This document shows positions 1-64,000 of a DNA stretch of 64,000 nt, piece by piece. The notes below the pieces were generated by a model, which saw nothing but the letters and a program-made list of their open reading frames with translations, ran no database searches and was not told where the DNA came from. The position numbers and the translations under genes were made by a program. Source of the stretch: an uncultured Thiomicrospira sp. (GTDB lineage Bacteria > Pseudomonadota > Gammaproteobacteria > CAKMZV01); assembly GCA_965195345.1 (NCBI GenBank), contig OZ239628.1, forward strand, positions 480,001 through 544,000. The letters run 5' to 3'. Positions within the stretch are counted from its first letter, which is position 1. Each line of letters opens with the position of its first letter.

Positions 1-126
1 ACAGAGATAGAAACCAACTGCCAAGACTATGAACCAGTTAGAGTATATTTGCCTGACAACAATCGAGACCCTGAATTAACGCAAAGGTTGATTGAAAAGC
101 AAGAGAGACTAAAAACAGGAAAATAG
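1..126 (+). CDS. 3' end of a gene truncated by the window edge; possibly a phage terminase small-subunit-like protein
   Basis: Open frame TEIETNCQDYEPVRVYLPDNNRDPELTQRLIEKQERLKTGK* ends at TAG 124-126. The V-Y-L-P-D-N-x-R motif resembles C-termini of some small terminases, and it lies just inside a putative att end. Confidence 0.3.
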   Translation, partial: TEIETNCQDYEPVRVYLPDNNRDPELTQRLIEKQERLKTGK

Positions 127-145
127 CCCCTATACAAAATCATTT

Positions 146-240
146 AGGGGCAACAACAGGGGCATGTTTTTATTAATGAAAAATAAAAATGAATAAAATC
201 AGTAAAATAAGAGCTTTATTCAAGTCATCCCAGACCACCA
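146..240 (+). mobile_element. Putative attachment end of an integrated element: tRNA 3'-end fragment preceded by arm-type direct repeats
   Basis: TTCAAGTCATCCCAGACCACCA (219-240) reads as T-loop, T-stem, acceptor strand and CCA with no tRNA 5' half upstream. AGGGGCA is repeated at 146-152 and 158-164. Confidence 0.65.
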
Positions 241-501
241 TATTTTTATCTGATACTATCCAATAATGTATATCAAACCTTTATTAAATTAGGTTTTTGA
301 TATTTCAATCGTCTCATAATATCCATCTTTTAGGTTGACGCTGTATTTAAAAGACTCGAAGTTGATTCAGGGATTGATTTGCAAGTCGTGGGAGATTGGT
401 TATTTAGAGGAAATAATTCGATATCTATCAGTGATTTTTTTTGATCGCTTAATGATATCAAGTTGTAGAATTTACCGGCGATTTTTTGCAAAGGGTAATT
501 T

Positions 502-1857
502 ATGATTTCTTTTGTGTGTGCTAATGAAATTCGAACACAGTTTTCTCAAGCCATGTCGGACATGTATAAGAAGGAAGTACCTGCTTATGGTGATTTGATT
601 CGTTTGGTTGAGCGTGTCAATGAACAAGAGCTTGCAACAAATGCTTGTCTGCGCGAAGAAATGTTATTGCATAATAATTTAAAGCGTGTCAGTAGTGAGC
701 GACACGGTGCTATCCGAATTGGCACAGCGTATGAATTATCCAACATCGCTAAAGTATTTGCTGTGATGCACATGCATCCTGTGGGTTACTATGATTTGTC
801 TGTCGCAGGTATTCCAGTTCACTCAACCGCTTTTAGACCACTTTCTCCTCAGGATTTGCGGATAAATCCTTTTCGTATATTTACATCGTTATTGCGCCTT
901 GAGCTGATTGCTGATCAAGATTTGCGCAGGCATGCCGAGAATATTCTCCAAAATCGTCAAATATTCCCTGAAGGGCTTCTTGAATTGGTTGAGTTGAAAA
1001 ATGCTCAAGGCGGTCTGACATATGATCAAACCGATGAATTTGTATCATTGACGGTAGAGATATTTCGATGGCATGAACAAGCGCAAGTAGATCAAGAAGT
1101 TTATGATACTTTGCATAAGGCGCATCGATTGATTGCTGATGTGGTATCTTTTAAAGGACCGCACATTAATCACTTAACACCGCGGACGTTGAATATTGAT
1201 GCGGTTCAGGAAAAAATGTTAGGGTGTGGTATTACCCCTAAAGCCTTTATCGAAGGTCCTCCCAAGCGTAACGTTCCGATTTTGCTAAGGCAAACTTCAT
1301 TCAAGGCTTTGGAAGAGAAGATAATCTTCCCTCACCAAGGGGATGAAAAAATAGGTACGCATACAGCACGATTTGGTGAGATTGAAATGCGCGGGGCAGC
1401 GTTAACACCTAAAGGAAGGGTACTCTACGATGGGTTGTTGGAGGAGTTGCGCGCAAGAATAACCCCTGCCGTTGATGGTTCTAATGTCGAAGAATATCAC
1501 TCTGAAGAAGATGTTATTTTTAAGTCTTTTCCCGATGATATTGAATTAATGCGTAAGCAGAAAGTTGCGTACTTTGAATATCAACGCGTTGAAGGCTTTA
1601 AAGGTGCAATCAAAAATATTGAAGATGGTATCGCTCGAAAAGTCGTGCAATATACGCCTTTAGTATATGAGGATTTTTTACCTGTAAGTGCGGCAGGGAT
1701 ATTTCAATCTAATTTAGGAGATGATGCTGGAAGTCAAATGTCTAAAAAGCCAAATCGTTCACAATTTGAACAAGCGCTTGGGATGTCAGTAATTGATGAA
1801 TTTAAACTTTATGAACGGATTGAAAGCGCATCTTTGCAAAAGGTATTGATTAATTGA
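502..1857 (+). CDS. hglS: DUF1338/VOC-fold 2-oxoadipate dioxygenase/decarboxylase (HglS/YdcJ)
   Basis: Motifs ERHGAIR, GYYDLS, HINHLTPR, HTARFGEIE and YEDFLPVSAAGIFQSNL. Confidence 0.85.
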   Translation: MISFVCANEIRTQFSQAMSDMYKKEVPAYGDLIRLVERVNEQELATNACLREEMLLHNNLKRVSSERHGAIRIGTAYELSNIAKVFAVMHMHPVGYYDLSVAGIPVHSTAFRPLSPQDLRINPFRIFTSLLRLELIADQDLRRHAENILQNRQIFPEGLLELVELKNAQGGLTYDQTDEFVSLTVEIFRWHEQAQVDQEVYDTLHKAHRLIADVVSFKGPHINHLTPRTLNIDAVQEKMLGCGITPKAFIEGPPKRNVPILLRQTSFKALEEKIIFPHQGDEKIGTHTARFGEIEMRGAALTPKGRVLYDGLLEELRARITPAVDGSNVEEYHSEEDVIFKSFPDDIELMRKQKVAYFEYQRVEGFKGAIKNIEDGIARKVVQYTPLVYEDFLPVSAAGIFQSNLGDDAGSQMSKKPNRSQFEQALGMSVIDEFKLYERIESASLQKVLIN

Positions 1858-1882
1858 TGTATTCTTTTTTACGAGGTTTCTT

Positions 1883-2833
1883 ATGAAAATTGGTTTTATC
1901 GGTCTTGGGAATGTAGGCTCAAAGTTGTCTGGGAGCTTATTGCGTAATGCTTTTGATTTGACAGTTCACGATGTTAATGAGTCGTTGGTCAACAAATTTA
2001 TAGAGAAAGGGGCAAAAAGTGCGTGCTCTGGTAAAGACATTGCTGAAAAAGTTGATGTCGTCATTACTTGTTTGCCTTCTCCTGCTATTTGTGCTCAGGT
2101 CATGGAAGGTTCGGGAGGAGTGCTTGAAGGACTTAGTGAAGGGAAAATATGGTTGGAAATGAGTACGACCGAATCGCACGAAGTGAAACGGTTGGGGGAA
2201 AAGGTTCGAGCTATAGGAGCTATACCCGTTGATTGCCCCGTGTCGGGTGGCTGTCATCGTGCAGATACGGGAAATATTTCCATTTTTGCAGGTTGTGAAC
2301 GTTCTGAATTTGAGCAGGTTTTGCCAATATTGACAACTATGGGTAGGCGTATTTTGCATACAGGGCCACTGGGTTCTGCATCTATTCTTAAAGTAATGAC
2401 CAATTATTTGGCAACTGCTAATTTGATTTCATGTACGGAGGCTTTATCCGTTGCATGCAAAATGGGATTGGATATGAATAAAGTGTATGAAGCTTTTCGT
2501 ATTTCTTCAGGCAATTCTTTTGTCCATGAAACTGAATCGCAAGTTATTTTAAACGGCTCACGTGATATCAGTTTTACGATGGATTTGGTATTGAAAGACA
2601 TTGGCCTTTTCCAATCATTAGCTGATGAACATCAAGTCCCTCTCGAATTGTCGCCCTTGTTAGTGAAAATATTCAAAGACGGGATAAGATGCTATGGAGA
2701 ACGTGAGTTATCTCCAAACATCATTCGTCGGCTTGAAGATGCATGCGATATAAAAGTACTGGGTCGTGGATTTCCCAATGAAATGACTGATGATGAACCA
2801 GAGGAGCCTGGTTACGAAATTAAGCCACAGTAA
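1883..2833 (+). CDS. NAD(P)-dependent beta-hydroxyacid dehydrogenase (3-hydroxyisobutyrate dehydrogenase family)
   Basis: Rossmann motif IGFIGLGNVG, DCPVSGG, and catalytic-Lys region ASILKVMTN. Confidence 0.85.
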   Translation: MKIGFIGLGNVGSKLSGSLLRNAFDLTVHDVNESLVNKFIEKGAKSACSGKDIAEKVDVVITCLPSPAICAQVMEGSGGVLEGLSEGKIWLEMSTTESHEVKRLGEKVRAIGAIPVDCPVSGGCHRADTGNISIFAGCERSEFEQVLPILTTMGRRILHTGPLGSASILKVMTNYLATANLISCTEALSVACKMGLDMNKVYEAFRISSGNSFVHETESQVILNGSRDISFTMDLVLKDIGLFQSLADEHQVPLELSPLLVKIFKDGIRCYGERELSPNIIRRLEDACDIKVLGRGFPNEMTDDEPEEPGYEIKPQ

Positions 2834-2864
2834 GCAATATCACACTGATAAAAAAGCATTTAAT

Positions 2865-3764
2865 ATGAATATCGATTCTTCTTTGTACTTAAAAGGCTTT
2901 TTATTATCTGTATTTGCCGGCATATTGTGGAGTTTTGGCCCCATTTTGGTGTTACATATGCAAAGCCCTGAAGAGTATCGATTGCAATACTTGTTCTATC
3001 GAGGTATTGGGGTAACTGGGACTTTATTGATATATTTATTTATACGAGAAGGTATTTCTTGTTTTAAAAATTTCTCTCGCATTGGTTGGGAAGGAATGTT
3101 AGGCGGGACAGGGCTCGGGTTTGCTATGTTCTTCTTCATTTATTCGATAACGCTTACTTCAGCAGCAGTCACGCTATTTATGCTGGCAGCAATGCCTTTT
3201 ATGACCGCAATATTAGGGAATTTTGTACTTGGTGAGCGGTTGAAGAAGGAAACACTACTTTCTATGGTGATTGCTTTTTCAGGGGTGCTGCTTATTGCGT
3301 GGAATGATGCCGTGCGTGGTACATTTCTTGGGGCGGCCTATGGATTTTTAGCGGCGATTGGTTTTTCCATATTTACACTATCGCTACGTATGCGTAAGGA
3401 TGTGCCGAAATTCACTACTGTTATTTTTGGTGGGTCGGTGTGTAGCGTGATAGCTTTAGTCTTGGTAGGTGGGATTGGGAATGTTGAAATGCCTTCACAA
3501 AACATATTGCTTAGTTTCGGACATGGCGCATTGGTTGGTAGTGGATTAATACTCTACAGTATTGGAGCGAAGTATCTGCCTGCGGCTGAATTGGTTCTTC
3601 TGTCGTTGCTTGAAATTGCAGGAGGAATCCTTTGGGTAGCGGTGCCGTTTTTTGGTATTAGTCAAATACCAACCATCACAACAATGATGGGAGGAACATT
3701 AATTACTGCAGCAGTGTTGCTGAACGGTTACCTCGCCAAGCCCTCTATTCAACTTGGTAGATAA
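2865..3764 (+). CDS. EamA/DMT-family transporter
   Basis: About 10 hydrophobic helices in two repeats and an LGER motif. ATG 2865 preferred over the overlapping start at 2790. Confidence 0.8.
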   Translation: MNIDSSLYLKGFLLSVFAGILWSFGPILVLHMQSPEEYRLQYLFYRGIGVTGTLLIYLFIREGISCFKNFSRIGWEGMLGGTGLGFAMFFFIYSITLTSAAVTLFMLAAMPFMTAILGNFVLGERLKKETLLSMVIAFSGVLLIAWNDAVRGTFLGAAYGFLAAIGFSIFTLSLRMRKDVPKFTTVIFGGSVCSVIALVLVGGIGNVEMPSQNILLSFGHGALVGSGLILYSIGAKYLPAAELVLLSLLEIAGGILWVAVPFFGISQIPTITTMMGGTLITAAVLLNGYLAKPSIQLGR

Positions 3765-3833
3765 CTTCTTTGAATAGATGTAAATAGAATACATGCACCT
3801 GCGATGTATTGCTTCCTTGTTACTCTTAAGAAA

Positions 3834-5144
3834 TTATTGTACCGATTCAATCGCTTCGCGAGCCACTGAAAATATGGTGTCTATTTCTTCTTTGTTAACA
3901 ATGAGGGGCGGAGAAATGGCGATGGTATCGGCAGTAACACGCAACATAACTCCTTTTTCCCATGCTTTGAGCATGACTTCAAAACCTCGCGCGCCAGGAG
4001 CCCCTTCGCGTTGTGACAGATCAAAAGCAGCAACCAGTCCAAGATTACGAGTGTCGGTTATGTGTTCCAAATCTTTCAAGGAGTGGACTTTCTCTTCAAG
4101 ATAAGGAGCAAGGTCATTGGCACGTGTGTACAAATTCTCTTTTTCATAAATGTCAAGAGAGGCAATTGCAGCTGCGCATGCAACGGGGTGTCCTGAGTAA
4201 GTATAACCATGAAATAGCTCAATGGGCAACTTGGAGTTGTTAATGATGGCATCATAAATACTGTCATCAACCATGACCGCTCCCATTGGCAGTACACCAT
4301 TGGTAAGCCCTTTAGCCGTCGTAACAAGATCAGGCGTTATGCCAAAGTGTTCGCTGGCACTTGCTCGACCAAGACGACCGAATGCAGTGATCACTTCATC
4401 AAAAATCAATAAAATGTCGTGTTTGGTACATATGGCTCTTAAGCGTTCTAAATAGCCTTTAGGTGGAGGGTACACACCAGCAGAGCCTACCATTGGTTCA
4501 ACAATAACTGCGGCAATGTTTTGTGCGCCATGAAGCACCACAAACCGCTCAAGGTCATCAGCCAACCAATCGCCATGCTCAGGTTGCCCTTTGCTAAATA
4601 TATTTTCTGGTAATAGTGTTGAACGCATATGCGCAACACGCGGTAATAGGTTGCCGTAAAACATACGATTAGGTGCTATGCCACCGACCGAAGTGCCACC
4701 AAAATTAGTACCGTGATATCCCTTCTCACGCCCGATGAACATGGTTTTTCCAGAATTCCCCTTAGCTTGGTGATACGCCAAAGCAATTTTTAGTGCGCTA
4801 TCAACTGATTCAGAGCCGGAGTTGGTGAAGAATGCACGATTCAATGAACCTGGGAAAAGATTAGAAAGGCGTTGTGCAACTTCAAATACTTTGGGGTGTG
4901 CAAATTGAAAACAAGGGGAGAAATCCAATTCAAGCAATTGTTTTCCAACTGCTTCTGCGATTTCTTCGCGTCCATGCCCAAGGCCACAGCACCATAAACC
5001 TGCTGTACCATCTAATACAGGGCGACCATCTGGGTCATAAAAATACATGCCTTTGGCAGAAGTAATTATCCGAGGATCCTTTTTGAAAAGGCGGTTAGAA
5101 GTAAAGGGCATGAAAAATGCGTCCATATTAGGAGAGTTTGTCAT
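3834..5144 (-). CDS. Class III PLP aminotransferase (omega-amino acid/beta-alanine:pyruvate type)
   Basis: DGTAGLWC, NSGSESVD, LLIFDEVITAFGR, PLP lysine in TAKGLT, HGYTYSGHP. Confidence 0.9.
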   Translation of the reverse strand: MTNSPNMDAFFMPFTSNRLFKKDPRIITSAKGMYFYDPDGRPVLDGTAGLWCCGLGHGREEIAEAVGKQLLELDFSPCFQFAHPKVFEVAQRLSNLFPGSLNRAFFTNSGSESVDSALKIALAYHQAKGNSGKTMFIGREKGYHGTNFGGTSVGGIAPNRMFYGNLLPRVAHMRSTLLPENIFSKGQPEHGDWLADDLERFVVLHGAQNIAAVIVEPMVGSAGVYPPPKGYLERLRAICTKHDILLIFDEVITAFGRLGRASASEHFGITPDLVTTAKGLTNGVLPMGAVMVDDSIYDAIINNSKLPIELFHGYTYSGHPVACAAAIASLDIYEKENLYTRANDLAPYLEEKVHSLKDLEHITDTRNLGLVAAFDLSQREGAPGARGFEVMLKAWEKGVMLRVTADTIAISPPLIVNKEEIDTIFSVAREAIESVQ

Positions 5145-5408
5145 ATGCGTACCTAAAATGCTTGTAAAAGATATTGTTCAATGTTTAGCAGAAAGCTTAT
5201 GCAAAGTTTGAGGCATTCGTAATCTGTAAGTTACGATGAATTATGCCATATTTTGCATTGCAACAGTAGGCACATAAATTTAGATCATACCATTATTTTT
5301 TTTGCATGCACTTAAAGATGATTGGTGAATGCGGACGAATTGGGAATGTATGTAGGGGAGGAGATAAGGATATGAGGTAAAAATCCTAAAGTAATATTTA
5401 GTTGATTT

Positions 5409-6659
5409 CTATGTTTGAGGGATTGTTTTACCATGCGGATCTTTGTCCCTTTGATTGAGCTCCGCTTCAAGCCTAGAAGCAATTTCAGGAGTAATAACGT
5501 GCTCAGCATCCTCAGCCATATGATGAACTTGTGTTTTATCAACGCCCGCTTTTTCTATTAAGTACTGTTCCCATAAGCGATGATGGCGTGTGAGGGCAGA
5601 TGCTTTAGCGAGACCTTGATCGGTCAATTCCCAATAGTTATCTTTCTGAATTAAGTCTCCAGCTGATGTGAGTTGTTTGGCGGTTGTAAATAATTTGTCG
5701 GCGGGGAAATCTCTCACAGTTAGTACTTGATTAAGAGCAAATTTTTTGAGACTATATCTTTCATTGAGGAGAAATCCTGCACGCAGTAAATGTTCTTCAA
5801 GTGTGCGTTTGTGTTGTATTTTTTTAGCCCTAATACGTGTTAAGATACCTCGAGGTGCAAATAGAGAAGATAAGATAAATAAGATGGTTAAACCCATTAC
5901 TATCCATGGTCCAGTCGGAAAGCGTGTTGCTTGGGTGGAAATGAAAATGCCGAAGCACACGCTGATGCTGCTACACACCAAAGCCATTAGTAAAAGAGGA
6001 AAGAGGCGGTGACACCATTGTCTTGCAGTAATAGCTGGAATCAGTAGTAAAGCAGACATGAGGATAACGCCAACGAGTTGGAGACCAACGACTATTACGG
6101 ATACCAATAATACTCCTAATAGCACATCTACGAATTTTGGAGATAATCCTGCATAAGTACTGAAACGACGATCAAAAGCGCATGCGCGCATGCGCTGATA
6201 CATAAAAGTTACTCCGATAATGCAAGCGCTTAATACTAAGGTGAGTATTAAGATATCTTCAGGCAGTATGGCTGCTGCTTGTCCAAAAAATAATTTATCA
6301 AGCCCTCCTTTTTCAGGTAAAGGCAGACGTTGTATTATTGATAAGATGAGTACGCCAAGTGAGAAGAAAAAAGATAAAACCATTGCTAAGGCTGAGTCTG
6401 GACGAATGTTCTTAGCTTTGATAAGCCAATCAAGGATGAAGTACCCGAGTAGTGCCGCAATAGTGCCTCCCCAAAAAGTAACTGAAAGGCGGTTTGTGTG
6501 CGTCAAGAGAAAAGCAACTAAAACACCAGGAAGGGCACAGTGTGCGAGGGCATCACCAATAAGTGAACGGTTGTTTATGAAAGAAAAACAACCAATAAGA
6601 GCTGCGCTTATCCCAAGGATGATGCCACCACTTAATGCCCATATCGTATTGATGTCCAT
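5409..6659 (-). CDS. Mn/Zn/Fe ABC permease (TroC/MntC-like) with C-terminal DtxR-like domain
   Basis: N-terminal SLIGDALAHCALPG permease motif; C-terminal RHHRLWEQYL...AEDAEH...DPHGKTIP DtxR metal-binding/dimerisation signature. Confidence 0.88.
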   Translation of the reverse strand: MDINTIWALSGGIILGISAALIGCFSFINNRSLIGDALAHCALPGVLVAFLLTHTNRLSVTFWGGTIAALLGYFILDWLIKAKNIRPDSALAMVLSFFFSLGVLILSIIQRLPLPEKGGLDKLFFGQAAAILPEDILILTLVLSACIIGVTFMYQRMRACAFDRRFSTYAGLSPKFVDVLLGVLLVSVIVVGLQLVGVILMSALLLIPAITARQWCHRLFPLLLMALVCSSISVCFGIFISTQATRFPTGPWIVMGLTILFILSSLFAPRGILTRIRAKKIQHKRTLEEHLLRAGFLLNERYSLKKFALNQVLTVRDFPADKLFTTAKQLTSAGDLIQKDNYWELTDQGLAKASALTRHHRLWEQYLIEKAGVDKTQVHHMAEDAEHVITPEIASRLEAELNQRDKDPHGKTIPQT

Positions 6660-6668
6660 GAGTTTTGT

Positions 6669-7415
6669 TTATATTTTCTCTTGAATCTCGCTCAGAAGAG
6701 GCAGAGAGTTACTGTACGTTTGGCGGATATTTTCCATAGTAAATGTTTCCTTTAGAGGTCCTTGTGCGATGATGCGCCGATTGAGTAGAAATACGTAGTC
6801 AAAGTATTCAGGGGTGCTATTTAAATTATGATGTACACACAACAGAGTAGCCCCTTCGCTTTGAATGATTCGAAGCTGATCAATTATGGCTTTCTCGCTT
6901 GCCATGTCAATGGCGGCAAAAGGTTCGTCCAATAGGTACAAACTGGCACGTTGAGCAATGGCGCGAGCAAGGAACATCCGTTGTTGTTGCCCTCCTGAAA
7001 GCTCACTAATATGTGCGTTCGCATATTCTACTAATGTTACTTTTTCTAATGCTTCCATTGCAATTTTTTTGTCTAACTTAGTGGGTCTTTGCCACCACTT
7101 TAGGTGGGGTAGTCTACCCATAAGAACGACTTCTTTTACAGTTATGGGAAAGTCCCAATCAACGTTGGATCTTTGTGGCATATAGGCAATAGTTTGCCTT
7201 TTTTCTTCGAGGGTTCCAGAAAAGAATCGAACGTCTCCAGACTCACACTCAGTTAGACCAAGTATTGCATTGATCAGAGTCGTTTTTCCAGCACCATTAG
7301 GACCAATAATTGCTGCTAATTTTTGTCTGGGAAGTTCGAGGTTTATTTCTTCCAAAACACGTTTTCCACGATAGCGCGTGTTTAATCCTTTGATATTCAG
7401 CGCTGGATAATTCAT
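6669..7415 (-). CDS. Metal ABC transporter ATP-binding protein (TroB/MntB-like)
   Basis: Walker A GPNGAGKT, signature LSGGQQQR, Walker B LLDEP. Confidence 0.92.
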   Translation of the reverse strand: MNYPALNIKGLNTRYRGKRVLEEINLELPRQKLAAIIGPNGAGKTTLINAILGLTECESGDVRFFSGTLEEKRQTIAYMPQRSNVDWDFPITVKEVVLMGRLPHLKWWQRPTKLDKKIAMEALEKVTLVEYANAHISELSGGQQQRMFLARAIAQRASLYLLDEPFAAIDMASEKAIIDQLRIIQSEGATLLCVHHNLNSTPEYFDYVFLLNRRIIAQGPLKETFTMENIRQTYSNSLPLLSEIQEKI

Positions 7416-8305
7416 TTCAATGCATTTGATATGTTCGAAGCGTTGTGTTCAAGCATTCCTATGTACGTACCAGCGGGCTTGCCGATAATATCAAGTGAAT
7501 CGGAAAATAATTGACCACCAATAATAAGGTTGTACTTATCTTGTTGCATGGCTTGCTGTAAAGATTTAATAAAGCGTGGTGATATAGTGCTTTCAAGAAA
7601 GATGGCTTTTACTTTTGCTGAGGCGATGCGACGCTTAATACGTTGTATGTCTTTCAAACCAAATTCACTAACCGTACTGATACCTTGTAAAGAATCAACT
7701 TCAAGCTCATAGCGATTGCCAAAATAAGCAAAGGCATCATGCGCGGTTATTAGTAGGCGTTGTTTTTCAGGGATTTCATTAATAAGTTGCGCAATTTTTT
7801 TGTTTAGTAGGGTTATTTTTTTTCGAAATATTTCAAAATTTGTGTAGACTTCATTGCGTATTTGAGGATACTTTTTTGCAATGGATTCAGACAGATACAT
7901 AGAGCCTTGCAACCATAGTAGAGGATCCATCCAAATATGCGGATCAGTGGTGTTGGAATCAACCTTTATTAGCGATTTTTGAGGAACGCCGTCACTGATT
8001 TTGAGAATGGCTTTTTGGGTTGAAAGCTTATCAAATACCTCTTGCATGCGTCCTTCAAGATGCAGTCCATTGTAAATGATCAAGTCAGCATTTAATAAGC
8101 GCTTTACATCTCCTTGTGTGGGTCTGTATAGGTGAGGGTCGATGCCAGCAGGCATTAAAGTAACTACATTAGCACTATTGCCAACAAGCTGTTTGACAGT
8201 GTCTCCGAGTATATTGGTTGTGGTAACTATTTCAAGAGCAACGCTATTGTTTGTGAAAAACAATAGCAGTAATGTTAAAATGCGGGTTAAATTATTTTTA
8301 ATCAT
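7412..8305 (-). CDS. Metal ABC substrate-binding protein (TroA/MntA-like)
   Basis: Signal peptide; DPHLY, DPHIW, HDAF and SDSL give the His/His/His/Asp ligand set. Confidence 0.92.
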   Translation of the reverse strand: MIKNNLTRILTLLLLFFTNNSVALEIVTTTNILGDTVKQLVGNSANVVTLMPAGIDPHLYRPTQGDVKRLLNADLIIYNGLHLEGRMQEVFDKLSTQKAILKISDGVPQKSLIKVDSNTTDPHIWMDPLLWLQGSMYLSESIAKKYPQIRNEVYTNFEIFRKKITLLNKKIAQLINEIPEKQRLLITAHDAFAYFGNRYELEVDSLQGISTVSEFGLKDIQRIKRRIASAKVKAIFLESTISPRFIKSLQQAMQQDKYNLIIGGQLFSDSLDIIGKPAGTYIGMLEHNASNISNALK

Positions 8306-8307
8306 GA

Positions 8308-8326
8308 TTAAAAATAGCCATTTTAA
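8308..8326. promoter_or_regulatory. Candidate DtxR/MntR-type operator
   Basis: 19-bp TTAAAAATAGCCATTTTAA with 6-bp inverted arms in the 42-bp gap between troA and the dtxR-like gene. Confidence 0.45.
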
Positions 8327-8347
8327 CTATTCATCCACGCCTTGTCA

Positions 8348-9010
8348 ATGCAAAACGCAACAAAAGAAGATTATTTGAAGGTAATATTTAAGCTTTCGGA
8401 TGGAGAAGATAAAGCAGTAGCTACACAAGATATTGCTGCTAAATTAGGTATTTCATCTGCGGCGGTTACTTCAATGCTTAAAAAACTAGCAAAAGAAAAT
8501 TTAGTAAGTTACAAACCCTATTATGGAGTGCGGTTGTTGTTGGAAGGAAGAAAGGTTGCTGTTTCGACTGTGCGAAGACATCGTGTCATTGAGGAGTTTC
8601 TTGTTCGATTTTTACATATGGGGTGGGATGAAGTGGATGTAGAAGCCGAAGTGTTGGAGCATTGTATATCGGAGGACATTGTGCAACGCATGTGGAAAGT
8701 GCTTGGAGAACCTCAAACCGATCCGCACGGGTCTCCAATACCAGATGCTTCGGGGCAGTTCCATATTGAAGAAAGTGCTAGTGTCCCTTTAGTCCAGATT
8801 GATATTGCTGCTCTTTGTACTGTTGTGCGTATTAGAGGCGCTAGTCCTGAAGAGTTACGTTATCTCGAAAGTATTGGGCTGACGATAGGTTCTAAGTGTG
8901 AGCTTATAGACCGTGCACCGTTCAAAGGACCCATAATGGTAAAAACGAAAGTCAAGGTTTCTGCTTTGGATTACAGCTTTTGTGAGTCAATAATCGTTAA
9001 AAGAAATTGA
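8348..9010 (+). CDS. DtxR/MntR-family metal-dependent repressor with C-terminal FeoA/SH3 domain
   Basis: EDYLKVI, HTH, RRHRVIEEFL, AEVLEH, DPHGSPIP, YLESIGL...APFKGP. ATG 8348 or TTG 8342. Confidence 0.92.
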   Translation: MQNATKEDYLKVIFKLSDGEDKAVATQDIAAKLGISSAAVTSMLKKLAKENLVSYKPYYGVRLLLEGRKVAVSTVRRHRVIEEFLVRFLHMGWDEVDVEAEVLEHCISEDIVQRMWKVLGEPQTDPHGSPIPDASGQFHIEESASVPLVQIDIAALCTVVRIRGASPEELRYLESIGLTIGSKCELIDRAPFKGPIMVKTKVKVSALDYSFCESIIVKRN

Positions 9011-9037
9011 AACAATTTTGAGATTTAGTTGAAAATA

Positions 9038-9063
9038 AAAAACGCCTCATATGAGGCGTTTTT
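9038..9063. terminator. Bidirectional intrinsic terminator
   Basis: AAAAACGCCTCAT-ATGAGGCGTTTTT between the convergent dtxR-like and precursor genes. Confidence 0.85.
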
Positions 9064-9089
9064 ATATTTAAGGTGGTAGTTAGAATGTA

Positions 9090-9638
9090 TTATTCAGACT
9101 TTTCGCCACCGCATTTGCCTTCACCGCATTTGCCTTCTTCAGACTTTTCGCCGCCGCATTTGCCTTCGCCGCATTTGCCTTCTTCAGACTTTTCGCCGCC
9201 GCATTTGCCTTCGCCGCATTTGCCTTCTTCAGACTTTTCGCCGCCGCATTTGCCTTCGCCGCATTTGCCTTCTTCAGACTTTTCGCCGCCGCATTTGCCT
9301 TCACCGCATTTGCCTTCTTCAGACTTTTCGCCGCCGCATTTGCCTTCACCGCATTTGCCTTCTTCAGACTTTTCGCCGCCGCATTTGCCTTCGCCGCATT
9401 TGCCTTCTTCAGACTTTTCGCCGCCACATTTGCCTTCGCCGCATTTGCCTTCTTCAGACTTTTCGCCGCCGCATTTGCCTTCGCCGCATTTGCCTTCTTC
9501 AGTTTTGTTTCCAAATGCTACTTCGTAGCCAGAAGAAAGTTCATTCATTTCAAAAGTTGCTTGATCTGCAAGTGCAACTGTTGCCGCAATAGAAGAACCT
9601 GCCATTAGAAAGGAAGAAATTACAGTAGTCTTTTTCAT
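9090..9638 (-). CDS. Exported MNIO-modified RiPP precursor, HvfA/oxazolin (BufA2)-type, with 9 x EEGKCGEGKCGGEKS
   Basis: GGAGG RBS before ATG 9638; Sec signal MKKTT...VALA; 18 EGKCG motifs; adjacent DUF692 and DUF2063 genes. Confidence 0.9.
   Translation of the reverse strand: MKKTTVISSFLMAGSSIAATVALADQATFEMNELSSGYEVAFGNKTEEGKCGEGKCGGEKSEEGKCGEGKCGGEKSEEGKCGEGKCGGEKSEEGKCGEGKCGGEKSEEGKCGEGKCGGEKSEEGKCGEGKCGGEKSEEGKCGEGKCGGEKSEEGKCGEGKCGGEKSEEGKCGEGKCGGEKSE
9096..9500. repeat. 45-bp tandem repeat, 9 copies, coding
   Basis: Unit AGACTTTTCGCCGCCGCATTTGCCTTCGCCGCATTTGCCTTCTTC with few substitutions. Confidence 0.97.
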
Positions 9639-9837
9639 GTTGAACACCTCCAAATGTGTTTTCTTTAAATTTTCAGATTCTCTAAATTGGTAGAATCTTG
9701 GGGCTAATTATAAGCGTTTTCAAAATTCAATATTGAATCGTTTCGTGAGTTTTAATACGTTTTGTTTGCAGGTATCCCTTTTATTTTCAAATTAAATTTG
9801 ATATTTTTTCATCTGCGCGACAAATTAAGTGCTACTG

Positions 9838-10602
9838 CTAATTGGTTATTGGAATTCCTAACACCATACCATCCTTCATGCCTTTAAGGAGTAGGGGAAT
9901 GATTTGAGTTTCTAATTCTGCGCTTGTTTTGTTAAAGTTTTCAGCTAACACTTCAATCGCTTGTTTCGTTGTCATATCAGGATTGTTCTTTATTAAATCC
10001 CAGAAAATAGCAGTGAATGAGTTGACAGCAATAAAGCAAACTTTGTTGCTATGATTGCGATAAAGAATAAGAAATGTTTCTGCTGGCTCAATTGAATCTG
10101 CATTTTTTGCAGTTATGTGTTGGACAGGGTATGTGTAATGTTCGATGAGCATAACAGAGTTAAGCAACAAAGGGCTGTTAAGAAGCTTTTCGTCATTATG
10201 AGAAATTAAATGTTCGGGGACTTCTGGGTCTTCATGTATCATCAAATACAGTTCAAGCCATTCGTATCGAGCTAATTGCTCAAAGAAGCCATGCACACCG
10301 TCTTGAGGATGCTTTGCTATAAAGTCAAGAAAAGCTTTGGGGATTTGTCGGAAGTATGGCGAATGGTTTTCATACGTGGAGAAGAATGCTCTAACCATTT
10401 CTCGAATTCTATTCTCACCATAAATGCTAGTAATTACGGGGAAGGTGTTGACAATAAAATTGACTTGATTGTTGAAAAAAAGATCTCGGTAGATAGAGAG
10501 CCTTCGATCTTCAAGGTTTTCTGGTGCGGGATTGTTTTCGGGGTCACGAATGTGTGCTGCAAAGTTGTATTGCAACTGTCGAAAGTCAGAAGTCTTCGTC
10601 AT
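9838..10602 (-). CDS. DUF2063 MNIO partner protein (HvfC/BufC-like)
   Basis: FAAHIRDP, RRLSIYRDLFFNN, SPYF...F..F and EQLARYEWLEL; overlaps the DUF692 stop. Confidence 0.88.
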   Translation of the reverse strand: MTKTSDFRQLQYNFAAHIRDPENNPAPENLEDRRLSIYRDLFFNNQVNFIVNTFPVITSIYGENRIREMVRAFFSTYENHSPYFRQIPKAFLDFIAKHPQDGVHGFFEQLARYEWLELYLMIHEDPEVPEHLISHNDEKLLNSPLLLNSVMLIEHYTYPVQHITAKNADSIEPAETFLILYRNHSNKVCFIAVNSFTAIFWDLIKNNPDMTTKQAIEVLAENFNKTSAELETQIIPLLLKGMKDGMVLGIPITN

Positions 10603-11474
10603 ACGTTTACAACAATAGGTTGGTCTGCCTGTAAGTGCTTTCTTTGCAAATCATTTATAACGTTTATTTCTTTGAGCAATGTTTCTAAATTAGGAATGTT
10701 GAAGTCGCGTTCAAGCAGTGTCGGATGTACTCCGAAAAGATCATATGCACTATCGAGTAGATCCCAAACGGGATCAATTACATCGGCGCCATGTGTATCA
10801 ACGATCAGATCTTCGGCCTCTTGGTAGTGTCCAGCAACATGGATGTAGGCGATGCGATCGCCATTGATTCCTTTGAGGAATTCAAGCCCATCGTAACGAT
10901 GATTTACTGAATTAACATAGATATTATTAACGTCTAACAGCATGAGGCAGTCGGCTTCTTCAAGAACGCCATTGATGAAGTCTATTTCTTTTATTTGCTG
11001 ACCAGGTGCTGCGTAATAAGAGACATTCTCGATGGCAATTTGACGCCCCATGATATCCTGTGCAACCCGAATGCGTGATGCCACGTGTTTTATGGCTTCT
11101 TCGGTGAATGGTATTGGCATTAAATCATAAAGATGCGCATTGTCAGTACAGAAACTTAAGTGTTCACTGAAAAAGTTCACTTTGTTTTTATCAAGAAATT
11201 TTGCCACGTCGGAAACAAATTTTTTGTCCAAAGGATTTGGTCCGCCAAGAGACATAGACAGTCCATGGCAAACAAACTGATAGTTTTCTGTAAACCAAGC
11301 AAATTGTTCGCCTAATCGCCCACCTATGTTCATCCAATTCTCAGGTGCTACTTCAAGAAATCCCACCCCTTTAGGCATATCTTTGCGCATTGGTCGAAGC
11401 ATTTCTTGACGCAAACCAAGTCCTGCGCCGTTGAGATTGGAAAGGGCTGAATTTTTATGTTGTTGTTTCTTCAT
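10599..11474 (-). CDS. DUF692 multinuclear non-heme iron oxidative enzyme (HvfB/BufB-like)
   Basis: GLGLR, EVAPENW, HGLSMSLG, SEHLS, ENVSYY, LDVNNIYVN, HVAGH, DTHG, LLERD. Confidence 0.95.
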   Translation of the reverse strand: MKKQQHKNSALSNLNGAGLGLRQEMLRPMRKDMPKGVGFLEVAPENWMNIGGRLGEQFAWFTENYQFVCHGLSMSLGGPNPLDKKFVSDVAKFLDKNKVNFFSEHLSFCTDNAHLYDLMPIPFTEEAIKHVASRIRVAQDIMGRQIAIENVSYYAAPGQQIKEIDFINGVLEEADCLMLLDVNNIYVNSVNHRYDGLEFLKGINGDRIAYIHVAGHYQEAEDLIVDTHGADVIDPVWDLLDSAYDLFGVHPTLLERDFNIPNLETLLKEINVINDLQRKHLQADQPIVVNV

Positions 11475-11605
11475 TAGGGTACGCTCTATCTGTTATCAAT
11501 GATTTTACAAATTTTTAACTAGTATAACTTAATTTGATTTAAAAAAATACGTCCATTTTCAGTATATCCCTGCATGTCAAAACAATAAAAGCAGGTGCAA
11601 ATTTT

Positions 11606-11627
11606 ATACTGAGACAATACTGAGACA
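11606..11627. repeat. Perfect 11-bp tandem direct repeat in a divergent intergenic region
   Basis: ATACTGAGACA-ATACTGAGACA. Confidence 0.7.
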
Positions 11628-11857
11628 AATGGATTCAAAGAATCTGTATTCGATTAATCTAACTGCTTAAAAAGCCAGATTGTGTTCCAAGAATGGGGCT
11701 AACAGAATGCTTTCATACAGCACATGATAAAACGGCAAGTATCAAAATATACGCGTATGTACCAAGCATAAAAGCTGTTATAATCTGAAAGAACTTAGTC
11801 TGTAGGGCTTTGGGCGTGGTGGTCTTGTGTCTTAATATTTAATTAGGGAGTAGTGTT

Positions 11858-13366
11858 TTGGAATGGTTTAATGATCTATTAATTGCATCAAATGTAATAG
11901 TAACTGTACTTGTTAAGTTATTTGGGTTTGTCGTCGGCTTGGTCGTCTTAGCGATTGTGGTCGTTTTTATTCGAGATGTTACGCAAACACAGCAAGCTAT
12001 CAGACGAAATTATCCGGTTGTGGCGCATTTTCGCTACTTTTTTGAAGCGTTAGGTAAATTTTTCCGACAGTACTTTTTTGCAATGGATAGGGAAGAAATG
12101 CCTTTTAATCGCTCACATCGTACTTGGGTTTACCAAGCGTCAAAGAACGTTGATACTACTCAAGCTTTTGGTTCAACACGCAATATTCATGAGGAAAATG
12201 CTATTTTGTTTGTTAATTCAGCCTATCCTTCATTGAAGCCTTCAGTAGATGCACGACCCTGCACTTTAGGAGAAGGTTACTGTAAATATCCTTTTGAAGC
12301 CAAATCGGCATTTAATATTTCTGGTATGAGTTATGGTGCTCTATCAAAGCCTGCTGTTTTAGCGCTGTCTAATGGTGCGCGCAAAGCAGGATGTTGGCAA
12401 AACACAGGAGAGGGAGGGTTGTCTCCTTACCACATTGAAGGCGGTGCAGATATTGTTTTTCAAATAGGGACAGCAAAGTATGGGTGTCGTGATAGTGAAG
12501 GAAATTTGAGCGATGAAAAATTAATGGGCTTGGCAAGTAATGAAAAAGTTCGTATGTTTGAAATCAAACTGTCGCAAGGAGCTAAACCTGGCAAGGGAGG
12601 GATACTTCCAGCGGTGAAGGTTAATGAGGAGATTGCTGAGATTAGAGGTATTCCAATTCATACAGATTCGATTAGCCCTAATAGGCATTTAGACATTGAG
12701 AGTGTTGATCAATTGCTTGATATGATTATGCGTGTTCGTAAAGTAACTGAAAAGCCTGTAGGATTTAAAGCAGTAATGGGTGATGAGTTTTGGATAGATG
12801 AAGTGTGTCAAAGAATCGTTGAACGCGGATTGGATTCTGCTCCAGATTTTGTGACAATAGATAGCGCAGATGGTGGAACAGGTGCAGCCCCATTGAGTTT
12901 GATTGATTATGTTGGTATGCCTATTTCAGATTCTTTACCGATAGTGGTCAATGTTATTGAAAAACATAAGTTACGGGATCGGATAAAGGTGATTTGCTCA
13001 GGTAAGCTTATTACTCCTGCAGATGCTACATGGGCATTGTGTGCGGGGGCAGATTTCGTAGTATCAGCGCGTGGTTTTATGTTTTCTCTTGGTTGTATAC
13101 AAGCACTGCATTGCAATCGCAATACTTGCCCAACAGGCATAACTACCCACAAAAAACATCTACAACGAGGGCTAGTTCCTATGGAAAAAGCGGAAAGGGT
13201 TGCAAATTATGTCAAAAACATGACATACGAGATGCAAGTCATCGCTCATTCATGTGGCGTTGATGATATGCGTGATTTAAAGAGACATCATTGCAGGATT
13301 GTTCAACAGAATGGACGTTCAATCCGTATGGATGAAATTTATTCACCTATTAAATTAGCGTCTTAG
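11858..13366 (+). CDS. Membrane-anchored FMN-binding glutamate synthase family protein (stand-alone)
   Basis: N-terminal TM helix; SGMSYGALS, NTGEGG, EIKLSQGAKPGKGG, DGGTGAAP; Cys motif CIQALHCNRNTCPTG. Confidence 0.88.
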   Translation: MEWFNDLLIASNVIVTVLVKLFGFVVGLVVLAIVVVFIRDVTQTQQAIRRNYPVVAHFRYFFEALGKFFRQYFFAMDREEMPFNRSHRTWVYQASKNVDTTQAFGSTRNIHEENAILFVNSAYPSLKPSVDARPCTLGEGYCKYPFEAKSAFNISGMSYGALSKPAVLALSNGARKAGCWQNTGEGGLSPYHIEGGADIVFQIGTAKYGCRDSEGNLSDEKLMGLASNEKVRMFEIKLSQGAKPGKGGILPAVKVNEEIAEIRGIPIHTDSISPNRHLDIESVDQLLDMIMRVRKVTEKPVGFKAVMGDEFWIDEVCQRIVERGLDSAPDFVTIDSADGGTGAAPLSLIDYVGMPISDSLPIVVNVIEKHKLRDRIKVICSGKLITPADATWALCAGADFVVSARGFMFSLGCIQALHCNRNTCPTGITTHKKHLQRGLVPMEKAERVANYVKNMTYEMQVIAHSCGVDDMRDLKRHHCRIVQQNGRSIRMDEIYSPIKLAS

Positions 13367-13423
13367 TTTATTTAGAAGTTGGTGGTTTTTTTAGTTAGAA
13401 ATTGAAAAATTGGAGAAAAGTTT

Positions 13424-14002
13424 ATGAATGTTTTGATTGGTATGCAGGAAATGTTAGATCGCTTGAAGGTACTTGATTTTTTAGCTCCTTTAATGATGAG
13501 ATTATATTTGGCCCCTGTTTTTTGGTTTGCTGGATACAATAAGTTTCAAGGGTTTAGCGGAGTTGTTGCCTGGTTTGATAGGGGGCTTGGGCTTCCATTG
13601 CCAGAAGTAATGGCATTTCTAGCTACTGCTACAGAACTGTTGGGAGCTGCAATGTTGCTTGCTGGATTTGGAGTGCGTTGGGTTTCTGTTCCTTTGATGA
13701 TTACAATGTTAGTGGCTATTTTTGCGGTTCATTGGAACAATGGGTGGCAAGCGGTACTCGACCCTCAATCACCATGGGCTCCTGAGTATGCGGCTGATGG
13801 CATTGCTCGTTTGAGTAGAGGTAAAGATATACTGAGAGAACATGGTAATTACGATTGGCTAACTGAATACGGAAGTTATGTGGTTTCTAACAACGGAATA
13901 GAGTGGGGCGCTACTTATTTTATAATGTTGTTGGCATTGTTCTTTATGGGTTCTGGTGCTATTAGTATTGATGCTTTGGTACGAAGAATATTTATGCGTT
14001 AG
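13424..14002 (+). CDS. DoxX-family membrane protein of the long type found with MNIO clusters (HvfX-like)
   Basis: RLYLAPVFW, GLGLPLPE, VAIFAVHWNNGW, LREHGNYDWLTE, NNGIEW. Confidence 0.85.
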   Translation: MNVLIGMQEMLDRLKVLDFLAPLMMRLYLAPVFWFAGYNKFQGFSGVVAWFDRGLGLPLPEVMAFLATATELLGAAMLLAGFGVRWVSVPLMITMLVAIFAVHWNNGWQAVLDPQSPWAPEYAADGIARLSRGKDILREHGNYDWLTEYGSYVVSNNGIEWGATYFIMLLALFFMGSGAISIDALVRRIFMR

Positions 14003-14010
14003 TTTGAAAA

Positions 14011-14520
14011 GTGCTCCAAGATCAGTTATTAAAATATTTTAAAGAGACGCCCGATTTTCCTAAACCAGGAATTGTTTTTCAGGACTTTAGTCCGCTGTTG
14101 AGAGACAACTTGACATTGTGTGTCGACGCTTTGCAGGCATTATTTGATGATGAAGAGTGGCAACGGGTTGACTTTTTAGTTGGTGTTGAGTCTCGAGGAT
14201 TTATTTTAGCCAGTGCGCTAGCAAATCGGCTTGAAAAAGGATTGGTGCTGGCTAGAAAAGCTGGGAAATTACCTCAGCCTGCAGATAGAGTAGCATACTA
14301 TTTGGAGTATGGGGAGGCTGTATTAGAGATGAATGCTGGAGAAGGACAGAATGTACTCATCGTGGATGACGTTCTGGCTACAGGTGGTACACTAGAAGCA
14401 GCGTTTCAGTTGTGTGAAAAAGTTGGATATATACCCGTTGGGGCAGCTCTGTTGATGGATTTAAATTTGCCTGTACGCTCTACTTTAAATCGAGATTATA
14501 GATCTGCCATTAAAATGTAG
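14011..14520 (+). CDS. apt: Adenine phosphoribosyltransferase
   Basis: PDFPKPGIVFQD, ESRGF, RKAGKLP, YYLEYG, PRPP motif VDDVLATGGT. Confidence 0.93.
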   Translation: MLQDQLLKYFKETPDFPKPGIVFQDFSPLLRDNLTLCVDALQALFDDEEWQRVDFLVGVESRGFILASALANRLEKGLVLARKAGKLPQPADRVAYYLEYGEAVLEMNAGEGQNVLIVDDVLATGGTLEAAFQLCEKVGYIPVGAALLMDLNLPVRSTLNRDYRSAIKM

Positions 14521-14532
14521 GAGTTTTAAGTT

Positions 14533-15054
14533 ATGCCGATGTTAGATAGTTTTAAGGTAGACCACACAAAGATGATTGCCCCTGCTTTACGTGTGGCTAA
14601 AAGTATGATATCACCTTCTGGAGACGAAATTACAGTTTATGATTTGCGCTTTACGCGACCCAATCATGATATGTTATCGGTTTTGGGTATTCATACGTTG
14701 GAACATTTATTTGCTGGAATGATGCGCAAACATCTGAATGATAAAAGTATTGATATCATAGATCTCTCTCCAATGGGCTGTCGAACAGGTTTCTATATGA
14801 GCTTGATTGGGACGCCTGAAAATCATCAAGTTATTGAGGCTTGGAAAAAATCGATGCAAGATGTGTTGTTAGTGGAAAAACAAGAAGACATCCCTGAATT
14901 AAATATTTATCAATGTGGCTCTTATAAAATGCATTCTCTTGCTGATGCCAAGTCTATAGCGCAAGAGGTTCTCGATTCAGGTATTGGTATTAATGATAAT
15001 GATGCTTTATCCTTAAGTGAAGCGCAACTAATAGAGCTGGGGAATGATGTTTAA
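14533..15054 (+). CDS. luxS: S-ribosylhomocysteine lyase
   Basis: [30 protein letters not shown]. Confidence 0.97.
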
Positions 15055-15737
15055 TGGCTATATTAATCATAGCGGCTCTTGAAGAGGAAACGCAAGCTTT
15101 TTTTGAGGTAATAGAGGATAGAAACGCATTTTTTGTGCTGGGCAGTCCAGTATCTACAGGCAAAATTAATAATAAAAAAGTGGTTGTAGCACAGTGCGGA
15201 GTGGGTAAAGTAAACGCAGCAGCTTTGACTGCCTCGTTAATTGAGCGATTTGAAATAACTTTAATCATTAATACTGGTTGTGCGGGCGGAGTGCACGAAA
15301 AGGTTTCAATAGGAGACGTAGTCGTTGCAGATAAATTATTCCAGCATGACGTTGATGTTCAAGCTCTAGGGTATGAAAAAGGTTTCGTTCCAGGAACAGG
15401 TAAAACATTTTTTGCGGATCGCAATACGTCGGAACTGTTGTTTGCGCATGCTGCAAAACTTTTTAAGGCGCATCGCGGTGGCATAGCGTCGGGTGATCAG
15501 TTTGTCTCCACTTCTGCAATGTTAGAACCACTGAGTGCAGAGAAGGATTTATATGCAGTTGAAATGGAAGGTGCAGCGATTGCTCATGTGGCGTTTTTGG
15601 ATAAATGCCCATGTGCAGTTATTCGAGCTATATCTGATAAAGCAGATTCAGATGCCCAAGAAGACTTTCCTTCATTTGTAAGTCGCGTCAGTCAAAAGTC
15701 AGCAAAAGTAGTAATTGATACAATAAATGATCTTTAG
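15054..15737 (+). CDS. mtnN: 5'-methylthioadenosine/S-adenosylhomocysteine nucleosidase
   Basis: GVGKVNAA, NTGCAGG, SGDQF, EMEGAA, RAISD. Confidence 0.93.
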   Translation: MAILIIAALEEETQAFFEVIEDRNAFFVLGSPVSTGKINNKKVVVAQCGVGKVNAAALTASLIERFEITLIINTGCAGGVHEKVSIGDVVVADKLFQHDVDVQALGYEKGFVPGTGKTFFADRNTSELLFAHAAKLFKAHRGGIASGDQFVSTSAMLEPLSAEKDLYAVEMEGAAIAHVAFLDKCPCAVIRAISDKADSDAQEDFPSFVSRVSQKSAKVVIDTINDL

Positions 15738-15803
15738 TTGCTGCGGGACTAATAAAACAAAGAGCGTTATAGCTATTTATAAACATTATTCATTCAAATA
15801 ATT

Positions 15804-17888
15804 ATGGGAAAAGTAAAGTACAAAAAGCATCAAACTGAATTAAAAGCTAACCACAATAGGCTAGACGGTGATATTTCAGATTCTAAAAAGATGCCGAACA
15901 GCAATGATTCAGGGGAACTTGTTTTTTCTCAAAGAGCACCAGCCATCGGAAAGTTGTGGATTATAGGAATGTGTGCAGCTTTGTTTGCTCCAACCTTATT
16001 TGCCCCACTTTTTACAAAATATGGTTATTCTCCAGATCTTCATATGTCATTTATGATTCAGGTAAGCATGTTGACACTTGCTAGCATATTTTTTTTGGGG
16101 CACATAAAACAAAGAGAGATTGTATTTGTTAAAAACCCTCTTATTTTACCTGTCTTGCTATTCTATGGTTGGGCATTGATTTCGATTTTTTGGGCACACA
16201 ATCGATTTGAAAGTATGATCTCATTGCTTGACTGGGGAGCTGGGGTTGTTGGGTTTTTATTGATTTCTAATGCTTTGCGCAAACCCGAAGACACACGAAT
16301 TATTGTTCAGGCTATCTTTTTAACTGGAGTGCTTTTGGGATTTTTGGGTTGGAACCAATATTTGCTTGGTGTCACTTGGGTTCAACAACATGCTCCTCCA
16401 TCGGCAACGTTCAATAATAAAAATATGGCGGCTCAGTACGGGGTTTTAGTCATGCCGTTAGGGATAGGATTATTTTTATCAGCTCGTGAACGATTTTCTT
16501 ATTGGGCTTATGCTATCGGGACGGCAATTGTTTTCGTATTCGTAATGTACACGTTTACTCGTAATGCATATCTAAACCTTATTGGTGTATTTTCCGCTTT
16601 AACTGTTTTTCTAATTGTTGATAAGTTAAGGGGTACAGCGGAACACTTCTCGCGAGAAAAGAAGATGGTGGCGCTTTTGGCAGTGCTTCTGGCTTTTTTC
16701 ATGCTAATGTTGGGACCTTCACAAAGCGGTGGCATTAGTTGGTATGGATTAGATGCGTACGTAAACTATAATGAACGTTTTCAAAGCATTGGCCCTGCAG
16801 CTAAGCTTGATGGAACAGGCGTTCCTAGAATTGCTATGTGGTTTAATTCTTTGGAAATGATTAAAGAGCACCCTCTTTTAGGCGTTGGAATGGGAAATTG
16901 GATGGTCTATTATCCTCTGTATCAAACTTCCTCTATCATTGATTTTGAAATGTCTGAGGCAATTCAGCATATTAATGCGCACAATGATTATGTGGAAATA
17001 TTATCCGATTTGGGAATAATTGGTTTTTCTTTTCTTTTATTTCTCGGTGTTAGATTGTTTTGGACAGCTATTAAAACTTTTTATGGACGATGGGATAATA
17101 ATCCTAATAGATATTTAGTATTAGGGGTTTTATTAGGTTGCATGGGTATCGGTATTAATGCATTTTTCAGTTTTCCATTCAAGCAACCTGCCCCTATTAT
17201 GGTTTTTCTTGCGTATTTAGGTATTCTTGCGGTGGAATATTCACGTGTAACAGACGCAAAACTTTGGAGATTTAAGGCGGCCTCAAGAGCAGCAGCTGTG
17301 GGAATGGTATTGTCTATTCTTACTGTCAGTGTATTTGTTGTACACTACCAGTGGAATGAATCTGAAATACATTTTCGTAAAGCAACTATAGCATCTCATC
17401 AGAAAAAATATCATGAGATGAAGCGTGAAGGTCAGCTCTCTCACGATGCAATGCCTTTAAGAAATAGGATGTATAACTTTATTGGGATGGGGCATTTGCG
17501 CACGGGCAATGCAGAAGCTGCAGCCAAATACTTGGAATTGGTGAAGAAAAGCTATCCAAATCGGAATAATACTTTACAAAATCTTGGGTATATTTACTTG
17601 GAATTAGCTGAAGATGCTCGTCGTAAAAACGATGCTGTCAAATATAAGTCTTTTTTAGAAAAAGCCCTTGAAAATTTCACTCATATGGTGGATATACGAC
17701 CAGATAGTTATCGAGCCCATCGTAATCTTGGAATTACATATGTTCGATTAAATCAGCCGAAACCAGCGTACATTCATCTTGAAACATCTGTTGCTATTGA
17801 ACGTGCTAATGGTAATTTAAATGCAGGAAATGGGAGCATTAATAACTTGATTCAGCAACTTAAGACGCAAGTGAAAGCCAAAGGATGA
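15804..17888 (+). CDS. O-antigen ligase (Wzy_C) family membrane protein with C-terminal TPRs
   Basis: Many TM helices; TFNNKN, RIAMW...PLLGVGMGNW, AHNDYVE; TPR-like helices at the C-terminus. Confidence 0.82.
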   Translation: MGKVKYKKHQTELKANHNRLDGDISDSKKMPNSNDSGELVFSQRAPAIGKLWIIGMCAALFAPTLFAPLFTKYGYSPDLHMSFMIQVSMLTLASIFFLGHIKQREIVFVKNPLILPVLLFYGWALISIFWAHNRFESMISLLDWGAGVVGFLLISNALRKPEDTRIIVQAIFLTGVLLGFLGWNQYLLGVTWVQQHAPPSATFNNKNMAAQYGVLVMPLGIGLFLSARERFSYWAYAIGTAIVFVFVMYTFTRNAYLNLIGVFSALTVFLIVDKLRGTAEHFSREKKMVALLAVLLAFFMLMLGPSQSGGISWYGLDAYVNYNERFQSIGPAAKLDGTGVPRIAMWFNSLEMIKEHPLLGVGMGNWMVYYPLYQTSSIIDFEMSEAIQHINAHNDYVEILSDLGIIGFSFLLFLGVRLFWTAIKTFYGRWDNNPNRYLVLGVLLGCMGIGINAFFSFPFKQPAPIMVFLAYLGILAVEYSRVTDAKLWRFKAASRAAAVGMVLSILTVSVFVVHYQWNESEIHFRKATIASHQKKYHEMKREGQLSHDAMPLRNRMYNFIGMGHLRTGNAEAAAKYLELVKKSYPNRNNTLQNLGYIYLELAEDARRKNDAVKYKSFLEKALENFTHMVDIRPDSYRAHRNLGITYVRLNQPKPAYIHLETSVAIERANGNLNAGNGSINNLIQQLKTQVKAKG

Positions 17889-17957
17889 TTGTTCCTTGTA
17901 AATTCAAACTTTTTAAGTAATTGTAACTCGGAGTTGTTTTAATCTATATTGACTTGT

Positions 17958-18212
17958 TTAGTCTGATTAAATAGCAAATTCGTTACCACATGGTTCTTGA
18001 AAGTGGAAACGAAGTCCTCAAGGGAAAGAATAGATTGATTAATCTGACTATCAGCTTTTCCTATTGTGTTCTATCATTTATTGTTGTAGAAAATGCGTTG
18101 TGTTCGGTGTCATAGCCATTAAAAGCCCAACCAAAATACACTAAAGGAAGTTCTGGTTTTTTATCTCAGAACTTGGAAATTCAATGTGATTTATTTGTTC
18201 GTGTCCATGCAT
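17958..18212 (-). pseudogene. Degraded VOC/glyoxalase-family gene
   Basis: Fragments MHGHEQINHIEFPSSEIK, GWAFNGYDTEHNAFS and GLRFHFQEPCGNEFAI*SD* are separated by indels and stops. They match the pattern INYIEFP...FGW.F.DYG..Y.AF...RRFHF.EP.GNEFAVWSD. Confidence 0.8.
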
Positions 18213-18419
18213 AATATTCTTTAAAAAAAGTAGTTTCGTGGTTAAGCGTTTAAGGGTTGTAATATGTGACTATATTATCGTGTTTTACGTTGTTTTTTCG
18301 TTATTTTGAATCCAAAGCGATTAGAGGTGCGTAATAGAGGCAAATGTTTTTCAGGTAGATGGGATTATTAACAATCTCACCGACCTGAGCAGAACCAGCT
18401 GGATAAGTTTTATAAATGG

Positions 18420-18454
18420 TTGACAAGTAGGCGCAAGGGGCATACAATGCGCCC
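18420..18454 (+). promoter_or_regulatory. Sigma70 promoter of the str operon with GC-rich discriminator
   Basis: TTGACA (18420-25), 17 bp, TACAAT (18443-48), then GCGCCC. Confidence 0.8.
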
Positions 18455-18638
18455 ACTTTTTAATTGGATACATTTACAGTGTAAATGGCATGCTGTTCTG
18501 TAATGCTTTATTAAAGAATAGATTTAAGAAAGGATTGTTGAAATATTGGTAGGTGTAAGCTTGCCCGTTGTATTTTGCAAGACAAGATGGTATTAGGTGC
18601 GCACGACGACGCATTCACGATTTTAATATGGAGATTTG

Positions 18639-19013
18639 ATGGCAACAACTAATCAGTTGATACGCAAACCACGCAAACCAAAGCGTAAAATTAATAAAGT
18701 GGCAGCACTGCAAGCGTGCCCTCAACGTAGAGGCGTTTGTACTCGTGTTTATACCACTACCCCAAAGAAACCAAATTCAGCATTACGTAAGGTAGCACGT
18801 GTACGCTTGACCAGTGGTTTTGAGGTGACGACGTATATTGGTGGTGAAGGGCATAATTTACAAGAACACTCGGTGATATTGATTCAAGGAGGGCGTGTTA
18901 AGGATTTGCCAGGTGTCCGCTATCATACTATTCGGGGTGCTCTTGATTGTGCAGGGATTGATAAGCGCAGACAGGGTCGTTCTAAGTACGGCGCTAAGCG
19001 TCCTAAAAAATAA
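18639..19013 (+). CDS. rpsL: 30S ribosomal protein S12
   Basis: [32 protein letters not shown]. Confidence 0.99.
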
Positions 19014-19026
19014 AGGGTAAGTAATA

Positions 19027-19497
19027 ATGGCTCGCAGAAGACAAGCAGAAAAAAGGGATATTCTCCCTGATCCAAAATTTCACGATAAAACTTTGGCAAA
19101 GTTTATTAATACTTTGATGTTGAGTGGAAAGAAATCTATTGCTGAAAAAATCGTTTATGGTGCATTGGATCGTGTAGCTGAGCGTAGCAAACAAGAACCG
19201 CTTGCATTGTTTGAAACGGTACTTGAGAACATTGGTCCGCTCGTAGAGGTGAAGTCAAGACGTGTTGGTGGGGCTACTTATCAAGTGCCAATTGAAGTGC
19301 GTTACAGTCGTCGAGCCACATTGGCTATGCGCTGGTTGATTGACTCTGCTCGAAAACGTCGTGAAAAAGGGATGACATTACGGCTGGCTGCCGAAATGTT
19401 TGAAGCTTCTGAGAATCGTGGAAACGCTGTTAAGAAAAAAGAAGATGTCCATAGAATGGCAGAAGCGAATCGCGCATTTTCACATTTCCGTTGGTAA
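19027..19497 (+). CDS. rpsG: 30S ribosomal protein S7
   Basis: [24 protein letters not shown]. Confidence 0.99.
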
Positions 19498-19534
19498 ATT
19501 TTTAATCACATAAATACAAGAATAAAGGCAAAAA

Positions 19535-21637
19535 GTGGCAAGAGAAACTCCGCTCGATCTCTATCGTAACATTGGTATTATGGCGCACATTGATGCGGGT
19601 AAAACGACTACGACTGAACGCGTACTATATTACACTGGTGTGTCGCACAAAATTGGTGAGGTACACGATGGCGCAGCAACAATGGATTGGATGGAGCAAG
19701 AGCAGGAAAGAGGTATAACTATTACCTCTGCGGCGACGACTTGTTTCTGGAAAGGAATGGGTGGGAACTTTAAAGAACATCGCATTAACATAATTGATAC
19801 TCCTGGACACGTTGACTTCACTATCGAAGTTGAGCGTTCATTGAGAGTGCTTGATGGAGCGGTTGCTGTATTTTGTGCCGTTGGAGGAGTTGAACCTCAA
19901 TCAGAAACAGTTTGGAGACAAGCGAATAAGTATCAAGTTCCTAGAATGGCGTTCATTAACAAAATGGATCGTGCGGGAGCTAATTTCCTTCGAGTGGTTG
20001 ATCAGATTAAAACACGCCTCGGCGCAAATCCTGTAGCCATTCAACTTGCTATCGGTGCAGAGGAAAATTTTCGTGGTGTTATTGATTTGGTCAAGATGAA
20101 AGCGATAAACTGGAAAGATGAAAATATGGGCGTTGAGTTCTCATATGATGATATTCCAGAAGATATGCTTTCTTTAGCTACAGAACATCGCGAATTTATT
20201 GTAGAGGCTGCGGCTGAAGCAAGTGAAGAAATGATGGAAAAGTATTTAGAAGGCAATGAATTATCAGAAGAAGAAATTGTCGAGGGGTTACGTAAACGAT
20301 GCCTTGCAAATGAGATTATTCCCGTTCTTTGTGGCTCTGCCTTTAAAAATAAAGGTGTACAGGCTATGCTTGATGCAGTAGTCCAGTACATGCCTTCTCC
20401 ATTGAATGTTCCAGCAATTGAGGGTGAGTTGGATGATGGTGAGAAAAGCACTCGTAGTTCAAGCGACAGTGAACCTTTTTCATCCTTGGCGTTTAAAATA
20501 ATGACGGATCCATACGTTGGTACTTTGTCATTTGTACGTGTTTACTCAGGCGTCTTAAAATCAGGAGATTCGGTATATAACCCTGTTAAAAGGAAAAAAG
20601 AGCGCATAGGACGAATCCTGTTAATGCACTCTAATGAGAGAGAAGAGGTTAAAGAAATCTATGCAGGTGACATTGCTGCAGTTGTCGGGTTAAAGGATGT
20701 TACTACTGGTGATACTCTTTGTGATGTGAATAAGAAAATTACGCTTGAGCGTATGGAGTTTCCTGAGCCTGTTATTTCAGTTGCCGTGGAACCAAAATCA
20801 AAACCAGATCAAGAGAAAATGGGCTTGTCCTTGTCAAAGCTTGCTGCTGAAGATCCATCGTTTCGAGTTCACACCGATGAAGAATCTGGTCAGACAATTA
20901 TTTCTGGTATGGGTGAATTGCACCTTGAGATCATTATTGATCGCATGAAACGTGAATTTAAGGTAGAGGCGAATGTCGGTGAACCACAAGTGGCATATCG
21001 TGAAACGATACGGAATCAAGTAGAGATTGAAGGTAAATTTGTTCGTCAGTCTGGGGGACGCGGACAGTACGGTCATGTTTGGTTGCGTTTAGAACCTATC
21101 CCAGTAGACAGTGAAAATACTTATGAATTCGTTGATGAGATTGTTGGGGGAGTTGTTCCTAGAGAGTACATCCCAGCGGTTAATAAAGGAATTCAAGAAC
21201 AAATGTTGAATGGAGTGTTGGCAGGTTACCCATTGCTGGGTATTCGAGCCGCTCTTTACGATGGTTCTTACCATGATGTTGATTCATCTGAAATGGCATT
21301 TAAAATTGCAGGGTCAATGGCGCTTAAGCAAGGTGTTCTTCAAGCAAAACCTGCTTTACTTGAACCGATAATGAAGGTCGAAGTATTGACTCCAGAAGAG
21401 TCTATGGGCGATGTAATGGGCGATTTGAATCGCCGACGCGGTATTGTCGGAGGTATGGAGGATACTCCGGCTGGTAAAAAAATCGAAGCCAAAGTACCTT
21501 TGGCTGAAATGTTTGGCTATGCTACCAACTTGCGTTCTTTAACTCAAGGACGTGCTTCTTACACAATGCAATTTGAGGAATATAATGAAGCGCCTCAGAG
21601 TGTGGTAGATGTCATAATAAAATCGAAACAGGCATAA
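19535..21637 (+). CDS. fusA: Elongation factor G
   Basis: [25 protein letters not shown]. Confidence 0.99.
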
Positions 21638-21659
21638 CGACTAATTTAGGAGGCTTACT

Positions 21660-22850
21660 ATGTCAAAGGCAAAATTTGAGCGTACAAAACCCCACGTTAA
21701 TGTGGGAACAATAGGTCATGTTGATCACGGAAAAACAACGTTGACGGCGGCTCTGACGATTTTTTCTGCGAAAAAATTTGGTGGAGAATCGAAAGCTTAT
21801 GATCAGATTGATAACGCTCCTGAAGAGCGTGCAAGAGGTATAACGATTTCGACAGCACACGTGGAATATGAAACAGAAGCAAGACATTATGCTCATGTGG
21901 ATTGCCCAGGGCATGCTGACTACGTCAAGAACATGATTACTGGTGCCGCCCAAATGGATGGTGCTATATTGGTATGTTCAGCGGCTGATGGACCAATGCC
22001 CCAAACACGTGAACACATACTATTGGCTCGTCAAGTAGGTGTGCCATATATTATTGTTTATTTGAACAAAGCAGATATGGTTGATGATGAGGAGTTGTTG
22101 GAATTGGTAGAGATAGAGGTTCGTGAACTTTTATCGATCTATGAATTTCCAGGAGACGATATACCAGTGATAACCGGTTCGGCGTTAAAAGCTGTAGAAG
22201 GTGATGAATCAGAGATTGGTACACAGTCAATTCAAACATTGCTTGATGCACTGGATAGTTATATCCCTCAACCAGAACGTGCTATAGAGAAAGAATTTGT
22301 TATGCCTATAGAAGATGTTTTTTCTATACAAGGTCGTGGGACAGTGGTAACTGGACGTATAGAAAGCGGTGTTGTGAATGTAGGAGATGAGATTCAAATT
22401 ATAGGTATACGCGAAACTCAGACAACAACGGTTACTGGCGTTGAGATGTTTCGTAAGTTATTGGACAGAGGTGAGGCAGGTGATAATGTGGGTGTATTGT
22501 TGCGTGGAACAAAACGCGACGACGTAGAGCGTGGGCAGGTATTAGCAAAGCCTGGAGCGATTAATCCACATACGAAGTTTGAAGCCGAGGTTTATGTGTT
22601 GAGCAAAGAAGAAGGTGGACGTCATACACCATTTTTCTCAAACTACCGCCCTCAATTTTATTTTAGAACAACCGATGTTACTGGAGCAATTGAGTTACCT
22701 GGAGGTACCGAAATGGTAATGCCAGGTGATAATATTTCTATAGTAGTTGAATTAATAGCGCCAATTGCAATGAATGAAGGATTGCGATTCGCGATTCGTG
22801 AAGGTGGACGCACGGTTGGAGCTGGTGTTGTGAGTAAAATTATTTCATAA
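21660..22850 (+). CDS. tuf: Elongation factor Tu
   Basis: [27 protein letters not shown]. Confidence 0.99.
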
Positions 22851-22871
22851 ATATTTTTGTCAACTCACCAA

Positions 22872-22897
22872 AAAAAAGCCCCTTACGGGGCTTTTTT
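22872..22897 (+). terminator. Intrinsic terminator after tuf
   Basis: AAAAAAGCCCC-TTAC-GGGGCTTTTTT. Confidence 0.9.
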
Positions 22898-23184
22898 GTT
22901 TTCAAGCATAAAGTGATTTTGAAAAAAAAGTTGGGCTTTAAATACTGGGATGTGAAAATAATGAACGTTTAACTTGTAGACTGAACGTCACATTACAAAA
23001 GCGCATTGTATTATCCATGAGCTCACAAATTAGAACAAAACATGCATGCATACATAATTCTATTTGCTATTTTTTATAGCTTCAAGGTCCATGTTGGATT
23101 GCGTAACTTTTATCACCGTGAATGCAGTGAGCGTAGTCTGCTAATTAATGATATTGCTAATCAGCAAGTATTTGCTGGAGTTGG

Positions 23185-24189
23185 ATGTCAATGGTAGCGA
23201 TGTCTATTAGAGTAGCAGCGTTCGGTTGCTTACTTGTTCTTAGTCCATTATTTGCTGATGAAAAGATTTTTATTGATAGACAAACAGCAACTATTCTTTA
23301 CGACCCAACTTTTGAAGCAGAAGAAAAGAAACATGCTCGAAATTGGATCAAATTTGTGTTGCATTCTGCAACGCAAGTTTTTGGTGAATTACCGCAAGAT
23401 AGTATCAATGTAAAGTTGGAAAAGCATGGGGGAAATTATGGAATTACTAAAAGAGATGTTGACAATAACAGCAGCTTAAAATCTCAATTTAGGCGTGCTG
23501 GACCAGTACCTTGGGGTGAAGTTCGAAGGACCAATCCCGTGACAATTAAGTTGATTGTTAATCCTCTTGCGTATTCATGGAATGACATCCGTCGTGATTG
23601 GACGGCATACCATGAAGTAAGTCATTTGTTTATACCCTATGACGGGTGGTCAGGTCCACGATGGTTTATAGAAGGACTGGCGAGCTATTACCAAAATATA
23701 TTACAAGGACGATCGGGGCTAGTAAGCGAGAAGAGGATGTGGAATAAGCTTGTCGCAGGCTTTGTTCGTGGAGAGAAAGATGACCAGTTGGGACGCTATA
23801 ACCTTAATGTTTTAAGTAAGAATGTAAGGAATTTTCGAGCTTTTATGCGTGTTTATTGGAGTGGCGCTTTTTATTGGTTTAAAGCTGATGTGATCGTGCG
23901 GAGGGATAGTAATAATCAACAAAGTCTCGATTCCTTATTGGGGGAATTAAAAAGTTGTTGCCAACATAGAGAACTGAATGGACGTAATACAGCAAAAAAA
24001 CTCGATGAACTTTACGGAAAGGCATTATTTCTACCCCTCTTTAATTCGTTCCAGCAATTACATGCGATGCCAACATTTCGACCACTGCTCCGTTCACTAG
24101 GAATAATTGAAAGTTGGGGAGATGTTACATTACAAAACGATGCGCCATTGCTTGAAATTAGAAAAAGTATTTATCAAAAAAGGTCATGA
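23185..24189 (+). CDS. Exported gluzincin-type (M61/M1-like) metallopeptidase
   Basis: Signal peptide; HEVSH followed by WFIEGLASYY; RVYWSGA. Confidence 0.7.
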   Translation: MSMVAMSIRVAAFGCLLVLSPLFADEKIFIDRQTATILYDPTFEAEEKKHARNWIKFVLHSATQVFGELPQDSINVKLEKHGGNYGITKRDVDNNSSLKSQFRRAGPVPWGEVRRTNPVTIKLIVNPLAYSWNDIRRDWTAYHEVSHLFIPYDGWSGPRWFIEGLASYYQNILQGRSGLVSEKRMWNKLVAGFVRGEKDDQLGRYNLNVLSKNVRNFRAFMRVYWSGAFYWFKADVIVRRDSNNQQSLDSLLGELKSCCQHRELNGRNTAKKLDELYGKALFLPLFNSFQQLHAMPTFRPLLRSLGIIESWGDVTLQNDAPLLEIRKSIYQKRS

Positions 24190-25565
24190 GGCTTTTTGTA
24201 TATTTACTGGCAATTTTTATTGCTGAAGCTTCGGCTTCAATGGGTAGGGCAGAGTTAGAGGAAATGTTCAGGCATTCAGGAGCAAGTGCGGTAACTTGGG
24301 TTGTTATTGACGGTTCTGATCCTAATACTTTAAGAAATCCTATGATAAGCATAGGGGGAGCGGGGTATTATGGATTAGATGATAAGCGTAGAGTCACTGG
24401 TAGAAGTAAATTTCGTATTGGTTCAATTACCAAAACATTTACTGCTTTAGCAGCATTAAAGCTACAAGAAGAAGGCAAAATCAATATTAATGACTCTATA
24501 CTTAAGTATGCACCTGAAATTCGATTGGAGAAGGAATCAAATGATTTAATCAGTATTGCCATGCTACTAGAACACACAAGTGGATTGCAAGACTTGACTA
24601 GTAAGGAGTTTAACTATCCTTACCCATTGCCTCTTGATGAGGCATTTAAGTTGGAGCAATCTCCAAGAAAAATAGTTTGGGAAACAGGCAAACATATATC
24701 TTACAGTAATGCAGGAGCGGGCTTAGTCTCTAAAGCAATTGAAAACGTTACGAAACAAAATTACGATGAATGGTTCTCACAAAATGTTTTGCAACCATTA
24801 GGAATGCATAATTCCCAATTACACTGGGACAAACACTTAGAAGAAGATTTAATCAAAGGCTACGATAGTGACTTTAAAAAAGTAATACCCTACTGGCACA
24901 CGCTTTTTCGGGCTTTTGGTGGAATGAATACAACTGCTGAAGATATGGTGCCATTTTTATTGCTTTTACTTAATAGAGGAAAACTCTCAGGCAAACAACT
25001 GTGGCAGAGTTCAAGCATTGATCGGATGGAGCATTCTTATACCTCTTTGGCAGGAGAGCACCAATTGTCTGGGAACTATAATTTTGGTTTAAAGGAGGAG
25101 TTAGAGGGCACACAGAGCGTGTATGGGCATAGCGGTGATGCTGATGGATACCTTACTCAATTTAATTACAATAGGCAAGCAAAGCGGGCATATTTTGTTA
25201 TGGTTAATGCTTTTAATTTTAGAGCACGAGATGTTTTTGAAAAAAAAATGGACGCCTGGTTGATAAGTAAATTGCCAAATAAACCTATTCCACCAGCATA
25301 TGCAATAGATACGTCTACATTACAAAGTTATGTAGGGAAGTTTAAAAAAATCACACATCGTTTTAATTTTTCGAAAAAAGAAGAGATTTTACGCATTGTA
25401 TTTGAAAAAAATAAATTATGGTTAATCCAAAATAGGAGAAAACATAAGCTTATTCCTGTTGATGCACGCCGCTTCCGATTGGAAAATAATGCACTTGCAA
25501 GTGTATTATTTCTACCCAATAAAGTGGTACGCTCTAGCTATGGTTCATTTGAGCGAATAGAATAA
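24186..25565 (+). CDS. Serine hydrolase, beta-lactamase/class C PBP family
   Basis: SITK (SxxK), LLEHTSG, YSN, GHSG; signal peptide. Confidence 0.85.
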   Translation: MRLFVYLLAIFIAEASASMGRAELEEMFRHSGASAVTWVVIDGSDPNTLRNPMISIGGAGYYGLDDKRRVTGRSKFRIGSITKTFTALAALKLQEEGKININDSILKYAPEIRLEKESNDLISIAMLLEHTSGLQDLTSKEFNYPYPLPLDEAFKLEQSPRKIVWETGKHISYSNAGAGLVSKAIENVTKQNYDEWFSQNVLQPLGMHNSQLHWDKHLEEDLIKGYDSDFKKVIPYWHTLFRAFGGMNTTAEDMVPFLLLLLNRGKLSGKQLWQSSSIDRMEHSYTSLAGEHQLSGNYNFGLKEELEGTQSVYGHSGDADGYLTQFNYNRQAKRAYFVMVNAFNFRARDVFEKKMDAWLISKLPNKPIPPAYAIDTSTLQSYVGKFKKITHRFNFSKKEEILRIVFEKNKLWLIQNRRKHKLIPVDARRFRLENNALASVLFLPNKVVRSSYGSFERIE

Positions 25566-25615
25566 CTCTTGTAATCTAATGCATTTATGCCTGTTTTGCA
25601 ATTGAACTTATGTGT

Positions 25616-26350
25616 CTAGTTGACTGAAAAAACAGGGTTCAAATCAATTACTTTTTGTATATCATCGGCAATTTCAGGTAAGTCTATCTGCAAGTATGCA
25701 TCTCGCATTAATACAAGTGCCTTTCGCGAAGAAGGAGTTGTTGGGTATTTATCAATAATTAATTGACAACGATTAATTACTGCAACCCACGCTCTTCTTG
25801 AGGAATAATAATTTGCAACAAATAGTTCGTGACGAGAAATTCGGTTTTCTAATGCTGGGATACGCTGTTTAGCAGTCGTTAGATAGGTACTTTCGGGGAA
25901 ACGTCTTATGAAATTTTTATAACGCGTCACCGCTTGCTTATAATTAGATACGTCTTTTTTGGCGGGATCGTTGATATACGTATTGGAAAGGCTAAATGCT
26001 TGTGATTCTTTAAGAAAGGCGAGCATAAAAAACGCATAATCAAGGTTTTTATGATTTGGAAAGTTGTGAATAAATTCATTAAACTCAAGCTCTGCCGTAT
26101 TAAAGGAATCTTGCAAAAACCACGCATAACCTTTGTCTAACCATGCTTGTTCTGTATAAACGCCAAAAGGATATTTTGACTGTAAAAAATCGTAAGTTTC
26201 GATCGCATCCTCAAGATCACCATCCTCAAGCTGTTCTTTTGCATCAGTATAGAGTTCATGATCATTACCCAGATTTTTTTTTGATGTAGAACAGCTGGCT
26301 ACAAACAAGGTTACGAATACAATGAGCAATGTATATTTTATAGGATGCAT
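25616..26350 (-). CDS. bamD: Outer membrane assembly lipoprotein BamD
   Basis: Lipobox VASC, YPFGVY TPR region, HELFVANYY; divergent from rluD. Confidence 0.9.
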   Translation of the reverse strand: MHPIKYTLLIVFVTLFVASCSTSKKNLGNDHELYTDAKEQLEDGDLEDAIETYDFLQSKYPFGVYTEQAWLDKGYAWFLQDSFNTAELEFNEFIHNFPNHKNLDYAFFMLAFLKESQAFSLSNTYINDPAKKDVSNYKQAVTRYKNFIRRFPESTYLTTAKQRIPALENRISRHELFVANYYSSRRAWVAVINRCQLIIDKYPTTPSSRKALVLMRDAYLQIDLPEIADDIQKVIDLNPVFSVN

Positions 26351-26388
26351 TTGAATATTTTAGTTTGTTAATAATCTGGGTGGATTAT

Positions 26389-27438
26389 ATGAGAGAACGT
26401 TTTATAGTTTGTGATGAATTTGAAGGGCACCGTTTTGATGCAGTACTTACGCACTTTCTTAAACCGCTGTCACGGTCGCAAATCAAACCATTAATTGAAG
26501 AAGGAAATGCGCTTTTGGATAATCAACCCTCCTCTCCAAAAACAAAAGTGCGCATTGGCCAAGAGTTGAGTGCTGATATTACGGCGATACTCAGCAGTCG
26601 AACAATTGAAGATCTGCCTGAAGACATCCCTTTGAACATTGTCTTTTCTGATGAAAACTTATTGGTTATTAATAAACCAGTTGGCTTGGTTGTTCATCCA
26701 GGTTCAGGACAGGCAAAGGGTACTTTGTTGAATGCATTATTGCATTATGATGCACAACTTTCTCAGTTGCCTCGAGCTGGAATTGTGCATCGCCTTGATA
26801 AAATGACTTCGGGATTGATGGTTGTAGCACGTGATGAAAATGCACGCATTTTTTTGATAGACCAACTAAAGGAACACAAAGTTAGACGTGTTTATAAAGC
26901 CTTGGTTCGTGGGAATCCCATTAGTGGAGGAAGCGTTGATAAACCTATCGGACGGCATCCGAAAGCACGTAAGAAAATGGCTGTGCGAGTAACTGGAGGT
27001 AAGCGCGCAGTAACGCATTATCGAATTCTTCAACGATTTAAAGGATACACGCTTATTGAAGCAACTCTTGAAACGGGGCGTACTCATCAAATTCGAGTGC
27101 ATATGGCACATTTAGGATTTCCTATAGTAGGTGACGCTGTTTACGCTAGACGAATGGCGTTGCCAGCAGGATTGACGGAGCAAACGATTTCGGCTGTTCT
27201 TGGTTTTAAGCGGCAAGCATTGCATGCCAGCAAACTTGAATTGCAGCATCCGATCACAGGGAAGAAAAAACTATGGAAAGCAGCTTTACCTGAAGATATG
27301 CAAGATTTGGTGAGCGCAATGACTACTGCCGGTGATACGTATATAAATAATCATGATTTTTTTGAAAGCAGTGCGTATTTTGATAGTTTTGAAGAAAATC
27401 AGGATTCGGAAGTATTTGATGAGGATGAAGAGGTTTAG
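26389..27438 (+). CDS. rluD: 23S rRNA pseudouridine synthase RluD
   Basis: S4 domain, NKPVGLVVHP, GIVHRLDKMTSG, TGRTHQIRVH; acidic tail. Confidence 0.95.
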   Translation: MRERFIVCDEFEGHRFDAVLTHFLKPLSRSQIKPLIEEGNALLDNQPSSPKTKVRIGQELSADITAILSSRTIEDLPEDIPLNIVFSDENLLVINKPVGLVVHPGSGQAKGTLLNALLHYDAQLSQLPRAGIVHRLDKMTSGLMVVARDENARIFLIDQLKEHKVRRVYKALVRGNPISGGSVDKPIGRHPKARKKMAVRVTGGKRAVTHYRILQRFKGYTLIEATLETGRTHQIRVHMAHLGFPIVGDAVYARRMALPAGLTEQTISAVLGFKRQALHASKLELQHPITGKKKLWKAALPEDMQDLVSAMTTAGDTYINNHDFFESSAYFDSFEENQDSEVFDEDEEV

Positions 27439-28179
27439 ATGACATTGCAGGAAAAGCATGTTGTTACGGCTAATTGGTCGAAATTGCAAAATGTATATGC
27501 AATTACCACCACTCGAATTGGAGGGAGAAGTAGAGGAAGTTATAGTCAATTAAATTTGGGGTATCATGTCGATGATGAGGCTGAGGATGTGTATTTTAAT
27601 CGACAGGAACTGTATAAAATGCTGGGTCAGGAACCGTTATGGCTACGGCAAGTACACGGGAACAGAATCATTGATGCTGATAAGGCTGTGAATGATTTTG
27701 TTGCAGATGGTGCTATAACAACACGTCAAAATTTTCCAATTGCAGTCATGACTGCTGATTGCCTTCCAATAGTAATGGCTGATAAAAATGGACAAGTAAT
27801 TGGTATTATTCATGCTGGTTGGCGTGGCTTATCGCTGGGGATCATAGAAGCGTTAATTGAGTCTTTCGCTTTTAAAGGGGTGATGCCCTTCAATATACAG
27901 GCATGGATTGGTCCATCAATCTCAATGCGTCAATATGAGGTAGATGAAAAAATAAAAAATGTCTTTCATGAACACCCTGAAGCATTCACGGCCACTAAAC
28001 CTGGGCATTGGTTTGCAGATTTAAAATTAATCGCAATGAATAAAATGAAGATGAAGGGTTTGGAGAGCATAAGTGATTCAGGGTTATGCACGTTTTCTAA
28101 TGAAAACTTTTTTTCTTACAGGCGGGATCATAAATGTGGCCGATTGGCAACAGTTGTTGTTAAATTAAGCGACATATGA
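27439..28179 (+). CDS. pgeF: PgeF/YfiH family protein
   Basis: QVHG, TADCLP, HAGWRG, FFSYRR; directly follows rluD. Confidence 0.93.
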   Translation: MTLQEKHVVTANWSKLQNVYAITTTRIGGRSRGSYSQLNLGYHVDDEAEDVYFNRQELYKMLGQEPLWLRQVHGNRIIDADKAVNDFVADGAITTRQNFPIAVMTADCLPIVMADKNGQVIGIIHAGWRGLSLGIIEALIESFAFKGVMPFNIQAWIGPSISMRQYEVDEKIKNVFHEHPEAFTATKPGHWFADLKLIAMNKMKMKGLESISDSGLCTFSNENFFSYRRDHKCGRLATVVVKLSDI

Positions 28180-28555
28180 TTTATTTGAATATAGGGTGCT
28201 AGAGCATATATTTTCGAAAACTCATTGCATGATCGCACCATAAAAGAAATATACTGCAAATCTTAACCGTAGAGCCAAACTGTTCTAAATTTACAGGTAC
28301 AGCTTGGGTCTTTTATTCCCAAAAATACTCATTTTAATATTATGTGGTTGCATTTTTATAAAATCGTATGCTATAGTTTAAAATGTTCGTTTGTGGATGC
28401 TAAAACACTGAGCTCCTTCGAAAGCTTAGAATTACATAGTTCTTAGTTAGAGTCAATCGATGAGATTGAGGATATATGTTTTTGTATGTCAAAAGTACTT
28501 TTATAGAGTTTGAGTTGGTACTTGTGGTTAGCATTCTAAATATTTTAATTAAGTT

Positions 28556-28954
28556 ATGTATGGGGGACTTATGCATCAAGGAAATAGTATAAGCTTGCAC
28601 GTTCGGCAAGCTTTTTCAGAGCGATTTAGGACGTTACTAATTGAAAAAGAATTATTGCCAGGTTCGTATACGCACATCGCAAAAATTTTTCAAGTTTCAC
28701 CAAAGGCCATTAGGCGCTGGCTTGAAGGAACCGCTACTCCAAATCAACACCGTTTGTACTCCGTTTCTGAGTATTTTGGAGTACACATAAAATGGTTATT
28801 GTTAGGGGAGGGGGAATGCTATAAAAATTCAGCATCAAACCAAGAAAAAGGAAATATTTTCATTTCAAATATTGAGGTGGAAATGCTAGATGGATATAGG
28901 AAGTTATTGCCTAATCAACAAGCGTGTTTTGTGCAGCTATTAAGGAGTATGTGA
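28556..28954 (+). CDS. XRE/Cro-CI-type HTH transcriptional regulator
   Basis: FSERFR...IAKIFQVSPKAIRRWLEG..P...FGVHIKWLLLGEG. Start may be 28571. Confidence 0.8.
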   Translation: MYGGLMHQGNSISLHVRQAFSERFRTLLIEKELLPGSYTHIAKIFQVSPKAIRRWLEGTATPNQHRLYSVSEYFGVHIKWLLLGEGECYKNSASNQEKGNIFISNIEVEMLDGYRKLLPNQQACFVQLLRSM

Positions 28955-28999
28955 GCTTGTAGTCTGTGATTTTCAGGTCAGTAGCTCACGGTTTTTTTT
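28951..28999 (+). terminator. Possible terminator after the XRE gene
   Basis: GTGAGCT...AGCTCAC arms followed by a T-run. Confidence 0.45.
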
Positions 29000-29007
29000 G
29001 AGAATTA

Positions 29008-29262
29008 TTGTTAAATTTAAAGAGCTAAGGATAGTGCACAGCATCTTCAACAATAGACAATGAATTACCCGCACCTATGATAATGTAATCAAGCAGACGA
29101 ACATCAATCAAGTTTAATAAATATTTAAATTCTTTGGTCAATTGTTTGTCGGTTTGGTTCGGTGTTAGGTATCCAGAAGGATGGTTGTGAGTGATAGATA
29201 GTAGTTGCTGTGTTGTGGTCAATCAATTTATGTATGGTTGTTCTAAGATACACCACAGTTGA
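29008..29262 (-). pseudogene. Degenerate tandem copy of the 3' part of radC
   Basis: Colinear with about 29306-29560, including the sequence beyond the stop. Encodes THNHPSG...LLDYIIIGAG (His->Tyr), with an indel and no 5' half. Confidence 0.9.
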
Positions 29263-29323
29263 TTAAATTTGTAGATCATTAATTCACGGATGTCTTTTGT
29301 GGGCGTTGTTAAATTTAAAAAAG

Positions 29324-30010
29324 CTAAGGATAGTGCATGGCCTCTTCAACCATAGACAATGAACTACCCGCACCTATAATAATGTGATCAAGCAGGCGAA
29401 CATCAACCAAGTTCAATAAAGATTTAAGCTCTTTGGTCAATTGTTTATCAGCTTGGCTCGGTGTTAGGCATCCAGAGGGATGGTTGTGAGTAATGATAAT
29501 AGCTGCCGCGTTGTGCTCAATCGCTTTACGTATGATTGTTCTCGGATAAACCGTAGCTGAGTTTATCGTCCCGAAAAATAGTTTTTCGAAGGCGATTAAT
29601 CTGTTTTTGTTATCTAGAAAAAGTGCAGCAAACACTTCTTCTTTATGATGAGTAAGTTGATGAAGTATATAGTTTTTGACGGTAGTAGAGTCAGTTGCTG
29701 AAATGGCATTGTTCTCCATGTCAGTGATTAGGCAACGCTTCGCTAATTCAATAGAGGCTTTAAATTGTGCGTATTTGGCATCACCGATACCTTTTTGGGA
29801 GCAAACTTGAGATTGAGTTGCAAGGTTTAATTTTGCCAATCCTCCAAAATATTGTAATAAATCAGACGCAAGTTCAACCGCATTCCTACCGTTGCACCCC
29901 GTTCGTAGAAATATAGCAAGGAGTTCTGCATCCGAGAGCGCTTTTGCCCCTTGTTTTATTAATCGTTCGCGAGGACGTATGTTTTGTGGCATGGATTTAA
30001 TGGAGCGCAT
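29324..30010 (-). CDS. radC: RadC/JAB-domain protein
   Basis: RPRERL, LSDAELLAI, HNHPSG, SQAD, LLDHII. Confidence 0.95.
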   Translation of the reverse strand: MRSIKSMPQNIRPRERLIKQGAKALSDAELLAIFLRTGCNGRNAVELASDLLQYFGGLAKLNLATQSQVCSQKGIGDAKYAQFKASIELAKRCLITDMENNAISATDSTTVKNYILHQLTHHKEEVFAALFLDNKNRLIAFEKLFFGTINSATVYPRTIIRKAIEHNAAAIIITHNHPSGCLTPSQADKQLTKELKSLLNLVDVRLLDHIIIGAGSSLSMVEEAMHYP

Positions 30011-30119
30011 GCCAATATTTTGCCAATACCTTTGAGGACAAGAGGGATAATCTATCCAGTCAAGATAGAGACATATCTGGGTTCATTCTGTAGAAAGGCA
30101 TGAAATTTATTACGATTTC

Positions 30120-30135
30120 TGGTATAAAGCGCGCC
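30120..30135 (+). promoter_or_regulatory. Extended -10 promoter of rpsB with GC-rich discriminator
   Basis: TGGTATAAAGCGCGCC matches the conserved gammaproteobacterial rpsB promoter pattern. Confidence 0.75.
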
Positions 30136-30216
30136 ATCGTTCGGCTAGAACGAAAAAAGGAATCACCTAAAAGTGGTTTTAAAATAAGCGAGACTCTTTA
30201 ATGATTCTCATAAAAA

Positions 30217-30292
30217 ACACACGTTTTTCGACACGGTAGGTTGGGTGATCGTTATGCGATTTTACCTGCTGGGAAAGACGGAGGATTAACCC
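30217..30292 (+). ncRNA. t44/rpsB leader (S2 autoregulatory element)
   Basis: ACACACG...GACAC...GGGTG...TGGG...CGGAGG..TAACCC upstream of rpsB. Confidence 0.8.
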
Positions 30293-30354
30293 AGAGGTGC
30301 AAGTCAATTGTTTAAATAGCAATGACTTGTCTCCTTGCTAAAATAAGGAAAAAA

Positions 30355-31224
30355 ATGTCTGAAATTTCAATGCGCGAGCTATTCGAAGTTGGTGCTCACT
30401 TTGGCCATCAGAAACGTTTCTGGAATCCCAATATGCATAACTATGTTTATGGTGTGCGAAACGGTTCTCATATTATCAATCTTGAAAAAACAGTACCCAT
30501 GTTGAAGGACGCTCTCAATTTCGTTTCCAAAGTGGTTGCTGGAGGTGGAACAGTTTTATTTGTTGGAACAAAACGAACAGCAAGTAAGACAATACGTGAG
30601 CAGGCAGAAAGGTGTGGCATGCCTTATGTGTCTCATCGTTGGTTGGGAGGGATGCTAACGAACTTCAAAACAATAAAACAATCAATAAATCGATTAAAAG
30701 AACTTGAGTCTCAAAAGGCAAATAATGTATTTGATCGTTTGACGAAGAAAGAAGCTTTGATGCGGACGCGAGAAATGGAAAAGCTTGAAAGGAACCTCAG
30801 TGGTATAAAAAACATGGAAGGGATGCCTGATATAATTTTCGTGATGGACGTTCGCCATGAAAAAATAGCAATTTCTGAAGCGAAAGCCATGACAAATCCT
30901 ATATCGGTGGTTGGAATTGTTGATACAAATAGTTCTCCTCAAAACGTAGATTATGTTATTCCTGCAAATGATGATGCTGCAAGGGCTATTGAATATTACA
31001 CTCGACATATTGCCGACGCAGTTATAAATGCCAATAGAGACATCGTAGAAGAAAAAGTATTTGTTGGCGAAGAAGGTGCTCCTGTAGAGTCAGAAGAGAC
31101 TGTAGAATTGGAATCTATAGTAACGGAAGAAGTTACTGTTGCAGAGCTGGAAGAAGCTGTTGAACTTGATAAAGAAGTTGCCACAGATGAAGCATCGGTG
31201 ACTACGGAATCGGAGGAAAAATGA
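30355..31224 (+). CDS. rpsB: 30S ribosomal protein S2 with acidic C-terminal tail
   Basis: [25 protein letters not shown]; ATG 30355 follows AAGGA. Confidence 0.98.
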
Positions 31225-32105
31225 GTATTACGGCATCGTTGGTAAAAGAACTGCGTGAAAGAACTGGCGCAGGTATGATGGAGTGTAAAAAATCATTAAT
31301 AGAAACAAACGGTGACATAGAGCTTGCCATAGAAACTATGCGCAAAAAAGGGATGGCTCAAGCTGACAAAAAAGCAGGACGCATCGCGGCCGATGGTCTT
31401 ATTGTTATTGCCTCAAACGCTGATGGTAATCGCTCTGCTATTGTTGAAGTAAACTCAGAAACCGATTTTGTGGCAAAGGGCGATGAGTTTAGCAACTTTG
31501 CAAATGCTGTGGCTGAAGCAATATTGAATGCGCAAGTTGAAAGTGTAGACGATATATCATCGCTGTCTTTGGAAAATGGGATGAAAATTGAAGATACACG
31601 GCGTGCCTTAATTGCAAAGCTTGGCGAGAATATTGCTATACGGAGGGCGAAATGCATCAATTCTTCAGGTCGAGTGGGGCATTACATCCATAATTCTAAA
31701 ATCGGAGTAGTAGTGACTTTTGAGGGTGGAGATGTGAATTTAGGACGTGATATTGCTATGCACGTAGCTGCCTCTAATCCTCAGGCTATTGATGAGAGTG
31801 GCATTGATGCAACTTTGATTGAAAAGGAGCGGGCTATTTTTATCGATCAAGCAGCGCAATCAGGGAAGCCTGAAAATATTATCCAAAAAATGGTTGACGG
31901 GCGCATTAATAAATTCCTGAAAGAAATTACACTTGTTAATCAACCGTTTGTGAAAGATTCAGATATAACAGTTGGAAAACTTCTTAAAGAAAATAATTGT
32001 AAAGTTTTAAGTGTTGATCGTTTCGAGGTTGGAGAAGGCATAGAGAAGAAATCCAATAGTTTTGCAGAAGAAGTGGCTGCTCAAGTAGCGGCTAGTCAAA
32101 ATTAG
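31221..32105 (+). CDS. tsf: Elongation factor Ts
   Basis: [22 protein letters not shown]. Confidence 0.98.
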
Positions 32106-32114
32106 TTATTAAGA

Positions 32115-32810
32115 ATGGCTTCTTCACAGCGTATTTTGCTTAAATTGAGTGGAGAATCTTTAGGAAAAGATGGAATTGGCATATCTGTAGATAAACTTAA
32201 TCTTCTTTCCAAAAGGATAAAAAAACTATTGAAAGAAGGACATCAATTAGCTATTGTATGCGGAGGAGGCAATTGGTTGCGCGGTGAGTTTACTAAAGGA
32301 ATCAATCGAAACGTTGCTGATGTGATGGGAATGCATGCGACAGTAATGAACGGATTGGCTCTGGAAGCGGCTTTGATAGAACAAGGGGTTTCAGCTTGCG
32401 TGATGTCAAGTTTTGAAACATTGGGTGCGAATGGTTGGAACTATCGAAGTGCTCTTGAATATTTGAAATCTGGAAAAGTTATTATTTTTGCGGGAGGTAC
32501 TGGCAATCCTTTTTTCACAACCGATTCAGCAGCAGCTCTACGTGCAGTACAGATCAATGCAACACTCTTGATTAAGGCTACGAATGTTGATGGCATTTAT
32601 AATAAAGATCCTAATCGATTTGATGATGCAGTTAAATACGACACATTGAGTTATGATGAGGCGATAGAAAAGAACTTAAAGATTATGGATTTGACAGCGT
32701 TTTCGTTGTGTAGAGACCATGTGATGCCTATTTTGGTCGTAAATATAGATGGACAAGATAGTATTGAATCAATTATTGCTAGTGAAAAGGTAGGCACTTT
32801 AGTTCGATAA
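32115..32810 (+). CDS. pyrH: UMP kinase
   Basis: LLKLSGE, GGGN, GTGNPFFTTD. Confidence 0.96.
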   Translation: MASSQRILLKLSGESLGKDGIGISVDKLNLLSKRIKKLLKEGHQLAIVCGGGNWLRGEFTKGINRNVADVMGMHATVMNGLALEAALIEQGVSACVMSSFETLGANGWNYRSALEYLKSGKVIIFAGGTGNPFFTTDSAAALRAVQINATLLIKATNVDGIYNKDPNRFDDAVKYDTLSYDEAIEKNLKIMDLTAFSLCRDHVMPILVVNIDGQDSIESIIASEKVGTLVR

Positions 32811-32870
32811 GCTTGGCGGGTCGTGTTAGATTGTTGTTGAGAGTTTTAAAAAAATAGTGGGAGTTATAGT

Positions 32871-33428
32871 ATGCTAAAGCAGATAGAAAATGACTTGTGT
32901 CAGAAGATGAAAAAAACTGTTGAATCGTTTAGTTCACAATTGCAAAAATTACGAACAGGTCGAGCTCATCCATCTATTTTAGATCATATTACGGTTAGTT
33001 GTTACGGTTCTCAGATGCCTATAAATCAGGTCGCTAATATAAATATTGAAAGCGCACAAGTACTGACTATAACACCCTGGGATAAGAGCATGGTAGGTGA
33101 GATAGAAAAGGCCATATTAGCATCTGATCTTGGACTTAATCCAGCTGGTTCAGGAGACGTTATCCGCCTTCCTTTGCCTCCTTTGTCACAAGAACGTCGT
33201 AAAGAACTTATTAAAGTAGCACGAGAAGATGCTGAAAAAGCGCGTGTTTCAATAAGAGGTATTCGTAGAGATGCAAATCAAGCAATTAAAAATTTGCTTA
33301 AAGAAAAAGAAGTGAGCGAAGACGAGTCAAGAAAAGAAGAGGATGTTATTCAAAAAATCACTAATGATTTTATCAGTCAAATTGATCAAATAGTTGAAGA
33401 AAAGGAAAAATCACTTCTTACCATTTAA
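32871..33428 (+). CDS. frr: Ribosome recycling factor
   Basis: LRTGRA, LGLNP, ERRKEL, IRRDAN. Confidence 0.97.
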   Translation: MLKQIENDLCQKMKKTVESFSSQLQKLRTGRAHPSILDHITVSCYGSQMPINQVANINIESAQVLTITPWDKSMVGEIEKAILASDLGLNPAGSGDVIRLPLPPLSQERRKELIKVAREDAEKARVSIRGIRRDANQAIKNLLKEKEVSEDESRKEEDVIQKITNDFISQIDQIVEEKEKSLLTI

Positions 33429-33451
33429 CGCAGTTTCATGTTATTTTAGAT

Positions 33452-34153
33452 ATGTCTGTGGACCAACAATTCTTGCCTCAACATATAGCAATTGTTATGG
33501 ACGGCAACGGCAGGTGGGCTAAAAATAGGCACTTGCCAAGATTTCTAGGTCATCGTAAAGGCGTTGAGGCCGCGAGAAAAGTAGTTAATTTTTGTGGTCT
33601 TTATGGGATTCCATATTTAACTTTATTTGCTTTCAGTACTGAAAATTGGAATCGCCCTGACGAAGAAGTAAGTCAATTGATGACATTGTTTCTTGATGGT
33701 CTGCACAAAGAAACACCCAAACTCCATAAAAAAGGAGTTAAGATTTTATTTGTTGGTGACAGTTCGAGAATTTCCTGCGAATTGCGCAAAAGGATGGATG
33801 ATTCAATGAAACTAACGAAAGGTAATACTAAGATGGTCTTATCCATCTGTGTCGATTATGGTGGTAAGTGGGATATAGTACAAGCTGCAAATGCAGCCTT
33901 TAAAGAATCAAGAAACACTGCAATCACAGAAGATCAGTTGCAAGCTCAGCTATCAACAGGTGAGATTCCTAACCCAGATCTATTTATCCGTACTAGTGGC
34001 GAGCAACGCATTAGTAATTTTCTTTTATGGCAATTGGCTTATTCTGAATTATTTTTCACGCCTACATTATGGCCCGATTTTGACAAAAAAAGTTTAGATG
34101 AAGCATTGGAAATATATGCTCATAGAGAGCGTCGTTTTGGTAGTGTATGCTGA
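33452..34153 (+). CDS. uppS: Undecaprenyl diphosphate synthase
   Basis: MDGNGRWA, FSTENW, RTSGEQRISNFLLWQ. Confidence 0.97.
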   Translation: MSVDQQFLPQHIAIVMDGNGRWAKNRHLPRFLGHRKGVEAARKVVNFCGLYGIPYLTLFAFSTENWNRPDEEVSQLMTLFLDGLHKETPKLHKKGVKILFVGDSSRISCELRKRMDDSMKLTKGNTKMVLSICVDYGGKWDIVQAANAAFKESRNTAITEDQLQAQLSTGEIPNPDLFIRTSGEQRISNFLLWQLAYSELFFTPTLWPDFDKKSLDEALEIYAHRERRFGSVC

Positions 34154-34935
34154 TGTCTGAAATGTCCAAGCGTATTATATCGGCCGCTTTTCTCGCTCCC
34201 ATCGTATTGTTTTCAGTCGCTTATATGCCAGATAGTATCTTTTTGATTTTTGTTAGTGTTTTTGCGGGAATAATTGGCTACGAATGGCTGGGGATCTATC
34301 ATTTTAAGAAATGGATCTGCATACTTTATGGGCTTTTTTGTTGTTTATTATCAATCACTTTTTCATCTGATTTTGTGGCTCAAATTGTTATATTTTCTGC
34401 AACTCTAATATGGTTGTTGTCAACGTGGTTTGTTTTTACTTTTTCTCCAAGTTCTGTCCCGAAAAGGTTACGTGCCATGTTGAACGGTTTATTATTAGTG
34501 CCTGCGGGAGCAGTTTCAATTTTTTGGTTACGTCTTGATTGGGATTATTGGTTATTGATTGTTGTATTACTACAAGTATGGAGTATTGATGTTATCGGCT
34601 ATGTGATTGGTAAGCATTGGGGGCGTGAGAAGTTAATTCCATCCGTTAGCCCAAATAAAACTTGGGAGGGTTTTTACGCTCAGCTTGTAGTTGGATTGCT
34701 TTTTGGGATTATTTTTTATTATGGTTTTGACATTTTATTGAGTAAAGCTTTAGCGATCGCCGTGTTAACAACGTTGGCGTCAGTATTGGGAGATTTGTAT
34801 GAAAGTACTCTCAAAAGAGAGAACGGAGTAAAAGAGAGCGGTAGTCTTATGGTAGGGCATGGGGGTTTTTTGGATAGAACAGATGGACTTATTGCAGCCG
34901 CACCATTTTGTTGGTCTTTATTAAATATAGTTTGA
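34147..34935 (+). CDS. cdsA: Phosphatidate cytidylyltransferase
   Basis: SPNKTWEG, GDLYES, GHGGFLDRTD. Confidence 0.95.
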   Translation: MLMSEMSKRIISAAFLAPIVLFSVAYMPDSIFLIFVSVFAGIIGYEWLGIYHFKKWICILYGLFCCLLSITFSSDFVAQIVIFSATLIWLLSTWFVFTFSPSSVPKRLRAMLNGLLLVPAGAVSIFWLRLDWDYWLLIVVLLQVWSIDVIGYVIGKHWGREKLIPSVSPNKTWEGFYAQLVVGLLFGIIFYYGFDILLSKALAIAVLTTLASVLGDLYESTLKRENGVKESGSLMVGHGGFLDRTDGLIAAAPFCWSLLNIV

Positions 34936-34938
34936 TGT

Positions 34939-36288
34939 ATGTTTGAATCAATTATTGGTTTTATTTTAGCAATCCTTATTCTTGTCACAATTCATGAGTG
35001 GGCACATTTTGCGGTGGCTCGGTATTTTGGCATTAAGGTCTTACGTTTCTCGGTGGGATTCGGACCATCATTGATTAAACGTTGCGTAGGTCCCGATAAA
35101 ATGGAGTTTTGCCTGGCATCAATACCTTTAGGTGGTTATGTCAAGATGTTAGATACTCGTGAGGGGCTTGTTTCGCCGGATGAAATTGATCGAGCATTTG
35201 ATAAGAAACCTGTAACGCAACGTATGGCGGTAGTTATTGCTGGACCATTGATCAATATTGTTTTTGCGCTATTCATTTTCGTCGGGTTATCTTTAACTGA
35301 GAGACAGGTCTTGAAACCAATAGTAGGCGAATTGGTTAGTGCACAGTTATCCATATCAAACATGCCTTTGACGGAAGGGGACGAATTACAATTTGTTAAT
35401 AATCGGAAGGTTTTCAGCTGGGGAGATGCACAATTACAACTGTCGGCAGCAGCCTTGGCTGGCGAGGCGTTAGGAATTAAGTTTGAACGTAATGGCGTTC
35501 TTCAAGATGTGATTATTGATGTTGATTGGGCTGGGCAGGAAGCTTCAGATATTAACTGGGTTACATTAGGAATAAAGCCTTTTAGTCCTCCAATTAAGCC
35601 AGTTTTGGGTCAGTTAGTTGATAACGGTCCTGCTCAGAAGTCAGGCTTACTGGTAGGGGATTTTGTCCAAGAAATTGATAATGAAGTAGTTGAAGATTGG
35701 GTTGGCTTGGTTGAAAAAGTGCGCCTGTTGCCAAATAGAACTGTAGAAATTAAAATCAAACGTCAAGGATTAGAACTGCAGTTTCCAGTAACACTGGATG
35801 AACGAGTGGTTAATGGAGAAAGCATTGGTTTTTTAGGGGCAGGAGTTGCGATTAATAATGCCGATTTCGAATTTTGGACGCACAGCGTCCGAAATTCTTT
35901 TATTGAGGCAGTTTTCGAAGGTTTCTATCGTGTTTGGGACTTAACAAGGCTTACTTTAACGGCGATATGGAAAATGTTGACTGGTAATCTTTCTTTAAGT
36001 AACATCAGTGGACCCTTTACTATTGCACAATACGCAGGTGAGACGGTTAATGCTGGATGGTTTAGTTTTCTCAACTTTTTGGCTTTTCTAAGCATAAGTC
36101 TTGGTGTACTTAACTTGCTACCAATACCAATGCTGGATGGAGGCCATATAATGTTATACCTCATTGAATGGTTGCGTAACAAACCACTATCAGAAAAGGT
36201 ACAATTGCGCTTTCAAAAAGTAGGTTTTTTATTACTAAGCTTCCTGATGATTTTGGCATTCACAAACGACATAATTCGGCTTGGTTAG
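34939..36288 (+). CDS. rseP: Intramembrane metalloprotease RseP
   Basis: HEWAH, two PDZ domains, NLLPIPMLDGG. Confidence 0.96.
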   Translation: MFESIIGFILAILILVTIHEWAHFAVARYFGIKVLRFSVGFGPSLIKRCVGPDKMEFCLASIPLGGYVKMLDTREGLVSPDEIDRAFDKKPVTQRMAVVIAGPLINIVFALFIFVGLSLTERQVLKPIVGELVSAQLSISNMPLTEGDELQFVNNRKVFSWGDAQLQLSAAALAGEALGIKFERNGVLQDVIIDVDWAGQEASDINWVTLGIKPFSPPIKPVLGQLVDNGPAQKSGLLVGDFVQEIDNEVVEDWVGLVEKVRLLPNRTVEIKIKRQGLELQFPVTLDERVVNGESIGFLGAGVAINNADFEFWTHSVRNSFIEAVFEGFYRVWDLTRLTLTAIWKMLTGNLSLSNISGPFTIAQYAGETVNAGWFSFLNFLAFLSISLGVLNLLPIPMLDGGHIMLYLIEWLRNKPLSEKVQLRFQKVGFLLLSFLMILAFTNDIIRLG

Positions 36289-36471
36289 ATATTTTTTGCT
36301 TTCGTTTCAACTTCGTTTACTAAAGTATTTCTGATTGCCATCTTGTTTAGATCGTCGTCAAAAATTGTAAAAAGGTCAAAAAAATGTGATGACAATACAG
36401 TGATGGATTTTTTATCAGGTTTTATAAAGACACTGCTTGATTTTATGGGATCGTTGCGTTTTGGTAATAAA

Positions 36472-38742
36472 ATGCGACTATTCATTGCTGCCATTGCTAT
36501 TTTCCCTGTTTTGACTCACGCTTTTATCATTGAAGATGTGCATTACAAAGGGCTTAAACGCCACAGCACTGAGACAGTAAGCTCTTATTTGCCAGATATT
36601 AAGGGTCAAGAAACGAGTGAAGACTTGTTAAGATCGATTATTGCAAAGCTTTATGCAACAAACTTTTTTGATGACATTCAGTTATTCCAAGATGAGAATG
36701 TCTTGATTGTTGAATTGTTGGAACGTCCAACAATAATAGATATTACATTTGCTGGGAATGAATTAATCGAATCTGAACAACTACTTAGTACATTAAACCT
36801 GCAAGGTGTTGCCAAGAATAGGAGTTTTAATAATTCTCTGTTTGATCTCATTAGGCGTGAGTTACGCTCTAACTATATTAATGCAGGTTATTACGCGGTA
36901 AAAGTCGAAACACGTGTCGAGTTTTTAAGTAGGCAGAGAGTAAATCTTAATATTGAAATAGAGGAAGGTGAGCCAGCACGTATCGAGAAAATTACTATTG
37001 TAGGAAATAAACGTTTTAGCGATCAGGTATTAGCTAATCAATTTCAATTATCAGCATTTGACGAAAAGGATTTATTTGGAACGAGTGATTATCAAAAGTT
37101 TGCATTAGAGGGGGATTTTGAGCGACTACGGAGTTATTATTTGGATCGAGGGTATGCCCGATTTAATCTGCGATCTTCGCAAGTTGAACTATCGCCTGAA
37201 AATACTGCGGTATACGTAACAGTTAATATTGAGGAAGGAGAGCTCTATCACTTCAGTGGATCGTCAATTAGTGGATATGAAAAAGTATTGGATGAGGGAA
37301 CAGTCAATGACTTGAATCAGATCAAATCTGGTGACTTCTTTTCACGGCGTAAAATTTTGAGAACAGTAGATGATATTCGAGTTGCTTTGGGCAACGAAGG
37401 CTATGCTTTTGCGGTAGTGAACCAGAATGTACAAATTGATGATGAAAATAAAAGTACCTTTGTCACTATCAATACTATCCCAGGGGAGCGAGTGTATGTT
37501 CACCGAGTTGATATAGAAGACAATCTTGTTTCAATTGATCCTGTGGTGCGTCGAGAGTTACGGCAGTTTGAAGGTGCTTTGTATGTGCCAAGGTTGGTTG
37601 ATGCTTCACTTCTACGTTTGAATAGGACAAGTTTTTATCAAGATGTGACGATAACACCTCGTAGGATAGGGGTGAACAAAGTGGTTTTAGTAGTTCGGGC
37701 AGAGGACCAATCTACAGGGGCATTTAATGCCCAGATTGGTTTTACTTTGACTGGAGGGATCAGTTATGGTTTTACTTTGACTGAAATGAATTGGTTGGGT
37801 CGAGGCGATAACGTTTCTTTTAATGCTCGGCAAGACCAAGCTGTAACACAGCTTAGCCTAAGCGTTACTGACCCATACTTTACTCCTGAAAACATTAGCT
37901 TTTCACGAGGAGTCAGTTATAGTGAGACTGCTGCCGATCAGTTGAATTTAAGCAGTTTTTTTGCAGATCGCACGCGCGCATTTTTTTCATTCGGAGTGCC
38001 CTTTAATGAATTTCAAAGATTCAATTATGGAGGGGAAGTTGAACAGATTAAAATAGCGTGTGGAACTGGTTTCCTGGAATGTGAGCTTTTTGAAAGCCAA
38101 AATCGAGATGGTGCATTGCAGGTGGCCTTCAACATAGGATGGTCCTACGACAGTCGTAATAGAGGGATTTTTGCTGACTCAGGCTCTTTGCACAATCTAA
38201 ATGCAAAATTATCAATCCCAGGAGCAGATATTGAAACCTATAGGTTGTCACAAACCAGTAATTTTTATTTTAGTTTGGGTGACCCACATTCCTTTTTCGT
38301 GCGTTTAAGGACAGGTATTACTCAAAACTATAACGGTGAAGCCTCTCCGTTTTTTGATCGTTTTTATTCAGGAGGCGTCACAAGTGTTCGAGGATACGAA
38401 ACGAATACTTTGGGCGAACAGTATAATGTTGATATAGATGGTGTAAGCGGGGCTCGAGGTGGTGGATTATTGTTTGAAGGTCGATTCCAATTTTTATTTG
38501 CACCTGGGGTTTCAGATGAGGAGCAAAGCGTGAGTGTACGGATAGGTCCATTTTTAGATTATGGAACGGTATTCGATAATTTCAGAGAGAGTAGCGTAGA
38601 AAGTATACGCGGTTCTTATGGAGTTGCTTTGTTTTGGATATCCCCTCTTGGACCTTTGACTTTTAGCGTGGCTGGTACTTTTAATGAGCAAGAAACTGAT
38701 TCGCGGCAGTCATTTCAATTTGGATTGGGACAAAATTTTTGA
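36472..38742 (+). CDS. bamA: Outer membrane protein assembly factor BamA
   Basis: Signal peptide from ATG 36472, POTRA domains, SVRGY, SPLGPL, C-terminal Phe. Confidence 0.94.
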   Translation: MRLFIAAIAIFPVLTHAFIIEDVHYKGLKRHSTETVSSYLPDIKGQETSEDLLRSIIAKLYATNFFDDIQLFQDENVLIVELLERPTIIDITFAGNELIESEQLLSTLNLQGVAKNRSFNNSLFDLIRRELRSNYINAGYYAVKVETRVEFLSRQRVNLNIEIEEGEPARIEKITIVGNKRFSDQVLANQFQLSAFDEKDLFGTSDYQKFALEGDFERLRSYYLDRGYARFNLRSSQVELSPENTAVYVTVNIEEGELYHFSGSSISGYEKVLDEGTVNDLNQIKSGDFFSRRKILRTVDDIRVALGNEGYAFAVVNQNVQIDDENKSTFVTINTIPGERVYVHRVDIEDNLVSIDPVVRRELRQFEGALYVPRLVDASLLRLNRTSFYQDVTITPRRIGVNKVVLVVRAEDQSTGAFNAQIGFTLTGGISYGFTLTEMNWLGRGDNVSFNARQDQAVTQLSLSVTDPYFTPENISFSRGVSYSETAADQLNLSSFFADRTRAFFSFGVPFNEFQRFNYGGEVEQIKIACGTGFLECELFESQNRDGALQVAFNIGWSYDSRNRGIFADSGSLHNLNAKLSIPGADIETYRLSQTSNFYFSLGDPHSFFVRLRTGITQNYNGEASPFFDRFYSGGVTSVRGYETNTLGEQYNVDIDGVSGARGGGLLFEGRFQFLFAPGVSDEEQSVSVRIGPFLDYGTVFDNFRESSVESIRGSYGVALFWISPLGPLTFSVAGTFNEQETDSRQSFQFGLGQNF

Positions 38743-38763
38743 CACTTACTTAATGAGGAAACT

Positions 38764-39267
38764 ATGAAACTAATTACACAACTATTAATAGCAGCAATAC
38801 TTGTTATCGGTACTCCAGCAATGGCTTTGGAAATTGGATTGGTAGATGTACAAGTATTATTAAAAAACTCTTCGGAACGCATAGAGGCTGAAAGAAGAAT
38901 AGAAAAAGAATTTAAACCAAGGCAAGATGCTTTGAATAAAAAACAAGATGAAATTAAAGCAATGGTACAGGAACTCAACAAGCAGAGATTAACTTTGAAA
39001 GCGCAAGAAATTAACAAAAGAGAAGATGAGATAAAAATTCTACAAGTGAAATTGCAAGAAGATGCGCGTAAAGCTCAGCAGGAATTCAATAGGAGGCAGA
39101 GTGTTGAGAATGAAAGTATTCGTCTTATAATAGGAAAAGCCATTGATAAAGTGGCGTATGAATCGAAGTTAGATTTCGTTTTTTATAAAGACGCAGTAGC
39201 TTGGGAAAGAATTGATAATGATATTACCAGTAAGGTTCTCCAGTTGATGAAGGAAGAGAATAATTGA
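38764..39267 (+). CDS. skp: Periplasmic chaperone Skp/OmpH
   Basis: IGLVDV, coiled coil, DITSKVL; lies between bamA and lpxD. Confidence 0.88.
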   Translation: MKLITQLLIAAILVIGTPAMALEIGLVDVQVLLKNSSERIEAERRIEKEFKPRQDALNKKQDEIKAMVQELNKQRLTLKAQEINKREDEIKILQVKLQEDARKAQQEFNRRQSVENESIRLIIGKAIDKVAYESKLDFVFYKDAVAWERIDNDITSKVLQLMKEENN

Positions 39268-40280
39268 TGCAATTGTCTGATTTAGTTGAATATCTCGGTG
39301 GATATATAACACACCATCAGGAGCTAAATGTTTTTGGTATTGCTTCATTGGCTTCAGCTAAGTCAGATCAAATATCTTTTTTATCAAAGGATTCATTCAA
39401 AAAAAACGCTTTAGACAGTGAGGCTGGAGCAGTTATTTGTAAAGAAGAGTTGCCAGGGAAAGTATGTATTGTAGTAGATGATCCTTACTTGGCTTATGCT
39501 CGCGCTGCACAGTTTTTTCATCCAAGAGAGATAGTGTCAGGAAAGCACATACATCAAGCTGCAGTTATTGAAGATGGTGTTGAACTTCCTTTAAATATAA
39601 AAGTGGGTAGTGGCAGTATTCTTAAAAAAGGGTGCAAAATAGAAGATGGTGTTTGCATAGGGTCTAATACGATAATAGAAGGTGGCGTACACCTTGGACA
39701 ACATACACATTTAGATCACAATGTTGTTGTATACAAAGATTGTATTCTGGGAGAGTACTGCTGTATTGGGTCTGGCAGCGTTATAGGTGGGCAAGGCTTT
39801 GGGCATGCATCAAATAATAGTCGATGGGAAAAAATTCCTCAAATTGGCAGGGTAGTGATCGGTGATAGAGTCGATATTGGCTACAATGTCTGCATTGATA
39901 GAGGGGCATTGGATGATACAAAAATAGAAAATGATGTAATTCTTGATAACCTTATACATATCGCGCACAATTGTTTTATAGGAGAAGGTACAGCTGTTGC
40001 AGGACAAAATGGGTTTGCTGGCGGAGTTATTGTTGGAAAACGTTGTAAGTTTGGTGGGCAATGTGGCTTTAATTCGAATATAGTTATTGCAGATGACGTT
40101 ACTATTTTGGGAAAGAGTCTTGTTCCAAAGTCAATAAAAAAAGCAGGGATTTATGCTGGAGATCCCGTAATGAACGTGAGAGAATGGAAAAAAAATACGG
40201 TCTTGAAAAGAAATCTCAATGCAATCTATGAGAGAGTTGTTGAGGTTGAGAAAAAAATAGAAAGTAAATCAAGGATATGA
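39264..40280 (+). CDS. lpxD: UDP-3-O-acylglucosamine N-acyltransferase
   Basis: DPYLAYA, hexapeptide repeats, KIPQIGRV, IDRGALDDT, IAHN. Confidence 0.95.
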   Translation: MMQLSDLVEYLGGYITHHQELNVFGIASLASAKSDQISFLSKDSFKKNALDSEAGAVICKEELPGKVCIVVDDPYLAYARAAQFFHPREIVSGKHIHQAAVIEDGVELPLNIKVGSGSILKKGCKIEDGVCIGSNTIIEGGVHLGQHTHLDHNVVVYKDCILGEYCCIGSGSVIGGQGFGHASNNSRWEKIPQIGRVVIGDRVDIGYNVCIDRGALDDTKIENDVILDNLIHIAHNCFIGEGTAVAGQNGFAGGVIVGKRCKFGGQCGFNSNIVIADDVTILGKSLVPKSIKKAGIYAGDPVMNVREWKKNTVLKRNLNAIYERVVEVEKKIESKSRI

Positions 40281-40724
40281 ATGCGAACAATTAATTATCA
40301 AGAAATAACGGAAATTTTGCCCCATCGCTATCCGATGCTATTGATTGACCGTGTGATTGATTATGAACCAAATGTATTTCTTCAAGCCATAAAGAATGTA
40401 ACGAATAACGAACCTCAGTTTATAGGGCATTTCCCCGATATGGCGGTTATGCCAGGTGTATTAATTTTGGAAGCAATGGCTCAGGCAACGGGTGTTTTTG
40501 CTCACGTATGTCATAGTCAGCTTCGAGAGAACCCTAAGAAAAAATACTATCTTGCTGCGGTTGATAAATGCCGTTTTAGATCATTGGTTGTCCCAGGAGA
40601 CACACTTGTGTTTGATGTGGTTAATAAGGGTAATCCCAAACGTGGGATATGGAAATTCATTGTTAAGGCAAGTGTTGATGAAAAAGAAGTGGCATCAGCC
40701 GAAATAATGTGTGCAGCTCGATAG
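40281..40724 (+). CDS. fabZ: 3-hydroxyacyl-ACP dehydratase
   Basis: LPHRYPMLLIDRV, GHFP..VMPGVLILEAMAQ. Confidence 0.97.
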   Translation: MRTINYQEITEILPHRYPMLLIDRVIDYEPNVFLQAIKNVTNNEPQFIGHFPDMAVMPGVLILEAMAQATGVFAHVCHSQLRENPKKKYYLAAVDKCRFRSLVVPGDTLVFDVVNKGNPKRGIWKFIVKASVDEKEVASAEIMCAAR

Positions 40725-40744
40725 AAGACAAAAGGTAAGTTCCG

Positions 40745-41527
40745 TTGAGTATTCATCCATCAGCTATTATCAGTACAAGCGCAGTTGTTGCTGCAGATGT
40801 GCAAATTGGTGCATATGCAGTTGTTGGTGATAATGTAACTCTTGGCGAAGGATGCGTATTAGAGCATCATGCGGTAATTAAAGCGAATTGTCGCATTGGA
40901 AAAAATAATCATTTTTTTCAATTTACCTCCATTGGTGAACAGTCACAAGATCTCAAATATAAAGGAGAAGAAACGTGGCTGGAAATAGGTGATGATAATG
41001 TTTTTCGAGAATTTTGTACAGTCAATCGCGGGACGGGCCATGATCGATCTCTGACAACGATCGGATCAAATAATTCTTTTTTGTCGTATACGCACATTGC
41101 CCATGATTGCATATTAGGAAATAATATAGTTATGTCCAATAATGCAACATTGGCAGGTCATGTTTATATTGGTGATCATGTGGTTTTTGGTGGTTTCTCT
41201 TCAGTGCATCAGTTTTGTAATATTGGAAACTACGCTATGATTGGCGCATACAGCTGGTGTACCCAAGACGTCCCTGCATTTGTGTTAGTTGCTAAGAATG
41301 GCGAGACGCATCCTGTAAGTATCAATACGGTTGGAATGAATCGGAAGAATTTTAGTGATAAAGAGATTGCAACTATACGAGAATGCTTCAAATTAGTATA
41401 CAGGAAAAAACTTCGTTTGGAAGAGGCGCTTGCTAAGATTGAAGCGATAATTACGCCAGAAACAGAAAAAAGCATTCGCATTTTTACTTCTTCAATAAAT
41501 CGATCGAAACGAGGACTTTTAAGATAA
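40745..41527 (+). CDS. lpxA: UDP-N-acetylglucosamine acyltransferase
   Basis: QDLKYKGE, HIAHDC, LAGHV, VHQF. Confidence 0.96.
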   Translation: MSIHPSAIISTSAVVAADVQIGAYAVVGDNVTLGEGCVLEHHAVIKANCRIGKNNHFFQFTSIGEQSQDLKYKGEETWLEIGDDNVFREFCTVNRGTGHDRSLTTIGSNNSFLSYTHIAHDCILGNNIVMSNNATLAGHVYIGDHVVFGGFSSVHQFCNIGNYAMIGAYSWCTQDVPAFVLVAKNGETHPVSINTVGMNRKNFSDKEIATIRECFKLVYRKKLRLEEALAKIEAIITPETEKSIRIFTSSINRSKRGLLR

Positions 41528-41624
41528 TTTGATTTTTTGATTGCCTTTTCGATTGAGTGCAACTAAAAGAATATCAGAAATTGTTATGTGTTTATATTCG
41601 ATTTTATCTAATTAGTGAGTATTA

Positions 41625-42800
41625 ATGATGCGTAGCAATCTCAAGATTGCCCTTGTTGCTGGGGAGTTATCAGGTGATATACTTGGGTCCGACTTAATAC
41701 TGCAAATTAAACAACGCTATCCACACGCTGAAATTATTGGTATTGGTGGCACTAAGATGGCTCAGGCAGGACAAAAGCAGTGGTACGATTATTCTGTTTT
41801 GTCGCTGATAGGGTTATTTGAAGTATTGAAGAGTTTAAATGCAATATTAAAATTACGTAAAAAACTGTATAAGCGTTTGCTTGCAGAATCCATCGATCTT
41901 TTTATTGGAATTGACGTTCCAGACTTTAATTTCCCACTTGAAAAGAACCTTAAAAAACAAGGTGTGAAAGTAGTGCATTACGTTAGTCCGTCGGTTTGGG
42001 CATGGAGAAAAGAACGAATCTATAAAATTGCTGATAGTTGTGATCATTTGCTTTGTTTATTTCCATTTGAACCATTCTATTATGCGGATACTGGACTGGA
42101 ATGTTCATTTGTAACGCACCCAATGGCAAAGCAAATTCCTATGGAACCCTTCCAGACAAATTTGATTGAAAAGAACCATCAACTGGACGCAAAAAATAAG
42201 AGTTGCGGAGTTAAGAGCATTGGAGTGCTTCCTGGATCTAGATTAGCTGAAGTGGAAAGAAATCTTCCAGTGCAATTGGCTACAATTCTTTGCTTAAAGA
42301 ATCAATATCAGAGCAATTTGAAGATCATGGTTCCAATAGCGAGCGAAGGCTTACGTGCTTCGGTTGAGCACATTATTGATAAGAAATTTGAATTTCTTAA
42401 AAACAGTATATATTTATTTGACAGTCAAGCTCGAGCAGTTATGCAAGCAAGTGATGTGTTGCTTTTAGCGTCAGGAACCATTGCACTTGAAGCCATGCTA
42501 CTAAAAAAACCAATGGTGGTTATGTACATAATAAACCCCTTAAGTGCTTGGCTTGTTGAACGTCGCTTACAAACCCCATGGGTATCTTTGCCTAATGCAT
42601 TAGCTGGTGAATTTATAGTGCCTGAATACTTACAGCGATTTGCTAAACCAACAAAAATGGCAAAAGAAATGCATCAGTTACTTACGGATGATGCAATAAG
42701 AGGCAAGCAAATTGAATCGTTCACGGAGACTCATCAATCACTAATTTCCAAGAAACAGGCGATTGATGTTATTTCGAAGATGCTAAACCCTAAGGAATGA
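41625..42800 (+). CDS. lpxB: Lipid A disaccharide synthase
   Basis: AGELSGD, DVPDFN, SPSVWAWR, LPGSR. Confidence 0.96.
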   Translation: MMRSNLKIALVAGELSGDILGSDLILQIKQRYPHAEIIGIGGTKMAQAGQKQWYDYSVLSLIGLFEVLKSLNAILKLRKKLYKRLLAESIDLFIGIDVPDFNFPLEKNLKKQGVKVVHYVSPSVWAWRKERIYKIADSCDHLLCLFPFEPFYYADTGLECSFVTHPMAKQIPMEPFQTNLIEKNHQLDAKNKSCGVKSIGVLPGSRLAEVERNLPVQLATILCLKNQYQSNLKIMVPIASEGLRASVEHIIDKKFEFLKNSIYLFDSQARAVMQASDVLLLASGTIALEAMLLKKPMVVMYIINPLSAWLVERRLQTPWVSLPNALAGEFIVPEYLQRFAKPTKMAKEMHQLLTDDAIRGKQIESFTETHQSLISKKQAIDVISKMLNPKE

Positions 42801-43381
42801 AAGTAATTGCTGGCGTTGATGAAGTAGGTAGGGGCTCTTTGTTTGGGAATGTTGTTGCAGCTGCTGTCGTTTTGCCTAAGGGTGCGGTAATTACAAACCT
42901 AAATGATTCGAAGAAACTAAGTCCAAATCAACGTACATTAGCAGCCAAAGTTATAAAAGAACAATCCAGCGATTACAGTATCGCTCAAGCATCAGCGGAA
43001 GAAATAGATCAGTTTAATATACATCAAGCAAGCTTACTGGCTATGAAAAGAGCGGTAGAAGGTCTGCAAATGAAAATTGACGAAGTATGGGTTGATGGAA
43101 AATACTGCCCCAATGTTAATTTTTTTGTTAAAGCTTTTATTCGTGGAGACGCTTTGCACTCTTGTATTTCAGCAGCTTCAATTCTCGCGAAAGTTGCGCG
43201 TGATCAACAATTATTGGAAATGGATAAATATTATCCTGAATATGGTTTTGCTCAACACAAAGGCTACCCAACCTTGAAACATATACAGGCAATAAAAAGT
43301 TATGGCTTGATTAAAGGTTATCGGACGAGCTATAAACCAGTTGCTGAGGTAATAAGCAAGAAGTACAATTGCTTTGACTGA
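42797..43381 (+). CDS. rnhB: Ribonuclease HII
   Basis: GVDEVGRG, DSKKL, AASILAKVARD, HKGYPT. Confidence 0.96.
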   Translation: MKVIAGVDEVGRGSLFGNVVAAAVVLPKGAVITNLNDSKKLSPNQRTLAAKVIKEQSSDYSIAQASAEEIDQFNIHQASLLAMKRAVEGLQMKIDEVWVDGKYCPNVNFFVKAFIRGDALHSCISAASILAKVARDQQLLEMDKYYPEYGFAQHKGYPTLKHIQAIKSYGLIKGYRTSYKPVAEVISKKYNCFD

Positions 43382-43661
43382 GATATTTCAAGTTTGTTCT
43401 GATTCTTTAAAACTGTACTGCATGCGGAAATATTGAGTTAATTATAACAATAAGCCACTTCTATTTCTTTTTTTAAGTATTTTGCAACAAAGATTATGTG
43501 CCCAGTTGTCTAATTATGTAAAAAGTTTAAAAAAAGCTTGATAAATAGATGTGAGTTTGTTGTAAAGAGCGAGTACAATACGCGTTTCGTTTTTTCTGCT
43601 GTTTGTTGATGTTCAAAATGGCAGTTTTTATTTGATGAACATCGTGAAGGACTGAAATTAT

Positions 43662-43928
43662 ATGAATATCTATGTAGGCAATTTGCCTTATCGTATCACT
43701 GAGAATGAACTTGAAGCTGCTTTTGGAGCCTATGGCGAAGTATCTAGTGTGAGTATTATCAGCGACAAAATTTCTGGCAGATCTAAAGGTTTTGGATTTG
43801 TTGAAATGCCTGTTAAAGGAGAAGCTGAAGCAGCTATAGCTGGATTGAATGAAAGTGATTTGCATGGCAGAAATGTCATGGTAAATGAAGCAAGACCTCG
43901 CGAGGAACGCCCTCGTAGACCCAGCTAA
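43662..43928 (+). CDS. Single-RRM RNA-binding protein
   Basis: RNP2 IYVGNL and RNP1 KGFGFVEM; VNEARPRE. Confidence 0.93.
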   Translation: MNIYVGNLPYRITENELEAAFGAYGEVSSVSIISDKISGRSKGFGFVEMPVKGEAEAAIAGLNESDLHGRNVMVNEARPREERPRRPS

Positions 43929-43950
43929 AACACCGAATCAATTGGTTTTT

Positions 43951-43983
43951 AAGTAATGGCTCTTTGAGCCATTACTTTTTTTT
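43951..43983 (+). terminator. Intrinsic terminator
   Basis: AAGTAATGGCTC-TTT-GAGCCATTACTT followed by a T-run. Confidence 0.9.
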
Positions 43984-44287
43984 GTCTGTTTTTTTGTTCA
44001 TATTCATCGTTCTAAAAAGACGCTTGACTACATACGAGCGCAGGCTTATCAGTCTTTTTCGAAAGAGTTTTTATTTTTTTAGTTGTCCCTATTTTGAGCA
44101 GTTTACCCTACAATAGAAGCACATTATGAATCTAACGTTTCTCATTTGACCTCTAAATTAGAAGATGGAAAAGGGTTGAAATATTCTGGTTTGGCAGGTT
44201 AGATATAGACTATAGTGCACAATAGAGTTTTTAAGAAAGAATATTACACATTCATGTATATGAAATTTCAATACCCAATGATGAGCT

Positions 44288-45310
44288 ATGGAAAAAGTTA
44301 AACCAACGAATTATGCTGATAGTGGGGTTGATATTGATGCTGGGAATAAACTGGTGGAAAATATTCGTCCCTTCATTAAAGCAACGCATCGAACAGAAGT
44401 ATTGGGTAATTTTGGAGGGTTTGGTAGCGCTTTTCGTTTGCCAAGCAACTATAAAAAACCAGTGCTCATTAGTGCAACCGATGGTGTGGGAACAAAGCTT
44501 CGTTTGGCAATTAGTAAGAAAAAGTATGGATCAATAGGCATTGATTTGGTAGCTATGTGTGCCAATGATTTGATTGTAAATGGCGCTGAACCACTTTTTT
44601 TCCTTGATTATTACGCATCTGGCAAACTTGATGTTGAAGTTGCCTCAAGTGTTATTGAAGGAATAGCGAAAGGATGTAGAGAAGCACAATGCGCATTAAT
44701 AGGGGGCGAAACGGCAGAAATGCCAGGTATCTATGCATCAGATGATTTTGATTTGGCAGGTTTTTGCGTAGGGATCGTTGAAGAGGACGAGATGATTACT
44801 GGATCGCTTGTCCAACAAGGAGATATACTGCTTGGATTGCCTTCAAGTGGTGTCCATTCAAATGGTTTTTCTTTGGTGCGTAGCATTATCAATCAAGTTG
44901 GTGAGGTTGATGAAGGAATAGTATCTGAGTTGCTTCTTCCTACTACAATTTATGTGAAGTCCATCCGTTCCTTGTTAAAGCAAGTGAGACCAAAATCTAT
45001 CTCCCACATTACCGGAGGGGGGTTGATTGAAAATATACCGCGGGTGCTGCCTAGTACAATGGCCGTAGAAATTGATATGCATGCATGGGAGAGACCTGCT
45101 ATTTTTAAATGGATACAGGAGAAAGGTCAAGTTGAAGAATTGGAAATGCGCCGAGTTTTCAATTGTGGCATTGGAATGGTTGTAATTATTGATCCAAATG
45201 ATTATGCCTTAGCTTTTGACACATTGCACGCTTGTGGGGAAAGTCCTGTTAAGATGGGCAAAGTTATTAAAAATACAAACCTTGATAGTCAAGTCCAATT
45301 TAATGGCTAA
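44288..45310 (+). CDS. purM: Phosphoribosylformylglycinamidine cyclo-ligase
   Basis: DGVGTK, GGETAEMP, HSNGFS, HITGGG. Confidence 0.97.
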   Translation: MEKVKPTNYADSGVDIDAGNKLVENIRPFIKATHRTEVLGNFGGFGSAFRLPSNYKKPVLISATDGVGTKLRLAISKKKYGSIGIDLVAMCANDLIVNGAEPLFFLDYYASGKLDVEVASSVIEGIAKGCREAQCALIGGETAEMPGIYASDDFDLAGFCVGIVEEDEMITGSLVQQGDILLGLPSSGVHSNGFSLVRSIINQVGEVDEGIVSELLLPTTIYVKSIRSLLKQVRPKSISHITGGGLIENIPRVLPSTMAVEIDMHAWERPAIFKWIQEKGQVEELEMRRVFNCGIGMVVIIDPNDYALAFDTLHACGESPVKMGKVIKNTNLDSQVQFNG

Positions 45311-45917
45311 TAATCGAATCGCCATTTTATTTTCTGGAAATGGTTCCAATATGCAAGCAATTGTTTCTGCTTGTCAAGACGGTTATTTAAATGCATCAGT
45401 GGTAAAATTGATTTGTAATAATCCTGATGCCAAAGGGATACAGTATGCTCTTCAACAGAAAATGGATTGCTCGGTTATTGATCATCGACAATGCAGTGAG
45501 CTTGCTGAGTTTGAAGAAAAAATAATTGATCTTCTTAAAGAATCTCAAGCTAATTGGATTGTTCTGGCCGGTTTTATGCGTGTTCTGTCTGCACGGTTCG
45601 TTCAATTATTCAGAGGTAGAATTGTTAATATTCATCCTTCATTGTTGCCACGCCACCCTGGACTGAACACCCATCAGAAAGTTATTGATTCTGGAGATAA
45701 GGAGCATGGAGCGAGCGTGCATTTTGTTACGGAGGGTGTTGACGAGGGTCCTCTAATAATGCAGGAAAAAATCACGGTGGACGTTGAAGACACAGTGCTA
45801 TCTTTGGCTGAAAAAGTGTTAGCAAGAGAACATTCTCTTTACATTCGGGCGCTAAAGCTTATTTTTGATCAATCTTTGAGAGCGGATAATGAAAATTCAT
45901 ATGAAAAGGTTAGTTAG
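45303..45917 (+). CDS. purN: Phosphoribosylglycinamide formyltransferase
   Basis: SGNGSN, LAGFMRVL, NIHPSLLP; ATG 45303. Confidence 0.96.
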   Translation: MANNRIAILFSGNGSNMQAIVSACQDGYLNASVVKLICNNPDAKGIQYALQQKMDCSVIDHRQCSELAEFEEKIIDLLKESQANWIVLAGFMRVLSARFVQLFRGRIVNIHPSLLPRHPGLNTHQKVIDSGDKEHGASVHFVTEGVDEGPLIMQEKITVDVEDTVLSLAEKVLAREHSLYIRALKLIFDQSLRADNENSYEKVS

Positions 45918-46587
45918 TCTCGCAATATTTTTTTTATCTTTCAATGCGCTTGCTGTCGACCTGAAACCATTTGAATATAAATACGAGCTTTCTTATGGAG
46001 AATTGACGCTGGGTCAGGGTACTTTAAAGCTTGAAAAAGAAAGCAATAACCTATGGAGATTTAGTTTTCGAGCAAAGTCAGAAGGTTTAGTTAGTTTGTT
46101 ATACGATGCTGATTTGCACGAAGAAAGTTGGGTTGAAGCTGATATCGATGGAAACTTGCGTAGCAAACGTTACCGCTTTAGAGTTGCTGGGGATGAAGAG
46201 TTAGATCACACAGTTTTTTTTAACTACTTGACTTTTGAAATACATAGAAAAGATGGTAAAGAAAAATGGAATTTTGAAGAGGAGGTTGCTGCCGATCGAC
46301 TATCGTTCCCTTTTATTATCGCTCATGAACTTGCAAACGGTCAGGACCTTAGAGAAACATATCTTATTGCAGGCTATCATCATTTTTGGAATGTATCCTT
46401 CTTGAATCTAGGTAAAGAGGAAGTGTCTCGCGGTAATGTTGTGTACCAAACGGTTCGCTTACAGGCTAAGGATGGCGAGGAGGAAATTGATATTTGGTTA
46501 GACCACGAAAATAATTTCACTCCTGTTGAAGTTAATTTTTATAGTGGCAAAGGCTGGGCATCGAAATATTATCTAGTGTCGCAGTAA
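45901..46587 (+). CDS. Exported DUF3108-like protein
   Basis: Signal peptide, LKPFEYKY, beta-rich, IWLD....P; position after purN. Confidence 0.6.
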   Translation: MKRLVSLAIFFLSFNALAVDLKPFEYKYELSYGELTLGQGTLKLEKESNNLWRFSFRAKSEGLVSLLYDADLHEESWVEADIDGNLRSKRYRFRVAGDEELDHTVFFNYLTFEIHRKDGKEKWNFEEEVAADRLSFPFIIAHELANGQDLRETYLIAGYHHFWNVSFLNLGKEEVSRGNVVYQTVRLQAKDGEEEIDIWLDHENNFTPVEVNFYSGKGWASKYYLVSQ

Positions 46588-46601
46588 TTCAACAAGAATA
46601 T

Positions 46602-47222
46602 ATGGAAGCTTATCAAAAAAGGGTTATGGCTTTGGCTGCAATGTATCAATGTGCACAGTTAGTTCACTCTATAGCAGTAAAAGGCGTTGCTAATCTGGAG
46701 GATTTTAAAGCAGTTAAATCATTATTGTTTGCTGCTAATAATGAATCTTTCAATGAAAACATGAAGAATATTTCTTCTTATCGTACGGGACTGCTTCAAC
46801 TTAGAAAACAATTGGCAGGAGAAGAAAGTGAAATTGAAAATCTTGAAGTTACTCGTTATGTGATCAGTTTGATTTCCTTGGAAAAAGTTTTTTCTAAAGA
46901 TTTTGACTTATTAGAACAAGTTGTTGGTAAGGTGGAGACAGTGCGTGAAGGAGCTCAAGAGAAGGATTTAGATGAAGTGATTGAGTCGTTAGCCGCAGTA
47001 TACACCGAAGGTATCAGTGCTTTGCAACCTCGCATTCGAGTAAAAGGGTCAAAAAACTTTCTTTCCAGCGGTAATAATGCAGCGCGTGTCCGTTGTATTT
47101 TATTGGCTGGATTACGTATAGCTATGTATTGGCGTTATGTTGGTGGTAGGCGTTGGCATTTGTTCTTTTTGCGTAAGCGTTATATATCGGTTTCAGAAGA
47201 TTTAATTCGTTCCTGCGCTTGA
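46602..47222 (+). CDS. hflD: High-frequency lysogenization protein HflD
   Basis: ALAAMYQ, PRIRVKG, RCILLAGLR..MYWRYVGGRRW. Confidence 0.88.
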   Translation: MEAYQKRVMALAAMYQCAQLVHSIAVKGVANLEDFKAVKSLLFAANNESFNENMKNISSYRTGLLQLRKQLAGEESEIENLEVTRYVISLISLEKVFSKDFDLLEQVVGKVETVREGAQEKDLDEVIESLAAVYTEGISALQPRIRVKGSKNFLSSGNNAARVRCILLAGLRIAMYWRYVGGRRWHLFFLRKRYISVSEDLIRSCA

Positions 47223-47292
47223 ATAGCTTTGGTTCTTTGCATGAATATTTATTTTAGATTAACTAAAGTTTTCTGATGAAGGTGCGAATAAT

Positions 47293-47805
47293 ATGAAATG
47301 GTTAATGGATAGATTGCTTACTCGGGATGAAGTCATGAACTCACAAGTTTACGCTCCAATCCGTTCATTTTTGCATCATAAGTATCTATGGAGCTGGCAG
47401 CGACGAAGCGTAGGAAGAGCATGCGTTATCGGTATAGTGGGAGCATTTACTCCATGGCCACTGCAGATGATTCAGTGTGCTGTGTTGGCAGTTGTTTTTA
47501 AAGCACATTTGCCTTTGTCTGTAGGTCTAGTTTGGATTACAAACCCTGTGACTATACCTATTTTTTTGGTTGTGGTATATTATACTGGCGCTACAATTTT
47601 AGGTAAATCACTTGATGTGTCTGGCTTTACGTGGTCAATTCACTGGTTTTATGAAAATATTGGTAATTTAGGACTGCCCATCTTGCTTGGGTGTGCTATC
47701 CATGCTGTTTTTTGGGGTTTTTTGTTGCGTGCATTTGTGTTAATGATTTGGAGAAGACGTATTTCGTCCAGATGGCTTAGGCGATCTATTCGAAAACCAT
47801 TGTGA
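47293..47805 (+). CDS. DUF2062 membrane protein
   Basis: LW..RRSV, PWPLQM, VWITNPVT. Confidence 0.85.
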   Translation: MKWLMDRLLTRDEVMNSQVYAPIRSFLHHKYLWSWQRRSVGRACVIGIVGAFTPWPLQMIQCAVLAVVFKAHLPLSVGLVWITNPVTIPIFLVVVYYTGATILGKSLDVSGFTWSIHWFYENIGNLGLPILLGCAIHAVFWGFLLRAFVLMIWRRRISSRWLRRSIRKPL

Positions 47806-47869
47806 AAAGCGATGCGATTTTTTAAACGATTGAGAAGAGCGCATCTCAACTATATACGGTTATAAAAAT

Positions 47870-48403
47870 ATGCAATTATTATTTGATTTGCTGCCTGTTA
47901 TTTTATTTTTTGTTGCTTATAAATTCAGTGGGATTTATACAGCAACGATTGTTGCTATCATTGCTTCAATTATCCAAGTTGTAATTAGTAGATTACGCAA
48001 TGGGAAGTTTGAAAATATGCAGATATTCACACTCATTATTCTCGTGGTGATGGGAGGGTTGACCATTGGTCTGCAGAACGAACAATTCATAAAATGGAAA
48101 CCAACATTGGTTAATTGGGGTTTTGCTATAGCCATTTATATTTTTACTATTGTGCAACGCAGACCCGCTATAGAAAAATTGATGGGTAAGAAAATACAAT
48201 TGCCAATTAACATTTGGTATCAACTAAATAATGCGTGGGCAATATTCTTTATTTTATTGGGTGCGTTAAATCTATGGGTTGCGTATCAGTTTTCTACAGA
48301 AACGTGGGTGAATTTCAAACTATTCGGATTGATGGGGATTACATTATTTTTTGTATTAATACAAGGCGTATATTTAAGTAAACATATGAAAACGGAGGAG
48401 TGA
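47870..48403 (+). CDS. yciB: Inner membrane protein YciB/IspZ
   Basis: FIKWKPT, WVNFKLFG. Confidence 0.93.
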   Translation: MQLLFDLLPVILFFVAYKFSGIYTATIVAIIASIIQVVISRLRNGKFENMQIFTLIILVVMGGLTIGLQNEQFIKWKPTLVNWGFAIAIYIFTIVQRRPAIEKLMGKKIQLPINIWYQLNNAWAIFFILLGALNLWVAYQFSTETWVNFKLFGLMGITLFFVLIQGVYLSKHMKTEE

Positions 48404-48407
48404 TAGG

Positions 48408-48716
48408 ATGCAATATTATTCAATTGTTGGTGAAGATGTCGAGAATAGTCTCGAACGCCGTCAGAAAGTTCGAGCAGCACATGTGAAACGTCTGCAAGAT
48501 CTTGTTTCGCAAAATCGCGTTTTAATCTCTGGTCCTAATCCTAATGAAAACGGAGATGGCTTTAGCGGTTCGGTGATGATTATCCAGTTTGAATCACTGC
48601 AGTCCGCCCAGAAGTGGATTGATGAGGACGTGTATACTTTGGCGAAAGTATACAAAAAAGTTACTGTTAAACCATACGCACCTTTATTTGGAAGCGCCGT
48701 GGCAAACTTGGATTGA
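48408..48716 (+). CDS. yciI: YciI family protein
   Basis: RAAHVKRL, SGP, GFSGS; follows yciB. Confidence 0.88.
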   Translation: MQYYSIVGEDVENSLERRQKVRAAHVKRLQDLVSQNRVLISGPNPNENGDGFSGSVMIIQFESLQSAQKWIDEDVYTLAKVYKKVTVKPYAPLFGSAVANLD

Positions 48717-48717
48717 G

Positions 48718-49203
48718 ATGTCTACAGCTATTCAACTGCTGTTAACAGGGGGGACGTTTGATAAAAACTATAATCCTTTAACGGGTGAACTTGTTTTTTA
48801 TAAAACGCATTTGCCAAAGCTTCTCGATCAAGTGAATTTTCAAGGAGATGTTCATTTACAAACGCTTTTTCTAAAGGATAGTGCTGAATTTAGCGAGGAT
48901 GATCGTAAGCTAATTATTGACACTATTTCATCGAGTAGTTACCAACGCATAATCGTTATTCATGGTACTGATACTATGTGTCAAAGTGCTGAAGCACTTG
49001 ATGTTTGCGATAAAACTATAATTTTTACAGGAGCGATGAAGCCTTGGAAATTAGGCAACAGCGATGCCGAATTTAATTTGGGAATGGCTATTGCGTTAAC
49101 TCAATGCTTGAAAACAGGTATCTATATCACAATGCAAGGGGAGTTTTGGAGTGCGGGAGACGTGTTAAAACATCCTAATAAAGGATTATTCATCGCGCGC
49201 TAA
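48718..49203 (+). CDS. Short asparaginase-domain protein
   Basis: TGGTFDK, HGTDTM, TGAM; N-terminal domain only; ATG 48718. Confidence 0.85.
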   Translation: MSTAIQLLLTGGTFDKNYNPLTGELVFYKTHLPKLLDQVNFQGDVHLQTLFLKDSAEFSEDDRKLIIDTISSSSYQRIIVIHGTDTMCQSAEALDVCDKTIIFTGAMKPWKLGNSDAEFNLGMAIALTQCLKTGIYITMQGEFWSAGDVLKHPNKGLFIAR

Positions 49204-49213
49204 TGTGATTAAA

Positions 49214-49429
49214 TCATTTATTTCGGTAAACTATACGACCCTTGGTTAGGTCGTAAGGGCTTATTTCCAAGCGCACTAAATCGCCATTGAGGATTCGAAT
49301 ATAGTGCTTGCGAATTTTTCCAGAAATGTGTGCATTGACAACATGACCATTCTCTAATTTAACACGAAAGGTAGTGTTTGGCAACGTTTCAATGACCGTC
49401 CCTTCCATTTCAATAACATCTTTAGACAT
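49214..49429 (-). CDS. infA: Translation initiation factor IF-1
   Basis: [24 protein letters not shown]. Confidence 0.98.
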
Positions 49430-49452
49430 AAATAACCGTAAAAAACTGAATT

Positions 49453-49486
49453 GCGCGGATTATACCTGCTATTTCTATTTAGTGAA
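49453..49486 (-). promoter_or_regulatory. Probable infA promoter
   Basis: Minus-strand TATAAT (49464-49459) followed by a CCGCGC discriminator; weak -35. Confidence 0.5.
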
Positions 49487-49615
49487 CAATTACGGATTTA
49501 AAATGTGAAAGTCTCTAAAGTTACTTGTTGAAAAGAGGGACGGTGGCGGTTTAATCGTTAAATGTATTTGAGCAGCTACTATATATAATGTATACTAAGG
49601 ATATAAGTTCTTGTA

Positions 49616-52600
49616 TTGATGGTTTTTAAAATGAAAAGATTAAACGCAGGCAGCATTCACACTAAACAAATTCAATGGTTTTTTATTGTGCTTTCTTATG
49701 CCCTTTGCTTTTTCATTGCTCCTCTTTCTTATGCAGGAGAGCCTGATCGTTCCGATAATACAAATCAAACTTCTGCTTTAGGGGAATCTTCAAGAGAGGA
49801 AGATTTGCTTCCTGAGTTAATTATTCGATTTAAAGATGGCGTAAATGGAAGCAGTGTTGTTCAACAACTAGCCCAGACAATGAACATTAGCAATCTCGAA
49901 CATAATAAGATGCGTGTTTCTTTTATCAATGCGCAGGTTGTTAAGATGGACAGTCAGCGTATGCAGGATTTTATTGACAAAATATCTGAAAACAAAGATG
50001 TTTTATCTATTGAACGCAATCAAAAATATAAAGCAAAGTTAACTGTTAATGATCCCCGCGTCGGTGAGCAATGGGGATTGACCAATATGAACGCTTTTGG
50101 AGGCTGGGATATTACAACCGGCACAGCTACTCAGTATGTTGGTGTTATTGATACAGGAATTGATTACAATCATTCTGATTTATCCAGTGTGGTGTGGAGC
50201 AATCCACGGGAAACTGCTGGTGATGGGATTGACAACGATAATAATGGTTGGATTGATGATATTCATGGATTAAATGTTGTAACTACTAATCCGAGTAATG
50301 AGGGAGACCCGTTAGATGATAATAATCATGGGACACACGTGACGGGTGTGATAGCTGCTGCGACAAATAATAGTATAGGAATAGCAGGGTTGAACCATAA
50401 TACGAAAATCATAGCATGTAAGTTTTTAGATAATAATGGCAGCGGATCTCTTATAGGCGCCATGATATGTATGGATTATTTTTTAAATCTAAAAAGAAGT
50501 GGTGTTAATGTCGTTGCCACAAACAACTCATGGGGTGGCGGCGGAGCACACTCTGACTTGATGTTTGCTGCAATAAAAGCCCATGGAGACAATAATATTG
50601 CTTTTATAGCAGCTGCAGGTAATTCATCGAACGATAATGATCAAGCACCAGCATATCCTGCAAGTTATAGGCTAAAAAATGTACTATCGGTGGCTGCTAT
50701 TGAAGAGCAAAATACATTAGCTTCGTTTTCAAACTTTGGACAGCGCAGAGTACATATTGGTGCTCCGGGAGTTAGTGTGCTATCAACGATTCGTAATAAT
50801 GGGTATGCCAGCTATAGAGGAACTTCTATGGCATCTCCTCACGTGGCAGGATTGTACAGTCTTGTTCTTTCTCAAAACCCATCATTATCTCCTGAGCAAG
50901 CTATAGCGCGTCTCTTGGCGGGTGCACAACCAACGTCTGATTTGTTAGGGAAAACAGTAACAGGAGCTCGTGCATCTGCTTTGAATAATGTAAACGGAGG
51001 AGCCTTAGGTTGTAATGGAAGGCATAGTTATCAAAAGCTAATTAATCCAGTTGCCGCCATTGGAGAAAATGTCATAGTTCCTGTTGGAGTTGCAGTAAAT
51101 ATAGAGTACGCTTATTTTACTTGTGATGCTGGAAGCAAACCTTCCACAGTCACTGCATATTTAGGAGATAGGGAATTACAGTTATTGGACAATGGCATAG
51201 GTGCTGACGTAGAGCAAGGGGATGGCGTTTACAGCAGTAGTATTCAGTATACAACAGAGGTCGTTGAAAGTTGGACATTCCCCAATGGTGAGGTTTTATC
51301 AATTGAAGTACAAGGATCTGATTATAGATTGGTTGAGCGGTCTTTTAATTGGATAGATATAGATCCATACAGACCTAATAATTTACTTTTAGGCGATGAT
51401 CAATCGACTACTATTCCGCTTCCATTTGATGTTGATTTTGCCTCTTCTCAAAATTTCAGATCGTTAATAGTAAACAGTAATGGTTTAATTTCAGGGAGTG
51501 ATCTAAGCAACTTTTTATACATAAATGGAAATTTGCCTCATTCTAGGTTGAGTAATTTTACTATCGCAGCTTATTGGGATGACTTAAGACCCTCAGCAGC
51601 TGCTAATGTTTATACCGCAACAATAGGAAGTTCGGTGGGTAACCGTCAATTTATTATTGAATGGCGTAATGTGCCTTTGTTCTTAGATTCATCTACTCTT
51701 TTTCATTTTCAAGTTGTTTTTTTTGAAGCAAGTTCAGATGTGCATTTGAATTATAGAAATGTTTCGGAAAATTCCCCTCTAGGGGGTGGACGTTCTTCGA
51801 CTATAGGTTATCAAAAAAGTCCAAGACTTGCTCAAACATGGTCTGTCAATACACCATCGATTAGAAATAATACAACGCTTATATTGAAGAGTGACGCGAA
51901 TGATTTCTCTATTTCTTTGAATTCCACCGGCGTATTAAAGGTGGGAGAAGAGGTGACGTTTTTTGGGAATGTTCAAAATGCTAGTGGTTCTGTTAATATC
52001 CAATTAGATCTTGGTGATGGCAACATAGTGCAACGTTTACAAAATCCTTTTACAGTCACCCATAGATACTCCACTCCAGGTAACTTTATTGTTCAGGCTG
52101 AGGCCATCGATTTGTTAGGTTCTAGAGAAGCGTCTATTCTAAGTGTAAGTATAGCTGATTTATCTGTTGATGAAAAAATTGAACGTGCTCGAACTGAGCT
52201 TTTAAATAGTATTTATGCGGCTCCAGAAAATTTTGGATTGATAAGTTCTGTTACGCATCAAGCAGCTGTTGCTGAAAGTATTGATCGTGCTCGAACTGAT
52301 CTTTTGAGCAGTATTTATGCCAATCCAGAAGACTATGGTTTGGTAAGTTCTGTTACCTATCAAGCAGTACTTGATCAGCTAGAAGCTATACCAGCTTCAG
52401 AAATCACCTCTAATTCTATTCAACAACTGAGTAGTGGTTGGCATTTACTTGGTTCTGATTCAAGAATGAGTGATATGAGTGTTTTTGATAGTGCTTTGGC
52501 AGTGTGGGTGTATGATGCTTCTAACGAAAGATTTAATGTCTACTCGTCTTTTCCTGTCGTCCGAGAAAGCCTTTTAGAACAAGGATATACATTAGTCAAC

Positions 52601-52642
52601 ACTATCAATAAAAACCAAGGTTTCTGGGTTTATAAAAGATGA
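49616..52642 (+). CDS. Secreted S8 (subtilisin-like) serine protease with PKD-like and repeat C-terminal domains
   Basis: Catalytic triad in VIDTG, HGTHV and GTSMASP; oxyanion AAGN; DNG..AD...DGVYS segment; DLGDG...HRYSTPG PKD-like segment. Confidence 0.9.
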   Translation: MMVFKMKRLNAGSIHTKQIQWFFIVLSYALCFFIAPLSYAGEPDRSDNTNQTSALGESSREEDLLPELIIRFKDGVNGSSVVQQLAQTMNISNLEHNKMRVSFINAQVVKMDSQRMQDFIDKISENKDVLSIERNQKYKAKLTVNDPRVGEQWGLTNMNAFGGWDITTGTATQYVGVIDTGIDYNHSDLSSVVWSNPRETAGDGIDNDNNGWIDDIHGLNVVTTNPSNEGDPLDDNNHGTHVTGVIAAATNNSIGIAGLNHNTKIIACKFLDNNGSGSLIGAMICMDYFLNLKRSGVNVVATNNSWGGGGAHSDLMFAAIKAHGDNNIAFIAAAGNSSNDNDQAPAYPASYRLKNVLSVAAIEEQNTLASFSNFGQRRVHIGAPGVSVLSTIRNNGYASYRGTSMASPHVAGLYSLVLSQNPSLSPEQAIARLLAGAQPTSDLLGKTVTGARASALNNVNGGALGCNGRHSYQKLINPVAAIGENVIVPVGVAVNIEYAYFTCDAGSKPSTVTAYLGDRELQLLDNGIGADVEQGDGVYSSSIQYTTEVVESWTFPNGEVLSIEVQGSDYRLVERSFNWIDIDPYRPNNLLLGDDQSTTIPLPFDVDFASSQNFRSLIVNSNGLISGSDLSNFLYINGNLPHSRLSNFTIAAYWDDLRPSAAANVYTATIGSSVGNRQFIIEWRNVPLFLDSSTLFHFQVVFFEASSDVHLNYRNVSENSPLGGGRSSTIGYQKSPRLAQTWSVNTPSIRNNTTLILKSDANDFSISLNSTGVLKVGEEVTFFGNVQNASGSVNIQLDLGDGNIVQRLQNPFTVTHRYSTPGNFIVQAEAIDLLGSREASILSVSIADLSVDEKIERARTELLNSIYAAPENFGLISSVTHQAAVAESIDRARTDLLSSIYANPEDYGLVSSVTYQAVLDQLEAIPASEITSNSIQQLSSGWHLLGSDSRMSDMSVFDSALAVWVYDASNERFNVYSSFPVVRESLLEQGYTLVNTINKNQGFWVYKR
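52178..52367 (+). repeat. Two diverged 102-bp (34-aa) coding repeats in the S8 protease
   Basis: IERARTELLNSIYAAPENFGLISSVTHQA and IDRARTDLLSSIYANPEDYGLVSSVTYQA. Confidence 0.9.
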
Positions 52643-52848
52643 AAAATGAAAGATTACTGCTGTTGATTTGGCTTTTTTTTCTTGGCAGTAGTATGTTAGG
52701 ATGTGGCGTGCCACCAGAATCTGAAGAGGCTACTCCAGTTACCAATGCTGATTTGGAAGCATTGGTAAGATTTCCCTCTATAACTTTTAATGATGCATCA
52801 TCTGCAACAGCTCAGGTTGTTATTCCTTTTAACAGCACTATACAATAG
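52639..52848 (+). CDS. Small predicted lipoprotein
   Basis: Basic N-terminus, hydrophobic stretch, lipobox MLGC; ATGA overlap with the protease stop. Confidence 0.6.
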   Translation: MKNERLLLLIWLFFLGSSMLGCGVPPESEEATPVTNADLEALVRFPSITFNDASSATAQVVIPFNSTIQ

Positions 52849-52885
52849 TATAAATTCTAATACGTGTAGGCATTTGCAAAGCTAT

Positions 52886-54220
52886 CTACCAAGATAAAGA
52901 GCCGCTTGATTGATACTCAGTAACTCTCGTTTCAAAGAAGTTTTTTTCCTTTTTTAAGTCAATAACTTCACTCATCCAAGGCATTGGGTTCGTTGCTCCA
53001 GGAAACTGCTCTGCTATGCCTAACTGTTTGCATCGACGATTGGCAATAAAATGTAAATAACTCTCTATGGTTTTGGAATTTAGTCCTAATATTCCATTGG
53101 GCATGGTATCTTTAGCATAATCAACTTCCAATTCAATGGCCTCGTTCAGCATCTTGAGAATTTCTTTTTCAAACTCAGCATTCCAAAGCCCAGGATTTTC
53201 ATTGCGTATTTGGTTAATAGCATCAATGCCAAAATTAAAGTGAACCGACTCATCACGCATGATATATTGATATTGTTCAGCTATACCAACCATCTTGTTA
53301 CGTCTTCCAAGCGATAAAACTTGAGCAAAACCAGTATAGAACCACAGCGATTCCATGCAGACGTATAAAGCAAATAAATTGCGCGTAAAACGTCTTTTAT
53401 TTGCAAGAGTATCGGTATTAAATGCACCATCCTCCATTTCTTTTGTATGTTGAAATGCCCATGCGGCTTTATCATGCACCGATGGGATTTGTGTATACAT
53501 GCTGAAAATTTCACTCTGATTCAAGCCAAGGCTTTCAACGATGTATTGAAAAGTATGAGTATGAAGCGCCTCTTCAAAAGCTTGACGCAACAAATATTGA
53601 CGACATTCTGGATTGCTTAAATGCCGATAGACAGAGAAAATAATATTATTGGCAACTAAGGACTCGCTTGAAGAGAAAAAGCCGAGATTGCGCTTAATCA
53701 TCAATCGTTCATCTTCCGTTAGCCCGTTAGGAGAACGCCATAATTCAATGTCTTTAGTCATTGATACCTCGGTTGGCATCCAATGATTGGCACATCCTGC
53801 AAGATATTTATCCCATGCCCAGTGGTACTTGATAGGTACTAATTGATTTAGATCCGCTCTAGAATTTAGCATGGATTTCTCATCTATCCTTACATGAGAT
53901 TTTCCCGAACTTTTCATTTCTATAGGAGAGTCTGGTTTTTCAGTAGTACTGGTGGGAGACTGAAGCGCGCTTGAGTCAACATTTATTTGAGCCTCTTTAT
54001 TTCCACTAGTGTCATCCTCATCAAGAACAATATTCAACATTTGGTCAAGTAGATTACTGTCTTTCAATGGGGCAGATTGAATTTGCTCATCCGCTTTTTC
54101 GTATTCTGGCGTGTCTCCTTTCATTGCCTGATCAATTAAATCGTGAAACTTAGAAGCATTTAGCATAGAACCGTTTTCTTCCTCATTTGATATTATATTG
54201 TTGTCCCATTTTTTCATCAT
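52886..54220 (-). CDS. nrdB: Ribonucleotide reductase beta subunit with class Ic (Mn/Fe) signature and long acidic N-terminal extension
   Basis: [48 protein letters not shown]. Confidence 0.95.
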
Positions 54221-54226
54221 ATTCTC

Positions 54227-57055
54227 CTATTGACAGGCTTCACAGTCTGGGTCCAGTATGCTGCATACTTTTGGTGCGTTATCCAATGTAACACCATTTA
54301 GTTTGCCGTCATTTTCTAAAGTGCTTTTCTCAATAGATGTTGCACCCATTGAGCGTAAGTAATAAGTTGTCTTTAATCCTTTAACCCAAGCCAATTGATA
54401 GGTTTCATTCAATTTTTTACCATCTACGCCAGCAATGTAGATATTCAATGACTGTGCTTGATCAATCCACTTCTGACGTCGTGAACCACATTCAATTAAC
54501 CAAGAAGGCTTTATTTCGAAGGCAGTGGCATAGATGTTTTTTAAATACTCGGGTACTCGGTCAATTTTTGAAATCTCACCATCGTAAAATTTAAGATCAT
54601 TCACCATAGAATCATCCCACAGCCCTTCTTTTTTCAAATCGTTAACCATCATTGGATTGATGATGGTGAAATCACCAGAAAGATTTGATTTGACGTAAAG
54701 ATTCTTGTAGGTTGGGTCTATTGAAGGGCTGACTCCACAAATATTGGCTATGGTTGCTGTAGGAGCTATGGCCATGGTATTTGAGTTACGCATACCAACA
54801 GTTTTTACTCGTTCGCGCAAAGCGTTCCAATCCATTGTTTGACTATTATCTTGTTTTAACATGCCATTACGAGCTTGTCTAAGCATTTCAATGGAGTCAA
54901 TCGGCAGTACTCCTTTTGACCAGAGCGAGCCTTCATAACTTGAATATACGCCTCGCTCTTCAGCTAAATTAGAAGAAGCCTTTATTGCAAAATAACTGAC
55001 AGCTTCCATAGAAGAGTCTGAGAAATCGACGGCTTCTTCACTGTTATACGGAATACGCAACTTATATAATGTGTCGTGAAATCCCATTATGCCCATGCCT
55101 ACTGGTCTGTGACGCAAATTAGATACTTCAGCTTTTTTCACGCTGTAGTAGTTGTATTCAATCACATTATCAAGCATGCGCATTGCAGTATTAATGGTGC
55201 GTTCTAATTTGGCGTGGTCAATCTTTCCATCCTCAGTGATATGCTGAGTTAGATTTATACTACCAAGGTTGCAAACTGCAATTTCTTCGGCGTTTGTATT
55301 GAGGGTAATTTCTGTACATAAGTTGGAAGAATGAACGACACCAGCATGTTGTTGAGGAGAGCGAATATTACATGGATCTTTGAAAGTAATCCAAGGATGT
55401 CCCGTTTCAAAAAGCATCATTAATATACGCCGCCATAAATCTTCTGCTATGACTGTTTTGTGTGAAATTTCATTTCTTTCAGCCATAGCTTCATATTGAC
55501 AATACCGTGCTTCAAATTCCTTACCGTATAGGTCGTGCAAATCTGGGGCATCACTGGGTGAAAATAACGTCCATGATTTATTATTCATAACACGCTGCAT
55601 GAATAAATCAGGTATCCAATTGGCGGTGTTCATGTCATGAGTACGTCGACGATCGTCTCCAGTGTTTTTTCTTAAATCCAAAAACTCCTCTATATCGAGA
55701 TGCCACGTTTCTAAGTAAGCACAAACGGCGCCTTTACGCTTGCCTCCTTGGTTAACAGCAACGGCTGTATCATTAGCTACTTTTAAAAATGGCACAACGC
55801 CCTGTGATTTGCCGTTTGTACCTTTTATTCGCGAGCCCATGGCTCGTACTGCTGTCCAATCATTACCAAGTCCGCCTGCAAATTTTGACAGCAAAGCATT
55901 TTCCTTTATGCCTTCGTATATGCCGTCAAGGTCGTCGCCAATGGTCGTTAGATAGCACGAAGAAAGTTGAGGCTTCAAAGTACCTGAGTTAAACAGTGTT
56001 GGGGTAGAGCTCATAAAGTCAAAGGATGAAAGCAAACGATAGAACTCAATTGCCTTAGCAGTTTTCTGTTCTTCATTAATAGCAAGCCCCATGGATACGC
56101 GCATAAAAAATGCTTGTGGCAATTCAATGCGAGTGTCTTTACTATGTATAAAGTAGCGGTCGTATAAAGTCTGTAATCCTAAGTATGTGAATTGAAAGTC
56201 CCGTTCTGGGAGGAGGGCTTTGCCCAACACCTCAAGATCGAAATCTTCGGCTAGTCTAGGATCAAGTAATTCAAGTGCTACGGCTTTTTGAATATACTTT
56301 GGGAATGATTGAACGTAATGTACATCCATTGTTGATTGATCGATGTATACAAGTTCCTCATATAAATAACTTAGAGTTTCATGACGGATATTGTCAAGCA
56401 GTAAACGAGCCGCTACGAATGAATAGTTAGGGTCTGTCTCTATTAACGTTCGAGCACTCATAATCATTGCTAAAGACACTTCATCTTCTCGCATACCGTT
56501 GTATAGATTACGTAGCGTTTCATCAATGATTTTTTGTGGCTCTACGTCAGATAAATCAGCACATGCTTCACTAATTATGTGTTTGACACGTGTGATATCA
56601 AGCGGTTTTTCGGTGCCGTCCTTCATATGGACAGTTATATTTATTTCATCTTGACTCTCGTGTAATTGTTCAAGGTTTTTAAGGTTTCGTTCTTGAGCAT
56701 GTTGCTCGCGATAAAGGACGTAAGCTCTCGCTACTTTGTGCTCACCGCTGCGCATTAATGATAGTTCAACCTGATCTTGTATATCTTCTATACTAATGGG
56801 TGTGCCGGGAGCATTTCTGCGCGTTACTGCTGAACAAACTTGAAAGGTTAGCGTATTGATTATTTCTTTTACGCTTTGAGTAGAGTCGTTGGAAATTCCA
56901 TTAATTGCTTTGAAAGCCTTTGCCATGGCTACTGCGATTTTGCTAGGGTCAAACGAAGAAGTTTCGCCGTTTCTTCGCATTACCTTGTGCTTACTCCAAC
57001 TTGATAACTGCTCGGTGTCGATGGGTGCGGGGGATGGATTGATAATTTGGATCAT
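54227..57055 (-). CDS. nrdA: Class I ribonucleotide reductase alpha subunit with two ATP-cone domains
   Basis: Cones begin VMRRNGE and VHMKDGT; STPTLFN, SNLCTEI, KTTYYLR, C-terminal CEAC. Confidence 0.97.
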   Translation of the reverse strand: MIQIINPSPAPIDTEQLSSWSKHKVMRRNGETSSFDPSKIAVAMAKAFKAINGISNDSTQSVKEIINTLTFQVCSAVTRRNAPGTPISIEDIQDQVELSLMRSGEHKVARAYVLYREQHAQERNLKNLEQLHESQDEINITVHMKDGTEKPLDITRVKHIISEACADLSDVEPQKIIDETLRNLYNGMREDEVSLAMIMSARTLIETDPNYSFVAARLLLDNIRHETLSYLYEELVYIDQSTMDVHYVQSFPKYIQKAVALELLDPRLAEDFDLEVLGKALLPERDFQFTYLGLQTLYDRYFIHSKDTRIELPQAFFMRVSMGLAINEEQKTAKAIEFYRLLSSFDFMSSTPTLFNSGTLKPQLSSCYLTTIGDDLDGIYEGIKENALLSKFAGGLGNDWTAVRAMGSRIKGTNGKSQGVVPFLKVANDTAVAVNQGGKRKGAVCAYLETWHLDIEEFLDLRKNTGDDRRRTHDMNTANWIPDLFMQRVMNNKSWTLFSPSDAPDLHDLYGKEFEARYCQYEAMAERNEISHKTVIAEDLWRRILMMLFETGHPWITFKDPCNIRSPQQHAGVVHSSNLCTEITLNTNAEEIAVCNLGSINLTQHITEDGKIDHAKLERTINTAMRMLDNVIEYNYYSVKKAEVSNLRHRPVGMGIMGFHDTLYKLRIPYNSEEAVDFSDSSMEAVSYFAIKASSNLAEERGVYSSYEGSLWSKGVLPIDSIEMLRQARNGMLKQDNSQTMDWNALRERVKTVGMRNSNTMAIAPTATIANICGVSPSIDPTYKNLYVKSNLSGDFTIINPMMVNDLKKEGLWDDSMVNDLKFYDGEISKIDRVPEYLKNIYATAFEIKPSWLIECGSRRQKWIDQAQSLNIYIAGVDGKKLNETYQLAWVKGLKTTYYLRSMGATSIEKSTLENDGKLNGVTLDNAPKVCSILDPDCEACQ

Positions 57056-57174
57056 AGCTCTCTTAATTAAAAAGTGAAAATTTTATTTAAAATGTTTGAT
57101 TACATCTAACTCTTTTTTACTTTGTTTTTCATATATTTTATAGAGAACTCTTGCTTATCTGTAAAATATTGAAA

Positions 57175-57222
57175 ATACTACATATTGTGGTTTGTTGTTA
57201 AAAAAAATACTAAATGTTGTAG
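57175..57222. promoter_or_regulatory. Tandem NrdR boxes
   Basis: ATACTACATATTGTGG (57175-90) and ATACTAAATGTTGTAG (57207-22) fit acaCwAtATaTwGtg. They are 32 bp apart, upstream of nrdA and downstream of a minus-strand TTGACA at 57260-55. Confidence 0.85.
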
Positions 57223-57618
57223 ATCAGCGCATATTATGCATCATAATGGTGGTATGTCAAGCACTGTTTTAACAGATTGTTTACGAAGCGCTATTTACCA
57301 GTAAAAAATAAATAAATATTTTTTTACTGGCTTTTTTGCATTCTGCAGAAGTCGGTGGAAAAGGTTGTTAATATGTATGGGAGGGTGAGAATTTCATATG
57401 AATAACCTCTTACCGTATAGTAAGTGAAATGGCTTGTATGGATTATCAAAAAGAGGAGTTGCTCAATGTAACTCGTGCCAATTAATAACCCAACGAGCGC
57501 TTGTTCCTACTGAATAAAATACTTTTAATGGAAGTTTTTTTCAAATCGGCACGCCGAGGCGCACGCGTGTCCCAGAAATTTTATGGATTAGGGGTCGGAT
57601 GTGGTTTTGAAATACAGC

Positions 57619-57663
57619 CAAAAATACCCTTGCACCAATCACTGAAGGACAAGGGTATTTTTG
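57619..57663 (-). terminator. Hairpin/terminator after ilvC
   Basis: 14-bp perfect arms CAAAAATACCCTTG and CAAGGGTATTTTTG. Confidence 0.75.
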
Positions 57664-57673
57664 TAAGGCTTTT

Positions 57674-58720
<1,047 letters not shown>

Positions 58721-58747
58721 TTAAAATATTTTAGGTTATATGTGTAT

Positions 58748-59245
58748 TCACGGGTTTAGTGATTTGCTTCCGCGTTGTATTCCTAGAACGCCAGAACGAA
58801 CCGTCTCAAAAACAATCCCATCATCAAGACTCTGTAAAAAAGCATTGAGTTTTTCATAAGTTCCCAGAATTTGAATGGTATATGTTTGCTGCGTAACGTC
58901 AATTATTTGACCTCGAAAAATATCCGTCAACCGTTTTACTTCCTCTCGATCAGAAGGTTTGGAAGTGTCTACTTTAATAAGCATCACTTCACGTTCAACA
59001 TGACGACTTTGCGTAAGATCGACGACTTTAATGACATCAATTAGTTTGTTAAGTTGTTTGACAATCTGTTCAATAAATTGGTCGCTACCACTGGTTACTA
59101 AAGTGAGTCGTGAAACACTGAAGTCTTCGGTAGTGGCGACATTTAGTGATTCTATATTATAGCCACGCGCTGAGAATAATCCAACTAAACGCGATAAAGC
59201 TCCCGGTTGATTATCCATAAGGACTGAAAGTATATGAGTTGACAT
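58748..59245 (-). CDS. ilvH: Acetolactate synthase small subunit
   Basis: NQPGALSR..GLFSARGYNIESL, KQLNKLIDV. Confidence 0.95.
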   Translation of the reverse strand: MSTHILSVLMDNQPGALSRLVGLFSARGYNIESLNVATTEDFSVSRLTLVTSGSDQFIEQIVKQLNKLIDVIKVVDLTQSRHVEREVMLIKVDTSKPSDREEVKRLTDIFRGQIIDVTQQTYTIQILGTYEKLNAFLQSLDDGIVFETVRSGVLGIQRGSKSLNP

Positions 59246-59255
59246 GATCCCTACC

Positions 59256-60950
59256 TTATTGTAATATCATTTCATCATGTCCTGCACCAGCAGGGATCAT
59301 AGGGAAAACATTCTCTTCACGGTCGGTGATAACGTCAATAAAAACCAACCGATCGCGAAATTTTTCACTGAATGCTTCTGTTAATTTTGGTTGTAAGTCC
59401 TTAGGATCTTCAATACGAATACCGATGTGTCCATAGGATTCAACTAATTGCACAAAGTTTGGTAGTGATGCCATGTAGGACATGGCATATCTGCGCTCAT
59501 AGAAAAACTCTTGCCATTGTCTAACCATACCAAGATAACCATTGTTTAGGCAAAGGATTTTTATCGGAAGGTTATATTGAGAGCATGTGGATAATTCTTG
59601 CAGCATCATTTGAATACTACCCTCTCCAGTAACGCAGATCACTTCGCTATCAGGATGTGCTTTTTTTACCCCCATAGCTGCAGGGAAACCAAATCCCATT
59701 GTACCCAACCCTCCAGAATTGATCCACTGATAAGGTTTTTTGAAATGGTAATACTGTGCAGCCCACATCTGGTGCTGGCCTACATCTGATGTAACATATG
59801 CATCCCCTTTTGTGAGCTCGTATGCCATTTCTATGACCCGTTGTGGTTTAATTTTTGTTTCGGAGGATTTGTAGTCTAAACACTTAGTACTTCTCCATTG
59901 TTCAATTTTTTCCCACCAGTCTTTGATCAAATCTGTATTTATATTTTCGTTTTTTAGGATCTCCAACATATCGGTTAGTACATTATCAACATCTCCGACA
60001 ATAGGGACATCAACTAAAACATTTTTGGCAATACTTGCAGGATCAATATCAATTTGCACGATTTTTGCATTTGGGCAAAATCGTTCCAAATTCCCAGTAA
60101 CACGATCATCAAAGCGTACACCTATGGCGATTAAAACATCGCAATGGTGCATGGCAAGATTTGCCTCGTATGTTCCATGCATTCCAAGCATTCCCACAAA
60201 CTGATTGTCGGTTGCGGGGTAAGCACCCAAACCCATCAAAGTGTTTGTTATAGGGAACTTTAATAATTTTGTTAGCTTTTGCAATTTCTCGCTTGCGTTA
60301 CTCCAGACAGCTCCGCCACCAGTATAAATCATTGGTTTTTCTGCTTGGAGTATCAATTCCACAGCTTTACGAATTTGTCCAATATGCCCTTTAATTGCTG
60401 GTTGATAGGTGCGCATTTCGATATTTTCGGGATACATGAATTCGCACGTATTTGCTGTAATGTCTTTTGGAATATCAATAACTACGGGACCAGGTCTTCC
60501 AGAGCGTGCAATGTGGAATGCTTTTTTAAAGGTCATAGCCAAATCTTTGACATCTTTGACTAAAAAGTTATGTTTAACGACAGGGCGTGAGATGCCGATC
60601 ATATCACATTCTTGAAAAGCATCGTTTCCAATGAGTTCAGACATCACCTGACCAGAAATAACGACCATAGGGATGGAATCCATATGCGCAGTTGCAATAC
60701 CAGTTATTGCATTAGTAGCACCTGGTCCTGAGGTAACCAATACCACACCTACGTTACCAGTTGATCGAGCATACCCATCAGCTGCATGCGTCGCTGCTTG
60801 TTCGTGGCGTACTAATATGTGCTCCACATCTTTTTGTTTATGTAAGGCATCATATATGTGCAAAACAGCACCACCCGGATAACCCCAAACGGTTTCAATG
60901 CCCTCTGCCTTCAATGACTCAACGACGATTTCCGCGCCAGTTAATCTCAC
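59256..60950 (-). CDS. ilvI: Acetolactate synthase large subunit
   Basis: GYPGGA, RHEQ, TSGPGATN, RFDDRV, GTMGFG; GTG 60950 follows a CAGGAG RBS. Confidence 0.95.
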   Translation of the reverse strand: MRLTGAEIVVESLKAEGIETVWGYPGGAVLHIYDALHKQKDVEHILVRHEQAATHAADGYARSTGNVGVVLVTSGPGATNAITGIATAHMDSIPMVVISGQVMSELIGNDAFQECDMIGISRPVVKHNFLVKDVKDLAMTFKKAFHIARSGRPGPVVIDIPKDITANTCEFMYPENIEMRTYQPAIKGHIGQIRKAVELILQAEKPMIYTGGGAVWSNASEKLQKLTKLLKFPITNTLMGLGAYPATDNQFVGMLGMHGTYEANLAMHHCDVLIAIGVRFDDRVTGNLERFCPNAKIVQIDIDPASIAKNVLVDVPIVGDVDNVLTDMLEILKNENINTDLIKDWWEKIEQWRSTKCLDYKSSETKIKPQRVIEMAYELTKGDAYVTSDVGQHQMWAAQYYHFKKPYQWINSGGLGTMGFGFPAAMGVKKAHPDSEVICVTGEGSIQMMLQELSTCSQYNLPIKILCLNNGYLGMVRQWQEFFYERRYAMSYMASLPNFVQLVESYGHIGIRIEDPKDLQPKLTEAFSEKFRDRLVFIDVITDREENVFPMIPAGAGHDEMILQ

Positions 60951-61109
60951 TTTACTATACTCCTGAAATGATTGACCAACCAATAGTGTTTTTCAACGAC
61001 TTTGGTGTGACAATGTCTGTTTACTGTTGTGCCGCAATTGTATTGGCGGGATTTGAGCCGATTGGGCAATTCGTTTGAAGTGCGGGATAGTTCCTACAAA
61101 CGGACGCAT

Positions 61110-61138
61110 AGTGTACTCAATTAAAGCGGGTTTATCAA
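61110..61138 (-). promoter_or_regulatory. Probable ilvIHC promoter
   Basis: Minus strand TTGATA, 17 bp, TACACT. Confidence 0.6.
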
Positions 61139-61640
61139 CCAAAAAACGCTAAAAACCTATATTTTAAGGTGCTTTTTTGTTCCTTTCATGAATTTCAATC
61201 TATGCTAATAAGTTTCTTGGCAAATGTATCTTCTTTGCGCCAATTATTTTCACACCATGTGTTGGAAATAGTTATTTCGAAAAGACTAAAAAAATCACTT
61301 TAGCCTTAGTCTAACTTATAAAACCACAAGATTAAGTTGTTCTAATAATCAACTGTCCTAAAGAATTGAACTCTTAATTTTATATGTCTTAATTTTTTGG
61401 ATATTGCTTGGATTTAATAAACAAGTAGTACAGCCTATGCGGGATATTTGTTTGTGAGATCATTTATGTAAAGGAAATGAAACATTAGAACGTTCAAAGT
61501 TATATGAAGTGAATGTATTGTTATTGTGTATGCGATTGCAATTTATTTCGACGGAAGGGAACTAATGATAGAATCCGTAGTATTTGACGAATGAGCAGGT
61601 TGAAAGTTTTGGAATTATCCTTTTAAAAGGCGGTTTAAAA

Positions 61641-62372
61641 TTGAATAGAATATTGAGTTTATTGTTTTTAAGTATTTTTTCGGCAGCGGCGTACGCTGAT
61701 TTATGGACGTTCGAAAGCGGAAGTAAGCGCGTTCAGCTTATAGAGCTTTTCACATCGCAAGGATGTTCAAGTTGTCCCCCAGCTGAAAAGTGGATGAATA
61801 ATTTGTTGGATCATCCTGGTTTGTGGGAAAGCTTTGTACCGGTAGCGTTTCACGTTGATTATTGGGATTATTTGGGTTGGAAGGATCCTTATTCAAGGCA
61901 GAAATATAGTAAACGGCAACGTTTACACAGACAGTTTCTTAATGTGAGCTCGGTTTATACTCCGGGTTTTCTAATAAATGGTCGCGAATGGAAAGGTTTT
62001 TTTGTCGGCGATTCTCCTCGTTTTATAAAAGGTGCAGCTCCTAATCTCAAAGTAAGCGTTGATGATAAAAAAATCAAGGTCAAAATGGAAGGCGCAAATG
62101 ATTTATTTACAGTCAATGTGGCGGTGTTAGGGTTTGGTCTTAATGATGCCGTCACAAGCGGTGAAAATGGAGGGCGCCAATTAAAGGGTGAATTCATTGT
62201 GCTTGAATTTAAACAAAGCACTTCTTCGAAAGGTGAATGGGTTGTTAATCTGCCTTCTCGAATCAATATAGGGGAGACAGAGAAGCTAGCACTTGCAGTT
62301 TGGGTTACTGATCCTTTTCAACGACCTATTCAATCCGCAGGACAATGGGCTCCAAAACACTGGATTCAGTAG
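61641..62372 (+). CDS. DUF1223 exported thioredoxin-fold protein
   Basis: ELFTSQGCSSCPPA, FHVDYWDYLGWKDP, VYTP, GENGGR; TTG 61641 gives a clean signal peptide. Confidence 0.88.
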   Translation: MNRILSLLFLSIFSAAAYADLWTFESGSKRVQLIELFTSQGCSSCPPAEKWMNNLLDHPGLWESFVPVAFHVDYWDYLGWKDPYSRQKYSKRQRLHRQFLNVSSVYTPGFLINGREWKGFFVGDSPRFIKGAAPNLKVSVDDKKIKVKMEGANDLFTVNVAVLGFGLNDAVTSGENGGRQLKGEFIVLEFKQSTSSKGEWVVNLPSRINIGETEKLALAVWVTDPFQRPIQSAGQWAPKHWIQ

Positions 62373-62514
62373 TCGCTATTGAACTCTTCCAAATTATTTT
62401 TTTCGGGTATATGTGAAACACATCTTGAATGGATATGATTTTTGTCGTGATGATTATTTAGACTTTCATGTCAATTGTTAAAAAAATACCCAGTATTAAA
62501 CGGAAATTAAAACT

Positions 62515-63273
62515 GTGATTGAATCTATACAAATTTGGGATTTAGTCCTGTTGGGCATTGTTGGAGTAGTCAGTGGATGGATGAATGTGATGGCAGGCGG
62601 AGGGTCGATGTTAACAGTACCTTTAATGTTATTTATGGGTATATCAGGACCGGTTGCTAACGGCACTAATCGTATTGGCATCATATTTCAGAACGTAGCC
62701 GCAGTATATGGTTTTTTTCGCAAAGGGTTTTCCGATTTTAAATTAAGTCTTACCTTAGCGGGTTGCGCTTCTATTGGAGCAATAGGAGGCGCTTCGATTG
62801 GGGTGAATCTTGAAGGCGTTTGGTTTAATTACTTATTAGCGGTAATAATGTTGTCGGTTATGATTTTAACGGCACTGGGTGGCGAAAAGAAAGTAGAGAA
62901 TAAAGCAGGACGCAGTAAAAATTTAATTGTTGGACATATTTTGATGGTATTTGCAGGCGTTTGGGGTGGGTTCATTCAAATCGGGGTGGGCTTTATTTTA
63001 ATGCCTATTCTTAATCGTGTAATGGGATTGGACTTGGTGCGTACTAATATGCACAAAGTGTTTATCGCATTAAGTTATTCTTTATTTGCTCTATCCATCT
63101 TTGCTTCTAAAGTTGGTGTATTGTGGAGTGCAGGAATTGCACTTGCAGTCGGAACAATGATTGGAGGATATGTTGGCGCACATACCAGCGTATCGAAAGG
63201 AGAAAAATGGATTAAAGGGGTGCTCTATATCGTTTTGTCTGCGCTGATCATTAAATTGCTATTTTTCAGTTAA
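62515..63273 (+). CDS. TauE/SafE (TSUP) family membrane protein
   Basis: AGGGSMLTVP, ANGTNR, GGFIQIGVG. Confidence 0.88.
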   Translation: MIESIQIWDLVLLGIVGVVSGWMNVMAGGGSMLTVPLMLFMGISGPVANGTNRIGIIFQNVAAVYGFFRKGFSDFKLSLTLAGCASIGAIGGASIGVNLEGVWFNYLLAVIMLSVMILTALGGEKKVENKAGRSKNLIVGHILMVFAGVWGGFIQIGVGFILMPILNRVMGLDLVRTNMHKVFIALSYSLFALSIFASKVGVLWSAGIALAVGTMIGGYVGAHTSVSKGEKWIKGVLYIVLSALIIKLLFFS

Positions 63274-63824
63274 ATTCCGTATTTGTGTTTTTCAGTAATT
63301 ATTGTATGGGGTTTTATATCCCAAGATTCGCTAGGCAGTCTATGCGTCTTTTGAACCTCCAATGCTAGACCGATTCTTTTGACAGCATGAACGTTTCTTT
63401 TGGCAAAGGTTCGATCGTAAAAACCTCCGCCCATTCCTAAACGATTTAATTGGACATCAAAGCCTACAAGTGGCATGCCGACAATATTGAGATGATGTAT
63501 ATGCAAACAATATCCTGATTTGGGTTCTAAAACGCCTAAAGCGTGTTGTGTATAACTTCCAAGGAAAAAGGGCGCACGACGAAATTTCAATACGTCCTTT
63601 GATACAACTGGGAAGTATATCTTTTTACCAAGCTTGCGCAGAGTATTTATCAGAGGAATAATGGGAACTTCTTCTTTTAAAGGATGGAAAAGGGCGATGC
63701 GATTGCAATGAAAAGCATTTTTTGCTTGTTTAACAAGCAGCAATTGCAAGCGCCTTTTATCTTTTTCAATGTTTTGGCGGCGCATTGCCCGAAGTTTTTT
63801 TCTTAGGGTGTCTCTGGCGTTCAA
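63270..63824 (-). CDS. ygfA: 5-formyltetrahydrofolate cyclo-ligase
   Basis: PLVGFD...RLGMGGGFYDR, WDI. Start moved to TTG 63824 because the longer ORF runs into 6S RNA. Confidence 0.9.
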   Translation of the reverse strand: MNARDTLRKKLRAMRRQNIEKDKRRLQLLLVKQAKNAFHCNRIALFHPLKEEVPIIPLINTLRKLGKKIYFPVVSKDVLKFRRAPFFLGSYTQHALGVLEPKSGYCLHIHHLNIVGMPLVGFDVQLNRLGMGGGFYDRTFAKRNVHAVKRIGLALEVQKTHRLPSESWDIKPHTIITEKHKYGI

Positions 63825-63864
63825 GGCTGTATTAGAGTAGGAGTGAAAAAGCAGGATAATTAAA

Positions 63865-64000
63865 AGCCCCACGGTGTCGCTCAGGAAGAGGAACCTTGAA
63901 CCTAAGTTCAAGGTGGGATAAATCCTGAGTGCTTAAGAAAAAACCACTAAGGTTTTTAACACCACGCTCAGATCAAAATCCCTCATACAAAATTTTAAGG
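63865..64000 (-). ncRNA. ssrS: 6S RNA (5' end outside the window)
   Basis: Minus strand CCCACCTTGAAC-TTAG-GTTCAAGG...GCGACACCGTGGGG directly upstream of ygfA, the canonical ssrS-ygfA arrangement. Confidence 0.85.

Follow-up and report, generated by a model that had tools for sequence, protein, structure and literature searches.

A class Ic-type ribonucleotide reductase small subunit is the only R2 homologue encoded in five genomes of a gammaproteobacterial order

Organization of the nrdA-nrdB locus

The window, i.e. the whole stretch of 64,000 nucleotides that was analyzed, carries the two subunit genes of a ribonucleotide reductase (RNR) side by side on its minus strand. The upstream gene, nrdA (54227..57055, minus strand), encodes a large subunit of 942 aa, which scored 1633 bits against the NCBIfam model NF005544 (cut-off 965). 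Its domains comprise two ATP-cone stretches (PF03477), an all-alpha domain (PF00317) and a barrel domain (PF02867), and the sequence displays the motifs NLCTE, TTYYLRS and a C-terminal CEAC. When the two putative ATP-cone segments were aligned with each other, BLASTP gave a non-significant E value of 0.11; the count of two cones rests on the two stretches delimited by Pfam.

The downstream gene, nrdB (52886..54220, minus strand), encodes a small subunit of 444 aa, assigned to the class Ic type (R2c, or NrdBzc) from its PF00268, NF005550 and PDB matches. NrdB scored 290 bits against PF00268 in Pfam (cut-off 33.6) and 611.7 bits against the NCBIfam equivalog NF005550 (cut-off 309), and thus belongs to the RNR small-chain family of ferritin-like R2 proteins. 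The name of the best NCBIfam model, NF005550, goes no further than "ribonucleotide-diphosphate reductase subunit beta", so that a plain nrdB label does mask the subclass, as the preliminary description of this DNA had warned.

The two genes are closely spaced. nrdB lies 6 nt downstream of nrdA, the stop codon TAG being followed by GAGAAT and then by the nrdB ATG, and the sequence TAGGAG, 6 nt before this ATG, probably serves as a Shine-Dalgarno sequence. Upstream of nrdA, a promoter-like site, TTGACA-16-CATAAT (57233..57260, minus strand), matches the consensus at 11 of 12 positions and is the best of the region, in which the total of such sites was not above that of shuffled sequences. Past this site the 14-nt sequence ACAAYATKTAGTAT occurs twice, at 57207-57220 and at 57175-57188 (minus strand), with a spacing of 32 nt. 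Two matches to this repeat were found in the window against 0.18 expected, and one of 100 shuffles reached two. They are candidate NrdR boxes, which we take to resemble tandem NrdR boxes in both consensus and spacing; the same genome also encodes NrdR, at positions 22810-23250 of its contig. On the minus strand past nrdB, no terminator-like site was found.

The first 105 residues of NrdB (53906..54220, minus strand) form an acidic, poorly conserved N-terminal extension, with 22 D/E against 9 K/R, in which no Pfam domain was found. Within the family of the window NrdB, the extension varies in length from about 60 to 105 residues and is variable in sequence, the sole common element being a short N/D-x-L..L-L motif. 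No stop codon interrupts the nrdB reading frame between its start and the end of nrdA, and translation of the extension is therefore probable.

Metal ligands and radical site of NrdB

NrdB was searched against all PDB chains with phmmer, and residue matches were counted along the printed HMMER alignment. The best match was 6y2n (E 2.4e-161, 540 bits), aligned without gaps to residues 109-444. It was followed by 1syy, 4d8f and 2ani with E values of about 1e-124 (4.2e-124 for 1syy, which we take to be the Chlamydia trachomatis R2c). Class Ia, Ib and Id chains matched with E values of 1e-39 and weaker; among them 5olk, 6sf4 and 6cwo, presumably class Id, reached only 1e-11 to 1e-16. The chain 6y2n is the R2 subunit of Saccharopolyspora erythraea according to PMC7467353, and "SYY" and 4M1I are cited as structures of the C. 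trachomatis R2c in PMC4118035.

The preliminary description had drawn attention to a glutamate and a phenylalanine 38 residues apart. Counting from the start at 54220 confirmed both codons and their distance: the first residue of FFSSSESLV is 181, which places Glu186 at 53663..53665, and that of EEALHTHTF is 216, which places Phe224 at 53549..53551 (both minus strand). The alignment with the C. trachomatis protein that it had called for bore out the correspondence, with Glu186 opposite E89 and Phe224 opposite F127 of 1syy. Glu186 thus stands at the site-1 N-terminal metal ligand, which is Asp in classes Ia and Ib, and Phe224 takes the place of the radical tyrosine. At the latter column 2ani differs from 1syy by having Tyr, consistent with an F127Y variant.

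The remaining positions are located between 53240 and 53572 (minus strand). The ligands E217, H220, E290, E324 and H327 lie opposite E120, H123, E193, E227 and H230 of 1syy, and the same stretch holds the second-sphere residues E216 and D323 as well as Y319, the equivalent of C. trachomatis Y222. Of 108 aligned frames, 105 cover these columns, which were invariant in all 105; the three frames outside this count were two partial ones and one mis-picked. Two further residues were matched on the same alignment: Trp147 (53780..53782, minus strand; HWMPTE starts at 146), equivalent to C. trachomatis W51 and an electron-relay residue, and Tyr436 in the C-terminal tail (52913..52915, minus strand; TEYQSS starts at 434), equivalent to Y338 and a radical-transfer tyrosine at the subunit interface. 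The roles of W147, Y319 and Y436 are assumed here from the literature on the C. trachomatis R2c. The Glu186/Phe224 pair is no chance or sequencing oddity, because it is conserved in all five genomes of the order.

Assignment of NrdB to class Ic

PMC6370689 places NrdBzc, or subclass Ic, in the NrdBz group of RNRdb and describes it as having Phe, Leu or Val at the site of Escherichia coli Tyr122, and its Table 4 gives a first coordination sphere of E-E-H-E-E-H and a second sphere of E and D. For NrdBza (class Ia) the same source gives D as first ligand and a Tyr in the radical position, and Glu rather than Asp is also named as the N-terminal ligand of R2c in PMC4118035. In the window NrdB, F224 occupies the Tyr122 site, and E186, E217, H220, E290, E324 and H327 reproduce the first sphere. 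The translation places E216 (EEALH) and D323 (RDESVH) in the second sphere, their identification with positions 7 and 8 of Table 4 in PMC6370689 being our reading of the E. coli equivalents given there. The C-terminal Tyr is present as Y436, the counterpart of C. trachomatis Y338, and the partner NrdA is encoded 6 nt upstream.

Class Ia is characterized by an Asp first ligand and a radical Tyr, where the window NrdB has Glu186 and Phe224, and was therefore rejected. Class Id (NrdBi) has C or S at second-sphere position 7 according to Table 4 of PMC6370689; it was rejected as well, with Glu216 at this position. The assignment to class Ic made in the preliminary description thus held for each feature compared, namely the radical-site Phe, the Glu first ligand, the E-E-H-E-E-H and E/D spheres, the solved relatives, the Tyr of the C-terminal tail and the neighboring nrdA. 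On every sequence criterion tested, class Ic (R2c/NrdBzc) is the supported class for this protein.

Comparison with known R2 proteins

The C. trachomatis R2c (1syy, 4d8f, 4m1i) has in common with the window NrdB the six metal ligands, the radical-site Phe and the W51/Y222/Y338 equivalents, in an alignment with few gaps across NrdB residues 107-444 (E 4e-124). Like the window NrdB, it pairs with an NrdA bearing multiple ATP cones. However, the chlamydial protein (346 aa) is devoid of the 105-residue acidic N-terminal extension, and the window NrdA, with two ATP-cone stretches, differs from the chlamydial NrdA, which we take to have three. The hosts also differ, the window NrdB belonging to a gammaproteobacterium.

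The R2 of S. erythraea (6y2n) is identical to the window NrdB in its ligand and radical-site motifs. Its Mn/Fe site has reportedly been characterized by Kutin et al. in 2016 and 2019. The protein is actinobacterial, and in our trees the Pseudonocardiaceae fall inside an alphaproteobacterial, acidobacterial and actinobacterial clade of sequences with the Glu/Phe pair (hereafter E/F), whereas the window family falls outside it. Finally, the NrdBza proteins (class Ia) found in most of the sampled gammaproteobacteria, e.g. at the Legionella and Coxiellaceae loci, display 57-66% core identity to the window NrdB. They share its operon partner and its five remaining ligands, but carry Asp and Tyr (D/Y) in place of Glu186 and Phe224, and F/V in place of W293/T296.

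Occurrence of the E/F pair and number of RNRs per genome

The genome to which the window belongs (1.92 Mb in one contig, 99.7% complete) gave one match to PF00268 and one to PF02867, a model that also covers class II RNR, and no match to PF13597 (class III RNR). In the collection searched, this order comprises five genomes, in three genera and 1.8-2.1 Mb in size; the four others each displayed the same pattern, with one PF00268 match, one PF02867 match and none to PF13597. With a single RNR per genome, the E/F protein must be the working subunit. The E/F pair was found in the NrdB of all five genomes, at 70-83% core identity, and the trait thus dates from the origin of the order.

A sample of 41 genomes from the same class was also searched with NrdB. 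It matched 28 of them and left 13 without a match. Among the 23 matched genomes outside the order, 22 carried D/Y and one, a partial sequence, displayed the Y only. In public species-representative genomes, 593 stretches encoded relatives, of which the best 80 were analyzed, a selection biased towards the query's own type; E/F was present in 60 of these 80 and D/Y in 20. By record title, the E/F carriers among these best 80 of 593 included many Alphaproteobacteria (Bradyrhizobium, Afipia, Ancylobacter, Kaistia, Phyllobacterium and others), Acidobacteriota and Pseudonocardiaceae, together with one Chlamydiae MAG, one Planctomycetaceae MAG and, within the Gammaproteobacteria, Halothiobacillus, Guyparkeria and Salinisphaera.

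These results agree with the literature. PMC4118035 mentions more than 150 R2 sequences lacking the Tyr in GenBank by 2014 and, according to PMC3824934, Lundin et al. (2010) placed gammaproteobacterial, alphaproteobacterial and actinobacterial sequences beside the chlamydial R2c. The rarity implied by the preliminary description was therefore overstated, as Alphaproteobacteria, Acidobacteriota and Pseudonocardiaceae commonly carry E/F, and other Gammaproteobacteria have it too. The signature is not a rarity in the class, nor is it new there.

Phylogeny of NrdB

Trees were calculated from 335 core columns, the two trait columns being left out. The quick tree comprised 105 rows, after two partial rows and one mis-picked frame had been dropped. 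In this tree the window family formed a clade (starred support of 99) outside both the main E/F clade of 54 rows (starred, 95) and a gamma- and betaproteobacterial D/Y clade of 36 rows (starred, 97), with an unresolved backbone. The NrdBs of the same class clustered with Legionella, Coxiellaceae and Methylococcaceae sequences. Two E/F changes were needed by the backbone polytomy, of which the starred branches forced only one; a quick tree of 55 rows forced two.

A more careful maximum-likelihood tree was built from 55 representatives chosen among the 105 rows. The window family was recovered with 100/100 support among the E/F sequences, and all E/F rows lay on one side of a branch with 39/92 support, present in 43% of 200 bootstrap trees. 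The bootstrap was not fully settled, and the outgroup branch was about 6 changes per column long, so that the root is unreliable. On a weak backbone, the window family was placed just outside a group formed by the Chlamydiota/Planctomycetota representatives (L056 and L069) and the Pseudonocardiaceae. These are the nearest sampled relatives of the C. trachomatis and S. erythraea proteins, which are not themselves rows of the tree.

A phylogeny within NrdBz had been proposed as a check on the class assignment, and it placed NrdB among the sequences lacking the Tyr: the nearest solved chains are of R2c type and the window family sits on the E/F side, but the support of the branch concerned is weak (39/92, 43%). 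We claim neither a single origin of E/F, nor switching between Ia and Ic, nor an independent origin in the lineage of the window. Beyond the trait columns, only three columns discriminated between E/F and D/Y with a threshold of 90%, too small a number to settle the origin of E/F. The window family is E/F-like at two of them, W293 and T296, next to the ligand E290, and D/Y-like at the third, L389.

A further observation concerned four loci of the same class, L026-L029 (genomes G006, G014, G016 and G008). The C-terminal part of their NrdA is 64-69% identical to that of the window, whereas the NrdB encoded next to it reaches only 38-40% and represents another D/Y type (YLTTSDILAM, EESLHTWTY). 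From these identities, the histories of the alpha and beta subunits are discordant. A concatenated NrdA + NrdB tree was dropped because of this disagreement.

Metal supply locus

Searches of the genome for Nramp (MntH) and ZIP transporters gave no match. The window contains a metal ABC importer operon on its minus strand, made up of a ZnuA-family binding protein with no other such member in the genome (7412-8305), an ABC ATPase (6669-7415) and a permease (5409-6659) in which PF00950 (residues 5-267) is followed by a C-terminal DtxR-type metal-binding domain (PF02742, residues 346-415). A DtxR/MntR-type regulator with a FeoA domain is encoded divergently beside this operon (8342-9010, plus strand). 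The NCBIfam matches of the importer were all below their cut-offs and mixed Zn (AztC) with Mn/Fe models (EfaA, MntC, MntA); the top score of the binding protein, 183 bits, was to the zinc model AztC and below every curated cut-off. With no Nramp or ZIP transporter found and a zinc model as the best for the binding protein, a dedicated Mn importer is not established.

The fused permease recalls the architecture of the chlamydial YtgC-YtgR, a permease-repressor fusion described in PMC5599777. Full-length matches to it occurred in four of the order's five genomes, against none among 36 others sampled from the class. Adjoining the metal-transport locus (9838-11474, minus strand), we also observed an HvfB-type MNIO RiPP maturase (419 bits) and its HvfC partner (222 bits).

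Proposed cofactor and alternative readings

We consider it highly probable that nrdA-nrdB (52886-57055, minus strand) constitutes the sole RNR of this organism and that its beta subunit is of class Ic, with a Mn(IV)/Fe(III) cluster replacing the tyrosyl radical. The metal identity and oxidation states of this cofactor are what we infer for the window NrdB by analogy with the C. trachomatis enzyme. Site 1 (E186, E217, H220) would bind Mn and site 2 (E290, E324, H327) would bind Fe, and the Mn/Fe site would react with O2, or H2O2, to form the Mn(IV)/Fe(III) cluster. With Phe224 in the radical position, this cluster would act as the stored oxidant in the place of the tyrosyl radical. The oxidizing equivalent would then be passed to Tyr436 in the C-terminal tail, to the YY pair of NrdA and to the NLCTE cysteine, where nucleotide reduction would start. 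This scheme is that of the chlamydial enzyme, as reviewed in PMC8463856.

The importer with Mn/Fe- and Zn-type similarity and the DtxR/MntR-type regulator were counted in favor of the Mn/Fe reading, and the placement of the window family outside the Chlamydiota/Planctomycetota and Pseudonocardiaceae group was counted against it. As for stress tolerance, PMC4118035 reports both stability towards H2O2 and activation by it as in vitro results for the C. trachomatis R2c, and presents a lower sensitivity of R2c to NO as a hypothesis. The window NrdB may likewise tolerate peroxide and NO; this property, too, is one that we infer.

The class Ic scaffold could also run on a di-iron (Fe/Fe) high-valent cluster, or exist mostly in mis-metallated forms. 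Indeed, the C. trachomatis scaffold does mis-metallate and metal identity cannot be assigned from the ligands alone (PMC8463856, PMC4118035), and the passage of PMC4118035 on this question states that, as of 2014, Mn/Fe had been shown in vivo for no R2c. The failure of the genome search to find an Nramp or ZIP importer points the same way. On the other hand, a poorly active form would be costly where the enzyme is the sole RNR, as it is throughout the order (five of five genomes), and an ABC metal importer is present together with its DtxR/MntR-type regulator. We therefore hold a di-iron or mis-metallated enzyme to be improbable.

Two other readings bear on the protein itself. A functional class Ia enzyme might place its stable radical on a different tyrosine close to the cluster, the candidate being Tyr226 (THTFQY), close in sequence at two residues past Phe224. 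However, an equivalent tyrosine exists in the C. trachomatis R2c (THTFLY in 1syy), a protein described as lacking a tyrosyl radical in PMC3824934, PMC8463856 and PMC4118035, and the D/Y relatives have QY at this site in 14 of 23 cases and QH or LT in the other nine. As Tyr226 occurs in both types, it does not distinguish class Ia from Ic, and we give a radical on this residue very little credence. R2-like oxidases (R2lox) likewise have Glu as first ligand and no radical Tyr (PMC4118035), so that NrdB could be such an oxidase, or else an inactive partner subunit, rather than a catalytic RNR subunit. Against this, the five R2lox NCBIfam models scored only 24-42 bits for cut-offs of 194-346 (best, 42 against 194), and NrdB has the C-terminal Tyr tail that, according to PMC3824934, R2c keeps and R2lox lacks. 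Moreover, nrdB is translationally adjacent to nrdA and encodes the only R2 homologue of the genome. The oxidase or inactive-subunit reading is thus effectively refuted, and a class Ic subunit with a Mn/Fe cluster is retained as the preferred reading.

Significance and genomic neighborhood

The RNR subclass sets which metals are needed for making DNA and how a cell responds to radical scavengers such as hydroxyurea and NO. In itself, the window NrdB is an ordinary addition to a family known from hundreds of bacteria and brings no new chemistry; that a whole small order depends on the class Ic enzyme alone adds modest weight. The organisms of this order would be natural test cases for two questions discussed in PMC4118035, namely whether the metal content of R2c is indeed Mn/Fe in vivo, and how Mn and Fe are balanced in a cell with class Ic as its sole RNR. 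More speculatively, this small deep-branching order of five species may have relied for a long time on class Ic alone, with an R2c forming its own old lineage apart from the chlamydial and the alphaproteobacterial/actinobacterial ones. The acidic lineage-specific tail and the permease-DtxR fusion might then reflect a "chlamydia-like" Mn/Fe economy, either convergent or anciently exchanged. We regard this scenario as tentative and, on balance, doubtful.

The genes flanking nrdA-nrdB are housekeeping ones: infA, a subtilisin-like protease gene, ilvC, ilvH and ilvI. The protease (1008 aa; 49616-52642, plus strand), convergent with nrdB, has a signal-like N-terminus, and its C-terminal region contains a tandem duplicated segment (IERARTELLNSIYA.../IDRARTDLLSSIYA...).
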